NCBI GenBank assembly: GCA_963714055.1
Contig: OY970227.1
Coordinates: forward strand, 499,079-563,078
Direction: 5' to 3'
Source of the DNA: an uncultured Acidimicrobiia bacterium
Lineage (GTDB): Bacteria; Actinomycetota; Acidimicrobiia; Spongiisociales; UBA5794
Length of the DNA stretch: 64,000 nt
Part shown: piece after piece, positions 1 through 64,000 of the stretch
Layout of the letters: every line of letters starts with the position of its first letter
How positions within the stretch are numbered: the first letter of the stretch is position 1
Program-made: the position numbers and the translations under genes
The notes under the pieces: generated by a model
Told to the model about the DNA's origin: nothing
What the model saw: the letters and a program-made list of their open reading frames with translations, nothing else
Database searches by the model: none

Positions 1-1264
1 TCCTCGAGGTTGCGGGCCCGGCCGTCGTGGAGGAACGTGGTGTGGCCGTTGACGGTCTCCACCAACCCGATCCCCCACAGCGGCGGTGTTCGCCACTCCG
101 AGCCGGTGGCGAGGAAGTCGGGTCGTCCGTCCGCCAGCCCCGGGCCCATGTCGTGCAGGAGCAGGTCGGTGTACGGGTGGATCTCCTGGCCGGAGAGCTG
201 GGTGACCGGGTGATCCCCGGTGAGCAGGGTCGGTGTGTGGCAGGCCGTGCACCCGATGGCGGCGAACAGCTCGGCACCCCGCTCGACCTCGGGCTCGTCC
301 ATCCCTCGGCGGGCCGGGACCGCCAGCGTCTGCGAGTAGAACTCCATGTCGTCCATGCGGTCGGCGGGGATCTCGGGCGACCCCCCGGTCGGGGCGGCGA
401 GGCACGCACCCGCCGGGGTCGGGCAGTTCTCCTCCGGGTGCTCGTCGCTGGTGATGCCGATGTCGCCGGCAAAGGCCCCGGCCACCTGGTCACGCACCGT
501 GGCGACGTTGGCCTTCCACCCGAACCGCCCGAGGGTCACCGGCTCGTCGGGCCCGGTGGCGACGTAGTTGGGACGGCCGGACACCCCGTCGCCGTCGGCA
601 TCATCGGGATCGGCGAGGTCGAGGACGGCGGCCTCGGGCACCGCCTCGAGCAACCCCATGCCGATCACCTGCGGCGCCACCCGCGGCGAGGTCAGCGTGG
701 CGGCGTCGAGGGCGCCGTAGGCGAGGTCGGTGAAGTCGTACGCGCGGTCCGCTCAGGGTGTAGGTGGTGCCGTCGGCGTACGTCCCCTCGATCTCCTCAT
801 GGGTGATCCGCACGATGCCCTCGGCGGCGACCCCGGAGATGGCGCGGTCCTGCAGTTGGTCGCCGTAGAGCGGGTCGGGCAGCGGGGCGCCCCAGGCGCG
901 TCTCGCCCGGGTACCGACAGCCGCACCAGCAGCCCCCGCTCGGGATCCTCTGGCGACTCCGGCGGGCGGCCCCGCCCGTCGCCGACGTGGCACGACGAGC
1001 ACAGGCCTGGGCATTGAGGAGAGGCCCCAGCCCGTCCCGGGCATCGGTCGACGAGGGCGCGGTCACCCAGTTCTGGGTGAAGAAGCTGTCGCCCACCTCG
1101 AACACCCTCCGCTCACGGGCGGTGAGGCCGGGGATCGGCTGCCCGAAGGCGTTCCGGGTGGCGAACGCCACCGTGGCGTCGCCCCCCGAGGCCGGGTCGA
1201 GCAACTCGGGATCGGCTCCGCCACAGGCGGCGACGCCGCCGAGGGCGGCCAGGCCCAGAGCCAC
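1..1264 (-). pseudogene. DUF1111 di-haem cytochrome c peroxidase-like thiol oxidoreductase, partial at window edge, disrupted by >=3 frameshifts (~745, ~940, ~1010)
   Basis: Minus-strand translation gives an N-terminal lipoprotein signal (MALGLAALGGVAACGG) and the motif GLGPLLNAQAC in one frame. Other frames then give SCHVGDGRG, PLYGDQLQDRAISGVAAEGIVRITHEEIEGTYADGTTYTL, and a long run RFGWKANVATV...CTACHTP...EWRTPPLWG...FLHDGRARNL. All are DUF1111 hallmarks, and the gene is adjacent to an imelysin gene. Confidence 0.7.
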
Positions 1265-1291
1265 TGCCGCCAGCCGGCGTCCGGGCCTGCC

Positions 1292-2455
1292 TCACCCCGC
1301 CCCGAGCTGGATCCCGAGAGCGGTGGCGGCGGCGGCGATGAGCTCCGCCTGGGCTTGGAGGGAGTCGATCGTGGCGAGGATCGACTGGCGGCCCGGGTCG
1401 TCGTCGGGCACGTCGATGCCGAGGTGCTGGTCGAACGGCGCCGGTATCGCCTCGGCGAGCGCCGTGCTCTCCTCCACCGCCGCCACCAGCTCCTCCGAGA
1501 GGGCCTCGTCGGTGCCGGCGAGCAGGTCGGCCAGCCCGGGCCCGGACACGTCGCCATAGTCGCCGTTGACCACGGCGCCGATCCCGGAGGCGTTGGCCAC
1601 GATGTCGGACGTGGTGTTGTCCGAGAAGCAGGAGTGCTCGTCCTCCTGGCTCCGCTCCTCATAGGCCACCGACATCCGCTCCCCGGCCAGCTCACCGCTG
1701 CTCAGCTCCCCCACCCCGGTGAAGATCATCGCCAGCGCCTCGGCCGGGTCGAGGGCCACGAACTCGCTGCGGTAATTGCCGCCGTCCTCAACGGGAGCCC
1801 AGGCGGCCACCAGGCCGTCCAGGTGCTCGAGGAGCAGGTCGGAGGTGGTGGCGAGGTAGGCGGCGCGACGGTCGGCGTTCGGGCTGGTGGTGTAGTCCTC
1901 GACCGGCCGCGCCCCCGGCCCGTCCGCGCTCAGGTCCTGGCCCCACAGGAGGAACTCGATGGCGTGCCACCCGGTGGACACGTTGGCCTCGCCACCCTGC
2001 TCGTTGGCGGCCACCAGGGTGTCGGCGTCGATGGTCGGGTGCTCGTCCGTGTTGTTGACGATGCCGGCTTCGGAGTCGCCATCGACGTAGTCGATGTAGG
2101 CCTCGTCGAGCGGCCAGGCGTTGACCAGACCCTCGACGCCGGTCTCCTCGTTGTCGATCGGCCCGCCGTAGAACCGGAACGCTTCGGTGGGGCCGTAGTC
2201 GTCCCGGGCGGTCAGCCAGGCTTGCTTGGCGGCGTCCAAGGTCTCGGTGGTCGGGTCGGCGACGAACGCGTCGATCGCCTCGTCCATCGCCTGTGCCGAC
2301 TCCAGGCTGGCGGAGTACATGGCGTGCACGCCCTCGGCGTAGGTATCCACCACGTCCTGCTCGGACACCTCGTCTTCACCACCGCCGCAGGCGCCGAGCA
2401 CCAGCCCCACCACCAGTGCCGCCGCCGAGGTCCGCTTCCCAGCACTCGCACCCAT
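1292..2455 (-). CDS. imelysin (peptidase M75 / IrpA-like) lipoprotein
   Basis: 408-aa ORF. An internal Met begins the lipobox signal MGASAGKRTSAAALVVGLVLGACGG. The rest matches the imelysin fold and length. It is the classic operon partner of DUF1111. Confidence 0.75.
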   Translation of the reverse strand: MGASAGKRTSAAALVVGLVLGACGGGEDEVSEQDVVDTYAEGVHAMYSASLESAQAMDEAIDAFVADPTTETLDAAKQAWLTARDDYGPTEAFRFYGGPIDNEETGVEGLVNAWPLDEAYIDYVDGDSEAGIVNNTDEHPTIDADTLVAANEQGGEANVSTGWHAIEFLLWGQDLSADGPGARPVEDYTTSPNADRRAAYLATTSDLLLEHLDGLVAAWAPVEDGGNYRSEFVALDPAEALAMIFTGVGELSSGELAGERMSVAYEERSQEDEHSCFSDNTTSDIVANASGIGAVVNGDYGDVSGPGLADLLAGTDEALSEELVAAVEESTALAEAIPAPFDQHLGIDVPDDDPGRQSILATIDSLQAQAELIAAAATALGIQLGAG

Positions 2456-2523
2456 TCGTCGACTCTCCCTAACTCTTTGTGTTAGGGAGACCTTATTTCC
2501 ACTACGTCGGTGGTGCAAACTGC

Positions 2524-2573
2524 GAACCTGAGGTCCTCACATGTCGCTCCGATAGGTGATCGCCTGATCTTCG
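2524..2573. repeat. copy 1 of a dispersed ~50-bp palindromic element (GAACCTGAGGTCCTCA...CGCTCCGATAGGTGATCGCCTGA)
   Basis: Near-identical copies at 27575-27630, 56746-56795 and 56848-56915. This copy lies directly upstream of the imelysin start. Confidence 0.7.
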
Positions 2574-2605
2574 GCTGGACCAGGCCAACCATCGCCGGCG
2601 AGCAG

Positions 2606-3096
2606 TCACCCGCCGCCATCGGCGAACAGGCGAAAGCCGACGTTGGGGGTGGGCCGGGCGGGGTCGGCGGGGAGCGTGCGCTCGGTGCGCACCCCCCAAG
2701 CCGAGTCGAGCCAGCTGCCGCCATGGAGCAGGCGCCAATCACCGTCGATCACGTCGGCGCACCACTCCCACACGTTCCCTGCCTGGTCGAGCGTCCCGAA
2801 CGGGCCGGCTCCGTCCGGCCAGGCGTCCACCGGGGTGGTCGTCCCGAACCCCGCCTCGAGTGAGTTGCACCGGCCGGGAGCGAACTCGTCTCCCCATGGC
2901 CACCGCAGCCGCTGGGGACCGGCGGCGGCGAATCGCCATCGCTCCGACGTGGGCAGGCCGAGGTCGATCCCTGTCCTCTCCCCCAGCCAGCGGCAGTAGG
3001 CGACGGCTTCGTGCCAGGTGACGTCGACCACCGGGTGCCGGGCGAACACCTCCGGTACCCGCGCCCCGTGAACCTGGCGTACTCCGTTCGCGTCAC
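2606..3096 (-). pseudogene. FGE-sulfatase (formylglycine-generating enzyme) domain remnant, N-terminally truncated and frameshifted (~3045)
   Basis: One frame gives VTRTEYARFTGRGY. The next gives PEVFARHPVVDVTWHEAVAYCRWLG...GNVWEWCAD...HGGSW...GFR, all FGE motifs. Only ~58 bp remain upstream before the next gene, so the N-terminal half is missing. Confidence 0.55.
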
Positions 3097-3154
3097 CGGG
3101 GCCCGGCCGATCCGGCAGGGCGGCTCGGTGCCGACGACGACGAGGTCGGGCGGG

Positions 3155-4177
3155 TCAGGCGGTGACGAGCCCCAGCTCCTGCTTCTTCGCCTCGACGTCG
3201 ATACCGTGCAGGCGAGCGAGGTTCTCGCCGAGGATCTTCCGCTTCGCCTGCAGCGTCAACGGCGGGTAGCCGTAGTCGTCGGCGAGGTCCTGGGGCAGCT
3301 CGAAGTCCATGAACGCCTGCAGCGCCCACTGCGGGTGCCAGATCGGTGACTCCCCGCCGTAGAGGATCTTGTCCTCGCCGCACCACCACAACATCTTGGC
3401 CAGCGTCTCGGCGAACACCCTCGGCTGACGTGAGATGAAGTTGACCGTGGCGGCGATCGAGGCGAACAGGTTGGGGAAGCGGACGATCTGCCACAGCACC
3501 TCGTCCAACCACGGCAACCCGACGTGGAAGATCACGAAGTTGATGTCGGGGAAGTTGGCGGCGGCGCCGTCCATGTCGAAGGTGCGGGTGTGCTCGATCG
3601 GCTGCGGGCCCAACGGCACCCCCTTGTGCACCCCGATCAGGTTGACGCCCAGCTCCTGGGCCTTCTCAAAGACCGGGAAGGCGACCCGTGGGTCGTCCAT
3701 CCGCCACGGGAACGGCTGCCCGTTGTCGTAGCGGACGTTGTAGAACTTGAACGCCTTGGCGCCGAACTCCTTGACCTGGACCTCCATCAGCTCGAGCGCC
3801 TTCTTGCCCTCCAGCGGGTTCACCGATCCCCAGAACACGGCGCGGTCGGGATGGCGGGCGGCCATGTCGGCGCACTTCTGCCAGTCGGACAGCCCGTCGT
3901 GGAACAGGTCCGTCAACGGGAGCGGCTGGGCCACGATCATGTCGGTGTCCGAGCCCTCGATCACCATGTCGTAGATCTCGTCGACCGACCACTCCCGCAG
4001 GAAGTCGTCGGCGCCGAGCACCGTCTCGCCCTCCTTGGTGAGGAGCTGGTGGAAGGCGTACAGGTGGTAGATGAACAGTTCCCCGGGGGGGCCGAAGGCG
4101 TTCTTCAGGTCGAAGTTGAAAATGTGGCAGACGCAGTCGAAGACGAACGCCTCGTTGCCGTCCTTGTCCTTGATCAT
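3155..4177 (-). CDS. amidohydrolase-2 family metal-dependent hydrolase
   Basis: Start MIKDKDGNEAF... at an internal ATG with a GGAG RBS; 340 aa. The DxHxH-like motif FDCVCHIF and the TIM-barrel amidohydrolase C-terminus are present. Confidence 0.7.
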   Translation of the reverse strand: MIKDKDGNEAFVFDCVCHIFNFDLKNAFGPPGELFIYHLYAFHQLLTKEGETVLGADDFLREWSVDEIYDMVIEGSDTDMIVAQPLPLTDLFHDGLSDWQKCADMAARHPDRAVFWGSVNPLEGKKALELMEVQVKEFGAKAFKFYNVRYDNGQPFPWRMDDPRVAFPVFEKAQELGVNLIGVHKGVPLGPQPIEHTRTFDMDGAAANFPDINFVIFHVGLPWLDEVLWQIVRFPNLFASIAATVNFISRQPRVFAETLAKMLWWCGEDKILYGGESPIWHPQWALQAFMDFELPQDLADDYGYPPLTLQAKRKILGENLARLHGIDVEAKKQELGLVTA

Positions 4178-4190
4178 CTCGGGTCTCCGA

Positions 4191-4553
4191 TCATCGGCGC
4201 ACCTCCATGCGCAGCCGCTCTTCCCGGTACGGGAGGAGGGGGGTGAGATCCATCTCCAGCTTGGCGCGGGCATCGTCGCTGAGCCGGTCCATCGTCCACA
4301 CCGGGTCGAACACGACCGACACCGCCACGTCTTCGACACCGTCGATGGTCGATACCTCGTCGGTGAGCATCCGGTCGAAGCCCGCTACCGACGGGCACCA
4401 CCCGGTGGTGAGCACCATGTCGATCTCGACCCGACGACCGGCGATGCGGACGTCGTCGATGAGACCCATGTCGACCACCGAGATCTCCCGCTGGCGACAA
4501 CACGGGTCGTAGCAGCGGCCGAGCGCATCGAGGACCGCCTGTCGACTGACCAA
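4191..4553 (-). CDS. DUF59 / MIP18-SufT-like Fe-S cluster assembly protein
   Basis: 120 aa with VVDMGLIDDVRI...VEIDMVLTTGWCP, typical of PF01883. Confidence 0.65.
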   Translation of the reverse strand: MVSRQAVLDALGRCYDPCCRQREISVVDMGLIDDVRIAGRRVEIDMVLTTGWCPSVAGFDRMLTDEVSTIDGVEDVAVSVVFDPVWTMDRLSDDARAKLEMDLTPLLPYREERLRMEVRR

Positions 4554-4675
4554 GGCACCTCCCTCCTCGCCGGCCCCAACCTACCGTCCGGATCCACCGG
4601 CGTGCAGGGAGACCGAGCCCACTTCGCAGCTGCCGGCCCGGTACCCTCTGGCCCGGTCGCCGACCCGGAGGATGC

Positions 4676-5206
4676 ATGTCGAAGTTCACCGATGCGCTCA
4701 ACGAACAGCTCGCCAACGAGTTCGCCGCCAGCCAGCAGTACATCGCCATCGCCGTCTACTACGACGGCGAGACGCTTCCCCAGCTCGCCTCCCACTTCTA
4801 CCGGCAGGCGGTGGAGGAGCGCAACCACGCCATGATCATCACCCAGTACCTCCTCGACGCCCAGAAGCCGGTGACCATCCCTTCGGTGGCCGCACCCCGG
4901 ACCGAGTTCGCCGATCTCCTCGAGCCGGTGAGGATGGCGCTCGAGCAGGAGCAGGACGTCACCCGGCAGATCGAGGAGCTGGCCCAGCTCGCCCGGGCCG
5001 AGGGCGACCTGGTCGGTGAGCAGTTCCTCGCCTGGTTCCTCAAGGAGCAGCTCGAGGAGATGGCGTCGATGGCCGACCTGCTCACCACGGTCGAGCGCGC
5101 CCTCGACTCCAGCATCCTGCTCGCCGAGGACTACCTGGCACGCGAGGGAATGGGCGACGGGGGCCGCAGCAAGGGCAGCCCGCCGGCCGCCGGCGGCCTG
5201 CTGTAG
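4676..5206 (+). CDS. ferritin (non-haem bacterial ferritin)
   Basis: 176 aa. The ferroxidase-site pattern LNEQLANEFAASQQY...EERNHA...EQEQ matches FtnA-type ferritins. Confidence 0.85.
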   Translation: MSKFTDALNEQLANEFAASQQYIAIAVYYDGETLPQLASHFYRQAVEERNHAMIITQYLLDAQKPVTIPSVAAPRTEFADLLEPVRMALEQEQDVTRQIEELAQLARAEGDLVGEQFLAWFLKEQLEEMASMADLLTTVERALDSSILLAEDYLAREGMGDGGRSKGSPPAAGGLL

Positions 5207-5298
5207 GAGCCCGATCTCCCGGAACCTCCGGGGCTCAAAGCTATGCTCCCGCTCTCCATGCCAGGTGAGCCTTGGCGCTCGGTCGGTGAGGGGCTCTG

Positions 5299-5892
5299 GT
5301 GACTCGAGGCAAGATCGTCGGGACGGTCATCGCCGCCACCCTTGCGGTGGTGGCCACGTCGGCGGTCGTCGCCTGGGCCGTGACGACGTATTGGGCTCCC
5401 GACTCGGAAGCGGACGAGTCGAGCTCGTCGACCGGCCCACCCACCGCCGCCGACGCGTTGTCACGGGGCACCGGCGAGCCCACCATCCTCTCGGCGGCAG
5501 CCATCGTCTCGGTGGCCGCGGAGAATGGGCCGCTGTACTGGGCGGGACCGATGGAGGACGTCCGGTACGAGGTGACGGTGACTGCCGACGGGAGCGCCTT
5601 CATCCGCTACATCCCCCTGGATGCGGACGCCGGGGCGGAGGACCAGTACCTGACCGTCGCCACCTACCGCTTCGTCGACGGGTATGGGGAGCTCCAGGTG
5701 GTCGGTGCCGAACCCGGTTCCACCATGACCGAGACGCAGAACGGTGCGATCATCGTGACCAACACCGCGTCGCCGAACAGCGCGTTCTTCTCGTTCCCCG
5801 GTGCCGCTTTCCAGGTCGAGGTCTTCTCCCCCGTCGCCGGTGAGGCCCTCGAACTGACCGAGACCGGGGCCATACGGCTGGTGGGGAGCTGA
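5299..5892 (+). CDS. hypothetical membrane-anchored/secreted protein
   Basis: GTG start and an N-terminal TM/signal segment ([23 protein letters not shown]). No recognised domain. Immediately upstream of the collagen-like gene. Confidence 0.45.
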
Positions 5893-5900
5893 CGTCGCCG

Positions 5901-7247
5901 ATGGGACCATCCCACCCGCCACACGCCGCACGGATACCGCATCTGTTGGGCGCGCTCGTGTTGACGGTGGCCATGCTCGGTGCCGCCCCGGCAGTGGCTG
6001 CCGACGGGCCGGGGGCACCCTGGGAGGAGTGGGCCCCTACAGGTGTGTCGGGACCGTTGGTCGGGCCGGGCGGGCGTATCGTCGGCCAGCGCGGACCGGA
6101 CGGGGCACCTGGCGAGGCAGGCCTGGCCGGCGAGGCGGGCGAGCCCGGGCCTGCCGGTCCGCCGGGCGCCACCGGCGCCGCCGGTGCGACCGGGCCCGAG
6201 GGCGAGCAGGGCCAGACCGGTGCGCAAGGCGACCCGGGCGAGATCGGGCCGCAGGGCCCGGTCGGACCCGTCGGCCCCATGGGACTTCAAGGTGAACAGG
6301 GCATCCAGGGCGACCCGGGTCCTATCGGTCCCATCGGGCCCCAAGGCCCGCAGGGTGAGCAGGGAATCCAGGGAGAGCAGGGCATCCAAGGCGACCCGGG
6401 TCCTATCGGTCCCATCGGGCCCCAAGGCCCGCAGGGTGAGCAGGGAATCCAGGGAGAGCAGGGCCCACAAGGCGAACAAGGCGAACAGGGACCCCAGGGC
6501 GAAGTCGGTCCAATCGGGCCCCAAGGCCCACAGGGTGACCAGGGAATCCAGGGACCCCAGGGAGAGCAAGGCCCACAGGGAGAGCAAGGCCCACAGGGCG
6601 AACAGGGAGTCCAGGGCGAAATCGGACCCATCGGGCCGCAAGGCCCTCAAGGCCAACAGGGAATCCAAGGCGATGTCGGGCCCATCGGGCCCATCGGGCC
6701 ACAAGGCGACCAAGGACCCGTCGGGCCCATCGGGCCAACCGGACCCCAAGGCGACCAAGGAGCCCAAGGCATTGCTGGACTGCCGGGGCCCATCGGGCCA
6801 CAGGGACCGCAGGGCGATACCGGCGCTGAAGGACCGCAAGGCCCACCGGGGCCGGCCGGTACCACCGGCGCCGAGGGGCCGCCGGGACCTCAGGGGCCGG
6901 CAGGTCCCGCGGGACCGGCCGGCCCGGCAGGACCTGCTGGACCGGCTGGCCCGATCGGCCCCGCAGGCCCGGCGGGACCACCCGGGACGTTCTCGGTGGT
7001 GGTCACGACCAACAGCCTGTCGGCCACTCCGGGCGCCGGCTTCCAGCTGACGGTCACCGCCACATGCACGACCGGTGTGGTGATCGCGGGTGGTGCCGCC
7101 ATCGGCGGGTCCCCGACCCAGGGACAGCAGGTGGCCCTCAACCAGTCGTTCCCGCAAGGAAACACCTGGGTAGCTCGGGCGCGGCAGGGCGGTAGCGGCA
7201 ACACAGCCTGGAACTTGACCTCCTACGCCGTCTGCCGGGTGCCCTGA
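5901..7247 (+). CDS. collagen-like triple-helix repeat protein with signal peptide and non-collagenous C-terminal domain
   Basis: The signal peptide is followed by ~290 aa of uninterrupted Gly-X-Y repeats ([21 protein letters not shown]...), then a ~90-aa Thr/Gly-rich globular tail. This is the BclA/Scl-like architecture. Confidence 0.85.
6300..6461. repeat. 2 x 81-bp perfect tandem duplication inside the collagen-like gene
   Basis: ggcatccagggcgacccgggtcctatcggtcccatcgggccccaaggcccgcagggtgagcagggaatccagggagagcag occurs twice in tandem (1 mismatch). It encodes a repeated 27-aa GXY block. Confidence 0.8.
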
Positions 7248-7279
7248 GCCATGCCGCCGTGTTGCCCCCTTCGGACACG

Positions 7280-7882
7280 ATGACCGATACGCCGCCGGAC
7301 CCGAAAGCGATCCTGCACCGGTACCTGCGGGTCCAGCGCGACCAGCTGGTCGCCAAGCTCGACGGCCTCGGGGAACGCGACATCCGCCGGCCGATGACGC
7401 CGACCGGCACCAACCTGCTGGGACTGGTCAAGCACGTCGCCAGCGTCCAGATCGGGTACTTCGGCGAGGTGTTCGATCGACCGCATGGGCTCGCGCTGCC
7501 CTGGTTCGACGACGACGCCGAGGTCAACGCCGACATGTGGGCGACCGCCGACGAGACCCGCGAGGAGATCCTCGAGCTCCACCGGATCTCCGCTCGGCAC
7601 AGCGACGCCACCATCGAGGCGCTCGACCTCGACTCCCCCGGGCTGGTGCCCTGGTGGGGGCCCGACCGTGAGCACGTGACCCTGCACCAGATCCTCGTGC
7701 ACGTCAGCGTCGAGACCGCCCGCCACGCCGGCCACGCCGACATCATCCGGGAGATGATCGACGGCTTTGCGGGGAACAAGGACGGCAACCTCCCCGAGAT
7801 GACCGCCGCCGAGTGGGCCACGTACCGGGAGCGACTGGCGCGGGCCGCCGAGGAGGCTGCGGCCCGGGACTCCGATCTCTGA
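7280..7882 (+). CDS. DUF664 (DinB/mycothiol maleylpyruvate isomerase N-terminal-like) protein
   Basis: GTNLLGLVKHVASVQ...WILVHVSVETARHAGHADIIRE matches the DUF664 four-helix-bundle signature. Confidence 0.65.
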   Translation: MTDTPPDPKAILHRYLRVQRDQLVAKLDGLGERDIRRPMTPTGTNLLGLVKHVASVQIGYFGEVFDRPHGLALPWFDDDAEVNADMWATADETREEILELHRISARHSDATIEALDLDSPGLVPWWGPDREHVTLHQILVHVSVETARHAGHADIIREMIDGFAGNKDGNLPEMTAAEWATYRERLARAAEEAAARDSDL

Positions 7883-7911
7883 GCAGTATCCCTGACCTTC
7901 GCCCGACTCGG

Positions 7912-8871
7912 TCAGCCGTCGACGTCGGGCACGTCGACCTCGCCGCTGCCGACCCCACGGGCGGCGATCCGGGAAGGTCCGAGAAGGGCGTCCTCGCGGC
8001 CATAGTGGCCGACCACGTCGAACCAGCGCTTGGCGCGCAGTCCGAGGCGAAGGTCGCAGTCGGCGACGACGATCCCCTCGGCGTCGTAGAGCGGACCGGC
8101 GATGACCTCGCCGTCGGTGGGCTCGATGATCGCTGCACCCCCGCGGCCGAACTCGACTTGGCCTTCAGGGAGCGCCACAGGGAAATCGGTGGGGAACGCC
8201 GACGCCGGTATGTACTGGGCCACGGAGACGACGAAGGCACCGGACTCGATGGCGATGTGCCGCATCGAGGCGAGCCATCCATCACTGTCGTCGGCGGTGG
8301 GTGCCAGCCAGATCTGCGGGCCGCCGCGGTACAGGGCGTACCGGGCGAGCGGCATCCGGTTCTCCCAACAGATGAGGCCGCCGAGCCGGCCCACGGCGGT
8401 GTCGACGACCTCGAGGTCGTCACCACCGCCAACCCCGTGGAACAGCCGCTCCTGCATGGTGGGCATCAGCTTGCGATGCTTGTGGAGCAGTCCGCCCGGG
8501 CCGATGACGAGCATCGTGTTGTAGAGCGATCCGGGTCTTTCCACCTCGCGCTCGTTGACCCCGATGGCGCAGTGGATGTCGAGCTCGCGGCATCGGGCCG
8601 TCAGCTTCTCGGTGAGCGGGCCAGGCACGTCCACCGAGTTGGCCCAGAGACGTGCCCACAGCTCGTCCCAACCGTTGAAGGAGCCGGCGTCGTGGGCCCA
8701 CGCACCGCTCGGGTAGAGCGGGACGAAGGTCTCCGGCAGCACCGCCAGCTGCGCGCCCTGGGAGGCGGCGTCGCCCAGCAGGCTGCATGCCTTGTCGATC
8801 GTCGCCTCGGCGTCGAGGATCACCGGGGTGGCCTGGATCGCCGCCACCCTCACCGTTTCGAAGTGCACCAT
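7912..8871 (-). CDS. nitrilase / carbon-nitrogen hydrolase family protein
   Basis: Start MVHFETVRVAAIQA at an internal ATG; 320 aa. Glu-Lys-Cys triad context is present (VLPETF, RKLMPT, ICWENRMP). Confidence 0.8.
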   Translation of the reverse strand: MVHFETVRVAAIQATPVILDAEATIDKACSLLGDAASQGAQLAVLPETFVPLYPSGAWAHDAGSFNGWDELWARLWANSVDVPGPLTEKLTARCRELDIHCAIGVNEREVERPGSLYNTMLVIGPGGLLHKHRKLMPTMQERLFHGVGGGDDLEVVDTAVGRLGGLICWENRMPLARYALYRGGPQIWLAPTADDSDGWLASMRHIAIESGAFVVSVAQYIPASAFPTDFPVALPEGQVEFGRGGAAIIEPTDGEVIAGPLYDAEGIVVADCDLRLGLRAKRWFDVVGHYGREDALLGPSRIAARGVGSGEVDVPDVDG

Positions 8872-9031
8872 GGCGCCGAGGATACGCCGGTGCCGGCCAT
8901 CGCGGATCGCTCGATTCGGCGCCGGTACCGGCGCACCCCGGTGATATCCCGAAAGGCACGCTCGCCAGCATCGAACGTCAAGGGGAACCGTGCCTCGATC
9001 GCAAGTGGCTGACCGGCCGAAGGAGGTGACG

Positions 9032-9295
9032 ATGGAAACGTATAGGGCCCTCGACCGCCACGACGGGCGTGCCTGGGTCGTCGAGTTCGACCGGCTGGAG
9101 CTGTCGACCTGGGCGCGTTCTCTGACGAAGGCCCAGCAGTACGCCCGCGAGGCGCTGGCGGTCACCCTCGACTACGACTCGGTCGAGGAACTCGAGAAGG
9201 CAGTGACGATCGAGGATCACGTCCGCGTCTCACAGATCGTCTCGGGCAAGAGGAAGCCTCGCACCCAGATCGCCGCAAAGAAGAAGGCCCAGTAG
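9032..9295 (+). CDS. small HicB-like (UPF0150) antitoxin-fold protein, orphan
   Basis: METYRALDRHDGRAWVVEFDRLELSTWARSL...AREALAVTLD preceded by a strong AAGGAGGTG RBS. No hicA partner is visible. Confidence 0.4.
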   Translation: METYRALDRHDGRAWVVEFDRLELSTWARSLTKAQQYAREALAVTLDYDSVEELEKAVTIEDHVRVSQIVSGKRKPRTQIAAKKKAQ

Positions 9296-9486
9296 CCGGC
9301 AGCGCCGAGAGACGATACGGACCCACCCCGCCGCCTTGCGGGGCAACCTCAGACGCCCCCGGGGCGGGTCCTGCGAGCACGTTACGCCTCTCAGGTCTCC
9401 AGATCCGGGACCACCGCCAGCGCGCAGCGAGTGAGCTGCTGGCGGCCTCTCGCATGGGCTTTGGTGAGAGCGTCGGGGGCGCTGCG

Positions 9487-9650
9487 AAGCCGAGCGCCAG
9501 CTCGGCGGGCATGTCACGGCCCAACGATGGGCTGGGGCCCCATCTGCGGGAGGAGCCGAGCGCCAGCTCGGCGGGCATGTCACGGCCCGCGATGGGGTTG
9601 GGGCCCCATCTGCGGGAGGAGCCGAGCCCTGCTCGGCGGGCATGTCACAG
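9487..9650. repeat. MIRU-like tandem repeat array (2.4 x ~63 bp) abutting the 3' end of tRNA-Val
   Basis: The unit gagcgccagctcggcgggcatgtcacggccc..ggggccccatctgcgggaggagcc is repeated. It contains the palindromes ccgagc-gcca-gctcgg and tggggcccca. The same family recurs at 30961-31116 in the opposite orientation. Confidence 0.75.
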
Positions 9651-9651
9651 T

Positions 9652-9723
9652 GGGCGTTGACGGGCTCGAACCGCCGACCTCTTCCTTGTAAGGGAAGCGC
9701 TCTTCCAGCTGAGCTAAACGCCC
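9652..9723 (-). tRNA. tRNA-Val (anticodon TAC)
   Basis: Reverse complement GGGCGTTTAGCTCAGCTGGAAGAGCGCTTCCCTTACAAGGAAGAGGTCGGCGGTTCGAGCCCGTCAACGCCC folds as a cloverleaf. It has a 7-bp acceptor stem, GCTC/GAGC D-stem, anticodon loop CTTACAA and T-loop TTCGAGC. CCA is not encoded. Confidence 0.85.
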
Positions 9724-9801
9724 CGAGGACGGACGGAACTCTAGGAGAGGCCGGGCGCACGCCTGCGTGGGTATCCCGTCCGGCGGGCCATACTGCCGGC
9801 G

Positions 9802-11265
9802 ATGGCCCCCCTGACCGCCCGCCTCCTCGTGTTCTTCACCGCGGCGGCGGTGCTGGTGATGGAGATCCTGGCGGGCCGTCTCCTCGCACCGTACGTAGGG
9901 GTCACGTTGGAGACATTCACCGGGATCATCGGGACCGTCCTCGCCGGGATCTCGCTGGGGGCGTGGGCCGGGGGACGGCTGGCCGACCGCCACCCGCCGG
10001 TGCGCCTGTTGGGCCCGGCGCTCGTCGTCGGCGGGCTGTTCGTGCTCCTCGCCCCCACCATCGTCGCCGCCGTGGGCCCGGCGCTCACCGGCGGCGGGCC
10101 GGTGGAGATCGTCGTCCTGGCCGCCCTGGGCTTCTTCGTCCCTGCAGTGGTGCTGAGCACGGTGACGCCGATCGTGGCCAAGATCACCCTCGACGACCTC
10201 GCCGAGACCGGATCCGTGGTCGGCGGGCTGTCCGCCACAGGTACCGCCGGCGCCATCTTCGGCACCTTCCTCACCGGGTTCGTGCTGCTCGCCGCGCTAC
10301 CCAGCCGGCCGATCGTGCTGGCGGTCGGCGTCGCCCTGGTGATCGCGGGGACGATCCTCGCCGCTCGCTCCACCAAGCTCGGGCCTCCCGGGGTGGCAGC
10401 CGTAGTGGCGGCGACGCTGGTCGGGGCGGCCCTGCTCGGGATCGTGTCGGGGCCCTGCCAGTTCGAGACCGGCTACTTCTGCGCCCGCGTCACCACCGAC
10501 GAGCTCCGGGAGAGCGGCCGGGTGCTGTGGTTGGACACCCTGCGCCACTCGTACGTCGACCTGCTCGACCCCAGCTACCTCGATTTCCGCTATGCCCGGC
10601 TGGTGGCGGACACCGTGCTCACCACCGCACCCGACGGTCCCCTCGACGCCCTCTACATCGGGGGAGGCGGATTCACCCTCCCCCGCTGGCTGTCCGCCGA
10701 GCGGCCCGGGAGCACCAACACCGTGCTCGAGCTCGATCCCAGCCTGGTCGACATCGCCGAGGACGAGCTCGGGCTGGTCACCGCCGAGATCGACGAGATC
10801 GCCATCGGCGATGCCCGCCTCGGCATCGACGACACCCCGGAAGGGGCGTTCGAGGTCGTGGTGGGAGATGCCTTCGGCGGGCTGTCGGTGCCATGGCATC
10901 TCACCACCCGCGAGTTCCTCGAGGACATCGACTCCCGGCTGGCACCGGGAGGCCTCTATGTGATGAACCTGATCGACTACCCACCGTTCCGCTTCGCCAG
11001 GGCGGAAGCGGCCACGCTCGCCGAGGTGTTTCCCGAGGTGCTGGTGCTGGCCCCGCCGGACTACCTGCACGGGAGGGCCGGGGGCAACGTCGTGCTCGCC
11101 GCCGGGGCGGCACCCTTCGACGTCGCCTCGATCGAAGCCGCCATCGCCGACCGGGCCGGCTCCGAGGTGGCCCTCACCGGGGCCGAAGCCGCCGAGTGGA
11201 TCGACGGCTCCCCGATCCTCACCGACGACTTCGCCCCGGTCGACCAGTGGATCAGCCGGGGCTGA
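9802..11265 (+). CDS. fused membrane-domain / spermidine synthase-like polyamine aminopropyltransferase
   Basis: N-terminal ~200 aa with multiple TM helices, then the Spermine_synth signature LYIGGGGFTLPRW...VVVGDAFGG...PWHLTTREF...PGGLYVMNLID. Confidence 0.7.
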   Translation: MAPLTARLLVFFTAAAVLVMEILAGRLLAPYVGVTLETFTGIIGTVLAGISLGAWAGGRLADRHPPVRLLGPALVVGGLFVLLAPTIVAAVGPALTGGGPVEIVVLAALGFFVPAVVLSTVTPIVAKITLDDLAETGSVVGGLSATGTAGAIFGTFLTGFVLLAALPSRPIVLAVGVALVIAGTILAARSTKLGPPGVAAVVAATLVGAALLGIVSGPCQFETGYFCARVTTDELRESGRVLWLDTLRHSYVDLLDPSYLDFRYARLVADTVLTTAPDGPLDALYIGGGGFTLPRWLSAERPGSTNTVLELDPSLVDIAEDELGLVTAEIDEIAIGDARLGIDDTPEGAFEVVVGDAFGGLSVPWHLTTREFLEDIDSRLAPGGLYVMNLIDYPPFRFARAEAATLAEVFPEVLVLAPPDYLHGRAGGNVVLAAGAAPFDVASIEAAIADRAGSEVALTGAEAAEWIDGSPILTDDFAPVDQWISRG

Positions 11266-11291
11266 GCCGGTCCAGCCAGTCCATCAGGACG

Positions 11292-11987
11292 TCACGGAAC
11301 GCCTCGTACCGGTTGCGGTGGATCGAGTGCTCCCCGCCCGGGATCATCACGTAGTCGACTCCGGGCAACCTGGCGGCCGCCTCGCCGTCCGCCGCGCTCG
11401 ACCAGGGCCCCGACCGCAGGGTCGGCGCCGATGAGCAGCGTCGGGATCCCCAGCTCGGCGAGCCATGGGCGGGTATCGATCGAGCCGATCGCCTCCAGCG
11501 TCCTGCCGACCACCTCGGGCCCCGCTTGGCGCAGCGCCTCCACCTTGGCGGCAACGTCCCTGGGCGCCCACCCGGGATGGCGGGCGGCGATGGTCGCCAC
11601 GTCGATCGTGCCGGCGAAGTCCTCGAGCAGCCATCCCCGCACCTGCTCGGAATCGGCCAGCACCAGCGCCGGGTCCTCGAGCACCAGCGCCGTGGTCCAG
11701 TCGGGGTCGGCCGCTTGGCAGGCGACCGCAACCAGCCCGCCCAGCGAGTGTCCGAGCACCACGTCCCAACCGGAGCCGAGGGCGAGGATGTCGTCGCGAT
11801 AGGCATCGAGCCGGTGGTCGTCCACCGGCGGCGAGTCGCCGTGAGCCCGCAGGTCGGGCGCCGTCACCGAGTACCCGGCGGCGGTGAGGTCGGGGCCGAG
11901 CCGCCACCACCCGTTGGCGTTCGACAGGATGCCGTGGATGAGCAGCATCCGGCGCTCGCCGTTGCCGAAGCCACGTTCCGGGCTCAT
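11292..11987 (-). CDS. alpha/beta-hydrolase fold protein with apparent C-terminal frameshift (~11400)
   Basis: LLIHGILSNANGWWRL...GHSLGG motif. The authentic C-terminus (LPGVDYVMIPGGEHSIHRNRYEAFRDVLMDWL) sits in the -1 frame. The shift occurs in a gcgcggcgg run. Confidence 0.6.
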   Translation of the reverse strand: MSPERGFGNGERRMLLIHGILSNANGWWRLGPDLTAAGYSVTAPDLRAHGDSPPVDDHRLDAYRDDILALGSGWDVVLGHSLGGLVAVACQAADPDWTTALVLEDPALVLADSEQVRGWLLEDFAGTIDVATIAARHPGWAPRDVAAKVEALRQAGPEVVGRTLEAIGSIDTRPWLAELGIPTLLIGADPAVGALVERGGRRGGRQVARSRLRDDPGRGALDPPQPVRGVP

Positions 11988-12427
11988 GCCGTCCCGCGGG
12001 TCCTCACCATGATGCAGGCGTTGACCACCGCGGTCAGGTCGTTGGCGGCGATGAAACGCTCGACCTCCGGGTCCTCGGCGCCGGGTTGGACCCAGACGTT
12101 GTCGAGATCGAGAGCGACCACCTGCTCCAACACCTTCATCGTCTGGTCGGGTGGCACCACGATGTCGATGACCGTGGGGTGGACCGGCAGCGAAGCCAGG
12201 TCGGGGTAGGCAGGGTCACCGTCGACGGTGGACCGGCGGAGGTTCACCGGGTAGACGGTGTATCCCTTCGCCTTCAGGTCTCGATAGATGACCGAGCCGT
12301 ACTTGGCCGGGTTGTCGGTGGCGCCGACCACGGCGACCGAGGCGCCCGGTTCGGAGAGCAGTGCGACGAGATCGGCCACGGTGCAACGGTAGCGCCACCC
12401 GGATGGAATCCCGGGTGGCGCTGCCAC
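11984..12427 (-). CDS. CoA-binding domain protein (PF13380)
   Basis: VAVVGATDNPAKYGSVIYRDLKAKGYTVYPVN is the CoA_binding_2 signature. The stop overlaps the downstream hydrolase start (ATGA coupling). Confidence 0.65.
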   Translation of the reverse strand: MAAPPGIPSGWRYRCTVADLVALLSEPGASVAVVGATDNPAKYGSVIYRDLKAKGYTVYPVNLRRSTVDGDPAYPDLASLPVHPTVIDIVVPPDQTMKVLEQVVALDLDNVWVQPGAEDPEVERFIAANDLTAVVNACIMVRTRGTA

Positions 12428-12448
12428 CGACCGCAGCGGATCGGTCGG

Positions 12449-12913
12449 TCACGGACCGGCGTGGTTCGCCTCGTCCGGGGTCTCGGGCTCGCCGCCAACC
12501 TGCTGACCGCCGTCCACCGCCTCGTCCAGGGCGGTCACGGCTCCGTCGCTCTCGACAGCGAGCGGGCCGGCATCGTCGGCCGCTGCTTGGGCGGTGAGCA
12601 CGTCGTCAGCAGCCGCGTCCGACGGGACGGTCGTGTCCACGTAGTCGTCGACCTCGCGCCGAGCCTGGCTGAGCAGCGGGTCGGTGGCCACGGCGGCCGT
12701 CTGCGCCGGGTCGGCCACCGCCACCGCTCTGCGGTCGGTGCCGGGGCGCACGGCGGCGATGAGCAGGGCCAGTCCGCCGACGATGAGCATGATCGCCCAC
12801 ACCCCGCCGCGGCCGAAGGGCCAGGGATCGTCCACGAAGACCGCCGAGAGGGCTCCGGCGATGAACAGCAGCCCGAAGAAGAAGGAGATTGCGTCGAATG
12901 GATGTCGGTACAT
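12449..12913 (-). CDS. hypothetical small membrane protein
   Basis: Two predicted TM helices (FFFGLLFIAGALSAVF, VWAIMLIVGGLALLIAAV) then an acidic tail. It follows a PspC-domain gene on the same strand. Confidence 0.45.
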   Translation of the reverse strand: MYRHPFDAISFFFGLLFIAGALSAVFVDDPWPFGRGGVWAIMLIVGGLALLIAAVRPGTDRRAVAVADPAQTAAVATDPLLSQARREVDDYVDTTVPSDAAADDVLTAQAAADDAGPLAVESDGAVTALDEAVDGGQQVGGEPETPDEANHAGP

Positions 12914-12924
12914 GAAGAGGCCTC

Positions 12925-14235
12925 TCAGTTCTCGGTGATTTCGATGTGACCGGCGCCCATGTCGAGATCGAGGTGGAGGGTCGGTTCCCCGGCGACGGTG
13001 CTCTCGAAGGTGCGGGTGTGATCGAAGCCGCCTTCCTCGTCCCCGAAGAGGGTGATGGCACCGGCGCCGACGTTGGCTTCGATGCTCACCGATGCATCGT
13101 CGGGGAGGACGACCCGCAGCTGGCCGATGCCCTGCTCGACGGCGACGGTGGTGTCCTCCCGCAGCTCGACCTGGGTCAGGTCGAGGGTGAACTCGCCGAT
13201 CCCGTGCTCGTACTCGGGCTGGAGCGTCTCACTCCGGTCGGGAGCGACGGTCTCCTGTCCCCACTCCCCCCCAATCGGGATGTTGACGGCGGCGGTGGCG
13301 AACAGCAGCGGGGAGGCGAGCAGCCCGACCAGGATCAGTCCGTGGGCTCGCCCGAAGAAGGTGCCGACAAGCAGGCCGGCGCCGATCACGATGAAGCCGG
13401 CGGCGAAGTAGTCGCCCAGATCCAAGTCGACGTTCCCCACCGTGTGGAGCAGCCCCATCGTCCCCAGGGTGATCAGCAACACCGCAAAGGTCAGCCGGCC
13501 AAGGTAGGAGCGGGGCCGGGACGGCACGTGGGGGCTCGGCGGCGGCGGCACCGAGTCGAAGGCAACGGGAGGCGGCGGTGGTGGGGTGGCGCCGGGCGGC
13601 GTTGCCGGGGGGAACGTGACGGTATCGGCGCCGTCCGCCGGGTCGCGGTACGTCTCGACCACCGGCGAGACCCACGCCGCCGCCACCGGCGGTGTGGGCT
13701 CGATATCGGGGCCGTCTGCGGCGGGGTCAGCCGGGATGGCGGGCGCCGGACGGGCCGGCAGGGGCCCCGGCGGCGGCGTCTCGCCATCGGGCGGTGACGA
13801 CCCACCGGGGGTGGTGGCATCCCTGCCCGTCTGCCCCCGGTAGAGCAGGAAGCCGGCCAGGAACAGGGCGGCGGCGAAGACGAGCTGGAAGCTGAAGAGG
13901 TCGGCGGCGCCGATGAGCACGGCACCCGCCACCACGATCAACCCGATCCCCAGCCAGGCCGAGGAGCCGGTGCGGCCGGACAGGAAGTCCTCCGCCACCG
14001 ACTTGTCCGCCCCTTCCTCGGGGATCGCCAGCCATCCCACCAGGTAGAGCAGGGCCCCGAGCCCGCCGAAGAAGGCGGTGACGATGAAGCCGAGCCTGAT
14101 CCACGACGGGGAGACGTCCAGCCGGCGAGCCAGCCCGCCGGCGACTCCCCCGAGGATGGCGCCGTCCCGGATCCGGGTGAGGCCTCCGGGGGCGGGACGT
14201 TGCTCGGGTCGTTGTGTGGTCATGTGGTTGGTCAT
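12925..14235 (-). CDS. PspC-domain membrane protein with Pro-rich linker and C-terminal beta-rich domain
   Basis: ILGGVAGGLARRLDVSPSWIRLGFIVTAF is the PspC domain. Start chosen at an internal ATG so as not to overlap the divergent kinase. Confidence 0.7.
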   Translation of the reverse strand: MTNHMTTQRPEQRPAPGGLTRIRDGAILGGVAGGLARRLDVSPSWIRLGFIVTAFFGGLGALLYLVGWLAIPEEGADKSVAEDFLSGRTGSSAWLGIGLIVVAGAVLIGAADLFSFQLVFAAALFLAGFLLYRGQTGRDATTPGGSSPPDGETPPPGPLPARPAPAIPADPAADGPDIEPTPPVAAAWVSPVVETYRDPADGADTVTFPPATPPGATPPPPPPVAFDSVPPPPSPHVPSRPRSYLGRLTFAVLLITLGTMGLLHTVGNVDLDLGDYFAAGFIVIGAGLLVGTFFGRAHGLILVGLLASPLLFATAAVNIPIGGEWGQETVAPDRSETLQPEYEHGIGEFTLDLTQVELREDTTVAVEQGIGQLRVVLPDDASVSIEANVGAGAITLFGDEEGGFDHTRTFESTVAGEPTLHLDLDMGAGHIEITEN

Positions 14236-14366
14236 GCCCTCAATGTGCGTCACCGGCGATGTTCGCGCCATCGGGGATGACCCTGGACAGTCCCTGAGAT
14301 CACGGCGGGGCGGCCAGGGTGATCCCCTGTTGTGGCCCACCGGCCGCTGTGACACCATCGCGGCCG

Positions 14367-15563
14367 ATGACGACCTCGCCGCCGGCCTCTCCTCATTGGG
14401 CCGAGAACTGGAGCGGGCTCCGCGAGTACTTGACCCGGAGCACCGACGACCGCGTCGTCACCGGGGTCGCCGGCGGGTTGGCGGCCCGTCTCGGGATGGG
14501 CTCGGGCTACGTGCGCGCCGGCTTCGTCGGGTTGGCACTCACCGGCCTGGGACTGGTGCTGTACCCGGTGCTGTACGTCCTCTCCGCCGGCACGGCGCCG
14601 AGCGCCACCCTGGCGCGCAGCCCGATCGATGGCCGGCAGAAGGTCGGGCTGGCCTTGATGTTCGCCGGGGTGACGGTCGCCGCCGCCGTGCTCACCGACC
14701 CCTGGTTCAACGGCCCGGCACTGGCCGCCCTCATCCTGATCGCCTTCGGCGTCGCCGCGGTGTGGGACCGAAGCGTCAGCGGTTCCACCGGTGGCGACAC
14801 CAATCAGAGCCGGCTCCGAATCATCATGGGGGCGGCGGTGATCCTCGCCGGCATGGCCCTGCTCATCGGTGCCAGCTACCGGGTGTCCGACCTGGCCCCG
14901 ATCGCCCTCGCCGTCGGCATCACCGGCGCCGGCGTGCTCCTGGTGTTCGGCCCGTGGGCGATGCGGCTGGCCACCGATCTGGCCGAGGAGCGACGTGACC
15001 GCATCCGCTCCGAGGAGCGCGCCGAGATGGCCGCCCACCTTCACGACTCGGTGCTGCAGACGTTCGCCATGATCCAGAGGACAGACGACCCCCGCAAGAT
15101 GGCCACCCTGGCACGCTCCCAGGAACGGGAGTTGCGGGCATGGCTGTACGGCAGCCGCAATTCCGAGCACGGTCGGATGCTGTCCGACGCCCTCGAAGAG
15201 ATGGCGGACCGGGTGGAGCAGGCGACCGACGTCCCGGTGGAGGTGGTGGTGGTCAGCGACCTGGCGATGGGGCCGAAGCTCGAAGCGGTGGTGGCCGCTT
15301 CCGGCGAGGCCATGACCAACGCCGCCCGGCACTCCGGTGCCGGCAAGGTGTCGGTGTACGCCGAGGTGGACGGCGCGGTGCTCGAGGTCTTCGTGACCGA
15401 CCAGGGGGTGGGGTTCGACTCAACGGCGCTGCCCGCCGACCGGCACGGGCTCCGTGAGTCGGTCATCGGCCGGATGCAGCGCCACGGCGGTGCCGCCACC
15501 GTCGTCAGCGAGCCCGGCGAGGGCACCGAGGTCCATCTCACCATGCCCCTGGAGGCGTCATGA
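14367..15563 (+). CDS. sensor histidine kinase with N-terminal PspC domain (HisKA_3 / HATPase_c)
   Basis: VVTGVAGGLAARLGM (PspC domain), TM helices, a phospho-acceptor His in the HLHD context (AAHLHDSVLQTF) and a GxGxG ATPase lid. Confidence 0.8.
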   Translation: MTTSPPASPHWAENWSGLREYLTRSTDDRVVTGVAGGLAARLGMGSGYVRAGFVGLALTGLGLVLYPVLYVLSAGTAPSATLARSPIDGRQKVGLALMFAGVTVAAAVLTDPWFNGPALAALILIAFGVAAVWDRSVSGSTGGDTNQSRLRIIMGAAVILAGMALLIGASYRVSDLAPIALAVGITGAGVLLVFGPWAMRLATDLAEERRDRIRSEERAEMAAHLHDSVLQTFAMIQRTDDPRKMATLARSQERELRAWLYGSRNSEHGRMLSDALEEMADRVEQATDVPVEVVVVSDLAMGPKLEAVVAASGEAMTNAARHSGAGKVSVYAEVDGAVLEVFVTDQGVGFDSTALPADRHGLRESVIGRMQRHGGAATVVSEPGEGTEVHLTMPLEAS

Positions 15564-16204
15564 CTCCCATTCGGGTGTTCCTGGTCGACGACCACGAGCT
15601 GTTCCTCTCCGGGGTGCGCGCCGAGCTGTCCGACCGGGACGGGTTCGACGTGGTCGGTTGGGCGAGCGACGTCGACGACGCGGTGGCTTCGATCCGCCGG
15701 CTGGTGCCCGACATCGTGCTCATCGACGTGCACATGCCGGGGGGTGGCGGCCTCGCCGTCATCCGCGGGGTGGCGGAGGCCAACCCGGAGGTCCGTTTCC
15801 TCGCCCTGTCCGTGTCCGACGCCCCCGACGACGTGATCGCCATGATCCGCGCCGGCGCCCGCGGCTACGTGACCAAGACCATCGCCGGCGACGAGCTGGC
15901 CGAGGCCCTGAAGCGCACCGCCGACGGCGACGCCGTGTTCTCGCCGCGCCTCGCCGGTTTCGTCCTCGACGCCTTCGCCGGGGCTCTGCCTCGTCCCGAG
16001 GATCCCGAGCTCGACCAGCTCACCCCCCGCGAGCGCGAGGTCCTGCGCCAGATCGCCCGGGGTCACACCTACAAGCAGGTGGCGCGCCGGCTGTCGATCT
16101 CGGTGAAGACCGTGGAGACCCATGTGTCGGCGGTGCTTCGCAAGCTGCAGCTCTCCAGCCGCCACGAGCTCGCCCGCTGGGCCACCGACCGCCGGATCGT
16201 GTGA
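15560..16204 (+). CDS. LuxR/NarL-family response regulator
   Basis: REC domain (VFLVDDHELF...D...VLIDVHMP) plus C-terminal LuxR HTH (LTPREREVLRQIARGHTYKQVARRLSISVKTVETH). The ATGA overlaps the kinase stop. Confidence 0.9.
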   Translation: MTPIRVFLVDDHELFLSGVRAELSDRDGFDVVGWASDVDDAVASIRRLVPDIVLIDVHMPGGGGLAVIRGVAEANPEVRFLALSVSDAPDDVIAMIRAGARGYVTKTIAGDELAEALKRTADGDAVFSPRLAGFVLDAFAGALPRPEDPELDQLTPREREVLRQIARGHTYKQVARRLSISVKTVETHVSAVLRKLQLSSRHELARWATDRRIV

Positions 16205-16208
16205 CTCG

Positions 16209-18833
16209 CTACGGCGAGCAACAGGCGAGGGCGTAGGCCACGGCCTCGTCGTACCCCATTGCCTTGCCCTGGCGATACCACTCGGCGTGCTCGCCGGTGA
16301 GCGCCTCCATCGTCTCGTACTCAAGGCCGCGCGGCAGGTTGATGGTGTACGTGACCAGGTCGGTCCCGGTGGTGATCCGCATGCTGTGGAAGGCGCCGGC
16401 GAGCCGCAGCTTCTCCTCGTCGTCGCCCTGCTCCTGGGCGAGTCCGGCCAGCCCGGCGACGAACATCACCGCCGCCGACTCGTCGTGGTGGGCGGCGAAC
16501 AGCGAGAGGCCTTCGTGGAAGTACCTGCCGGCGGCGTCGAGGTCGCCGCGGCGGATCGCGACGAAACCCAGCTCGTAGAGCCCCCACCCCCTCCCGAACT
16601 CGTTGCCCGCCTGCCGGTAGTAGTCGACACTGGCCTCGAACGGGTCGACGGCCTTGGCGAAGTCCCGGTCGATGAGGTAGGCGTTGCCTCTTCCCCAGGC
16701 GACGTCGCCCAGGCCTCCGACGTCGCCCAGTCGACGGTAGATCTCCTCCGCCTCGTCCAGCATGGCGACGGACTCGGCCACGCCGGTGCCGCCCTGCGGG
16801 CTGGCGAAGTCGACCGCCAGGGCCAGGTTGTAGAGGGCGTTGGCGATCTCGCTTGGATCGCCCACCTGCCGCTGCAACTCCAAGGCACGACGGTACGCGG
16901 CGAGGCACTCTTGGACGCCGCCCTGCCACCACAACACCCCGCCGAGCGCCTCCGTCGCCTTGGCCCTGCTCGCCAGCGTCCCTCCCGGCATGGCGAGCGC
17001 CGCGTCCAAGCGACGCCGGGCCTCGAGGAGGTGGCCCCGGGCCTGCCAGAAGCGCCACATCGCCGCGGTCAGCCGCAGCGCCCGCTCCGAGTCGCCTGCC
17101 TCCACCGCCCAATCGTTCGCCGTTCGGACGTTGTCGTGGTCGGCGGCGATCCGGTCGAGATAGAGCTTGCGGTCGTGGCCGAGGACATTGGCGGCCATCT
17201 CCTCGGCCAGCGCCGTGTAGACCTCGACATGCCGGCCCTTGATGGACTCGACTTCTCCCGACTCGGCCAGGCGCTCGGCGGCGTACTGCCGGATCACCTG
17301 CAGCATCCGGATGCGAGATCGGCCCTCGCGCTCGACCGGGAAGATCAAGCTCTGGTCGAGGAGGACGCCGAGCCCCTCGAGCACGTCCGACGACCCGTCG
17401 CCGCCGCACACCTGCTCGACCTCCTCGATGCCCCCGCCGCCGGAGAACACGGAGAGACGCCAGAAGAGCGTCCGATGCGGCTCGTCGAGCAGGTCATGGC
17501 TCCAGTCGATGGCGGCGGTGATGGTGCGCTGGCGTTCGGGAAGATCGACCGCACCGGAGGACAGGATCCGGTTGCCGAGCCGCTCCACGATGGTGCCGAC
17601 CGGGAGCAAACGCACCTGTGGGGCGACCAGCTCGATGGCGAGCGGCAGCCCGTCCAGCCGCCGAACCAGCTCGGCGACCGCCGCCGCATTCGCCTGGGTC
17701 AGCTCGAAGTCGGGCCGGACCGCCATCGCCCGCTCCACGAACAGCCGCGCCGCATCGACGTCGAGGAGCGACTCCACGCTGCCGTCGGGCACCTCGAGCG
17801 GGCGCACCGGCATCTCCTGCTCGCCGCTGATGTGGAGCGGGCCGCGCGAGGTGACCACGAACTTGGATCGGGACGAGACCCGGGCCAGTTCCGCCACCAG
17901 CGGGGCGGCGCCGATGATCTGCTCGAAGTTGTCGAGGATGAGGAGCACCTCCTTGTCACCGAGGTGCTCGAGCAGGGCATCGGTGGGTGACCGGGTGCCG
18001 ATCGGGGCCTGCAGCCCGAGGGAGTTCAGCACCTGGGTGGGAACGACGTCGACGTCGCTCACCGGTGCCAGGTCCACGAAGAACACCCCGTTGCGGAAGG
18101 TGGCCCCGAGCTCGGCGCCGACCTGCAGGGCGAGTCGGGTCTTCCCGGTGCCCCCCGGCCCGGTGAGCGTGAGGACCCGGGTGGCCTCGAGCAGCCGCAA
18201 TGCCTCGGCCAGCTCGTCTTCCCTCCCCACGAAGCTGGTGGCGATTGCGGGGAGGTTGTTCGGTATGGCATCGAGGGTGTTGAGGACGGGGAACTCCTCC
18301 TGCAGCCCGGGGACGACCAGCTGGAAGATCGCCTCCGGTTGCGCCAGGTCCTTGAGCCGGTGCTTGCCCAGGTCGCGCAGCGCCAGGTCGTCCGGGATTT
18401 CCCGCTCCGCCAGCACCGCGGTCGCCTCGGAGAGCACCGTCTGCCCGCCGTGGGCGGCAGCGGCGATTCGAGCGGCCCGATGGACGTCGATTCCCACGTA
18501 GTCGTCGCCACCGAGAACCCCGGCGCCGGTGTGCACCCCGATGCGCGACCGCACGGCCAACTCGTCCGGCCACGGATGGGCGGCGAGAGCACGCTGTGCG
18601 TCGGCGGCGGCGACCAAGGCGTCGGCGGCGGCAGGGAACACCGCGAAGAAGGAGTCCCCCTCGGTCTTGACCACGGTGCCGCCCCGGTCCTCGATCGCCC
18701 GCCGCACCAGCCGGTTGTGGTCGTCGAGAGCGCCCACCCATGCCTCCCCAAGCGTCTGGACGAGCCGGGTCGAGCCTTCGATGTCCGTGAAGACGAAGGT
18801 CACGGTGCCGGTCGGCAGTGGGACGCGGATCAT
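16209..18833 (-). CDS. class III adenylate/guanylate cyclase fused to AAA/STAND ATPase and TPR domains
   Basis: N-terminal CHD motifs (FVFTDIEGSTRL, EGDSFFAVF, HTGAGV), then a Walker A motif (GPGGTGKTRLA), then TPR-like repeats. Confidence 0.8.
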   Translation of the reverse strand: MIRVPLPTGTVTFVFTDIEGSTRLVQTLGEAWVGALDDHNRLVRRAIEDRGGTVVKTEGDSFFAVFPAAADALVAAADAQRALAAHPWPDELAVRSRIGVHTGAGVLGGDDYVGIDVHRAARIAAAAHGGQTVLSEATAVLAEREIPDDLALRDLGKHRLKDLAQPEAIFQLVVPGLQEEFPVLNTLDAIPNNLPAIATSFVGREDELAEALRLLEATRVLTLTGPGGTGKTRLALQVGAELGATFRNGVFFVDLAPVSDVDVVPTQVLNSLGLQAPIGTRSPTDALLEHLGDKEVLLILDNFEQIIGAAPLVAELARVSSRSKFVVTSRGPLHISGEQEMPVRPLEVPDGSVESLLDVDAARLFVERAMAVRPDFELTQANAAAVAELVRRLDGLPLAIELVAPQVRLLPVGTIVERLGNRILSSGAVDLPERQRTITAAIDWSHDLLDEPHRTLFWRLSVFSGGGGIEEVEQVCGGDGSSDVLEGLGVLLDQSLIFPVEREGRSRIRMLQVIRQYAAERLAESGEVESIKGRHVEVYTALAEEMAANVLGHDRKLYLDRIAADHDNVRTANDWAVEAGDSERALRLTAAMWRFWQARGHLLEARRRLDAALAMPGGTLASRAKATEALGGVLWWQGGVQECLAAYRRALELQRQVGDPSEIANALYNLALAVDFASPQGGTGVAESVAMLDEAEEIYRRLGDVGGLGDVAWGRGNAYLIDRDFAKAVDPFEASVDYYRQAGNEFGRGWGLYELGFVAIRRGDLDAAGRYFHEGLSLFAAHHDESAAVMFVAGLAGLAQEQGDDEEKLRLAGAFHSMRITTGTDLVTYTINLPRGLEYETMEALTGEHAEWYRQGKAMGYDEAVAYALACCSP

Positions 18834-18902
18834 GGGTTCCTCGACGGTTCCTCCAAAGGACGATTCAACCATCACGCGGCCCACGCTGTGCCGGGAACCG
18901 GC

Positions 18903-20078
18903 TCAGCCACCCCCCGGCACCGGGGTGGTGGGGGCGATGGACACGGGGGCGGTGCGCAGCCTCAAGTCGACCAACACCATCGCCGTCCCCGTGGCCACCA
19001 GCACCGGGGCGACGACGGGCACACCGAACGGGCCTACCAGGAGGCCGATCAGCCCGGGCACGAGGCTGGCGCCGAGCGAGGCGGCGGCCATCTGGTACCC
19101 GACCATGTTGGCGGTACCCCCGGTGCCGGTCCGCCCCGGGGTCAGCAGCATCTGCAGCGGGAAGATCGGTCCCATCGAGAAGCCGCACACCACCAACGCC
19201 GCCGGGCCGACCCAGGGGGCCGGCGACCACCAAACGACCGCCATGGCGACGACGGCGACGACAGCCGAGCCGGTCGACAGCTGGGGCGCGGGGAGCCGGT
19301 CGCCGAGCCCGGTGAGCAGGAGCCGAGCAGCGGTCAGGGCGCCGTAGAAGCCGGTCACCGCCAGCCCGGCGACGGCCGCGGTCAGCCCGCGGCCCTCGGT
19401 GAACAGGGTGAACGCCCACTGACCGGCGCCGACCTCGAAACCGGTGTAGAGGACGAACAGGCCGAGCGCCCACCAAGCCGACCCGGGCAGACGGCGCGAG
19501 CGGCGGTCCCCCTCAGGAGGCGGCGGAGATGACGCCCATCCCGAGGTCGCACCCGACATGAGCACCACGACGGCGACCTGCACGATGGCCAATCCGGCGA
19601 ACCCCCACCGCCACGAGACGCCGGCGGAGATCAGAGTGGTGAAGAACAGCGGGCCGAGGGCGGCCCCGATCCCATAACCGGCGTGGAGCATCCCCATCCC
19701 CCGCGCCCCATGGCGCAAGGTGACATGGGTGTTGGTGCCGGCCTCCAGGTACCCGGCGGCGAACCCGAGAACGAGCACGGACCCGAGCAGCACCGCCCGG
19801 TTGGGCGCCAGTGCCTGGCCGGCGATGCCGACCGCGGCGAGCGCCGCCGCCCATCGCAACATCGGGCCGGGGCCGATGCGCGCCGCCACCGACCCGCTCG
19901 ACAGGGTCGAGACCAGGAAGCCGCCGACCGACACGGCGATGAGCAGCCCGAGCTGGCCCACCGGCATCGCCAGGTCGCCCGCCATGGAGGGCCAGGCGAC
20001 CCCGCTGGAGGTGAGCGGCATCGCCAGCACCAGGGTGAGGACGGTGGCGAGCCCGAGGAGGCGGCGGGCGGCTTGCAC
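18903..20078 (-). CDS. MFS transporter
   Basis: 12 hydrophobic segments and 391 aa; typical MFS topology. Confidence 0.75.
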   Translation of the reverse strand: MQAARRLLGLATVLTLVLAMPLTSSGVAWPSMAGDLAMPVGQLGLLIAVSVGGFLVSTLSSGSVAARIGPGPMLRWAAALAAVGIAGQALAPNRAVLLGSVLVLGFAAGYLEAGTNTHVTLRHGARGMGMLHAGYGIGAALGPLFFTTLISAGVSWRWGFAGLAIVQVAVVVLMSGATSGWASSPPPPEGDRRSRRLPGSAWWALGLFVLYTGFEVGAGQWAFTLFTEGRGLTAAVAGLAVTGFYGALTAARLLLTGLGDRLPAPQLSTGSAVVAVVAMAVVWWSPAPWVGPAALVVCGFSMGPIFPLQMLLTPGRTGTGGTANMVGYQMAAASLGASLVPGLIGLLVGPFGVPVVAPVLVATGTAMVLVDLRLRTAPVSIAPTTPVPGGG

Positions 20079-20175
20079 GGCGGGACGTTACCCGGAGGGA
20101 CATTCGACCCTGGCGGGTGCCGGCGCAGCCGTCACATGCTCGACAAGTGAGATCCCGGAACCCGAGGAGACAGCC

Positions 20176-20694
20176 ATGAAGGCGCTGATCGTGTACGAGT
20201 CGATGTTCGGCAACACCCGGCAGGTCGCCGAGGCCGTCGGCGAAGGACTCGGTGGCACCGTCGACACCGAGCTGGTCGAGGTGGGCGAAGCGCCCGCGGT
20301 GCTCGCCGGCGTCGACCTCCTCGTGGTCGGCGGCCCCACGCACGCCCTCGGGATGAGCCGGCCGCAGACGCGCGAGTCGGCCACCGAGCACACCGACGAG
20401 CCGCTGGTGAGCCTCGGGCCCGGGATCAGGGAGTGGCTCGGTGGTCTGGCGAAGAACAAGGGAGCGGCGGCGGCGTTCGACACCAAGGTCGACAAGCCGT
20501 GGATGCCCGGGAGCGCGTCGGGCGCTGCCGCCCGCAGGTTGCGCAAGCTCGGCTTCGACCTCGCCGTGCCGCCGACGTCGTTCCTCGTCGATGGGATCAC
20601 CGGCCCGCTCGGCGAGGGTGAGGTGGCGCGGGCGCGGCGCTGGGGCGAGAAGTTGGCGAAAAAGCTCCTGGAGCATCACGGAGCCGGCGTGTAG
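20176..20694 (+). CDS. flavodoxin-like fold protein
   Basis: MKALIVYESMFGNTRQVAEAV...LLVVGGPTH is a flavodoxin-like N-terminus. A GAGGAGA RBS lies 4 nt upstream. Confidence 0.65.
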   Translation: MKALIVYESMFGNTRQVAEAVGEGLGGTVDTELVEVGEAPAVLAGVDLLVVGGPTHALGMSRPQTRESATEHTDEPLVSLGPGIREWLGGLAKNKGAAAAFDTKVDKPWMPGSASGAAARRLRKLGFDLAVPPTSFLVDGITGPLGEGEVARARRWGEKLAKKLLEHHGAGV

Positions 20695-20772
20695 CCGGCT
20701 GCGGTATCCGTCTGCGATCGCCGACTGGCCTCCGGCGGCGGGTGCTTTGCCCATAGACTCGGCGCCGGAGGT

Positions 20773-21966
20773 GTGATGACGCGACGTTTCCTCGACCACC
20801 TGACCGGCCAGACCGAGCAGCTCCACGAGGACGGGCTCTACAAGGCGGAGCGGACGATCTCCAGCCGCCAGGATGCCGTGATCACCCTGGAAGACGGCTC
20901 CGAGGTCGTCAACCTGTGCGCCAACAACTACCTGGGGCTGGCCGGCCATCCTGCGATGATCGAGGAGGCCGGGGCGGCGGTTGCCGAGTACGGCTACGGC
21001 ATGGCGTCGGTGCGGTTCATCTGCGGCACCCACGCCGTCCACCGCCGGCTGGAAGCGGCGTTGAGCGATTTCCTCGGCACCGAGGACACCATCCTCTACG
21101 GGTCGTGCTTCGACGCCAACGGCGGGCTCTTCGAGACCCTGCTCGGCGAGGAGGACGCCGTCATCTCGGACGCCCTCAACCACGCCTCGATCATCGACGG
21201 GGTGCGGCTGTCCAAGGCGCAGCGGTTCCGGTACGCCAACAACGACATGGCCGACCTGGAGCGGCAGCTCGAGGCGGCGGCCGGCGCCCGGTTCCGACTG
21301 ATCGCCACCGACGGGGTCTTCTCCATGGACGGGATCGTCGCCGACCTGCCGGCGATCTGCGAGCTGGCCGACCGGCACGACGCCATGGTCATGGTGGACG
21401 ACTCCCACGCCGTCGGGTTCATGGGCCCGCACGGCGGCGGCACCCCAGACTTGCACGGGCTGGCCGACCGGGTCGACATCGTCACCGGCACCCTGGGGAA
21501 GGCGCTGGGCGGGGCGTCGGGCGGGTACACGTCGGGACGGGCGGAGATCGTCGAGTGGCTGCGGCAGCGCTCCCGGCCCTACCTCTTCTCGAACACGCTG
21601 GCTCCGATGATCGCCGGCGCCACGCTGAAGGCGCTGGAGATGGTGTCCGGATCCAGCGAGCTGCGCGACCGGCTCGCCGCCAACGCCGCCCACTTCCGCC
21701 GGGGCATGGAAGCGGCCGGCTTCACCCTCGCCGGCGCTGGGCACCCGATCATCCCGGTCATGCTGGGTGACGCCACCCTCGCCGGAGAGATGGCCGACCG
21801 TCTCCTCCAACGGGGGATCTACGTCATAGGGTTCTCGTTCCCGGTAGTGCCCCGTGGGGAGGCGCGGATCCGCACCCAGATGTCGGCGGCGCACACCGTC
21901 GAGCATCTCGACCGCGCCGTCGCTGCCTTCACCGACGTCGGCCGTGACCTGGAGGTGGTGGCCTGA
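20773..21966 (+). CDS. kbl: glycine C-acetyltransferase (2-amino-3-ketobutyrate CoA ligase)
   Basis: PLP-lysine motif [13 protein letters not shown] and AONS-family length, directly upstream of tdh. Confidence 0.9.
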
Positions 21967-22988
21967 TGCGGGCGCTGGTCAAGGCCAAGCCCGAGCCGGG
22001 GATCTGGATGGAGGAGGTCCCCGAACCGGAGATCGGGCCGAACGACGTGCTGATCGCGGTGCGCAAGGCCTCGATCTGCGGCACCGACACCCACATCGTC
22101 GCCTGGGACGAGTGGGCGCAGCGCACCATCCCGACGCCGATGGTCATCGGCCACGAGTTCATGGGGGCGGTGGCGGCGGTCGGGTCCGAGGTCACCGGCC
22201 TCGACATCGGGCAGCGGGTGTCCGCCGAAGGCCACATCGTGTGCGGGCGCTGCCGCAACTGCCAGGCGGGGCGACGCCACCTCTGCCACGGCACCGTCGG
22301 CATCGGGGTCAACCGGGAGGGCGCCTTCGCCGAGTACGTCGCCGTTCCCGGCGACAACGTGCAACCGGTCCCGGACGATGTCACCGACGACGTCGCCGCC
22401 ATCCTCGACCCGCTCGGCAACGCCACCCACACCGCGCTCAGCGCCGACCTGGTGGGCGAGGACGTGCTGATCACCGGCGCCGGGCCCATCGGGGTGATGG
22501 CGGCGGCGATCGCCCGCCATGTGGGTGCCCGCTACGTGGTGGTCACCGACATCAACCGCTACCGGCTGGCGATCGCCTCGACCGTCGGGGTGGACCGGGC
22601 CGTCGACGTGACTTCGACGAGCCTGGTCGAGGTGATGGCCGACCTGGGGATGCTGGAGGGCTTCGATGTTGGCATGGAGATGTCGGGCGTGTCCTCGGCG
22701 CTCCACGACATGATCTCGACGATGAACAACGGCGGCCAGGTCGCCCTGCTCGGGATCCCATCCGCCAATGCCCCGATCGACTGGAACGAGATCATCTTCA
22801 AGGGATTGACGTTGCGCGGGATCTACGGGCGACGCATGTTCGAGACCTGGTACAAGACCCTGGCGATGCTCCAGACCGGGCTCGACGTGACCGCGGTGAT
22901 AACCCACCACTACCCCTTCGAGGACTACGCGGCGGCGTTCGACATGGTGCGGAGCGGTGAGTGCGGCAAGGTGATCCTCGAGTGGTGA
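21966..22988 (+). CDS. tdh: L-threonine 3-dehydrogenase (Zn-dependent MDR)
   Basis: CGTDTH, GHEFMG, GAGPIGV and overall Tdh similarity; 1-nt overlap with the kbl stop. Confidence 0.9.
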
Positions 22989-23440
22989 CCGGGCCCGCTC
23001 CCGACCAATACCTCGATGCCGCCGTGGCCGAGGCGGAGGCCGGGCGAGCCGAAGGCGGCATTCCGATCGGGTCGGTGCTGGTGGTCGACGGCCGCATCGC
23101 CGGCCGGGGCCACAACCGCCGGGTGCAACAGGGAAGTGTCGTGCTCCACGCCGAGATGGACTGCCTCGAGGATGCCGGCCGGCTCCCGGCGTCGGCTTAC
23201 CGGCGGGCGACCCTCTACTCGACGCTGTCGCCGTGTTCGATGTGCACCGGCGCCGCCCTCCTCTACGGCATCGGGCAGGTGGTCGTCGGCGAGGACCGGA
23301 CGTTCCAGGGACCGCAGCACCTCCTCGAGGAGGCCGGTGTCGAGGTCACCGTGGTCGATGACTCACGGTGCGTGGCGATGATGGAGACGTTCATCGCCGC
23401 CAACCCCGAGCTCTGGAACGAGGACATCGGCCAGGAGTGA
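22982..23440 (+). CDS. Fcy1-like cytosine deaminase (CDA fold)
   Basis: HAEMDCLE...PCSMCTGA zinc-binding motifs, with a tail very close to yeast Fcy1 ([28 protein letters not shown]). A GTG start with an AAGGTG RBS overlaps the tdh end. Confidence 0.75.
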
Positions 23441-23511
23441 CGATCTCTCCCCTCCCCTGAGGGGACGGAACACCGGCGCCGGGGACGCCCGGCCGGACGA
23501 GAGGGGTTCTG

Positions 23512-24780
23512 GTGCGCGCCGTCCGACTGGTGCCGGCCCTCGTCCTCGTTCTGGTTACGGCCGGCCTCGCCCCATCGGGGTCGCCGATCCATCACCGACC
23601 CCCTTCTGCCCAGGTGACCTCGGCGACGGGCGCCTGCGACGGGCGCATCGCCACCATCGACGGCACCGACGGCCGCGATGTCATCACCGGCACCCCGGGC
23701 GCCGACGTGATCACCGCCGGGTCGGGCCCGGACACGGTCGACGGGCGGGGTGGCAACGATGTCATCTGCGGCGGCCGTGGAGGTGACACGCTGGTCGGGG
23801 GCAAGGGCGCCGACACCATCTACGGCGGTGATGGGAGCGATCAGCTACGCGGCGGTCCGCGAAGGGATTCCCTGTATGCCGGTGCTGGTGCCGACACGCT
23901 CATCGGCGGCGAAGGTCCCGACGTCCTCCAGGGCGGAGCCGGCAACGACGCCCTGAAAGGCGGTGTCCGCAGCGACGACCTCGCCGGCGGCCCCGGCGAC
24001 GACACCCTGTGGGCGGCGGGAGGTGACGACACCCTCAGTGGCGGGCCAGGGGCGGACCTCCTCAGCGGTGTCGGCGGTGCCGACGATCTGGGTGGCGGGA
24101 ACGCCAGGGACACGGTGAACGGTGGTGCCGGGGCCGACGACGTGTCTGGGGGTGCCGGCGACGACACCCTGAACGGCGGAACGGGCTCTGACACCTGCCA
24201 CGGCGCTCCGGGAGCCGACCTGGCGAGGACCTGCGAGGTCCTCACCGACCCGGTGACGGTGACGCTGCTGCCGCGCCAGGCGTGGGGTGCCCTGCCTCCG
24301 GAGCCCGGGATGACCGACCACGACATCAGCCGGATCACCATCCATCATGCCGGGACCGCCACCGGCACCGTCGGCCCAGCCCAGTTCCGTGGCTGGCAAG
24401 CCCATCACCTCAGCCTGGGCTGGCCCGACCTCGCCTACCACTACATCGTCGGACGGGACGGCACGCTCTGGGAGGGCCGATCGTGGACCAAGGCGGGAGA
24501 CACCGACACCGACTACGACCCCTTTGGGCACCTCCTGGTCGTGGTCGAGGGCTTCTTCGAGGTGGACGTCCCCACCGCCGGCCAGCTGGAGACCCTGGCC
24601 CGCATCGTCGCCTACGGTGCCGGGAGGTTCGACGTGCCGGTCACCGAGATCACCGGCCACCGCGACCACGCCGCCACCACCTGTCCCGGCGAGAACCTCT
24701 ACGTCCACATCGCCAGTGGGTCGATCTCGGGCCGGGCCGCCGACATCCTGCAAGGCGGGATCACCCTGGTCGAGGAGTGA
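23512..24780 (+). CDS. secreted RTX-type calcium-binding repeat protein fused to a PGRP / N-acetylmuramoyl-L-alanine amidase (Amidase_2) domain
   Basis: Signal peptide, then ~14 GGxGxDxL nonapeptide repeats. The C-terminal domain carries the ITIHHAGT...GHRDHAATTCPG zinc-amidase motifs. Confidence 0.75.
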   Translation: MRAVRLVPALVLVLVTAGLAPSGSPIHHRPPSAQVTSATGACDGRIATIDGTDGRDVITGTPGADVITAGSGPDTVDGRGGNDVICGGRGGDTLVGGKGADTIYGGDGSDQLRGGPRRDSLYAGAGADTLIGGEGPDVLQGGAGNDALKGGVRSDDLAGGPGDDTLWAAGGDDTLSGGPGADLLSGVGGADDLGGGNARDTVNGGAGADDVSGGAGDDTLNGGTGSDTCHGAPGADLARTCEVLTDPVTVTLLPRQAWGALPPEPGMTDHDISRITIHHAGTATGTVGPAQFRGWQAHHLSLGWPDLAYHYIVGRDGTLWEGRSWTKAGDTDTDYDPFGHLLVVVEGFFEVDVPTAGQLETLARIVAYGAGRFDVPVTEITGHRDHAATTCPGENLYVHIASGSISGRAADILQGGITLVEE

Positions 24781-24802
24781 CCAGCGTGGCTGGGGTGCAC
24801 CG

Positions 24803-26716
24803 CTAGGGCTTGAGCCGCTCGGTGAAGAAGTCGGCGATGGCGGCGTAGCACCGCACCCGGTTGGCGAGCTTGAGGACGTCGTGGCCCTCGTCGGGGAAGG
24901 CGAGGTAATCCACCTCCTTGCCGTCGGCACGCAGCCGGGCCACCAGGTCGGCGGACTCCGCCTCGACCACCCGGGGATCGTTGGCCCCTTGGATCACCAG
25001 CAGCGGGCAGGCGAGCCCGTCGAGATGGGTGGCCGGTGAACGGTCGACCAGCAGGTCGCGGTCACGCTCCGGGTCGCCCACGGAGAGGCTGAAGTACGGC
25101 TTCCACGTCTCGGGAATCCGATCCAGGAACGTGAGGAGGTCGTACGGGCCGAACATGTCGCACGCCGCCGCCCACAGCTCGGGATGGCGGCCGGCCAGCA
25201 TCAGCGCCATGTAGCCGCCGTACGACCGGCCCACCACCGCCGCCCGGTCGGTGTCGAGCCGCCCGTCGGCGGGCAGGACCTCGGTCATCGCCCACACGTG
25301 GTCGAGTCGGTCGAGCCCGCCCCAGTCGCCGTCGACCCGCTTGGCGTATCCGAGCCCGTACCCGGTCGATCCCCGGGCGTTGGGGACGAACACGGCGAAG
25401 CCGCGCAGCGTGAGGTACTGGATCAACGGCATCGAGAACCAGGCGAAGTTGGGTCGTTCCTGGCTCTGCGGGCCGCCGTGGATGTACAGGACGACGGGGC
25501 GGGGCCCGGTGTGGCCCAGTCGCCCGCTGGGCAGGTACAGCCGAGCGGAGACCCGCAGCCCGTCGTACGACACGAACGAGGCGTCGACGCCGGGCGAGAG
25601 CAGGTCGGGGTCGAGGCCGAGGGGTCGCTCGTTGGTGACCCGGCGCGGGGCGATGGCCGGATCCGCATCGATCAGGTACAGCTGGGTCGGGTCGGTCGCC
25701 GTGCAGTACGACGCCACGAACCCGCCCGAGGCTGCGTCGTGGTGGATCCCATGGAGCTCCCCGTCGGCCAGGGCACCCTCGCCGCACAGGACGCGGTCGA
25801 GGGTGATCCGGCGCCGTCCCTCGTCGAACGTACCGTGGTACACCCACGAGCAGCCGTCGATGTTGTAACCGACGAGGTAGCTATCACCGTCGCCGAGCCG
25901 TTCCAACAGGTCCAGCTCGCCGTGACCGGTGTGAACCACCCCCTCGACCTCCACCTCCTCGACGTCGCCGGGCGCATCGAGCGGGAGGTAGCCCACCGAG
26001 TAGGCGTCGTCGAACAGCGCGGTGACGATCAGCAGCGCCGAACCGCTCGGGCTCATCACCGCGTCCGAGAACCCGGACAGCGGATGATCCTCGTCGGGGC
26101 GCCGATCGTCGAGGCGGGTACCCCACAACGGCCGAGGGCCGTCGCCGCCGAGCTCGACGAGCACAGTGTCGCCCAAGCTGTAGGGCTCCAGGGCGAAGAG
26201 GCGGCCGTCGTCGGATGTCCAGGCGACCGGCTCGGGCACCCAGGCGCTCTCGCCGACCGCCTCGGCGCTCCCGGTGGCGACATCGACCCGGTGCACCGTC
26301 CCCAGGGACTCGTCGAGCGACTCCGCCACCAGGTAGGCGACCCCGGTTGCCTGGTTGACCCCGGCGATGTGGACGCTACGAACGCCGCCGAGCGTGTCCG
26401 GGGCGAGCGGCTTCGGGAAGCCTCCCGACATCGGGATCAGGTACGGCCGGTAGCGCTCGTCCCCGTCACGGTCGAGGACCACCAAGATCCGGTCGAGCCC
26501 GGGGATGACCACGAAGGACTCGCCGTCGACCAGGTCGGGGTTCTGCATGGCGATGGTGGGTGGGAGCAGCTGCTCGGGCACGGAACCGGCAGCATCCATG
26601 GCGTACAGCGACAGATGCCCTCCGAGGTTGGAGAGGAAGTAGACGCGGCCGCCGACCAGTTGCGGCTCCAGGAACAGGCGGGCCGACAGCAACGCCTCCA
26701 GGTGCGGATCGGGCAT
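24803..26716 (-). CDS. S9 family serine peptidase (prolyl oligopeptidase / acylaminoacyl-peptidase-like) with N-terminal beta-propeller
   Basis: C-terminal catalytic domain with GRSYGGYMA (GxSxGG), with Asp and His downstream; 637 aa. Confidence 0.8.
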   Translation of the reverse strand: MPDPHLEALLSARLFLEPQLVGGRVYFLSNLGGHLSLYAMDAAGSVPEQLLPPTIAMQNPDLVDGESFVVIPGLDRILVVLDRDGDERYRPYLIPMSGGFPKPLAPDTLGGVRSVHIAGVNQATGVAYLVAESLDESLGTVHRVDVATGSAEAVGESAWVPEPVAWTSDDGRLFALEPYSLGDTVLVELGGDGPRPLWGTRLDDRRPDEDHPLSGFSDAVMSPSGSALLIVTALFDDAYSVGYLPLDAPGDVEEVEVEGVVHTGHGELDLLERLGDGDSYLVGYNIDGCSWVYHGTFDEGRRRITLDRVLCGEGALADGELHGIHHDAASGGFVASYCTATDPTQLYLIDADPAIAPRRVTNERPLGLDPDLLSPGVDASFVSYDGLRVSARLYLPSGRLGHTGPRPVVLYIHGGPQSQERPNFAWFSMPLIQYLTLRGFAVFVPNARGSTGYGLGYAKRVDGDWGGLDRLDHVWAMTEVLPADGRLDTDRAAVVGRSYGGYMALMLAGRHPELWAAACDMFGPYDLLTFLDRIPETWKPYFSLSVGDPERDRDLLVDRSPATHLDGLACPLLVIQGANDPRVVEAESADLVARLRADGKEVDYLAFPDEGHDVLKLANRVRCYAAIADFFTERLKP

Positions 26717-26722
26717 GGCCGC

Positions 26723-27526
26723 CTACTCCTCGGTGTCCAGTGTCGGCCGGGCGATGCGATGGACCGCCTCGGCGTAGGTGAGCAATCGCTCAACGCCGTC
26801 GTCACGGCCCGCCACCTCGGCGTAGGGGAGGATGGTCCCCTGCCAGTCGCCTTGGTGCCACGACGCGCCTGCCGGCAGCGGCTCGCCGGTCAAGGCGGCG
26901 TCGAATGGCCATGGGTTCGAGTACAGGTAGCCACCGTCGTAGGGGGAGAACCCCAGGTTGAGTTGGGCCGGCGCCGCCCTCCCGTCGTCGCCCGACACCT
27001 GCCTGGTCCCGAACCACTCGAAGGCGAGGTCGAAGCCGTGGGGCCACACCACCACGGGCCCGGCGGCGGCACCCAGGACCGATCGCCGGCGCTCCAACGC
27101 CTCGGCCAGGTCGACCAGCACACCCATGTAGGCGGCGGCCACATCCCAATCCGGGTCGACGGCGCCCTCCGGGACACGGGAGCGGTCGAGCTCGGGCCCC
27201 AGGCCGCACCGTGCGTCGAACCGTGCCAGCTCGGCGGCGAGGTCGGCCGGGGTAGCGCCGCGCAGGTCCACCGACAAACCTTCGCCCCGACTGGATCGCG
27301 CCTCGACCTCGGCGGCGACCGGGTCGAGCCGGACCGCCATGGCGCCCCCGCCCGGCAACGGCACCGCGACGGTGGCGAGACCGTCGGGCCGGACCATCAG
27401 GCCGAGGTGCCACCAGTGCGGCCGCGCCGGGGCGTGCTCCCGGACGACGGCGCCGAGCGCCTTGGCGAAGCCGTGCAGGGCATCGAGGGTCGGCACCAGC
27501 GGTTCGGGAAGCGGGGCGAGAATCAT
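26723..27526 (-). CDS. conserved hypothetical protein (DUF5996-like)
   Basis: The HWWHLGLMVRPDGL pattern is reminiscent of the Ava_C0101/DUF5996 family. No catalytic motif recognised. Confidence 0.45.
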   Translation of the reverse strand: MILAPLPEPLVPTLDALHGFAKALGAVVREHAPARPHWWHLGLMVRPDGLATVAVPLPGGGAMAVRLDPVAAEVEARSSRGEGLSVDLRGATPADLAAELARFDARCGLGPELDRSRVPEGAVDPDWDVAAAYMGVLVDLAEALERRRSVLGAAAGPVVVWPHGFDLAFEWFGTRQVSGDDGRAAPAQLNLGFSPYDGGYLYSNPWPFDAALTGEPLPAGASWHQGDWQGTILPYAEVAGRDDGVERLLTYAEAVHRIARPTLDTEE

Positions 27527-27574
27527 CGCGCCACCGTAATCACGGGGTGACCGCGGCGCTGGCCGAGCCGACGT

Positions 27575-27630
27575 CCGAAATCAGGCAATCACCTATCGCT
27601 CCGATAGGTGAGAACCTCAGGTTCGGTCAT
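27575..27630. repeat. copy 2 of the ~50-bp palindromic dispersed element (inverted relative to copy 1)
   Basis: tcaggcaatCACCTATCGctcCGATAGGTGagAACCTcAGGTTcgg carries a perfect 10-3-10 palindrome and a 6-1-6 palindrome. It lies upstream of the DUF5996 gene. Confidence 0.7.
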
Positions 27631-27666
27631 GTCGCGCCCTGACGGCGGACCTGACCGAGAGGCGTG

Positions 27667-28719
27667 TCACAGCCAGTCGCGGCGTTTGAAGACCACGTAC
27701 AGCCCGACGCAGGTCACCGCCATGAGGAACAAGGCGAACAGGTACCCGTAGGCCCAGCCGAACTCGGGCATGTGCTCGAAGTTCATGCCGTAGATCGTGG
27801 CGATCAGCGTGGGGGCGAAGAGGATGGCCGCCCACGCGGAGATCTTCTTGACCTCCTCGTTCTGCGCATTGCTGGCCGTGGCCAGGTTCTTCATCTCCTC
27901 GTTCTGCTGCTGGGCGACGAGGGTGGCGTTGACGGTGAGCATGTCGCGGAGCAGCTGACGGAACTCCTCGACCCGCTCACAGACCTGGGTGATGTGATCC
28001 TCGACGTCACGCAGGTACCTCTGGAGCTCCTCGTCGATGGCGTACTTGGCGAAGCCCGCTCCCAACGCCCTCATCACCTCGATCAGGGGCCCGGTGGCGC
28101 GCTGGAACTCGGTGACCTCTCTGAGGAGCTCGTAGATCCGCCGGGACACCTTGGGGTCACCGCTGAACACCTCGGTCTCGATCTCGTCGATGTCGTTGCC
28201 GACACCTGCGACCACCGGGTAGTACCCGTCGACCACTCGGTCGAGGATGGCGTACAGAACCGCCTCGGGGCCACGTCGCAGGAGTTCGGGTTGGCTCTCC
28301 AGCCGCCGCCGAACCGCACCGAGGTCGGGGGCCTCGCTGTGGCGAACGGTGAGCACGAAGTCGGGGCCGACGAAGACGTGGACCTCGCCGAACTCGACCT
28401 CCTCGATGTCGTCGAGGTACCGGGCCGGGCGAAGCACCACCAGCAGGATGTCGCCATAGCGTTCCAGCTTGGGACGTTGGTGGGCGACGATGGCGTCCTC
28501 GACGGCGAGCTCGTGGATCTTGAACTCGGATGCCAGGGAGGCCACCTCGTGCTGCTCCGGCCGATACAGCCCGATCCAGGCCATGCCGTCCGGCTGTTCG
28601 GCGAGGGCGGCGTAGGTCTCGGCGAGTGACCCGGGTGAGGCGACCCGGATGCCGTCGACGTACACGGCGCTGTCGACGATGCGCGATGCACGTTCCCCGC
28701 GCTCCTTGTCGTCGGCCAT
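27667..28719 (-). CDS. corA: CorA family Mg2+/Co2+ transporter (paralog 1)
   Basis: Two C-terminal TM helices with the YGMNF signature; 350 aa. Confidence 0.85.
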   Translation of the reverse strand: MADDKERGERASRIVDSAVYVDGIRVASPGSLAETYAALAEQPDGMAWIGLYRPEQHEVASLASEFKIHELAVEDAIVAHQRPKLERYGDILLVVLRPARYLDDIEEVEFGEVHVFVGPDFVLTVRHSEAPDLGAVRRRLESQPELLRRGPEAVLYAILDRVVDGYYPVVAGVGNDIDEIETEVFSGDPKVSRRIYELLREVTEFQRATGPLIEVMRALGAGFAKYAIDEELQRYLRDVEDHITQVCERVEEFRQLLRDMLTVNATLVAQQQNEEMKNLATASNAQNEEVKKISAWAAILFAPTLIATIYGMNFEHMPEFGWAYGYLFALFLMAVTCVGLYVVFKRRDWL

Positions 28720-28821
28720 CGCCTCCGAGCCATCGGTGGTGTCGGCGCGGCCCGCGCGCCCGGCGGCTTCGAACCAGGGAGCGCATGGTGGGTCGGCGAC
28801 GTTCGGTCATCGGCTCCCCGG

Positions 28822-29800
28822 TCAGAGCCAGTCGCGGCGGCGGAAGACCCGGTAGAGGACGAAGCTCGCCGCCGCTATCAGGACCGTCGAGGCGACGACC
28901 CCCCAGGTGCTTCCCGCTCCCGGATAGGGGACGTTCATCCCGTAGTAGCCGGTGACGAGGGCGGGCACGGCAATGATGGCGGCCCAACTCGAGACCTTCT
29001 TGACTATGAGGTTCTGTCGAAAGTCACGCAGGCTGAGGTTGGTCTCGACGATGGTGCCCACCAGGTCGCGGAGGGAGTCCGAGGACTCGGAGACCCGCAG
29101 GATGTGGTCGTAGACATCCTGGAAGTAGGGGTACAACTCTTCCGTCACGGCGGGATGTTCCCGTCGCATGAGACTGCTGACCGCCTCGCGCATCGGCACG
29201 ACGAGACGATGGAAGCGGACCATCGCCCGGCGCATCTCGAACCATTGACGCTGCTGGGAGGGCTCGAGGGGCTTCTCCGCAAACATGGCGCCACTCACGT
29301 CCTCGTAGTACTCGTCGAACGCCTCGATGGCATCGAAGTACCCGTCGATGACGACGTCGAGCAGCCCGTAGAGCAGGAAGCCGACCCCGTGAGCGACGAG
29401 GTCCGGGGAGCGGTCGCAACGCGCCAGGACCGGCTCGATGGGGAAACGGTCGTCATCGCGGACGGTGATCAGCCAGCGGTGGCTGACGAAGGCGTCGACC
29501 TCGATCTCGTCGAGTCGGCCCGGCGGCGGTGGCGAGACGAACCGCCTGGGTGGACACGAACAGGTGGCTGGCGTACCGGTCCAGCTTCGGCCGTTGATGA
29601 GCACCGATTGCGTCCTCGACCGCCAGCTCGTGCAGCCCCAATTCGCCGGCGAGCTCGTGGAGTTGCTCTTTCGATGGCCCGCAAAGGTCGACCCAGACCA
29701 GCGTGTCGTCCTCGGCGAGGAGGTCGGAGACGTCGGCTACCGGGAAGCCGGTGTCGTCGAGGACGCCCTTGCGGTAGACGCGGGTCAGAGCCTCGGCCAT
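28822..29800 (-). CDS. corA: CorA family transporter (paralog 2) with apparent frameshift (~29525)
   Basis: N-terminus MAEALTRVYRKGVLDD...LHELAVEDAIGAHQRPKLDRY lies in one frame. The remainder (DEIEVDAFVSHRWLITVRDDD...YYGMNVPYPG) lies in another. The shift occurs in a cggcggcggtgg run. Confidence 0.65.
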
Positions 29801-29966
29801 GACGGTCCTTTCACGCGGATCACGCCTTGGACACCGGCGTGGGGTTGGCGCCACGCACCCCGTTCGAGCGCGCCGCATCGTACCATCGCCCCCCTGCCGC
29901 CCCCGGCGGATCCCGCTCGGCCCCGTCGTCTCGAATGCCGCCTGGCGAAGGTGGCATCATGACCGG

Positions 29967-30935
29967 GTGATCATCGACTGTGCGGTGTACCAGAAGGGCA
30001 AGCGGATCACCGAGACGCTGTCGATCGACGGCGCTCTCGACCGCGTCGAAGACGACGCATTCGTCTGGCTCGGCCTCTACGAACCGACCCGCGAGGAGTT
30101 CGACGAGGTCCGGATCGAGTTCGGGTTGCACGAATTGGCCGCCGAGGACGCGGTGGCCGCGCATCAGCGTCCCAAGCTCGAGGTGTACGAAGGCTCGCTG
30201 CTCGTCGTTCTCAAGACGGCCCGCTACCTCGATGACACCGAGGAGATCGAGTTCGGCGAGATCATCATGCTGGTCGGCCGTAACTACGTCGTCATCGTCC
30301 GCCACGGCAAGGCGAGCGAGCTGGGCTCGGTGCGCCGCGAGCTGGAGGAGGCTCCGGACAGGCTCGAGTACGGTCCCACCGCCGTGCTCCACGCGGTGAT
30401 GGACCGCGTCGTCGACGACTACGCCCCGGTGGTGGCGGGATTGGACAACGACATCGGGGAGGTCGAGCAGGATGTCTTCTCGGCCGATTCGACCAACCCC
30501 ACCGAGCGGATCTACTTCCTCAAGCGCGAGGTCTTGGAGTTCAAGATCGCGGTCGGCTCCCTGCTCGACCCGCTGTTGCGCCTCTCGAGGGGGGAGATCC
30601 GGCAGGTGCACCCCGGATCGGCGGCCTACTTCCGAGACGTGTACGACCACGCGGTGCGGGTCCTCTCGGCGGCCGACCAGGACCGGGACCTGCTCACCTC
30701 GATCCTCGATGCCAACCTCACCCAGATCGGCGTCCGACAGAACGAGGACATGCGCAAGATCTCGGCGTGGCTGGCGATCGGCGTGGTCCCGACCCTGGTC
30801 ACCGGTGTCTTCGGGATGAACTTCGTCCACATCCCCGGGCTGGACCAGTGGTGGGGCTTCTTCGCCGTCATGGTGTTGATGGTGGGGGTGGCGCTCCTCC
30901 TGCACCGCAGCTTCCGCCGCAGCGGCTGGCTGTGA
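29967..30935 (+). CDS. corA: CorA family transporter (paralog 3)
   Basis: GTG start (VIIDCAVYQKGKRI, aligning to paralog 1) and the FGMNF motif with two C-terminal TM helices. The track ORF starts further upstream in a non-conserved leader. Confidence 0.8.
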   Translation: MIIDCAVYQKGKRITETLSIDGALDRVEDDAFVWLGLYEPTREEFDEVRIEFGLHELAAEDAVAAHQRPKLEVYEGSLLVVLKTARYLDDTEEIEFGEIIMLVGRNYVVIVRHGKASELGSVRRELEEAPDRLEYGPTAVLHAVMDRVVDDYAPVVAGLDNDIGEVEQDVFSADSTNPTERIYFLKREVLEFKIAVGSLLDPLLRLSRGEIRQVHPGSAAYFRDVYDHAVRVLSAADQDRDLLTSILDANLTQIGVRQNEDMRKISAWLAIGVVPTLVTGVFGMNFVHIPGLDQWWGFFAVMVLMVGVALLLHRSFRRSGWL

Positions 30936-30960
30936 CATACCCGGCGAGCTGACGCTCGCC

Positions 30961-31116
30961 TCCTCCCGCAGATGGGGCCCCTACCCGTCGCGGGCTGGAC
31001 ATTCCCGCCGAGCCTCCCGCAGATGGGCCCTACCCATCGCGGCTGGACATTCCCGCCGAGCTCCTCCCGCAGATGGGGCCCCTACCCCATCGCGGGCCGT
31101 GACCCGACATCCCCGG
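30961..31116. repeat. MIRU-like tandem repeat array (3 x ~51 bp), same family as 9487-9650 but in the opposite orientation
   Basis: The unit cctcccgcagatggggcccctacccgtcgcgggctggacattcccgccgag is repeated three times (the third copy is degenerate). It matches the reverse complement of the tRNA-adjacent units. Confidence 0.75.
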
Positions 31117-31147
31117 CACAACCGGGCGGCGTCGGTACCCTGGCTCC

Positions 31148-32500
31148 ATGGGCCGGCTCCCTGCCATCCTCGCCCCCGTCGCCCTCGGCCTCTCTCTCAC
31201 CGGCTGCACCGTGGTCGGCGGCGAGACCGCCGCTCCTGCCGCGTCCACCGGGGTACCGACCACCGCCACCCCGACGAGCACCACCACCACCACCACCACC
31301 GACCCTCCGCCGTTGACGACGCTGCCGCCGATCACCACCACGTCGACCTCGACCACCACGACAACGACGATCCCTCTGCGCGACGTCACCGGCACGGTCA
31401 CCGCCGCCGACGGGACGCCCCTCCGGGCGGCGGTGGTGACCGCCACCGGTGACGCCACCGCGGTCACCAATGGGAAGGGCTCGTTCAGCCTCGAGCAGGT
31501 GCCGGTCGGGCCGCTGACGGTGGCCCGCCCCGGCTGGATGCCCCGCGAGGTGAGCTGGCGCGGCAGGCGCTCGCACCTCGACATCGAGCTCGAGCCCCGG
31601 GTGGTTCGCGGGGTGCGGGCGATCCCCGAGGTGGCCGGGGACCGCGAGCAGTTCGAGGCGCTGCTCGACGTGATCCGTGGGACAACGGTCAACGCCCTCG
31701 TCTTCGACACCAAGGACGAGACCGGACGGGTTCGCTACGCCACCGAGGTGCCACGGGCTACGGCACTCGGCGCCGTCGACGAGACGTACGACCCGGTTCG
31801 GGCGGTCCGCTGGGCGCACGACGCCGGGCTCTACGCCATCACCCGGGTGGTCACCTTCGAGGACCAGGTGTGGGCCGACGATCCCGGCGCCCACCTGGCC
31901 GGGTTCTGGGTCAACCCGCGGGACCGGGACAACTGGACGTACCCGATCCGCCTGGCGGTCGAGGCGTGCCGCCTCGGGTTCGACGAGGTCCAGTTCGACT
32001 ACGTCCGCTTCCCGGCGGGGGAGACGGCGACCGCCGCCGAGGAGGCACAGCCGCTCACCGCCGACCTGAGGGTCGAGGCGATCCGCGGCTTCCTCGACCA
32101 GGCCAGGAGCCGCCTGCACCCGATCGGCTGCGCCGTGTCGGCGGCGGTGTTCGGAATAGTGATGTCGTCCGCCGGCGACGAGGGCATCGGGCAGCGGCCC
32201 GAGGAGCTCTCCACCGCCGTCGACGCCCTCAGCCCGATGGTGTACCCCAGCCACTACTCCCCCGGATGGCTCGGGTTCGAGGACCCCAACGAGCATCCCG
32301 CCGAGGTGACCGCCGACGCGCTCGACGACGCCGCGGCCAGGGTCGCCCCGGGCACCCTGATCCGACCCTGGCTGCAGGGCTTCTACTGGAGCCCGCGGGA
32401 GATCGCCGCCGCCATCGCCGAGGCCGAGGCCCGCGGCTTCGGGTGGATCGTGTGGAACGCCGCCGGCAACTACCCGCGGTCGGCCCTGCCCAAGACCTGA
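31148..32500 (+). CDS. lipoprotein with Thr-rich linker and putative glycoside-hydrolase (DUF4015/GHL-like TIM barrel) domain
   Basis: Lipobox LSLTGC, a poly-Thr linker, and conserved FDEVQFDYVRFP and WNAAGNY motifs typical of DUF4015 hydrolases. Confidence 0.6.
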   Translation: MGRLPAILAPVALGLSLTGCTVVGGETAAPAASTGVPTTATPTSTTTTTTTDPPPLTTLPPITTTSTSTTTTTTIPLRDVTGTVTAADGTPLRAAVVTATGDATAVTNGKGSFSLEQVPVGPLTVARPGWMPREVSWRGRRSHLDIELEPRVVRGVRAIPEVAGDREQFEALLDVIRGTTVNALVFDTKDETGRVRYATEVPRATALGAVDETYDPVRAVRWAHDAGLYAITRVVTFEDQVWADDPGAHLAGFWVNPRDRDNWTYPIRLAVEACRLGFDEVQFDYVRFPAGETATAAEEAQPLTADLRVEAIRGFLDQARSRLHPIGCAVSAAVFGIVMSSAGDEGIGQRPEELSTAVDALSPMVYPSHYSPGWLGFEDPNEHPAEVTADALDDAAARVAPGTLIRPWLQGFYWSPREIAAAIAEAEARGFGWIVWNAAGNYPRSALPKT

Positions 32501-32506
32501 GACGAC

Positions 32507-33184
32507 GTGGACGCCACCATCCTGCTGGTCGAGGACGACCCGTCGATCCGGGAGACCACCACGATCGGCCTGGAGCAGGCGGGCTTCCGGGTCGACACCG
32601 CCGCCGACGGGCGGGCCGGGCTGACCGCCTTCCGAAGGCGGCGACCCGACCTGGTGGTTCTCGACATCATGCTTCCGTATGTCGACGGGCTCGAGGTGAT
32701 CCGGGCGATCCGGGCCGAGTCGTCGGTGCCGGTGGTGATGCTCACCGCACGGGCCGAGACGGTCGACGTGGTGGTCGGGTTGGAATCGGGTGCCGACGAC
32801 TACGTCACCAAGCCGTTCGAGATGCCGGTCCTGGTGGCCCGCATCCGGGCGGCGCTGCGCCGCGCCCATCAGTTGGAGCCTGCGGAGACCGTGACGCTGG
32901 GGGACGTCCACGTCGATGTCCTCGGCCACCGCGTGACCCGGGGGGGCGACGAAGTGGCGTTGACCCCGACGGAGTTCCGCCTGCTGGTCGAGCTGGCTCG
33001 GCGGCCCGGCCAGGTGTTCACCCGCGAGATGCTGCTCGAACGGGTGTGGGACATCGGGTACCTGGGCGACTCACGCCTGGTCGACGTCGCCGTGCAGCGG
33101 CTCCGTGCCAAGCTCGAGGTGGCGCCGGGGGCGCCGGCGGTGATCGAGACGGTGCGCGGCGTGGGCTACCGGGCCGCCCGCTGA
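32507..33184 (+). CDS. OmpR-family response regulator (MtrA-like)
   Basis: REC domain plus winged-helix (LTPTEFRLLVELARRPGQVFTREMLLERVW...VDVAVQRLRAKLE). Confidence 0.85.
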   Translation: MDATILLVEDDPSIRETTTIGLEQAGFRVDTAADGRAGLTAFRRRRPDLVVLDIMLPYVDGLEVIRAIRAESSVPVVMLTARAETVDVVVGLESGADDYVTKPFEMPVLVARIRAALRRAHQLEPAETVTLGDVHVDVLGHRVTRGGDEVALTPTEFRLLVELARRPGQVFTREMLLERVWDIGYLGDSRLVDVAVQRLRAKLEVAPGAPAVIETVRGVGYRAAR

Positions 33185-34651
33185 TGCTGGGCAGCTTCCG
33201 GTCCCGGCTGGTGGTCACGGTCATCGCCCTGGTCGCCGTCACCGCGGTGGCGGTGGGAGGTCTCGGGTACCTGCTGGTGGAGCGCTCGTTGCGCACCCAG
33301 CTGGTCGACGACTCGCTGGATCGCACCAGGTTCAACGTCACCGAGCTGGCCACCACCGACGTCCTGCCCGCCGGCGCCGACCGCGAGGACTTCGCCGCCA
33401 GCGGCCTGCTCGACCGCTTCGTGCTGCGGGGCACCGACGGGGTGCTCGTCGACTTCGGCGACGGGGACCCGTTCGCCTCGTCGCTCGCCATGGTCGACAC
33501 CGCGACCCGTCTCTCCCCCGAGTTGGTCGCCCTGGTCGCCGACGGCGAGGTCGGGTACCAGTTCGTGGAGCTCGGCGGCGGTCCGGCACTGCTGGTCGGT
33601 GCCCGTCGCCCCGAGGTCGGTCCCGACTTCTACTTCGAGTACTCCGCCGCCGCCGTCGACGGGGCTCTCGCCGACCTGCGGCGCACGCTGGTGTTGGCCG
33701 GCCTGGTGGTCGCCCTCCTCGGAGCGCTGGTGGCTGGTCTGATCGCCCGCACCGTGCTCCGCCCGGTCGGGGCCGCCTCGCGTGGGGCGCACCTCATGGC
33801 CGGGGGCGACCTCGATGTGCGCCTGGCCGAGGAGGGCGGTGACGAGATGGCCGCCCTGGCGGTGGCGTTCAACGAGATGGCCGCCTCGCTGCAGGAGAAG
33901 ATCGCCGAGCTGGAGGACTCGCGGGCCAGGGAACGCCGCTTCGTCGGCGACGTCTCCCACGAGCTGCGCACCCCGCTGACCGCCCTGGTCAACGAGGTGG
34001 CGCTGGTGGAGCCACACCTCGGGTCGCTCCCCCCGCCCGCCCGCCGCGCCGCCGAGATGCTCGGCGGGGACGTCGCCCGGTTGCGCCGGCTGGTCGACGA
34101 CCTGCTCGAGGTCTCCCGACTCGACAGCGACCACTTCCCCGCGGAGGTGTCGACGATCGACGTCACCGCCTTCCTCGGCGCGGTTGTGGCCGAACGGCTC
34201 CCCGAAGCGGTGCTCTCGGTTTCCAGCCGTCCTCAGGTCACCGCCGACCGGCTCGGGCTGGAACGGGTGGTGGCCAACCTGCTCGACAACGCCAGCGGCT
34301 CACGCCCCTGGGGCGGCGGTCACCGTCGGCGCCTCGATCGACGACGACGTCCTCGTCGTCGAGGTTGCCGACACCGGACCGGGAGTTCCCGACGAGGCGC
34401 TCCCCCACCTCTTCGACCGGTTCTTCATGGTGGACCCCTCCCGGCGGGGTGGCACCGGGCTGGGGCTGTCGATCGCCGCCCGCCACGCCGCCCGCATGGG
34501 CGGAGACCTCACCGCGCACCATGGCCCGGGGGGCCGCGGCATGGTGTTCCGACTCCGCGTCCCTGTTACCACATCGTTACCGGGTGGTGATGGCGGGGCG
34601 ATGCCGGCGGCGGAGAGTGAGGGTGCACGACCCTTCACCGGAGGCACCTGA
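33184..34651 (+). CDS. sensor histidine kinase (MtrB-like: 2 TM, HAMP, HisKA, HATPase_c) with apparent frameshift (~34292)
   Basis: HAMP (FNEMAASLQEKIAELE) and H-box (RRFVGDVSHELRTPLTAL) in one frame. The G1/G2 ATP-lid (VEVADTGPGVPDEALPHLFDRFF...GGTGLGLSI) sits in the +1 frame. Confidence 0.7.
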
Positions 34652-36135
34652 TGCGCCGCACAACGCTCTACCGCACACTCACTGCCACGATCGCCCTCGC
34701 CACGGCCCTCGTCGCCTGCGGCGGCAGCGACGTGGGCAGCGGCGGCACGGTGGGCTCACCAGGAGTCGACGCCACGACGACCTCGCCACCGTCCGTCGGC
34801 GACACGACGACCACGACGTCCGGTGGCGGCGAGTCGAGCACCACCACGACCGCGCTCGGGGTGCCGACGACCGAGCCGCCCGCCGAGGCGACCGAGGTGT
34901 TCGTCGACGTCTACTTCGTCGCCGACGGCACCTACGCCGCCACGGTCACCCGCGCGGTGGAGACTCCTTCGATCGCCGCCAACGCCATCCGCTCGCTCAT
35001 CGCCGGTCCTACTGCCGCCGAGGAGGGGTCGGGGCTGTCCAGCGCAGTCCCCACCGACACGCTGCTGCTCGGGCTGGACATCGACGACGGGCTCGCCACC
35101 ATCGACCTGTCCCGCGAGTTCGAGGCGGGCGGCGGCAGCTTCTCGATGACCAGCCGGCTGGCCCAGGTGGTCTACACCCTGACTCAGTTCGAGTCGATCG
35201 ACCGCGTCGACTTCCGGCTCGACGGCGAGCAGGTCTTGGTGTTCTCCAGCGAAGGCATCTTCCTCGACCATCCCCCCGTCGAGAACGGCGACTTCTTCTC
35301 GGTGCTGCCCATCGGACCGGCTGGTGGCGCCCCTGACGGGGCCGAGATCTGGACCCAGGACGAGCTCCCCCCGACCAGCGGTATCGCCAGCGCCCAGCTC
35401 GGCCGAGTGGTGTTGGTCGCCGACGACGACACGCTGAACGTTCGCACCGGCGCCGGGGTGGACAATCCTGTGATCGGCGAGATCATCCCCGGCGCCGTGG
35501 TCCACCGGCTGGGCGAGACCGAAGTGGTCGGGTCGTCGGTGTGGGCCGAGATCGCCACGCCTACCGGCACCGGGTGGGTCAACGCCACCTACCTGGGCGC
35601 CATCGTCGGGGCCGCCGCCTTCGCTGCCGACGACCGGGTGGCCGTCCTGCTCGACGACTTCGCCGCCGCCATCGCCGCCGACGGCGACATCCGCCCGATG
35701 GTGTCGGCGAGAGGTCTGTACGTGGCGCACCACGCCGACCCGATCCACTTCACCCGGTCCGAGCTGGACGGCATCCTGACCGACCCCACCACCTACAAGT
35801 GGCCGTCGGCGGCCCTCGACGAGTCCGACCCGGCCCAACTGGCGGAGATCCCGAGCCGCACCTTCGCCGAGGCGATCACCGACCGCTGGCTGGACGTCTA
35901 CGACGACCCCGACCGGGTGCTCATGTTCAACCAGCCGGTGTCCGGCGGCAACGGGCGGCTCCCCGAGTTCGCCATCCCCTACGAGCTCGGCGGGTTCAAC
36001 TATGCCGGCCTGTACGACCCGGGCGACGACCCCCAGTACGGCGGGCTCGACTGGAACACCTGGTACGTGTCGGTCGACTACGAAGACGGCAAGCCGAGGA
36101 TCGTCGCCCTCACCGTCGACGAATGGTCACCTTGA
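34651..36135 (+). CDS. LpqB-like lipoprotein (GerMN domain + bacterial SH3 domain + C-terminal domain)
   Basis: Lipobox LVACGG, then a GerMN motif run (VDVYFVADG...IDLSREF...RLAQVVYTLTQF) and an SH3b-like segment (VVLVADDDTLNVRTGAG...GTGWV). It sits in the mtrA-mtrB-lpqB synteny position. Confidence 0.65.
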   Translation: MRRTTLYRTLTATIALATALVACGGSDVGSGGTVGSPGVDATTTSPPSVGDTTTTTSGGGESSTTTTALGVPTTEPPAEATEVFVDVYFVADGTYAATVTRAVETPSIAANAIRSLIAGPTAAEEGSGLSSAVPTDTLLLGLDIDDGLATIDLSREFEAGGGSFSMTSRLAQVVYTLTQFESIDRVDFRLDGEQVLVFSSEGIFLDHPPVENGDFFSVLPIGPAGGAPDGAEIWTQDELPPTSGIASAQLGRVVLVADDDTLNVRTGAGVDNPVIGEIIPGAVVHRLGETEVVGSSVWAEIATPTGTGWVNATYLGAIVGAAAFAADDRVAVLLDDFAAAIAADGDIRPMVSARGLYVAHHADPIHFTRSELDGILTDPTTYKWPSAALDESDPAQLAEIPSRTFAEAITDRWLDVYDDPDRVLMFNQPVSGGNGRLPEFAIPYELGGFNYAGLYDPGDDPQYGGLDWNTWYVSVDYEDGKPRIVALTVDEWSP

Positions 36136-36171
36136 CTTCTCGCTCGAGCGCCTTGGGCGGCCGCGCCCTGC

Positions 36172-36218
36172 AACTTTGAGCGAGTGACGCCATGTGGTGT
36201 GTTCACTCGCTCAAAGTT
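36172..36218. terminator. AT-rich perfect 16-bp inverted repeat (bidirectional terminator-like hairpin) between convergent genes
   Basis: AACTTTGAGCGAGTGA-N14-TCACTCGCTCAAAGTT. It is unusually AT-rich for this genome and lies between the LpqB-like stop and a minus-strand small ORF stop. Confidence 0.4.
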
Positions 36219-36257
36219 CGCGGCTTGAGCTCAGGTTCCGCCCCGGAAGCGTACCGG

Positions 36258-36470
36258 TCAATCCCAGCGGCGCTCCTCGGCGTCGGCCTGCTCGTTGCGA
36301 CGGCGGACGGTGTCGAGGGCGCGTTCCGCCGCCGCCAGGTCCGAGTAGGGCCCGAGCAGGTTCCGCAGCGGGCATCGCTCGTCACCGGACTCGACCCGGT
36401 CGTGCTCGACGCACCAGTAGAACCTCTGGTCGGCATCGGGGAGGTCGCCGCCGGAGTCGTTCACGGCCTC
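36258..36470 (-). CDS. small hypothetical Cys-containing protein
   Basis: Only the C-terminal ~70 aa look protein-like (RFYWCVEHDRVESGDERCPLRNLLGPYSDL...). The start is uncertain (GTG). Confidence 0.3.
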   Translation of the reverse strand, partial: EAVNDSGGDLPDADQRFYWCVEHDRVESGDERCPLRNLLGPYSDLAAAERALDTVRRRNEQADAEERRWD

Positions 36471-38882
36471 ACCGCGACACCCAGCTCGTCGAGCTTGGCC
36501 CTCACGTCGGGATCGGACAGATGGCCCATGTGCCCCTTGGGCTCGGGGCAGCCGGTACGGGCCGGCCGGGGATCGGGGAGGCAGACGTCGGTGGGAGGGA
36601 GGCCGATCCGCTCGTCCGGCCCGGTGAACAGGGGCCCGCCGATCGGGTCCGTCAGCCGGAACACGTTCCACCAGCGTTCCCCACCCCCGCCGTCATCCCA
36701 GGACGAGGCCACCCCGGCGGCGAGCCCGCCGCCGAACACCCCGGGCCAGAAGCGGCGGTAGTACCGGCCGACCGGAGACCCGTGGGTGAGAGCCGCCAAG
36801 CGGTGCGGGTCGACGCCGTTCAGCTGTAGGGCGCACGCCAGCGACAGCACCGCCCCCTGGCTGTGGCCGACGATCACCACTCCCTTTCCCTCTGATTCCA
36901 CCAGGGTGGTGATGTGACCGACCAGCTCCGGGATGGCACGCTCGGCGTAGGCCGGTGGCGCCAGGGGGTGGAAGCGGCGTGGCCAGAACGTGCCGACGTC
37001 CCACACCACGCGCGACGATGCGCCGGATGGCGGGGAAGCGGAACGCTGCCACCAGGATGGCGAAGGCGACGACGGGGAGCGCCACGCCCAGGACCGCGCC
37101 GGCGGTCGCCAGCCAGCTCCACGACCGGGGCCACGGGTTCTCGGCGAGGGCGAAGTGCACACGGTCGAGCGACCACAGGTCCATCGCCGGTCGGCCGGCA
37201 CGGATCACGCCGACGAGGAGGGCCGATGCGGCCACCCACACCACCACGGTGATGAGGACGTCGACGCTCCCGGCCAGGTCGGACACCGCCCGCCGTCTTC
37301 CCGCCTTGGTCGCCATCACGGTGCGGCACGGCTCCGCCTGACCCCAGTACTCCTTGGTGACCCGGGAGACCGGCCACGCTTCCCAGCGGCGGAACAGGAG
37401 GTACACCACCGCCCCAAGCGCAGCGGCGATGACGGCGCCGGTGAACACCGCGGTCACCCAGGCATACCCGGTCGGCAGCATGTCATCCCCCCGCCACCGG
37501 TCGACGACCCAGCTCAGCCCGCTGCCGGTGACCGAAAGCAACAGCAGCGACAGGGCACTGACCGTGGTCACCGGGAGCCAGCGGTAGCGGTCTCGCCGCC
37601 CGGTCTCGGCGATGGCGGTGACCAGGAAGGCGGCGGTGGCTGCCGCCACCCCGAGCCACCAGACGTCGTTGGCGGCGGCGGCGAGCAGCCCGGTGGCTGC
37701 CGCGGCGAGCGCGCAGAGAACCCCGGCGGTGGTGCGTCGGCTGGCCAGCACGACCACCCCGGCAGGCAGGAGGACGACGAGCACCCCGACGACGTAGGCC
37801 CAGGCCCCGGGCGGGGTGAGGGTGCCATCCGCCAGCCACACGACGAGGACCACGGCGACCAGCCCGGCGAGGACGGCGAGGAGACGGAAGCGACCGGCAG
37901 TCAGTCCGTTGGACCACACCACGACTCCCCCACCCCGCCGGCGCCAGGCGAGGCACTCGACCACGGCGAGGGTCGCCACCACCAACCCCGACACCAGCAG
38001 GGCCCAGAGCGGTGCCGTGCCCCACAGGTCGTCGAACGAGGTCGTCGGCTGCGGCAGGTCCGCCGACCAGGCGACGGCGATCGAAGCGGCGACGACGAGC
38101 GCACCGGCCACTGCCAGCGAGGTGGCGACACGCCCCCATCGGCGGGCCAAGCCGACCACCATCGCCGTCGAGCCCACCAGACCGGCGGCGACAGCCACCC
38201 CGAGAGGGAGCGCCTCGTCGGTGGCCCGCCACACCGAGTACGCCGGCAGGAAGGCGACGGCGGCGGCGGCGAGGCCGAGCTCACCTCGGCGCAGCGCCTT
38301 GAGCACGGGGGCGGTCTGCCAGAACTCGGGGTCGGCGAGCCCCAGGTCGTCGTCGGCGACGGCATCGACCTCATCAGCACCGTCGGGGGCACCGAACTCC
38401 TCGTACCGGCGGCTGCGGATGGTGGCGACGGCGACGACGGCCAGTGCCAATGTGGCGACGCCTGCGGCGAGGGCCAGCCGGCGGCTCAACGGCTCGTCGG
38501 CCAGCGCGGCGAAGGCCAGGGAGGCGATCCAGACCATGAGCAGCACGGTCTGGAGGTAGGCGACGACGCGGACCAGACCTCGCTGCGCCGCCGTCGCCCG
38601 CGGGCCGGCGGCGGGATCGACCATCCAGCCGGCCACGTTGACCACGGTGAACGGGAGGAGGAACACCCAGAGTGCCCTGGTGGCGTTACGCGCCGAGAAC
38701 CCGCCCCACGAGTAGACCTGCCGGGAGCGCGGCGGGTCGCCAACAGGCTCGGGGTCTTCCCAGAACCCGGCGATGTCGTCTGCGGCATCGCCGATCGCCA
38801 CCACGTCCTCACCGAGTTGGTCTCGGGCGCTGCCCCCGCCGACCCCGTGGATGCGGAGCTCGACGACTTCGGGCCGGGCCAC
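36461..38882 (-). CDS. large polytopic membrane protein (~14 TM) with C-terminal alpha/beta-hydrolase (esterase/lipase, GHSQG) domain; apparent frameshift (~37020)
   Basis: A GTG start overlaps the upstream dienelactone-hydrolase stop as TAGTG. A long Ala/Val/Leu-rich TM region follows. The C-terminus (VVWDVGTFWPRRFHPLAPPAYAER...VVIVGHSQGAVLSLACA) is in the adjacent frame. Confidence 0.55.
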
Positions 38883-39680
38883 TAGGTGGTCCCCAGGTGC
38901 TCGAGCAGGAACGCCCGCACCACCGTCGCGGGCCCCCGGGGCTCGGTCGGCGTGATCGGTCAACACGGCGTGCGAGTCGGGAGGGCCGGGGATGTCCTTC
39001 GCCGGGGGCTGGGGCGAATACCGGGTGAAGCGGCCACCGCCGGCGGCGTACACGTCTTCGATGCGGTCGAGGCGGGCGCCCGTGCACATGGTGTCATCGG
39101 AGAACCGGAGCCCGAGCACCGGGGTGCCGGTGGCCACCGCCTGCTCCACCCGGCTCTGGCGGTCGCCCAGCTCGGCGGCGCTCACCTGCTTTGCCCTGGG
39201 GCGCAGCGGGACGCTGGGCTGGCTGGCAACGGCGGCGCCGACGCTTGGGTCGAGCACCAACGAGAAGACCAAGCCGCCGGTGAGGCACATTCCGATGACG
39301 CCGACGGTGCCCGGCGTCCCCTCGGCGACGTGGCGGCACAGGGCCCGCAGCCAACCGCTTATCGGGCTCGACCGGCCGGCGCTGAGCATGGCGAACTCTC
39401 GGCGTATGCAGATGAATCGGGCCTTGCGCAGCGGGTCCTTCGTCCCGGTGACCGTGCCGTCGAGGACCTGCCCGGGATACCCGTGGAGGACCGGGATGTG
39501 GACCTGGAAGTCGCCGGCGAGGGCGTCGGCGAAGTCGAGGCAGGCCCGACTGACGCCACCTACCTCGTGGAGCAGGACGACGCGGGGCCCGGGGCCGTCG
39601 ATCAGCAGCACATCGCGGGTCAGCCCGTCATAGGTGAACGGATATTCGCGAGGTGCTGGCAATGTTTCCGCTCCGGTTCC
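38883..39680 (-). CDS. dienelactone hydrolase family protein with apparent C-terminal frameshift (~38945)
   Basis: EYPFTYDGLTRDVLLIDGPGPRVVLLHEVGGVSRACLDFADALAGDFQVHIPVL is the DLH core. The genuine C-terminal helix (ATVVRAFLLEHLGTT, then stop) is in the +1 frame. The start within the track ORF is uncertain. Confidence 0.5.
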
Positions 39681-39789
39681 GGCTGACGACGGCGGGCCGG
39701 GCGATGCTACCGAGCGGCCTTGGCCACTCCCCGTCTTTCGAGCGGAGTCACCTCGCTGCCGGCGACACCGGGGGCTGCCGGCGACCTGC

Positions 39790-40710
39790 CTAGGAGGCCG
39801 GGGCGTAGACGAGCACCCCATCGGCGGGCTTGGGGCCGATGTCATACCGCTCGACAACCGCTTCGGACATGTCGGCGAAGTCGGAGGCCCTCTTGAAGTC
39901 ACGCAGCGACGTGCCCGTCGAGGCGTTGTCGATGTTGTGCGCCCCGACTCCGTCGATCACGTCGTCGAGGTTCACGGTGCGGAAGTCGATGCTGTACCGG
40001 GTGTATCCAGAGGTGTTGGGCACGGTGGAGTGGAGTTGCGCACCGGAGAACAGCACGATGCCGCCGGGCGGGACCACGAAGCGCACCTGCGGGTTTGGGT
40101 CGAAGTCCTCACGTGGGATGGGCTGCTCGCGGGTGTCGCTGGTGATCTGCGATGCAGCCTGGGCTCGGCCGACGGCGTTCCACTCGTAGTAGTTGAAGTC
40201 GGCGGAGCCGTTCATCACCGGCTGGTCCCACCCGCGGGGATGGAAGGCCATCGAGCACTCGGTCTCGAACTCGTAGACGGGCAGCCACCAGTTGAGCTGG
40301 GCGTGGGGCGCCGACCACCACACGTCTCGGTGCAGGGGGTGGGCGTAGCCCACCCCTGCGGTCAGGTAGGAGTCGCTGGTGACCATGCGCAGCCTCGGCA
40401 CGTCCTGGTAGGTGCGGTCGAGGTCGCAGCCGAGCTCGGTGAGCACGGCCCGGATGAGCCGCTTGGTCTTGGCGTTGTGGATGAACGCCGGCTTCAGCGG
40501 GGCGACGACGTCGACGTACTCCTCCACCGTCATGTCGAACTGGGCATATCGGGGATCCTTCCCCGGGAACGCCGCCTCGATCATGTGCCGGGCATGGGCG
40601 ATCAGCGCTCGGGTGCTCCGGCGGGGCGTGAACACGAAGATCTGCCCGTCGTAGACGCGGTGCCGCCTGGCGGCGTCGTCCATTTCGGAGTCGATGTAGA
40701 CCGTGTGCAT
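39790..40710 (-). CDS. phytanoyl-CoA dioxygenase (PhyH) family Fe(II)/2OG oxygenase
   Basis: Start MHTVYIDSEMDD with a GGGGGAAG RBS. HRD (HxD) motif, a distal His and RYSIDFR (2OG Arg). Confidence 0.7.
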   Translation of the reverse strand: MHTVYIDSEMDDAARRHRVYDGQIFVFTPRRSTRALIAHARHMIEAAFPGKDPRYAQFDMTVEEYVDVVAPLKPAFIHNAKTKRLIRAVLTELGCDLDRTYQDVPRLRMVTSDSYLTAGVGYAHPLHRDVWWSAPHAQLNWWLPVYEFETECSMAFHPRGWDQPVMNGSADFNYYEWNAVGRAQAASQITSDTREQPIPREDFDPNPQVRFVVPPGGIVLFSGAQLHSTVPNTSGYTRYSIDFRTVNLDDVIDGVGAHNIDNASTGTSLRDFKRASDFADMSEAVVERYDIGPKPADGVLVYAPAS

Positions 40711-40829
40711 CGCAGACTTCCCCCGATGAACCTGGCTCTGTTCCCCTGAGCTACATGGCAATCGTAACGGAGCGACCGGATACGCTGGATGGGTCGATCG
40801 ACCCTTTGGGAAGCGGGACGGCGACCCTG

Positions 40830-41743
40830 TCACGGCGTGATCACCAGCTTGCCGACGACACGGCGGCCGGCAAGCCGGGCGAGCACCTCCGGCTCCGTCG
40901 TCGAGCCCGAACCGACCGGTGATCGTCGGGGCGACCCTCCCCTGCTCCCACCACTCGGTGAGCGTGGCGAAGTGGGCCCGATTGGCCTCGGGCTCCAGCT
41001 GGGCGAAGCGACCCCAGAACACGCCCACGAGAGAGGCGCCCTTCAGCAGCGGCAGGTTCGCCGGGATGGCCGGGATGGCCCCGGCGGCGAAGCCGACCAC
41101 CAGCAGCCTTCCGCCCCAGGACAGGCTGCGGAAGGCGATCTCGGTGGCATCGCCACCCACCGGATCGAACACCACATCGACCCCGTCCGGGGCGGCGGCC
41201 CGGAGCGCGTCGCGCAGGTCGTCGCGGTCATGGCGCACCACGGCGTCCGCCCCGGCAGCGGTGGCCGCCCGCTGCTTGTCGTCGGACCCCACGACGGCGA
41301 CCACACGCGCGCCGAGGGCTCTTCCCACCTGCACCGCCGCCAGCCCGACGCCGCCGGCGCCGCCCAGCACCACCAGGGTCTCGCCGGGGGTCAAGCCGCC
41401 CCGGTCGACGAGGGCGTGGATGGCGGTGCCGTAGACGACAGGGAGCACCGCCCCGACCTCGAACGGCATCCCCGGCGGCATCGGGAAGACGTTGGCGGCA
41501 TCCGCCACCACCCGTTCCGCCCACCCGCCGTGGGGGACGAACGCCATCACCCGCTGCCCCGGCCGAGAACCCGTCGCCCGAGGCGACGGTCCCCGCCACC
41601 TCGAGGCCGGGAGCGAACGGGGGCTCGGGCCGGAACTGGTACTGCCCGCGGACCATGAGCACGTCCGGGAAGTTGGCCCCGGAGGCGGCGACGACGATCT
41701 CCACCTGACCGGGCGCCGCCACCGGCTCGGGCAGCTCGCCCAC
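40830..41743 (-). CDS. NADPH:quinone oxidoreductase (MDR/Qor) with two apparent frameshifts (~41575, ~40900)
   Basis: N-terminus MGELPEPVAAPGQVEIVVAASGANFPDVLMVRGQYQ. Middle GGAGGVGLAAVQVGRALGARVV (Rossmann fold). C-terminus EVLARLAGRRVVGKLVITP, then stop. Each segment lies in a different frame. Confidence 0.7.
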
Positions 41744-41854
41744 GCCGCACCAACGGCGGGTCGCCGACCTGGTCGCACACCACCGCTCTCATCGGCGGGC
41801 AGCGTAACCTCCGGCCGGCACGTCCCGCTTTCATCGAACACTCGACGCGGGACT

Positions 41855-41895
41855 TGACACATCCGGTACATGTGGTACATTCGATCTGTATCGAA
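41855..41895 (+). promoter_or_regulatory. candidate promoter/operator of the ArsR-type regulator: TTGACA-like hexamer plus TTCGAT-CTGT-ATCGAA palindrome
   Basis: An unusually AT-rich segment immediately upstream of the 41916 start. It has a TTGACAC -35-like box at 41855, a TACATT -10-like box, and a 6-4-6 inverted repeat overlapping the -10/TSS. Confidence 0.3.
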
Positions 41896-41915
41896 CGATC
41901 GAACCGGAGCAACCG

Positions 41916-43008
41916 ATGACCACCGACCCCAGGGTTCGTGACTTCACCGACCACAGCAGGCGTCTACCGGTAACGGTGGTCGCCTCGCCGGTGTTCGAGT
42001 TCCTCCTCGGGCTGTTCCTGTACCAGTCCCGATCGGGCAAGGAGGCGATCGCCGACGACATCGATCCGAGCTTCTTCGAACACTTCGACACCCACGCATC
42101 CGACGAAGTCCGTGAGATCCTGGCCCGGATCACCGACTGCGGCGAGGTGTGGCTGGCCCTCCTCGGGGTGGCCCACGCCGCCCCGCCGCCGGCCACCATC
42201 GACGGCTTCCTCGACCACGTCGCCGCCTTCGACCCGGTCGAGCTGCGCAAGCGGGTGCTCTCCAACGCCGGGATCAACGCCTGGCATGGCTACGACCCGG
42301 CAGCTGGTCGACGCCGCCGCCGGCGGCGATCCCGACGCCATCGAGCGGGTGATGGTGGGCAAGGCCGCTCCCCTCACCAGGGTCATCAAGCTCGGACCGG
42401 CGGAGAGCAGGGACGATCTGGTTTCGCTGATGCGGCGCATCTACGACGAGGTTCCCTTCGACGAGGAGGCGGTGATGCCGGCGCTGCGCCGCGACGCCGC
42501 CGCCAACCGCCGGTTGATCGAGGGCATGGCGGCCAGCGAGGCGGTGGAGACGGTGACCGGCGGCGTCACCTTCGCCATGCAGCCGGGCATCACCGGGGTG
42601 GTGCTGATCCCCTCGCTGGTGGTCCGGCCGTGGGTCATGATCTCCGAGCACGACGGGCTGCGCTTCTTCGCCTACCCGGTGGCCGAGGAGCACCTCAACG
42701 CCGACCCGGCGGCACCCTCGCACCGGCTGCTGGACATGGCCAAGGCCATCGGCGACGAGCGCCGGCTGCGGATCCTCTACCTGCTCAACGAAGGGCCGCT
42801 GACGCTGAAGGAGCTCGCCGACAAGCTGGCGCTGGCCAAGTCGACGACCCACCACCACCTCCGGACCCTGCGCACCGCCGGGCTGGTGAGGGTGGTGGTC
42901 GACGGCGACGAGATGCTCCACGAGGTGCGGGGCAACGCCGTCGCCGAGCTCGGCACCGCCTTGGAGAACTACGTGACCGGCACCGAGGGCGGCGCCGATG
43001 ACCTCTGA
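41916..43008 (+). CDS. ArsR-family HTH transcriptional regulator with N-terminal domain of unknown function; apparent frameshift (~42295)
   Basis: C-terminal RLRILYLLNEGPLTLKELADKLALAKSTTHHHLRTLRTAGLV is the ArsR wHTH. The N-terminal 125 aa are in the adjacent frame. Confidence 0.6.
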
Positions 43009-43214
43009 GACCACCCGAATGAACACGACCGAACCGAACAGACCACGAACAGCCTCCTCCGGAGGCACCAAGGAAAGGACAGGCTGATGCAGACAATGCA
43101 CGCCTACACATCGATGGTGATGGCTGCCGACGCGCACGCCGCCGAGCTGCACGAGCTGGGTCGCTCCCACACCGGGTTGCGCCACGCCCTGCGCCCGGCC
43201 CGCACCCACAAGCG

Positions 43215-44481
43215 CTACGCGGTGACCGATTCCGATCGATCCAGCCCCACCGAGACCTGACGGTCCGGCGGCAGATCAGACCGGGTAGCGGGTTGCGGCC
43301 CGCTATCCGGTCGACCATACCGAGGGCGCCGATTCGACCCCGCCCAGGCGATCGGCGCCCTCCCCGCGCCCGGACCTCGGCGGAGCAACGCGAAAGAGGC
43401 CGCCACGTGGGGGAATGTCGCAGTGGGCGACGGCGTGTTGGCCCAAGCACTAGCCGGAGCCGAAGGCGTCACCGAACCGGTCGTCGCTCTCGGGTTGACT
43501 GTGGATCCCGTCGGTGTGCTGGGACCACAAGTCGTCGCCGGTGATGGTGAGCCCCGAGCCTGACCCGTAGATGACGTTGACGGAACCGGCGTTGGTGTGG
43601 CCGACCACGTCCCCTGGGCGCAGTCGGATAGGTGCAGCGTGGCGACGTTGTTGGAGATGTGGTTGTCAGGTTGTGCTTGGGAGGCACAGCGGAAGCACAA
43701 GTCACCCGCAGACGACTAACGAACAACGGAAGGCGTTGTGCCGCAAGGGTCTTACGCCCGATCGATCTGGGCGTCGATGGTCGGGTCGGCGAGCGGAGCG
43801 AACACGTTGTAGTAGGTCATCGCGTAGATCGGCACATCCGGCGCAGCAGCGTGCAGCTCAGCCAAGATCACCGCCAAATGAGCGGCCATCGCTGCTGTTC
43901 GGCGTCGCATCCCGAAGGCTCGAACACGCAGAACACTGGTTGCCCTTCGGCGTCGATGTGCTGCAGGTCGTTGGCCCCGATGTCGATGGTCACCAGGGCG
44001 ATCTTGCCGGGGTGTTTTTCGAGGAACTTGACCGCTGGGCGTCGATCCCATTGTCGCCGTCCAACGGTGCCCGATCGCCAGGTCGGGGTACCCGTCGCCA
44101 TCGAAGTCGGCGGCGGCCCGGCTCGACCGAACTCGCTGAATCCGGGCTCAGGCGTACCCCGGACCCCGTCGCTTGCCTGGGACCACAAGTCGTCACCAGT
44201 GGCGGTGAGACCGGTTGCAGACCCATAGATGACGTTCACTGCGCCGACGTCCTGGTAGCCGCCGACGTCCTCGCCCGGTGCGCCGACCGCCAGGTCGGTG
44301 AACCCGTCACCGTTGAAGTCGGCGAAGGCTTCGACACTCGACCCGGGATCGCCTGGGCGTACGCCCCCGGCGCCACACCAGCGACGGACGCCGCCACGAT
44401 CAACACGACTGTTGCCAACCGGACGAACCTTGTACGAGCCAACGCACTCTGGCGGGATCGAGGCTGGAGCACATTCTCCAT
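43215..44481 (-). pseudogene. mosaic of gene remnants: FG-GAP repeat fragments (two), SGNH/GDSL hydrolase fragment, LuxR-HTH C-terminal fragment, secreted-protein signal peptide; >=5 frame changes
   Basis: Signal peptide MENVLQPRS...VAGVAPGAYAQA at 44481. FG-GAP units appear in shifting frames (FADFNGDGFTDLAVGAPGED...VNVIYGSATGLTATGDDLWSQ, DFDGDGYPDLAIG, NVIYGSGSGLTITGDDLWSQ). An SGNH block III (GKIALVTIDIGANDL) and a C-terminus (VPIYAMTYYNVFAPLADP) are present. A LuxR HTH fragment (NHISNNVATLHLSD) lies at ~43640. Confidence 0.55.
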
Positions 44482-44587
44482 GCAGGTCACGGGTTGTCGA
44501 CCTCCACCAGGGTGTACCCCAGCGGGCCGTCGGCGTCGGAGTGCCTGACGACTCCGATGTTCAACCCCTGTTCCGCGCCGGCCCAGC

Positions 44588-47300
44588 TCAGCTCGACGGT
44601 GCCGGTTTCGCCGGTCTGCGCCGAGTCGGGTGCGCTGTCGATGGTGAGGTTGCCTCCCGACGTCGCCGGGACGATCCAGGTGGACAGGTCGTAGGCGGCT
44701 TCGCCGTCGATGCGTGTCCCACCCGTGGACGTACACGGTCCACACTCCAGGCACCGGATCGAAGATGGTCACTTCCTCGTCGGTGCCGGCGTTGAAGCTG
44801 GCGCCCCGGAAGACTCCGGCGGGGTCGACGCACGTACACGTCGAGGTCGGTCCCGGGATCGGCGGCTTCGGGTGGGATGGCGAGGTGGAACAACGCCGTC
44901 TCGGCCGCAAGGTCGAACTCATGGATGGTGCTGTACCCGTCGTCGGGGTCGAAGCCTTGGTCAGGGTCCTGCACGACGGTGTCGGAGATGACCGTTGCCG
45001 TCCCCAGGCCGTACGCGGCGGCGGTGTATTCGCCGGTGTACCCGAAACGCACCTCGAAGGATGCGCTGCCGTCGGTGCCCGAGCCGGCGACCTCGGTCGG
45101 GGCGTCGAACAGGAGGGTGTTGACGGCGATCGGGCTGTACACCTCGTAGCGGCCGGCGATCCAGGTCAACGACCCGGTGCTCCACTCGCCGGGGTTGCCG
45201 GTCCCGTCGTTGGTGACGGTCACCTCGTAGGTGACCGAGTCACCCGGGTCGACCGTGAACGAGCTCGGTGCCACATCGACGTCGAATCCGGCCGGGGCGT
45301 CGATCGAGACCCGGTAGGTGGCCCGCCGCCCGAGGTTGGTGACGGTACGCGCCACGGTCTCGGTGTCGACGAGCTCGGCGATGCCGATCGACGGATAGTT
45401 GAGGTTGCTCGGATCGGTGGGGTAACCCAGCGTCTCGAGCTCGGCGCAGGTGGCCGCCGGGTCGGCGAACACTTCGGGGCCTTCGGTGCACAGGAACCCG
45501 AGGTAGTCGTTGAACCCGGCGTCGTACACCAGCCCGGGCTGGAACATCGAACCCGGGATCGAAGGCATACCGGGGTCGACGTGCCCCGACCCGGTGGCGA
45601 ACGGTCCGGCCGGGGTGACCCGGTCGTTGTCGACCACGTCGTGGCGCGCCGTGGTCATCACCGCGGAACGGGCCGCCGCCGGGCTCCAGTCGGGGTGCCG
45701 TTGCTTGAGCAGGGCGTACACCCCGGCGATGTGCGGCGTCGACATCGAAGTGCCCGGCGATCGCCTGGAACATCTCGCCGGCCCCGGCATAGGGAGAGTG
45801 AGCCGCCAGGATCTGGATGCCCGGTGCGGTGATGTCCGGCTTGATGATGTCGGGTGCTTCGAGATTCGGGCCGCGAGACGAGAACCTGGTGATCGACGGT
45901 GCCGAAGGCCACGACGTGGTGGTGTTCTGCACCACCAGTCGCGCCGTCGGGTCCGCGGCAGTCGCGATGTACTCCTTGATGGCGAGTCCCGGCGTGTGGT
46001 CGACGTGCACCCCAGGCACCGAGTGGCTGTCGGTGAACAGGTTGCCGTCGTCGGTCGTGTCATAGATGATGATCCCGACCCCCCCGGCCTCGAGCACCGC
46101 CTGGCTCCACTCGCATCGACAGCCGATCCCGCGGCGGCACAGCACGATCGCCCCCCCGACCACGTCCGGATCGAGCGGACCCGCTGTGCAGTCTTCGCTG
46201 CCGGCGTCAGCCGAGTCGACGAGTGGGGAGGTTGCCAACCCCCTGGGTGAGCGAGGCGCCCAGGTAGGTCTCCCCGTTGCCGAGGACGATCCGACCAGGG
46301 AAGAACCGGCGCTGGGTGCTCGCCGCCACCGTGGTGAGCCACGGCATCGTTCCGCCGACGGTGCCAGGCCAGTCTGCCTTCGTTGCCTGGCGAAGCGGCA
46401 ATGAACACGCCGGCGTCGGCGGCGAACAGGAAGGCGATGCTCTCGACGCCGGTCAGGTTGCCGGAACCGATCGAGTAGTTGATGACGTCGACACCGTCGC
46501 CAACCGCGGTGTCGATGGCCACCGCCAGGTCGGAACTGAAGGACATACCGAAGTCCCCGCCGGCCGTCTTGTAGGCGATGATGTGCGCTCGGGGGGCGAT
46601 GCCGCTGACCGTGCCCAGGTCACGGCCCAAGACCTCCGCGGGGACGCTTCGGTTGCCGGCCGCCGTGCTCGCCGTGTGCGAGCCGTGGCCGTCGTGATCG
46701 CGAGCCGAATCGAACTCGACATCCTCGATCCCGATGACGGCCTCATAGGTCGCCATGACCTGACGAGCGCCCAGCAGCTTGTCGTTGCACTCGAACGCGA
46801 CGTCGGCCGGGTTGTGAGCCGTGTTGCCGAACTCGCACGGGATGTCCGGGTTGACCCCGGCGGGGTAGGTGTAGGAGCCGTCGTCGGCGAAGCTCGGATG
46901 CTCGGGCCAGATCCCTGAGTCGATGACGCCCACCACGACACCGCGACCGTCGATGCCGCGACCCCACGCCTCGCCTCGACCGTCGAGGCCGAGAAGTCGG
47001 GGCTGGAGTCGGTCGTCAGGTAGCGCTCGACATCGGGCACCACCCGCGCCACTCCGGGCTGGGCAGCCAGGGCCACCGCCTCGTCGTGCGACGCCACGAC
47101 GGCGAACCCGTTGACCACATTGGTCAGATCCGAGACCCTGGCGCCCTCCGCCACTCCCGGCGTCGTCATCACCTGGCGATGGCTGGCGCGGATCCGTCCC
47201 GGTCGGCACGGGCCCATTGCCGTCCGCAGGCCTTCTTGCGCGGACGCTGGAGGTTCATCGGTCCCTCCACGATCAGGAGACGGTGAATTCGTGGCGCATG
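44588..47300 (-). pseudogene. subtilisin-like serine protease (S8) with I9 propeptide, PA domain and C-terminal beta domain; >=4 frameshifts
   Basis: Asp region GVVVGVIDSGIWPEHPSF, His region HGSHTAST, PA insert and Ser region GTSMSTPHIAGVYALLKQRHPDW. These segments and the I9 propeptide fall in at least four different frames. Confidence 0.65.
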
Positions 47301-48110
47301 CCGAGCACCATGTGTGGGGTGCCGTCGGCGTTGGGCATGAAGCAGACCAGTGCGTAGTTGCCGGGTTCGACGTCGAAGGTGACCGCTTCCTCGTCACCCC
47401 CGGGAGCGGCGAGGTTGGTCGCCCACTCCCTGTCGACGGTGCCCTCTTCGCCGTCGGCCTGTATCGCCTCGTCGAGCGTCACGCCCGCGGCGAGCTTGAC
47501 GACGACCATCTCGTGGGTCTCGTCGCCGTCGTTGGTGAGCACGAACGAGGTGCGGCCGGTGGCGACGTCACCGATGTGGAAGGCGTAGTCGGTGGCGCTC
47601 ACGTCGACGCGGACGGCGTCCTGCTCGATCTCGCGGGTCGAGCCCTCGGGCAGCGCGGCCTCCTCGGAGTGGGGGATCCCGCAGGTCTCCTCTTCGAAGG
47701 CGTCGATTTCGGCGATGGCGGCTTCGATGTCGTCGTCGGCGAGGACCTTGAAGGACTCGACGAGATCGCCTCCGCTGGTGATCAGCGGCTTCGGTGACCT
47801 CGTTCACCGCGTCGGCGATCGGCTCGGGGGCGAGCTGTTGGTAGCGCTCCAGTTGCTCGACGCTCGGGAACCCCTCCAGCTCGAACAGCTCGGTCACCAG
47901 CGCACACAGCTCGCCGCTCGCTTCCGCTGCACCACCCGTCGTCGACGCGGGCGTGGCGACCGTTGTCCCGGCGGCAGTCTCGGCTGTCGCGCCATCGGGG
48001 GCCGTGGTCACCGGTGCCCCCGCGGCCGCCGACTCGGTGTCGTCGCCCCCGCAGCCGGCGAGCGCCACCACGAGCGCCGCAGCGACCGCAATCGATAGTC
48101 TCCTGTGCAT
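47273..48110 (-). CDS. lipoprotein with C-terminal cupredoxin (type-1 copper) domain; apparent frameshift (~47800)
   Basis: Lipobox LVVALAGCGG. The C-terminal domain carries a Cys-His-Met copper site (YALVCFMPNADGTPHMVLGM). The linker lies in the adjacent frame. Confidence 0.55.
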
Positions 48111-48124
48111 CTCCGTGTCCTTTC

Positions 48125-48230
48125 GGCCGTGGTAACTCGACCTGTCCGGAGCTTGCCCCACGCCTCTTCCCGCTGTCACGGGGTGGGGCTCTCGTCTGCG
48201 TCGGGAAGCGACCCGGGATTCAGCCCGGCC
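48125..48230 (-). promoter_or_regulatory. conserved ~80-nt nested-palindrome 5' leader element, copy A (upstream of the cupredoxin lipoprotein gene)
   Basis: ~88% identical over ~75 nt to 52100-52200. The RNA sense reads CUUCCCGA.GCAGACG...GCCCCACCCCGUGACAGCGGGAAGAGGCGUGGGGCAAGCUCCGGACAGGUCGAG. It contains a 7-bp stem CUUCCCG/CGGGAAG and GCCCCAC/GUGGGGC, which could pair as a pseudoknot. It ends ~15-25 nt before the RBS. Confidence 0.45.
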
Positions 48231-48908
48231 TCAGGGTTGGCCGGGGCGTTGACCCAATCCGGCCTGGCGGGCGGCGACGATGGCGTGGGCTCGGTCGGAC
48301 AGGTGCAGCTTGGCGAAGATGTTGGAGATGTGGTTGCTCACCGTCTTGCCCGAGATGTAGAGACGGGAGGCGATGGCGGCGTTGTCGTGCCCGGTGGCGA
48401 TGAGGTCGAGGACCTCGCGTTCGCGGTCGGTGAGCTCGGGGAAAGGGCTCACCGACATCCCCTTGCCGTCGGCGTGCTGGAAGAAGACGGTGAGCCGGCG
48501 GGCGATGGCCGGCCCGAACAGCGCCTCTCCGGCGGCCACGGCCCGGATGGTGCGCAACACCTCGGCGGTGTCGGCGCCCTTGAGGATGTAGCCGTGGGCG
48601 CCGGCGCACATGGCGGCGAACAGGGAGTCGTCGTCCTCGAGCATGGTGAGCATCACGACCTCGACGTCAGGGTGGTCGGCGCGGACCCGGCGGGTGGCCT
48701 CGATGCCGTTCATGTCCGTCATCTGGATGTCCATCAGGACCACGTCGGGCGCCGTCTCCGCGATCCGGGCCAGTGCCTCGGCCCCGGTCCCGGCCTCGCC
48801 CACCACCTCGGTGTCATCGGCGGCGGTCAGCAACGCGGTCAGTCCTTCGCGAAACAGCGTGTGATCGTCGACCACCAGCACGCGCAGCGGACGGGTCCGC
48901 TCAGCCAT
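48231..48908 (-). CDS. LuxR/NarL-family response regulator
   Basis: Start MAERTRPLRVLVVDDH. REC plus LuxR HTH (LTDREREVLDLIATGHDNAAIASRLYISGKTVSNHISNIFAKL). Confidence 0.85.
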   Translation of the reverse strand: MAERTRPLRVLVVDDHTLFREGLTALLTAADDTEVVGEAGTGAEALARIAETAPDVVLMDIQMTDMNGIEATRRVRADHPDVEVVMLTMLEDDDSLFAAMCAGAHGYILKGADTAEVLRTIRAVAAGEALFGPAIARRLTVFFQHADGKGMSVSPFPELTDREREVLDLIATGHDNAAIASRLYISGKTVSNHISNIFAKLHLSDRAHAIVAARQAGLGQRPGQP

Positions 48909-51106
48909 GCGGCACCTCGACCGCACTCGGGACCGGGCGGTCCGGTGGCGCCGGCTCCAGGCCCGTAGCACTCTCGACCGCTGCCCGACCGGGAAGGGTC
49001 GCCATGGGGAGGGTGGCGGAGACTTCGGTGCCGGCGCCGTCCAGGCGGGATACCCGGAGGGTTCCACCAAGCTCCTCGGCTCGTTCCCGCATCGATGTCA
49101 TGCCGACACCCGGCTGGGTGACGGCGCGGACACCGACACCGTCGTCGACGATCCGAATGAGCAATGCGCCATCGGCCAACTCCAGCGAGATCCTGCAGAT
49201 CGACGCACCGGCGTGGCGCGCCACGTTGGTGACGGCCTCGCGGGCGATGCGGTAGGCGGCTACCTCCACGGCGGCGGGGAGATCGCCCAGCGGGTCCGGA
49301 TGAGTGGTCACCTCCACTCGCAGGTCGTTCGAGCGGTCGAGCTGCCCGCCGTGCGCCGCCAGGGCTCCCACCAGGCCGAGCTCGTCCAGGGCGGGTGGTC
49401 GCAGCTCGTACACCAACCGGCGGATGTCTGCCACCAGCTCCTGGTTCTGCCGCTTGAGCGACGTCACCAGCTGGGCGACGTCAGGTCGATTGTCGGCGAG
49501 CAGGGCGAGCACGGCGTCGAGCCGGAAGGTCTGGCTGGCCAGTGACGGGCCGAGACCGTCGTGCAGGTCGCGGCGTAGTCGCCGCCGTTCCTCCTCGCGG
49601 GCCAGCACGAGCTGTTCGCGGGATCGCTGCAGCGCCTGGGTGAGCCGCATCGCATGGGCCAGGCCGCCGGCCTGGTGGGCCACGTCGTCGAGGAGGCGGC
49701 GATCGTCGGCGTGGAGGCCCTCGTGGGCGGATCGTGGGGCCACCACCAATCGGCCGACCAGTTCCCCTTGGTGACGTAGCTCGATCGTCTCCACGTTGTC
49801 ACCGAGATGGCCTACGAAGGCCCGGGTCTCCCAGGTCCCGTCTTGCTCCAGCTCGAACGCCACCCCGGGCAGCTTGAGCGCCTCGGCGACGGTCTGGACC
49901 AGGCTGTGGAGCGTGGCGTCCGGTTCGCCGGACTGCGCCAGCAGGCGACCCAGCTCCGACAGCACCGCATAGGGGTCGTCGCGCCGACCGAACATCACCC
50001 GGTTCACCACCCTCTGCACCCGGTTGCGCACCGGGTTGAACGCCACCGCCACGATGGCGGCGGCCAGCAGCGACAGGCCCAGGTTCCCGCCGGTGGGCAC
50101 CAGGGCGCCGACACCCACCACCACCGCGACGTAGGCCGCCGCCACCAGGGCGGTCATGGTCCCGTAGACGACGGTGCGGTTGATCACCAGGTCGACGTCG
50201 TAGAGCCGGTAGCGCAGCACGCCGAGGCCCAGAGCGATCACCAGGAAGAGACCGGAGGCAGACGTGAGGGCATCGAGGGGGGCGGTCAACCCGAGGTCGA
50301 CGCCCTCCCCCTCCACCAGGACGGTGTCGACCAGTACCAGGGCCTCGAGAAAGGCCACCAGGCCGAAGGCGTAGAGCACCCACTTGAGACGCTGGCGAAG
50401 ATCGGTGCCGGAGGTGCGCCACCGCGTGATCAAGCTACCGACCCCGACCACCACCGACGCCATCATCACCAGCAACCAGACGGTGTTGACGACTTCCTCA
50501 GGCACCGGCAGGATCCCGGTCGGGTTGGACGGTGGCGAAGCCACCTCCAGGAACCGGTTGGTCAAGGGCCGCTCGGCTCAGCATGAAGGCGGTGATGAGG
50601 ACCACCCACGCCCAAGCCACCACCGGTACCGCCCGGCGCCACCGGCCCACAGAATGCCCGTCGGGGAACAGAGCCGGGAGCAACAACAGGGCGAATACGA
50701 AGGTGATCATCCACAGGTCCTGCACCCACTCGGCCACACGACCGAACGGAAGACCCGGAGCCACGTACCAGGCGTACTCGGCGTACATGCCGGCCAGCTC
50801 GATGACGCTGATCAGCACGCCGGCCGCCAGCATCAACCACCCGTAACGCTGCGGACGGCCTCGCAGCACCACGACGCCACCCAGCATGGTCAAGAAGAGG
50901 AGGGTGAGCGAGGGGACGCGGTCGCTGGGGAAGAACGCGGGACCGACACCGGGCACGGCGGCGGCGCGAAGTCCCGACATCAAGGCCCATGCGCCGATCG
51001 CGCACCCCGCCGCCACCGCTGACGCCGCGGCCACGATGAGCCAGTGCCAACGTCGCAAGGCCGGTGATGGCCCCGATAGTGGGGACGCGGCCGCCATCAC
51101 CGTCAC
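48901..51106 (-). CDS. multi-TM sensor histidine kinase (HisKA_3/HATPase_c, GAF-like region) with apparent frameshift (~50530)
   Basis: H-box LRRDLHDGLGPSLAS and the ATPase motifs IVDDGVGV...GVGMTSMRERA are present. An additional N-terminal multi-TM module (50498-51106) lies in the adjacent frame. Confidence 0.7.
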
Positions 51107-51130
51107 CTCCTCCGCGACGCTCCACGAACC

Positions 51131-52087
51131 CTACGCAGCGCCGGCTGCGGGCGGCGGTAGCAATCGGTCATGCCACCGGCTCGACGTGACCAGCTGCCAT
51201 GAGGGGGGACCCGGCTGGAGTTTCGCGCCGGGACCGACCGACGGTGGCCACGGCGAAGGCCGCGCCCCAGAGGATCGCCGCCGCCGCCCAGAAGGTCGAC
51301 GCCGCCGACGCCACGTCGGGGTACACCAGGGAGTGCAGTCCGTACTCGATGGATCCCGAGCGCGGCGATCCAGGCGGGCAGACGCCACCCGGGATGGTCG
51401 CTCGACCCGAGCAGCCCGCACCAAAGGACGACCACTGCCAGCAGGGCTGCGGTGGCCCAGTGCTCCATCCCGGCGTGGGGGTCGCCGGCGGCGTTGCGCC
51501 ATTGCAGCAACGCGTGGTCGACGGCGAACACCAGCCAGGGAACCGCCGCTAAGCCCACCAGAGCACCCATCGTGACGATCCGTCCTGGGGCACCGGACGA
51601 GGTCCTGCGCCCGGGGGTGGAGCAGCGCCAGGAGCAGCACCGGCACCAGCAGCGTGACCTCCTCCACCAGCCACTCACCCAGGGTCCCGCTCAATCCATA
51701 GACGACGGCACCCGCCACGACGATGCCGACCGCCTGCAGCATCGGCGCCACCCGTCGCTCCGGCTTGCGCAGCTGCACCACGACGCCCAGGACAAGTGCC
51801 CAGGCGATGATGCCGGCGATGTTCATGTGGCCGCGGTGGATCTCGTCGGCGGCGGGCAGGTCGTCGATGAGCGACATCAACGTTTCCCAGGGCAGCCACA
51901 TGAACACCACTTCCGTGACGGCGAAGATCATGAAGATCGACACCAGCAGGGAGGTCAGCACCGCCAGCACGCGGAAGGCGATCCGCCGCGCCCGAGAGCC
52001 ACCCTCTTCCGGGACCTCCCCCGCCTCGATGGGGGTGCGGCTCGCCGAAGCTCCCCCGAGCGCCTCTACGTCCCTGGTGTTGGTCAT
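51131..52087 (-). CDS. hypothetical polytopic membrane protein (first gene of the LuxR two-component operon), frame-disrupted near its 3' half
   Basis: Start MTNTRDVEAL with a GGAGGAA RBS, preceded directly by leader copy B. TM segments appear in two frames (FRVLAVLTSLLVSIFMIFAV..., ...LVGLAAVPWLVFAV...). Confidence 0.45.
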   Translation of the reverse strand: MTNTRDVEALGGASASRTPIEAGEVPEEGGSRARRIAFRVLAVLTSLLVSIFMIFAVTEVVFMWLPWETLMSLIDDLPAADEIHRGHMNIAGIIAWALVLGVVVQLRKPERRVAPMLQAVGIVVAGAVVYGLSGTLGEWLVEEVTLLVPVLLLALLHPRAQDLVRCPRTDRHDGCSGGLSGGSLAGVRRRPRVAAMAQRRRRPPRRDGALGHRSPAGSGRPLVRAARVERPSRVASARLDRRARDPSSTDCTPWCTPTWRRRRRPSGRRRRSSGARPSPWPPSVGPGAKLQPGPPSWQLVTSSRWHDRLLPPPAAGAA

Positions 52088-52099
52088 AGCCGTTCCTCC

Positions 52100-52200
52100 G
52101 GATCTCGACCTGGCCGGAGCTTGCCCCACCCCTCTTCCCGTTGTCACGGGGCAGGGCCCCCGTCTGCCTCGGGAAGAGACCAGGAAGAGCCGGACTCCGG
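52100..52200 (-). promoter_or_regulatory. conserved nested-palindrome 5' leader element, copy B
   Basis: See copy A. The same CUUCCCG...CGGGAAG / GCCC..CCCCGUGACA / GUGGGGCAAGCUCCGG..CAGGUCGAG architecture ends ~12 nt before the RBS of the 52087 gene. Confidence 0.45.
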
Positions 52201-52248
52201 TGACGCTTCGGCGAATCCAGGCTGTGAATCCAGGGAGAGGTCGTCGCG

Positions 52249-53964
52249 CTACCCGGCGATGGCGGAGGACATGATGCCGGGGATGTGGCGGGGCGAGCCG
52301 TCGGTGGCGTACCGGACCAGCCGGCGGGCGGTGGTCAGCCCGGTCCGGTTGGTCGGGAACCACGGTGGCCGGACCGCCAGGTTGAGCCCGCCCCCCTTCC
52401 AGGAGCGCTGGGCCAGGAAGAACGGTCCGGTGACCACCGCCTTCTCCGGGTTGTCGAACATGAGGGCGTTGTGCACCACGCCTGCACCGCTCCCAATGGC
52501 GTCACGCCGGTTGCCCGGGTAGGCGCCCCATGGGAGCCGCGGCTGGCCGAACCCGAACCCGGTCCAGGTGTTGACGGCGACGCAGCCGTAGCGGAGGTCG
52601 GTCACCGCCGAGGTGAACCGCTCCCCCAGCTTCGATGCCGTCTCCGGATGGATGAGGAGGTTCGCCCCCAGGGTGCCGTGTAGCCGCTGGTTGGCGAAGT
52701 GGACGGCGGCGGCGAGGAAGTCGGCCGGGTCGCGGTGTGGGAGCCGGGTGGAGGCGAGCACGGAGGCGAACACCTCCTCGGTGAACACCGGGTGCGGGTC
52801 TCCGGCGGGAACGTTGCGCAGGTGGGCCCGGGGAGGCTCCCCGCCGAGCAACGCCACGTCGCCGTGGCTGTCGATGGCCGCGTCGCAGCGGTCCTCGGCG
52901 CCCGGGTAGTAGGCGGAGCGGGCGGGGAGGGCTGCGATGGTCTGCTCGATCCGGTCGACGAAGGCGTCGGTGCGGTCCCACCCGTCGGGGAGGATCATCA
53001 CCTGGGCGGCGATGCAGTTGAAGCCGGCGTTCTGCAACTTGGCGGTGGCGACCAGCTCGGCCTGGAAGCTGAGGTCGGCGTCAGTCCACGGCCCGGGGAC
53101 GACGATGAGCGGGCTCACCCCGCCGAGCTCGCTGCTGATCGGCTTGGCGAGCAGCGGCTGGTCGGCTGCGCGCCGGCGACGGCCCTCCTCGCCCGGGCCG
53201 AACACGATCGTGTTGAACGTCTCTTCGCTGCCGGTGATGTGCACGGTGTCCACACCGGGGTGCGCCACAAGGCCGGCGCCGACGTCACCCCCGCCGTACA
53301 CGATGCGCAGGAAGCCGGGCTCGATCAGCGGCTCGAACATCCTCTCGAAGATGGCGGCCAGGTAGTCGAGCACCGGGCTCATCTTGACCACCACCACCTG
53401 GCCTTCGACGAACAGCTTGTAGAGCGCGTCGAGCGCCGGGATGGCGGAGATGTTGCCGGCGCCGAGCACCACACAGACCTTGCCCTCCGGCTCCGGCTCC
53501 CGGTAGAAGGCGCCGGTCTGGCTGCCCAGCGGGGTGGCCCGGTGCTCGGGGCCGATCCACACCTCGCCCGTGTACCCCGAGAAGAGCAGCCGCTCGGTGA
53601 GCCCGACCGGGACCGAGTTCACCAGGATGCGCCCACCGGGCCCGGGCGACACCCAGTCAGGGTCGAACGTCGTCTCGCCGCGCCACAGCCGGGCTATCGA
53701 CTGGTGCAGGGCGGCAACAGTGAGGAGCGTGGTGTACGGGCCTCCCAGCCACTCCTCACCTGCGGTCGGGCTGTCCACCGGGATCCCCTTGGCGACCGCC
53801 CCGGCGGCACCCCAGGCGTCGGCGACCGCCCCGATCCGCCGGCGGAGGTCGCTCAGGATGCTCAGCCTGCGGGGGTGGGCGAGGCGGGCCCACTCGTCCT
53901 TGTGCGCCGTCAGCACGTCGACCGCTTCGTCGAGCTGGGTCGGGGTGCTGGCACGGGGAGTCAC
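52249..53964 (-). CDS. aldehyde dehydrogenase family protein
   Basis: 571 aa with an ALDH-like Rossmann/catalytic domain layout (VVLGAGNISAIPALD, catalytic-Cys context FNCIAAQ). Confidence 0.7.
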   Translation of the reverse strand: MTPRASTPTQLDEAVDVLTAHKDEWARLAHPRRLSILSDLRRRIGAVADAWGAAGAVAKGIPVDSPTAGEEWLGGPYTTLLTVAALHQSIARLWRGETTFDPDWVSPGPGGRILVNSVPVGLTERLLFSGYTGEVWIGPEHRATPLGSQTGAFYREPEPEGKVCVVLGAGNISAIPALDALYKLFVEGQVVVVKMSPVLDYLAAIFERMFEPLIEPGFLRIVYGGGDVGAGLVAHPGVDTVHITGSEETFNTIVFGPGEEGRRRRAADQPLLAKPISSELGGVSPLIVVPGPWTDADLSFQAELVATAKLQNAGFNCIAAQVMILPDGWDRTDAFVDRIEQTIAALPARSAYYPGAEDRCDAAIDSHGDVALLGGEPPRAHLRNVPAGDPHPVFTEEVFASVLASTRLPHRDPADFLAAAVHFANQRLHGTLGANLLIHPETASKLGERFTSAVTDLRYGCVAVNTWTGFGFGQPRLPWGAYPGNRRDAIGSGAGVVHNALMFDNPEKAVVTGPFFLAQRSWKGGGLNLAVRPPWFPTNRTGLTTARRLVRYATDGSPRHIPGIMSSAIAG

Positions 53965-54006
53965 CGGCAGAACGATAGGGCCGGTCGCCGCCGCCGGGTG
54001 ACCGTC

Positions 54007-54408
54007 CTACCCGGCGACGTAGCGGGCGAGGGCGACGTCCATGCCCTCCGGCAGGCGGACCGGCCGCCCGTCCCGGTTGGTGGCGACCACCACGATCTCC
54101 TGTTCGGCGATCACCTCGCCGCCACGACGCATCGTCTGCCGCCACCGGCTCGACGCCCGCCTGATCTGAGCCACCTCGGTTTCGACCTCGAGCTCGTCGC
54201 CGGAGCCGGCCGAGGCGAGGTACCGGACGTGCAACTCGCCGACCACCAGCTGGTAGCCCCGCTCCAGCAGCGGCCCGATCCCCATGCCGACCTCTTCGAG
54301 CAACTCGATGCGGGCCACCTCGAAGTACTGGATGTAGGCGGCGTGGTTGACGTGGTCGTACGGGTCTAGCTCGTAGAAGCGGACCTTGATCCGGGTGCGG
54401 TGGCTCAT
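54007..54408 (-). CDS. acyl-CoA thioesterase (4HBT/YbgC hotdog fold)
   Basis: RIKVRFYELDPYDHVNHAAYIQYFEVARIELL is the hotdog thioesterase signature. Confidence 0.75.
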   Translation of the reverse strand: MSHRTRIKVRFYELDPYDHVNHAAYIQYFEVARIELLEEVGMGIGPLLERGYQLVVGELHVRYLASAGSGDELEVETEVAQIRRASSRWRQTMRRGGEVIAEQEIVVVATNRDGRPVRLPEGMDVALARYVAG

Positions 54409-54418
54409 CGGCACGAAA

Positions 54419-54889
54419 TTAACGGGTCCCATTGGTGGCGCCGGGGAAGCCCAGCCTCCGCCAACCGTCGTAGACGACGACGGCGACGGCGTTGGCGAGG
54501 TTGAGGCTCCTGCCGGCGGGAGTGACCGGGATGCGCACCGTGGCGGTCACCGCGGGATGGGCGAGCAGCTCTTCGGGTAGGCCGCCGGACTCGGCGCCGA
54601 AGAGCAAGGCGTCGCCGACGGCGTGGTCGACGGTGTCGTAGCGCACCGCCCCCTTCCCGGTGTAGGCGTAGAGCCGAGCAGGAGCAAGGGCCTCGACCAT
54701 CGCCTCGAAGTCGGCGTGCTCGGTGACGGTGGCCCGCTCCCGGTAGTCGAGCCCGGCGCGGCGCACCCGGCGCTCGTCGAGCTCGAACCCGAGCGGGTGA
54801 ACCAGGTGGAGCCGGCAACCGGTGTTGACCGACAGCCTCATGAGGTTCCCGGTGTTGGGGGCGATCTCGGGCCGGTGGAGGACGACGTC
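54419..54889 (-). CDS. trmL: tRNA (cytidine/uridine-2'-O)-methyltransferase TrmL (SpoU family)
   Basis: FDVVLHRPEIAPNTGNLMRLSVNTGCRLHLVHPLGF closely matches the TrmL N-terminus and the SPOUT knot motifs. A canonical start codon is not evident (the first in-frame codon is CTG). Confidence 0.7.
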   Translation of the reverse strand, partial: DVVLHRPEIAPNTGNLMRLSVNTGCRLHLVHPLGFELDERRVRRAGLDYRERATVTEHADFEAMVEALAPARLYAYTGKGAVRYDTVDHAVGDALLFGAESGGLPEELLAHPAVTATVRIPVTPAGRSLNLANAVAVVVYDGWRRLGFPGATNGTR

Positions 54890-54903
54890 GAACAGGTGAC
54901 CGC

Positions 54904-56553
54904 TCAGCCGGGGACCGCCTTGGCGGAGATGGCGGCGGTGTCGACACCGGTGGGCAGCGTCCCGTAGAGGTGCCCACCGCCACCGGCGACCCGGGTGGCG
55001 ATGAAGGCCTCGGCCACCACCGGATCGGCGTGGCGGACCAGCAGCGATGCCGCCAGCACGGCCGCCATCGAGCCGGCCAGCCGGCGGGCGTCCCCCTCGA
55101 CCCCGGCGCCGCCTCGCATCACCCTGGCGAGGTCGTCGATGGCGCCATCGAGCGCGGAATCCGCCCCCCTGGTGACCTCGACCTCGGACATCAGCGCCGC
55201 GACGGTCTCCGGCCAAGTCTGCTGCGCCCTCAGCACGTCGAGGGCGATGACGTTCCCCGAGCCCTCCCAGATGGCATTGAGCGGCGACTCGCGCAAGAGG
55301 CGGGGCATGATCGACTCCTCGACGTAGCCGTTGCCGCCGAGGCACTCCATCGCCTCGTGCACCACTTCGGTGCACCGCTTGGTCACCCAGTACTTGGCCA
55401 CCGGGGTGACGATCCGCCGCAGCGCCGCCTCGTGCTCGTCCTGTCCGGCGCGGTCGAAGGTGGCCGCCGTCCTGGCCATCAACGCCTCGGCGGCCTCGAC
55501 CTCCACCTCGAGGTCGGCGACCACATTGGCCATCAGCGGCTTGTCGATGAGCACCGAGCCGAAGGCGCGCCGGTGGGCCACGTGGTGGGCGGCCTGGGCG
55601 ACCGCCTGCCGCATCAACGCCGCCGAGCCGGTGACGCAGTCGAGCCTGGTTACGTTGACCATCTCGAGGATGGTGGCAACGCCCCTCCCCTCCTCCCCCA
55701 CCATGCGGGCCCATGCCCCGTCGAGCTCGATCTCGGCCGAGGCGTTCGACCGGTTGCCCAGCTTGTCCTTCAGCCGCAAGATGTGCAGGGTGTTGCGCTC
55801 CCCGTCGGGGGTCCACCGGGGAACCAGGAAACACGACAGCCCCGCCGGTGCCCTGGCCAGCATGAGGAAGGCGTCGTTCATCGGCGCCGAGGTGAACCAC
55901 TTGTGCCCGGTGAGGAGGTACCCGGCGCCGGGGCCACCGCCGTCGACCGGAACCGCCGCAGTGGTGTTGGACCGGACGTCGGAGCCGCCCTGCTTCTCGG
56001 TCATCCCCATCCCGACCAGCACCCCGGCCTTCTTCTCCGCAGGCAGGGAAGCAGGGTCGTAGGTGCGGGAGAGGAGACGAGGCTCCCACTCGGCGGCGAC
56101 GTCGGGTTGGAGGCGGAGCGTCGGCACCGCAGCGGTGGTCATCGAGATCGGGCACCAGTGGCCGGCTTCCACCTGTGAGGCCACGTAGGTGAGCGCCGCC
56201 CGTTCCACGAATCCATGTGGGCTCGGTCCCGACCGTGCTTCCCAGGGCATCGAGTGGAGCCCTCCCGAAACGGCGAGGTCGAGCAGCCGGTGCCACGCCG
56301 GGTGGAACTCCACCTCGTCGATCCGGTGCCCGTACCGGTCGTGGGTGTGGAGCAGCGGCGGATTGCGGTTCGCCAGGAACCCCAGCTCGATCACATCGGC
56401 GGAGCCCATGAGGCGACCGTGCTCGACCAGGCGGGCGTGGTCGGCCCCGGGTGCGAACTGCTCGACCAGCGCAGGCAGCAGCGGGTCGGTGGCGTAGAGG
56501 TTGTAGTCGACCAGCGGCGGCGGCTGGTTCTCGACGGTGTGGGTCGCCGGCAT
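54904..56553 (-). CDS. acyl-CoA dehydrogenase family protein (AidB-like)
   Basis: 549 aa with the ACAD middle beta-domain and a C-terminal helical domain (GGNGYVEESIMPRLLRESPLNAIWEGSGN). Confidence 0.8.
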   Translation of the reverse strand: MPATHTVENQPPPLVDYNLYATDPLLPALVEQFAPGADHARLVEHGRLMGSADVIELGFLANRNPPLLHTHDRYGHRIDEVEFHPAWHRLLDLAVSGGLHSMPWEARSGPSPHGFVERAALTYVASQVEAGHWCPISMTTAAVPTLRLQPDVAAEWEPRLLSRTYDPASLPAEKKAGVLVGMGMTEKQGGSDVRSNTTAAVPVDGGGPGAGYLLTGHKWFTSAPMNDAFLMLARAPAGLSCFLVPRWTPDGERNTLHILRLKDKLGNRSNASAEIELDGAWARMVGEEGRGVATILEMVNVTRLDCVTGSAALMRQAVAQAAHHVAHRRAFGSVLIDKPLMANVVADLEVEVEAAEALMARTAATFDRAGQDEHEAALRRIVTPVAKYWVTKRCTEVVHEAMECLGGNGYVEESIMPRLLRESPLNAIWEGSGNVIALDVLRAQQTWPETVAALMSEVEVTRGADSALDGAIDDLARVMRGGAGVEGDARRLAGSMAAVLAASLLVRHADPVVAEAFIATRVAGGGGHLYGTLPTGVDTAAISAKAVPG

Positions 56554-56745
56554 GTCCCGAGCCTACGACGCCGTGCCGGACGCCGGACCGGTTGCGGAGC
56601 CGTGCAAGGCACGCCAGCTACGCCGCCCGACGCACCGCTCTACCCGGGTCGGCGCAGCGTCGAGAGGTGCCTGGGGTCACCACGGGCCGCTGACTGTCGT
56701 AACCACGGTCACCACCGTCGGGACGGCGATCGACTGAATTCCCCG

Positions 56746-56915
56746 AACCTGAGGCCCTGGCATATCGCACCGATAGGTAATTGCATCACGTACGGGGACG
56801 ACCGCGGTCGGCCGCGCACTCGAGACAATCGCGCACCGCTCCGGTGTCTGAGGTCCTCAGGTTCAACATCAGGCGATCACCTATCGCTCCGAAGGGTCAG
56901 GACCTCAGGTTCGCC
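56746..56915. repeat. copies 3 and 4 of the ~50-bp palindromic dispersed element; copy 4 is flanked by terminal inverted repeats
   Basis: Copy 3 (56746-56795) is gaacctgaggccctggcatatcgcaccgataggtaattgca. Copy 4 (56848-56915) is ctgaggtcctcaggttc...tcaggcgatcacctatcgctccga...tcaggacctcaggttc. Both lie in the divergent promoter region. Confidence 0.7.
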
Positions 56916-56978
56916 GCGGTTTCGGCTCGAACGACGTCCCGTCAAACAGTGCTCGGACGCCGGGTGCATCATGGGGAG

Positions 56979-57800
56979 ATGCCCATCGCACCGACACGGC
57001 CCATCCGGGTCGCCGCCCAGCTCCACCCACAGCATGGCGCCTACCACGACATCAGGCGGGCCGCCGCCGAGGCGGAGCAGCTCGGCTACGACATCGTCTA
57101 CAACTGGGACCACTTCTACCCGCTGTACGGCGACCCCGACGGGGCGCACCTCGAGTGCTGGACCGTGCTCGCCGCTCTCGCCGAAGCGACCGAGCGCATC
57201 GAGATCGGCCCCCTGGTCGCCTGCAACTCCTACCGCAACCCCCACCTCGTCGCCGACATGGCCCGCACCATCGACCATGTCTCGACGGGACGGTTCATCC
57301 TCGGCCTCGGGTCGGGCTGGGCGCGGCGGGACTACGACGAGTACGGGTACCCGTTCGGGACCCGGGCGTCGAGGCTGCGCCACCTGGAGCGCAACCTGCC
57401 CGAGATCGAGCGCCGGCTGGGAGCGCTCAATCCGCCCCCGGTGCGGAAGATGCCGATACTCATCGCCGGGACCGGCGAGCAGATCACCCTCAAGCTGGTG
57501 GCGCGCCACGCCGACTCCTGGCACGCCTCCTTCCCGGAGCACCCCGACGAGCTCGCCCCCAAGGTGGAGGTGCTGCTGCGGTGGTGCCAAGCGGAAGGAC
57601 GGGATCCCGCAGCTATCGAACGGGGCCTCGGCGTCGAGCCCGACGACCTCGGCCGCTTCCTCGGGTCGGATGCCGACAGCTACGTCGCCATGGGCTTCAC
57701 CCAGTTCACGCTCGGCTTCAACGGCCCCGACTGGAAGGTGGACGCAGGGGCCGACTGGCTCGCCTGGCGGGACGACAGGAACCGCGGCGTCACCGGCTGA
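56979..57800 (+). CDS. LLM-class (luciferase-like) F420-dependent oxidoreductase
   Basis: 273 aa TIM-barrel LLM motif run (VAAQLHPQHG...YDIVYNWDHF...FILGLGSGW). Confidence 0.75.
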   Translation: MPIAPTRPIRVAAQLHPQHGAYHDIRRAAAEAEQLGYDIVYNWDHFYPLYGDPDGAHLECWTVLAALAEATERIEIGPLVACNSYRNPHLVADMARTIDHVSTGRFILGLGSGWARRDYDEYGYPFGTRASRLRHLERNLPEIERRLGALNPPPVRKMPILIAGTGEQITLKLVARHADSWHASFPEHPDELAPKVEVLLRWCQAEGRDPAAIERGLGVEPDDLGRFLGSDADSYVAMGFTQFTLGFNGPDWKVDAGADWLAWRDDRNRGVTG

Positions 57801-58296
57801 CGAGCGAGAGCGCAGGCGCCAGCCACGGGGTGTAGCGCTCGGGGCGGACGGTCACGTCGGCGGCGAGGGCGTCGATCGATACCCATTGCCAACCGTCCAC
57901 CTCGGCCGGATTCGGCGAAGGGTCGCCGTGGTGACGCCCGACCAGGACGTGGTCCAGCTCGTGCTCGACGAGGCCGCTGACCGGGTCCTCGGCCCGGTAC
58001 AAGAAGGTCCCGACGTCGTCGAGGGGCACCCTCAGCCCCATCTCCTCGACCAGCCGGCGGCTGCCGGCGGTCAGCACGTCCTCGTCCGGACGGGGGTGGC
58101 TGCAGCAGCTGTTCGACCACAGCCCGCCGAAGTGGTGTTTGCGTGACGACCGGCGCTGGAGGAGCGTGTTCCCCTCACCGTCGACCACGAACACCGAGAA
58201 CGCCAGGTGCAGCCGGCCACCGTGGCGGTGGGCGGCCAGCTTCTCTTCGCTGCCCAGAACCCGACCGGCCTCGTCGACCAGGACGACTCGCTCCAT
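57790..58296 (-). CDS. idi: isopentenyl-diphosphate delta-isomerase type 1 (Nudix)
   Basis: LHLAFSVFVVDGEGNTLLQRRSSRKHHFGGLWSNSCCSHP...EE matches the IDI-1 Nudix/metal motifs. Confidence 0.85.
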   Translation of the reverse strand: MERVVLVDEAGRVLGSEEKLAAHRHGGRLHLAFSVFVVDGEGNTLLQRRSSRKHHFGGLWSNSCCSHPRPDEDVLTAGSRRLVEEMGLRVPLDDVGTFLYRAEDPVSGLVEHELDHVLVGRHHGDPSPNPAEVDGWQWVSIDALAADVTVRPERYTPWLAPALSLVSR

Positions 58297-58339
58297 CGCC
58301 GGGCAATCTAGGGAAGGTGCTCTGCCGCCCGCTCGCCTT

Positions 58340-58513
58340 CCTACCGCGGGTGACGGGACTTGGACCGCGGGCTGCGACCGGCGTCGCCGACCGCCCTGGA
58401 CAGGAGGAACTCGATCTGGGCGTTGACGCTACGCAGGTCGTCGGCGGCCCACTTCTCCAGGGCGGCGTGGAGTTTCGGGTCGATCCTGAGCAGGAAGCTC
58501 TTCCGCTCGGCCA
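58340..58513 (-). CDS. Arc-like ribbon-helix-helix small DNA-binding protein (57 aa, absent from ORF track)
   Basis: [42 protein letters not shown]. Its ATG lies 3 nt after the SPFH stop. Confidence 0.5.
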
Positions 58514-58517
58514 TCGG

Positions 58518-59396
58518 CTACTGGTAGAGCGTGCCGGCGTTGAGGACCGGTTGGGCGGCGTGCTCGCTGCAGAGGACGACCAGCAGGTTGGAGACCATGG
58601 CGGCCTTGCGCTCCTCGTCGAGCTCGACGATCCCCTGGCTGCTCAACATCTCCAAGGCGTGCTCGACCATTCCGACGGCGCCCTCGACGATCCGTCGCCT
58701 CGCCGCCACCACCGCCTCCGCCTGCTGGCGACGCAGCATGTCTGCCGCGATCTCCGGGGCGTAGGCGAGCCGGCGCAACTGGCTGCGGATCACCTCCAGG
58801 CCGGCCATGGTCAGCTGCTCCTGGAGCTCCGTGTGCAGCGAGGCCGTCACCTCGTCGGCGTCGGCCCGCAGCGAGTGCTGACCCTCCTCGTACGCATCGT
58901 ACGGATAGAGCGAAGCCATGTGGCGGACGGCGGTCTCGGTCTGGATCCTCACGTAGTCCTCGTAGTCCTCGACGGAGAAGGCCGCCCGTGCCGTGTCGGC
59001 GACCCGCCACACGATCACCGCGGCGACCTCGATCGGGTTGCCGTTGGCATCGTTCACCTTCAGCGTCTCGCTGTCGAAGTTCTGCACCCGCACGCTGATG
59101 GCGCGGCGATTGGTCAACGGCCAGGTCCACCACACCCCGTTCCGGCTGATCGTGCCCAGGTAACGGCCGAAGAAGAGCACGACCTTCGAGATGTTGGGGT
59201 CGTTGACCAGGAAGCCGGTCGCTACCAGGACGCCGACGACGATCAGCAGGACGCCGAGAACGACGTGCCACACCTGGAGATCGGCGGCATTCGCCACCAG
59301 CAGCCAGATGCCGCCGCCCAGCAACGCCAGGTCCACCAGGATCATCAGCAACCCGTTGACGGCGACGGCCTCGCGCTCCTGCATCACAACCTCCAT
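58518..59396 (-). CDS. SPFH / band-7 (stomatin-prohibitin-like) membrane protein
   Basis: N-terminal TM helices, then the SPFH domain (VQNFDSETLKVNDANGNPIEVAAVIVWRVAD). Confidence 0.8.
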   Translation of the reverse strand: MEVVMQEREAVAVNGLLMILVDLALLGGGIWLLVANAADLQVWHVVLGVLLIVVGVLVATGFLVNDPNISKVVLFFGRYLGTISRNGVWWTWPLTNRRAISVRVQNFDSETLKVNDANGNPIEVAAVIVWRVADTARAAFSVEDYEDYVRIQTETAVRHMASLYPYDAYEEGQHSLRADADEVTASLHTELQEQLTMAGLEVIRSQLRRLAYAPEIAADMLRRQQAEAVVAARRRIVEGAVGMVEHALEMLSSQGIVELDEERKAAMVSNLLVVLCSEHAAQPVLNAGTLYQ

Positions 59397-59542
59397 TGTC
59401 GAGCGACCGATATCACAATGATATCACCCACGACCGGGAGAGCCGGCCGTGACCGACGCGTGAAAGGGGGCGGCACTCGGGCCGCCCCCTTCACTCAGCC
59501 GATCTGACGACGGGCTTTGGCGCTCCCGTCGCCGAGTAGGCC

Positions 59543-61100
59543 TCAGCTGACGGTGCCTTCCGGTCCCGCCGGCGGCGGGATCACGAAGTTGCCCGGCACA
59601 GGACGGCCGGGGACACCGTTGATCGTCTCCGTCGAGTAGGCGTAGGTCAACACGGCGAAGGCGATGGCATCGGCGTTGGTCCGCAGCGCATGGGCGTTGA
59701 AGTTGTCCCTGGTGTCGCAGGCCAGGTGGTAGCAGGGGTCGTACTGGGCCCCCTCCACCCCGCCCCAGATCGCCACCTGCTCGGCGGTCTTCGGCACCTC
59801 GGCGCCGGTGAACAGGCCGCCGGCCGGGATGTCGGCGAGGATGAACGCCTCGTAATCGCTCCGCCCGCTGAACTCGGCGTCGTCGTAGGGCTGGCCGGTC
59901 AGCGTGAAGAACGACTCGAACGTGTCCTCGATCTCGATCGAGCCATCCGGTACCGGCACCGGAGCCACGAACCCGGACTCGTCGCCGTCGTACACCATGA
60001 AGATGTAGTTCGGCGATCCGACCATGTCGAAGTTCAGGTAGAGGGCGATCCGAGCCAGCTCGGTCTCGTCGAGGCTCTCCACGTAGGCGGCCGACCCCAG
60101 CAGGCCGTCCTCCTCGGCGCCCCACCAGGCGAACCGCAACGTGTTCTGCGGTGTGTGGTTGCCCAGCTGCTCGGCCACCTCCAACAGAGCCGCCGAACCG
60201 GAGCCGTTGTCGTTGATCCCCGGACCGGCCTGCACCGAGTCCAGGTGGCCGCCTGCCATCACCACGTTGTCGTCGTTGACGCCGGGCAGCTCGGCGATGA
60301 TGTTCACCTGTGGCCTCTCCTCCGGCGGGTCGACGTCGATGAACGCCGTCGAACCGGCCGGCCGACAGCGCCTCACCGTCGGCGAACGAGGCACCGACCA
60401 CCGGGATGGTGACTGCGGCGCCGTCCGGGAGCAGCGTGCCCACGATCAGCCCTTCGCGGGTCGGGTCGTTGCCCTGGTTGAAGATGATCACCGCCTCGGC
60501 TCCGGCGTTCTGGGCGTTGATCGCCTTGACCCCGAAGGTGCACGTGCCCCGCTGGATCAGGGCGATGTCCGAGTCGCCGGAGAAGTCGGCGGTGAAGTCG
60601 GTGGCCTCGCACCCGCTGGTGACGGGATCCCGGGGAAGCACCAGGTTGATGTCGACCGGGATCACGTTTCCGGTGATCTCTCCCGAGCCCGATCCGGTGA
60701 ACGGACCGGTCTCGTAGACGGCGTCGACCGGGGTCAACTGCTGCAGGGTCGCCGGCGGGATGAACGTGAACGGGAACTCGTGCAGCTCCACGCTCCATCC
60801 TGCCGACTCCAACCGGTCGACCACGTAGTCGACGCTGGCGTCGTACCCCGGCGTACCGGCGGCACGGGTGCCGCCGTTGGCGTCGGCGATCCTCTGGAGT
60901 GCGTTCTGGTGGGCGCGGACCTGGTCGAGCCGCACGCACTGGAGAAGCTTCTGGTACGTGTTGTTGTCGCGATTGTCGCAGGCGGCCTGCGACGGCGCCG
61001 CCGAAGCGGCGGTGGCCGGCAGCAGCACCATCACCAGCGCGGCCACCGCGCTCAGTGCTGCGAAGCGACGTCGCCGATTCCCTCGATCCCCGGATGGCAT
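59543..61100 (-). CDS. secreted M28-family aminopeptidase with PA domain; apparent frameshift (~60385)
   Basis: Signal peptide with a strong GGGAGGAGG RBS. PA domain (IALIQRGTCTFGVKAINAQNAGAEAVIIFNQGND). The catalytic domain (NIIAELPGVNDDNVVMAGGHLDSVQAGPGINDNGSGSAALLE) is in the adjacent frame. The shift occurs in a gccggccgg run. Confidence 0.7.
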
Positions 61101-61109
61101 CGCTGCCTC

Positions 61110-62231
61110 CTCCCTCGGATCGGCCGCGGGGCCGGATCCGTCGACATGTCTCCCGATACACCTTACGGACTCGAGCCCGGCGATGCAGAACCGTGCCCCG
61201 GTCCCCGGCCGCCGCTTCAGCAGTTGATCAGGAGCCTCGCCCCGGCAGGTGTCGACGCCGGCCCCGCCGTTGACGACGTCGATGCCCAGGCCGCCGATCA
61301 ATGTGTCGGCCCCGGCCTGGCCCCGGAGCCCGTCGCCGCCGGCACCGCCGACGATGCGGTCGCCGCCGGCCTGCCCGTCGAGATCGTCGCCACCGGGACC
61401 GCCGTAGATGTCATCGGCGCCGGCGTTTCCGTCGATGTCGTCCGGACCGGCACCCCCACAGATGAGGTCATTGCCGCCCCGGCCGTCGATGTCGTCGGCG
61501 CCGCCCAGCCCATGGATGACATCGCGACCCGAAGTCCCCTCGAGGACGTTGGCGCCGGAGCTGCCCACCATCGTCACCGCCGCCCCGTTGCACTCCACGA
61601 GCCAGCCGTCGTCGTCGAACCAGTCCACCAGCTGGTCCGCCACCAGCGTGACGCCGGACGAGTTGAGATGGCAGAGGTCGAGGCTGAGCAGGCCGGTGGG
61701 GAGCGGGCCGGTGACCGGGCCCGGGTCGATCCCCAGGTTGGCGACACCCCAGGAGACCGTGGCCAGTCCCGTGGCGAAGGCATCAGGCCCGACGCGGGAG
61801 CAGACATGACCGCCTCCGTACTCGTTGATCGGCGACACGTACACCGGGATGTCCGGGTCTCGCGAGCGGATCTGGTCCACCACCTCGGTGAGCAGCACGT
61901 TCGGGTCGTGGTCGTCGTTCGCCCTCAGGCACAACATGACCCAAGCCGCCTGGTAGCCGTCGCTCGGTCGCGAGGCGTCGTACCGACCCCAGGCGGCGGG
62001 ATGGCTGGAGACGTCGGGGTCACCCCACACATCGAAGGACAGCCCACCCATCGGGTAGTACGGCATCTGGTCGATCTCCGAGGCGGTCAGGTATCCCCGG
62101 ACGTGCTGGGCGGTGTTCGAGCACCCGACGACACCGAGCGTGCCCGCCGGGAAGGGCGGTGTCGCCGGTCCGGCATCGGAACCAGCGGCGCCCATCGGGA
62201 CGAGGAAGACGACCAGCAGCAACGACCCCAT
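61110..62231 (-). CDS. secreted protein: N-terminal ~230-aa domain of unknown function plus RTX-type calcium-binding repeats (paralogous repeat/C-terminal region to the 23512 gene)
   Basis: Signal MGSLLLVVFLVPMGAAG, then GGxGxDxL repeats ending GVDTCRGEAP (compare GSDTCHGAPG in the 23512 gene). No stop precedes the M28 start in this frame, so the true 3' end is unclear. Confidence 0.5.
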
Positions 62232-62430
62232 CACCGAGCGGGCGACGGATCGGACGCTGATGACCCCGAGATGGGCGCGCCTCGACACGCCGTCGACCCT
62301 ATGGGATCCCCGTCACCGGCGCATCACCGGGCGGGTGACACCGCCAGACCAACGTCTCCCGGTCGCGCGGGACGTCGCCGCATCGGCCTGCAGCAGCATC
62401 GGGCAGCGTCCGATCATGACACACGCACAC

Positions 62431-64000
62431 TCAAGTCTTCGGGACGAGACGGTCGAAGGCGAGGCCGCTGGAGGCTTCGCCGCGGCCGGTCTGCCTCTGG
62501 ACCCCGAGCCAGGTGTAGACCCGGCCGTCCCGCCACCTCGTCCGCTGCCAGGAGCGGGTGACGATCTCGCCGGCCCGGCTGATCTCCTCCTCGTACACGA
62601 GGTACGGCGGAGGCACCACGGCGTCGGCGCCGGGCCGGAGGAGCTGGGTGCGTGGCCTGATCTTGGCCGGCGTGACACCGGTCGTCCCCTCGAGGAGTCG
62701 GGGCATGGCCGCCCGCTGGAGTTGGATCTCACGGTTGTCGCCGGTGATCTTCACCGCGATGAACGGGATCCAGTTCTCGGCGACCCGGTTGGTCAGCTGG
62801 TAGCGCACCGTGGCGTCGTTGGCGGGCGGACCGGTGGTCGGCGCCCCGCCAGAGGCTTGGTCGGCCACCGACTGGTGGCGGCGGTGCGTCTCGACGGCGA
62901 CCTCGTGGCCGCGGCGAGACGAGCCGTCGGGCAGGTGGACGACCGTCTCGATGCCCCACACCAGGTTCGACACCTCGTCCCGCACCAGGTGGACAGCCTC
63001 CACGGGAGCGCCTTGGAGGATGGTGGGGGTGGTGGTGAGCATGGGCAGGCCGGGAGCGCTCGTCCCGTCGCGTCCGGTGATGGTGAACATGGCCCACGAC
63101 CGCCACGCCTCGCCGACGGCCGTCGACGACGGCTCGATCCAGGTGCGCTCGCCGAAGACGTTGGTCACCGCCAGGCCGTCCACCTGGGTGACCGTGCCGA
63201 GCGCCAGCTGGATCGGGGCCAGGAACCAGTCGTTGGCGTACACCAGCCCGAACTCGATGAGGAGGAGCTTGTTGAGGTCGGTGGTGTCCGGCTGGATGTC
63301 GCCGAAGCTGGTCGCCGCCTCCTCGAAGGTCCACCACCTGGTGTGCGGCATGCCGTCGAACTGGGCGTTCGTCGGGAAGAAGCTCCGGGTCACCCTCCGC
63401 GCCGGGTCGGGGGGTCCCGGCGGCGGGAACGGCGGTCCGGTGTCGGTGGCGCCGGCGACATCGAAGCTGTACCAGTCGAGGTGCCCGCCGTGGTATTCGT
63501 CGGCGATCAGCGTGCGCGGCCCGGTCGGTGTCGGCGCCGAGAGGGCGACGCCGTACTCGAGGTGATGGGGCAGCCACGAGTCGCCGGCCGGGTCGCCGGG
63601 CCGGTCGAGGAGGCGGTTGAACCAGTCGACGAACAGGCCGCCCAGGGTGTCCACCGTGTCCTTGTCGGTGCCGGTGAGCCCCAGGCCGTCGGAGGCGAGA
63701 TGCCCGGGATCGGCGACCAGGTGCTGGAACAAGGCCATGCCGTCGATGGCCCTCCCGGCGACGGCGACGTGGGTCTGCCACACCGCCGGGTGCGCCGTCA
63801 CCGGGTGATCGGCCTCGTCTTCCGGGTCGGGAGCGGTGATCGGGTATTCGCCGAGGAAGAGGGTCTCGAGGCCACCGAGGCCGGCGGCACGGAGCCGCTT
63901 CGCCCAGTGGCGGCCCATCAGCAGCCTGAGGTCGAGCGAGACCGGTCGGGTGCCGAGGGCGGTGGGGATCGGCTGTCGCTCGGTGATCGCCTCGAGCGGG
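62431..64000 (-). CDS. large conserved hypothetical protein, partial (continues beyond the window end)
   Basis: The open frame continues upstream of the first Met (…PLEAITERQPIPTALGTRPVSLDLRLLMGRHW…). More than 520 aa are visible and no domain is recognised. The protein has an internal Pro-rich segment (GPPFPPPGPPDP) and a hydrophobic core motif (LLLIEFGLVYANDWFLAPIQLALGT). Confidence 0.45.
   Translation of the reverse strand, partial: PLEAITERQPIPTALGTRPVSLDLRLLMGRHWAKRLRAAGLGGLETLFLGEYPITAPDPEDEADHPVTAHPAVWQTHVAVAGRAIDGMALFQHLVADPGHLASDGLGLTGTDKDTVDTLGGLFVDWFNRLLDRPGDPAGDSWLPHHLEYGVALSAPTPTGPRTLIADEYHGGHLDWYSFDVAGATDTGPPFPPPGPPDPARRVTRSFFPTNAQFDGMPHTRWWTFEEAATSFGDIQPDTTDLNKLLLIEFGLVYANDWFLAPIQLALGTVTQVDGLAVTNVFGERTWIEPSSTAVGEAWRSWAMFTITGRDGTSAPGLPMLTTTPTILQGAPVEAVHLVRDEVSNLVWGIETVVHLPDGSSRRGHEVAVETHRRHQSVADQASGGAPTTGPPANDATVRYQLTNRVAENWIPFIAVKITGDNREIQLQRAAMPRLLEGTTGVTPAKIRPRTQLLRPGADAVVPPPYLVYEEEISRAGEIVTRSWQRTRWRDGRVYTWLGVQRQTGRGEASSGLAFDRLVPKT

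Follow-up and report, generated by a model that had tools for sequence, protein, structure and literature searches.

The window, a 64,000-nt stretch of DNA from an uncultured Acidimicrobiia bacterium, holds a two-component operon on the minus strand with a lipoprotein gene downstream. The first operon gene (51131..52086, −), frame-shifted near 51555–51575, encodes a multi-TM membrane protein for which profile searches gave no Pfam and no NCBIfam match. Next come the genes for a histidine kinase (HK; 48901..51106, −; frame-shifted between 50574 and 50696), which joins a multi-TM N-terminus to HisKA_3 and HATPase_c domains, and for a NarL/LuxR-family response regulator (RR; 48231..48908, −) with Response_reg and GerE domains, the presumed operator binder discussed below. 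The lipoprotein gene (47273..48110, −), also frame-shifted, encodes a signal peptide ending in LAGC and a C-terminal domain of the plastocyanin/azurin type (PF00127). Compared with PDB entries, the full RR protein matched VraR at E=4e-44 and DevR (3c3w) at E=2e-39. Its best matches there were VraR and LiaR, as were those of its DNA-binding domain alone (to the corresponding domains of LiaR and VraR), and it scored under every NCBIfam equivalog cut-off. On these matches, the adjacent RR is probably a LiaR/VraR/DevR-like regulator of the NarL family.

Two near-identical minus-strand elements lie directly 5′ of two of these genes, as the earlier note had described; their coordinates and unique pattern matches bear this out. 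Copy B (52104..52176, −) heads the membrane protein–HK–RR operon, with 17 nt separating its end from the start codon (ATG, 52086), and was aligned with 23 orthologous instances. Copy A (48136..48208, −) is the same 73-nt cassette; it begins 22 nt beyond the RR gene stop at 48231, and 25 nt lie between its end and the start codon (ATG, 48110) of the lipoprotein gene, its predicted target. The copies are identical at 64 of 73 nt with no indels, and their flanks are dissimilar beyond the element. A degenerate 73-nt pattern found only these two sites in the window, with none expected from 100 shuffles. Also present, again as described, are the inverted repeat CTTCCCG/CGGGAAG and the complementarity between element positions 20–29 and 45–54.

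Each element is, judged by its hexamers and their spacing, a sigma-A/sigma-70-type promoter, for which start sites can be predicted from hexamer geometry. The −35 hexamer, GTGACA in both copies (copy B, 52142..52147; copy A, 48174..48179; both −), matches TTGACA at 5 of 6 positions. After a spacer of 18 nt in each copy comes the −10 hexamer CAAGCT (52118..52123 and 48150..48155, both −). CAAGCT agrees with TATAAT at only two of six positions, and a generic promoter consensus scan using a 4/6 criterion called no promoter at the window elements. Its A2 and T6 are the two key positions of a −10 hexamer, and it aligns with the TAnnnT of relatives. The statement that no sigma70-like −10 is embedded here was therefore wrong; missing it was understandable, since a simple consensus scan misses CAAGCT too. 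Copy B is predicted to start transcription at an A (52111, −) 7 nt past the −10, giving a leader of 25 nt with a GGAGGA Shine-Dalgarno sequence. For copy A the predicted start is at 48143 (−) and the predicted leader is 33 nt. The weak −10, together with the 18-bp spacer, fits an activator-dependent promoter.

We aligned 25 instances of the element from orthologous loci in Chloroflexota, Nitriliruptoraceae and Acidimicrobiaceae. The alignment was ungapped, save for single-base indels in two instances. Conserved columns were TTCCCG, RGG, CCYC, ATGACA and CGGGA, then T54, A55 and T59; no column past position 59 was conserved, so that conservation stops at the −10. Within the −35 hexamer T, G and A were invariant and C was present in 24 of 25. 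All 25 instances had xAxxxT 16–18 nt past the TGACA hexamer (background 6.8%), and 20 had TAxxxT as the −10 (background 0.7%). Spacing was 18 nt in 20 of the 25 and 16 nt in one. At one of these motifs, that of locus L031, the promoter scan did make a call, ATGACA-18-TAGAGT. An independent metagenome scan, with a pattern that covered element positions 2–41 only and left out the −10, returned at least 120 contigs. Among 114 distinct instances, xAxxxT stood at 17–18 nt in 111 and TAxxxT in 94. Information content in these instances was 0.87 bits at position 54, 1.50 bits at position 55 and 1.49 bits at position 59; throughout the positions that follow it stayed below 0.25 bits. Counted downstream from the start of the motif, a co-directional ORF began at 58–140 nt in RR-anchored loci; in metagenome contigs the distance was mostly 64–145 nt. 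The −35, the −10 and their spacing are all kept across relatives. This refutes the reading of the element as something other than a core promoter, and to judge from the recovered instances the same promoter design is widespread in soil bacteria.

The interpretation favored in the earlier note was an RNA element in the 5′ leader, a riboswitch or attenuator whose fold resembles a pseudoknot. In such a cis-regulatory RNA, CUUCCCG and CGGGAAG would form the stem P1, positions 20–29 would pair with 45–54 as a pseudoknot, and CUCCGG would serve as an anti-Shine-Dalgarno sequence. These complementarities do exist in the sequence; the 10-bp helix of copy B is perfect, and two of its pairs are G-U pairs that work only in gene-sense RNA. 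Copy A, moreover, is at most 22 nt from the RR stop with no terminator predicted, so that read-through RNA could include it. We nonetheless consider a leader RNA very improbable. No position beyond the −10 is conserved, and the predicted starts are downstream of every proposed stem. The five core pairs of P1 showed no double-sided, compensatory change among the 25 instances; P1 is therefore kept as sequence, not as pairing. The pseudoknot helix was 45.6% paired in those instances, no better than shuffles or slid controls, and inner hairpin pairing was likewise at control level. The symmetric positions 19 and 26 form an A-C mismatch in 34 of the 114 metagenome instances, and neither the pseudoknot 3′ arm nor CUCCGG is kept outside the source genome. 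Folding energies gave MFE z-scores of only −1.0 to −1.4, with different MFE structures for copies A and B. An Rfam 15 search with both copies, a check that the earlier note had proposed alongside covariation, returned no match at the gathering threshold and none at E≤10. The element thus resembles the riboswitches and leader RNAs of Rfam in its site just 5′ of a gene and its visible nested inverted repeat, and differs from them in lying outside the predicted transcript, in lacking covariation and an Rfam match, and in preceding functionally mixed genes.

What had been taken for stems are, as the alignment reads, invariant half-sites: TTCCCG, a box like GGGAC-N4-GTCCC, and CGGGAA. The distal half-site TTCCCG (copy B, 52170..52175, at about −64 to −59; copy A, 48202..48207; both −) falls in near-invariant columns of the 25 instances. 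The central palindromic box is GGGGG-CCCT-GCCCC in copy B (52148..52161, −), where it abuts the −35 and is centered at about −43.5, and GAGAG-CCCC-ACCCC in copy A (48180..48193, −). The family consensus of this box is (C)GGGAC-N4-GTCCC, flanked by TTCCCG and CGGGA. Relative to it both window boxes are degenerate; element position 17, for example, is G in 22 of 25 instances and A in copy A. The proximal half-site CGGGAA lies inside the 18-bp spacer (copy B, 52135..52140, at about −29 to −24; copy A, 48167..48172; both −).

Occurrence of the motif followed that of the two-component genes. Among RR-anchored loci, the 22 that carried it all reached an RR identity of 56% or more, and no locus under 56% had it; in eight further loci at or above that identity, each with 4.5 kb or more of flank on the upstream side, no motif could be detected. 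Orthologues of the first operon gene come after the motif in four loci (L002, L001, L135 and L174). In the pattern-selected metagenome set, downstream sequence reached 4.5 kb or more for 22 instances. Homologues of HK and RR were encoded there, on the same strand, in 13 of these, and just upstream in two more. The arrangement of copy A, with the motif straight after an RR stop codon, recurred in at least seven metagenome contigs and in L016. This linkage supports the alternative to which the earlier note had hedged, a long response-regulator operator, and because it is tight we favor the cognate RR as the predicted binder. Genes downstream of the motif are functionally mixed overall, and the predicted targets are mostly envelope proteins.

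Similarity between the two window copies has a second component. Over positions 42–73 they are identical at 30 of 32 nt, against 7–16 of 32 for other within-genome pairs and an all-pair mean of 10.4. This similarity of the 3′ half, from the spacer to +8, is lineage-specific and points to recent duplication or conversion of a promoter cassette of ∼80 bp. Part of the resemblance would then reflect recent common descent rather than constraint, as would be expected if a recent segmental duplication had left the elements as copies without function, or if they were small mobile repeats of the MITE/REP type. We give that explanation almost no weight. The 5′ 41 nt are conserved, gene-proximal and co-oriented in three phyla-level groups and in more than 114 metagenome instances, and every recognized instance is co-oriented with a gene start downstream. 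There are only two copies within the 64 kb, no coding sequence falls within the repeated segment, and no terminal inverted repeats or target-site duplications were seen.

We think it probable that each element combines a sigma-A-type promoter with an operator of composite build to which the adjacent NarL/LuxR-family RR binds. The promoter anatomy, its conservation and its linkage to HK and RR genes are read from the sequences; which protein binds, whether it activates, and precisely where transcription starts we infer. On the gene strand the layout would be TTCCCG (∼−64), the GGGAC-N4-GTCCC-like palindrome (∼−43.5), (A/G)TGACA, CGGGAA in the spacer, the −10, and a start ∼7 nt on. Phosphorylated RR dimers would occupy the central box and, cooperatively, the flanking half-sites, and the bound RR would then recruit RNA polymerase, as DosR, LiaR and VraR do. 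At copy B the RR would switch on its own operon (positive autoregulation), and at copy A the downstream cupredoxin lipoprotein gene.

The sign is uncertain, since the geometry of conserved half-sites on either side of a near-consensus −35, with CGGGA within the spacer at about −29 to −25, would suit a repressor too. The promoter could be just as described and the operator repressive, with the RR or an unrelated factor occluding the −35 and spacer, or the site could bind a regulator that is not adjacent and is encoded elsewhere. A −35 that matches at 5/6 and is almost invariant, along with the decent TAnnnT of the relatives, means that the promoter might fire unaided. We rate these possibilities as unlikely. 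DosR, LiaR and VraR, the nearest regulators to have been characterized, are activators whose boxes lie at the −35 or overlap it, and their autoregulation is positive (PMC13486717, PMC3029386, PMC4447274); the 2/6 match of the window −10 is poor, and the tight linkage of the motif to HK and RR genes points to the cognate RR.

Activation by the adjacent RR would resemble two known systems. At hspX of Mycobacterium tuberculosis, DosR reads GGGACT/TGTCCC in a box centered at −43.5 (PMC13486717). The Dev boxes lie close together and the proximal one overlaps the −35; the Rv3134c-devRS operon is autoregulated (PMC3029386). Our elements share with DosR/DevR promoters a NarL-family RR (the 3c3w match above), a palindrome of the GGGAC-N4-GTCCC type centered at ∼−43.5 that abuts or overlaps the −35 (PMC13486717), close-packed additional sites and, here by prediction, autoregulation of the RR's own operon (PMC3029386). 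They differ in several respects. As sensor the operon here encodes a multi-TM HisKA_3 kinase rather than a cytoplasmic GAF/haem kinase, and the RR DNA-binding domain is nearer to LiaR/VraR. Where hspX has a suboptimal −35, the −35 here is almost invariant and close to consensus; a conserved half-site lies within the spacer; and the predicted targets are exported or membrane proteins rather than dormancy genes.

The second is the LiaFSR/VraTSR type of three-component system, which responds to cell-envelope stress. LiaR autoregulates liaFSR through an inverted-repeat motif of 25–28 bp that lies 5′ of that operon (PMC4447274). Operon order is the same (membrane protein, HK, NarL-type RR), the RR and its DNA-binding domain match VraR/LiaR best among structures, an inverted-repeat motif likewise precedes the RR's own operon (PMC4447274), and the predicted targets are again mostly of the envelope. 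The first gene here, however, lacks a LiaF/DUF2154 domain and so does not qualify as a LiaF/VraT-type accessory protein. In the kinase, a long multi-TM N-terminus stands in place of a 2-TM intramembrane sensor, and the operator is GGGAC/GTCCC plus TTCCCG, whereas the CesR/LiaR-type operator is TCAGHCTnnAGDCTGA. Hosts are Chloroflexota and Actinomycetota rather than Firmicutes.

These results remove a false riboswitch candidate. They also carry a caution, that nested palindromes just 5′ of genes in high-GC genomes can be operators that enclose a −10 of degenerate CAnnnT form, one which a consensus scan overlooks. In exchange we gain a promoter/operator model of ∼60 bp, usable for regulon prediction in any genome, for an uncharacterized two-component system common in soil Chloroflexota and Actinomycetota; targets predicted to date are envelope, redox and copper-type proteins. 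A bolder proposal, which we put forward as a long shot, is that the motif marks an undescribed operator and regulon of this widespread NarL-family system, with activation that involves the spacer and with exported redox/metal proteins as targets. The −35 is clamped between half-sites, one of them in the 18-bp spacer; if the proposal is true, the RR would act by re-phasing or distortion in the manner of MerR-type regulators and not by class II recruitment, and its regulon would include exported cupredoxin, Cu/Zn-SOD, cytochrome c and DUF4399 lipoproteins.

Copy A (48136-48208) and copy B (52104-52176), both on the minus strand, are identical at 64 of 73 positions with no indels and have dissimilar flanks, confirming the earlier note's report of near-identical elements 5′ of an operon head gene and a lipoprotein gene. 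A degenerate 73-nt pattern run over the 64 kb matched only these two copies; shuffles expect zero. Copy B stops 17 nt short of the start codon (ATG, 52086) of a gene for a multi-TM membrane protein. The operon headed by this gene also encodes a histidine kinase with a HisKA_3 domain and a regulator with Response_reg and GerE domains (48231-48908). Copy A starts 22 nt past the stop codon of the regulator gene and stops 25 nt short of the start codon (ATG, 48110) of a lipoprotein gene whose product has a plastocyanin/azurin-type domain at its C-terminus. The first membrane protein of the operon matched no family in Pfam or NCBIfam, and LiaF-type membership was rejected. A short CCGGG/CCCGG inverted repeat lacking a T-tract, GGCCGGGCTGAATCCCGGGTC, separates the regulator stop codon from copy A (48209-48230, minus strand); no terminator was predicted there, and rather than a terminator the repeat may be a distal half-site of the operator that has degenerated.

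At least four consecutive genes in 44588-52086 (minus strand) are frame-disrupted. Alignment by tblastn with orthologues from L002, a relative of the window locus, placed one frame switch in the membrane protein near 51555-51575 and another in the histidine kinase between 50574 and 50696. Two pieces, 47568-48110 and 47273-47602 (minus strand), make up the lipoprotein/cupredoxin gene, and an S8 peptidase at 44588-47209 runs across several frames. These disruptions point to assembly indel errors, of which unpolished long reads would be one source, rather than to successive pseudogenes.

Because the regulator gene is intact and sited between the two copies, it was chosen as the anchor for relatives, and 80 loci were fetched from species-representative genomes. 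The closest, at 80% and 78% regulator identity, came from a Nitriliruptoraceae MAG and an Acidimicrobiaceae MAG respectively; many Chloroflexota came next (55–71%). A first HMM (nhmmer) from the two window copies alone gave marginal matches (E 0.005 to 8), every one on the gene strand and at consistent positions: 2.4–5.6 kb upstream of the regulator gene or, in relative L016, directly 3′ of it. This consistency led us to a regex and further HMM iterations; the regex and second HMM recovered 23 instances from 21 regulator-anchored loci, which align essentially gap-free with the window copies. Conserved columns among these 25 (numbered 5′ to 3′ on the gene strand) are TTCCCG at 2–7, RGG at 16–18, CCYC at 26–29, ATGACA at 30–35 (T/G/A invariant), CGGGA at 37–41, and T54, A55 and T59; no conservation was found past position 59. 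A metagenome collection was then scanned with a pattern limited to positions 2–41, matching at least 120 contigs, with 114 distinct instances among the matches listed (the listed instances).

Positions 54–59 of the Chloroflexota copies read TATTGT, TAGACT, TAGAGT, TATCAT, TAATCT or TAAACT, by sequence plainly a −10 hexamer. The same positions hold CAAGCT in the window, and CATCCT and CAGGAT in the Nitriliruptoraceae MAG. All 25 aligned instances have xAxxxT 16–18 nt past the (A/G)TGAC(A/G) hexamer, with a spacing of 18 nt in 20, and TAxxxT is found in 20 of 25; same-loci backgrounds are 6.8% for xAxxxT and 0.7% for TAxxxT. A generic promoter scan called ATGACA-18-TAGAGT at the motif in locus L031. 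The scan called no site at either window element, because CAAGCT fits TATAAT at only two of six positions and fails the 4/6 rule. The same poor match explains why the earlier note saw no embedded sigma70-like −10, a claim that does not survive the alignment of CAAGCT with the TAnnnT of relatives. The −10 had been left out of the metagenome scan pattern, which thus gave an independent test of the promoter reading: xAxxxT occurred at 17–18 nt in 111 of the 114 listed instances and TAxxxT in 94. Information content in the listed instances was 0.87, 1.50 and 1.49 bits at positions 54, 55 and 59, all outside the pattern, and below 0.25 bits at every position after 59. High-GC listed instances often have CAnnnT or GAnnnT as the −10, as does the window. 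Counting from the −10, the predicted start falls at about position 66, where both copies have an A following a C: 48143 (minus strand) in copy A, with a leader of 33 nt, and 52111 (minus strand) in copy B, with a leader of 25 nt. An ECF-sigma reading (GGAAC/GGGAA as −35, GTC as −10) was rejected by eye: its spacings vary from one instance to another, and the hexamer conserved downstream reads TAnnnT.

Three listed instances lack a −10 at the expected spacing from the first TGAC. One is metagenome contig L102 (minus-strand orientation, motif at 393), which carries two tandem copies of the module CCCnTGACAnCGGGA (...CCCGTGACAGCGGGAagccgCCCCATGACAACGGGAttcca), perhaps a −35 module that slipped or was duplicated. 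Divergent promoters, formed by a back-to-back pair of motif copies on opposite strands with ~70–150 bp between them, occur at L001:775-944, L021:1697-1961 and L117:809-1034.

The earlier note had favored a leader RNA or riboswitch with a pseudoknot-like fold. Every stem it proposed, including an anti-Shine-Dalgarno CUCCGG at 58–63, sits upstream of the predicted start. Rfam 15 gave no match at the element, either over the whole window at the gathering threshold, where a tRNA gene was the only match (9651-9723, minus strand, 68.8 bits), or over the 4.4 kb of 47950-52400 at E≤10. Single-sequence folds of both copies on both strands had weak z-scores (−1.0 to −1.4), and minimum-energy structures differed between copies. 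The proposed P1 stem (CUUCCCG/CGGGAAG) was 78.9% paired in the alignment, with no double-sided change among its five core pairs; judging from the alignment, it is conserved as sequence in both arms. The pseudoknot helix (20–29 with 45–54) was 45.6% paired, with no measure clearly above shuffle controls; relative to slid controls, percentage paired alone was higher. The inner hairpin was at control level in the alignment, and the symmetric positions 19/26 form an A-C mismatch in 34 of the 114 listed instances. With stems upstream of the predicted start, weak folds and pairing near that of controls, we reject the riboswitch or leader reading.

The likeness of the two copies is unevenly spread. 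Over positions 1–41 the window pair shares 35 of 41, much like other within-genome pairs (27–33). Over positions 42–73 (spacer, −10, discriminator and first 8 transcribed nt) the window pair shares 30 of 32, against 7–16 in other within-genome pairs and an all-pair mean of 10.4. Since this 3′ identity, in the half that housed the proposed pseudoknot arm and anti-Shine-Dalgarno, is confined to the window pair, it is a lineage-specific legacy of recent duplication or conversion and not a conserved functional module. An ~80-bp promoter cassette thus appears to have been recently duplicated or converted in the window lineage; the repeat contains no coding sequence. Its copy number and its constant orientation close to genes led us to reject a MITE or mobile repeat.

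The motif is linked to the two-component system. It occurs in 22 regulator-anchored loci, each with regulator identity of at least 56%, and in none of lower identity. Among the 22 pattern-selected listed instances with at least 4.5 kb downstream, 13 are followed on the same strand by homologues of the kinase and regulator, two have such homologues immediately upstream, and seven are unlinked. Two of these seven have no −10 either and probably match by chance. The motif directly follows the regulator stop codon, as copy A does, in at least seven metagenome contigs (L091, L105, L123, L129, L139, L146 and L155; regulator start at −660 to −700) and in the regulator-anchored L016 (6767-6830). Copy A was, by its sequence, recently duplicated from copy B, yet its architecture is a common design across unrelated lineages.

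Genes 3′ of the motif are mixed, most of them for exported or membrane proteins. The first gene most often encodes a DUF4399 lipoprotein (17 of 90 listed instances; examples are L086, L094, L101, L110, L111, L026 and others), and these lipoproteins may be the core target of the regulon. Other products are uncharacterized membrane proteins (orthologues of the first gene in the window's operon among them), cytochromes c, Cu/Zn-SOD, SnoaL-like proteins, O-methyltransferases and a DUF4397/fasciclin protein. Such a mixture better fits the regulon of one transcription factor than a ligand-specific riboswitch; the copper circuit hinted at earlier rests on the nature of some target proteins only.

The family consensus is (CGGGAC-N5/6-)TTCCCG-N8-CGGGAC-N4-GTCCC-ATGACA-N-CGGGA(C/A). 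Its central box, GGGAC-N4-GTCCC, is centered at position 22.5, or −43.5 from the predicted start. Positions 20/25 are C-G in 42 listed instances and G-C in 22, and C stands at 25 in 22 of the 23 with G at 20, a swap expected for symmetric half-site variants in a dimer-binding palindrome. This suggests two operator subtypes, which may follow recognition-helix variants of the regulator (KTVSNH in the window's protein). These half-site palindromes and the linkage bear out the hedged alternative of the earlier note, a response-regulator operator. The central box shares its geometry and sequence type with the DosR box at hspX, likewise centered at −43.5; DosR reads GGGACT/TGTCCC there and makes contact with both sigma-A region 4 and the alpha subunit (PMC13486717). 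Dev boxes sit close together, with overlap between the proximal box and the −35, and devRS is an autoregulated operon (PMC3029386); LiaR autoregulates liaFSR through a 25-bp motif with an inverted repeat (PMC4447274). The window's NarL-family regulator has VraR (4e-44) and DevR (2e-39) as its best solved relatives, its DNA-binding domain is nearest those of LiaR and VraR, and it scores under every NCBIfam equivalog cut-off.

We propose that the phosphorylated regulator would bind the central box, with cooperative binding at the half-sites to either side. The near-consensus −35 is bracketed by half-sites, one of them within the spacer, as might suit an operator that represses, a live alternative though one of low probability. 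Under activation, which we favor, the bound regulator would activate sigma-A RNA polymerase at both promoters, so that the operon would be positively autoregulated and the cupredoxin lipoprotein gene induced. A literature search for a TTCCCG/CGGGAA motif with a response regulator returned primer-sequence matches only, so as far as that search went the element is undescribed. It is a two-component-system promoter of a well-known kind, widespread in soil metagenomes, with a DosR/LiaR-like operator and probable autoregulation.
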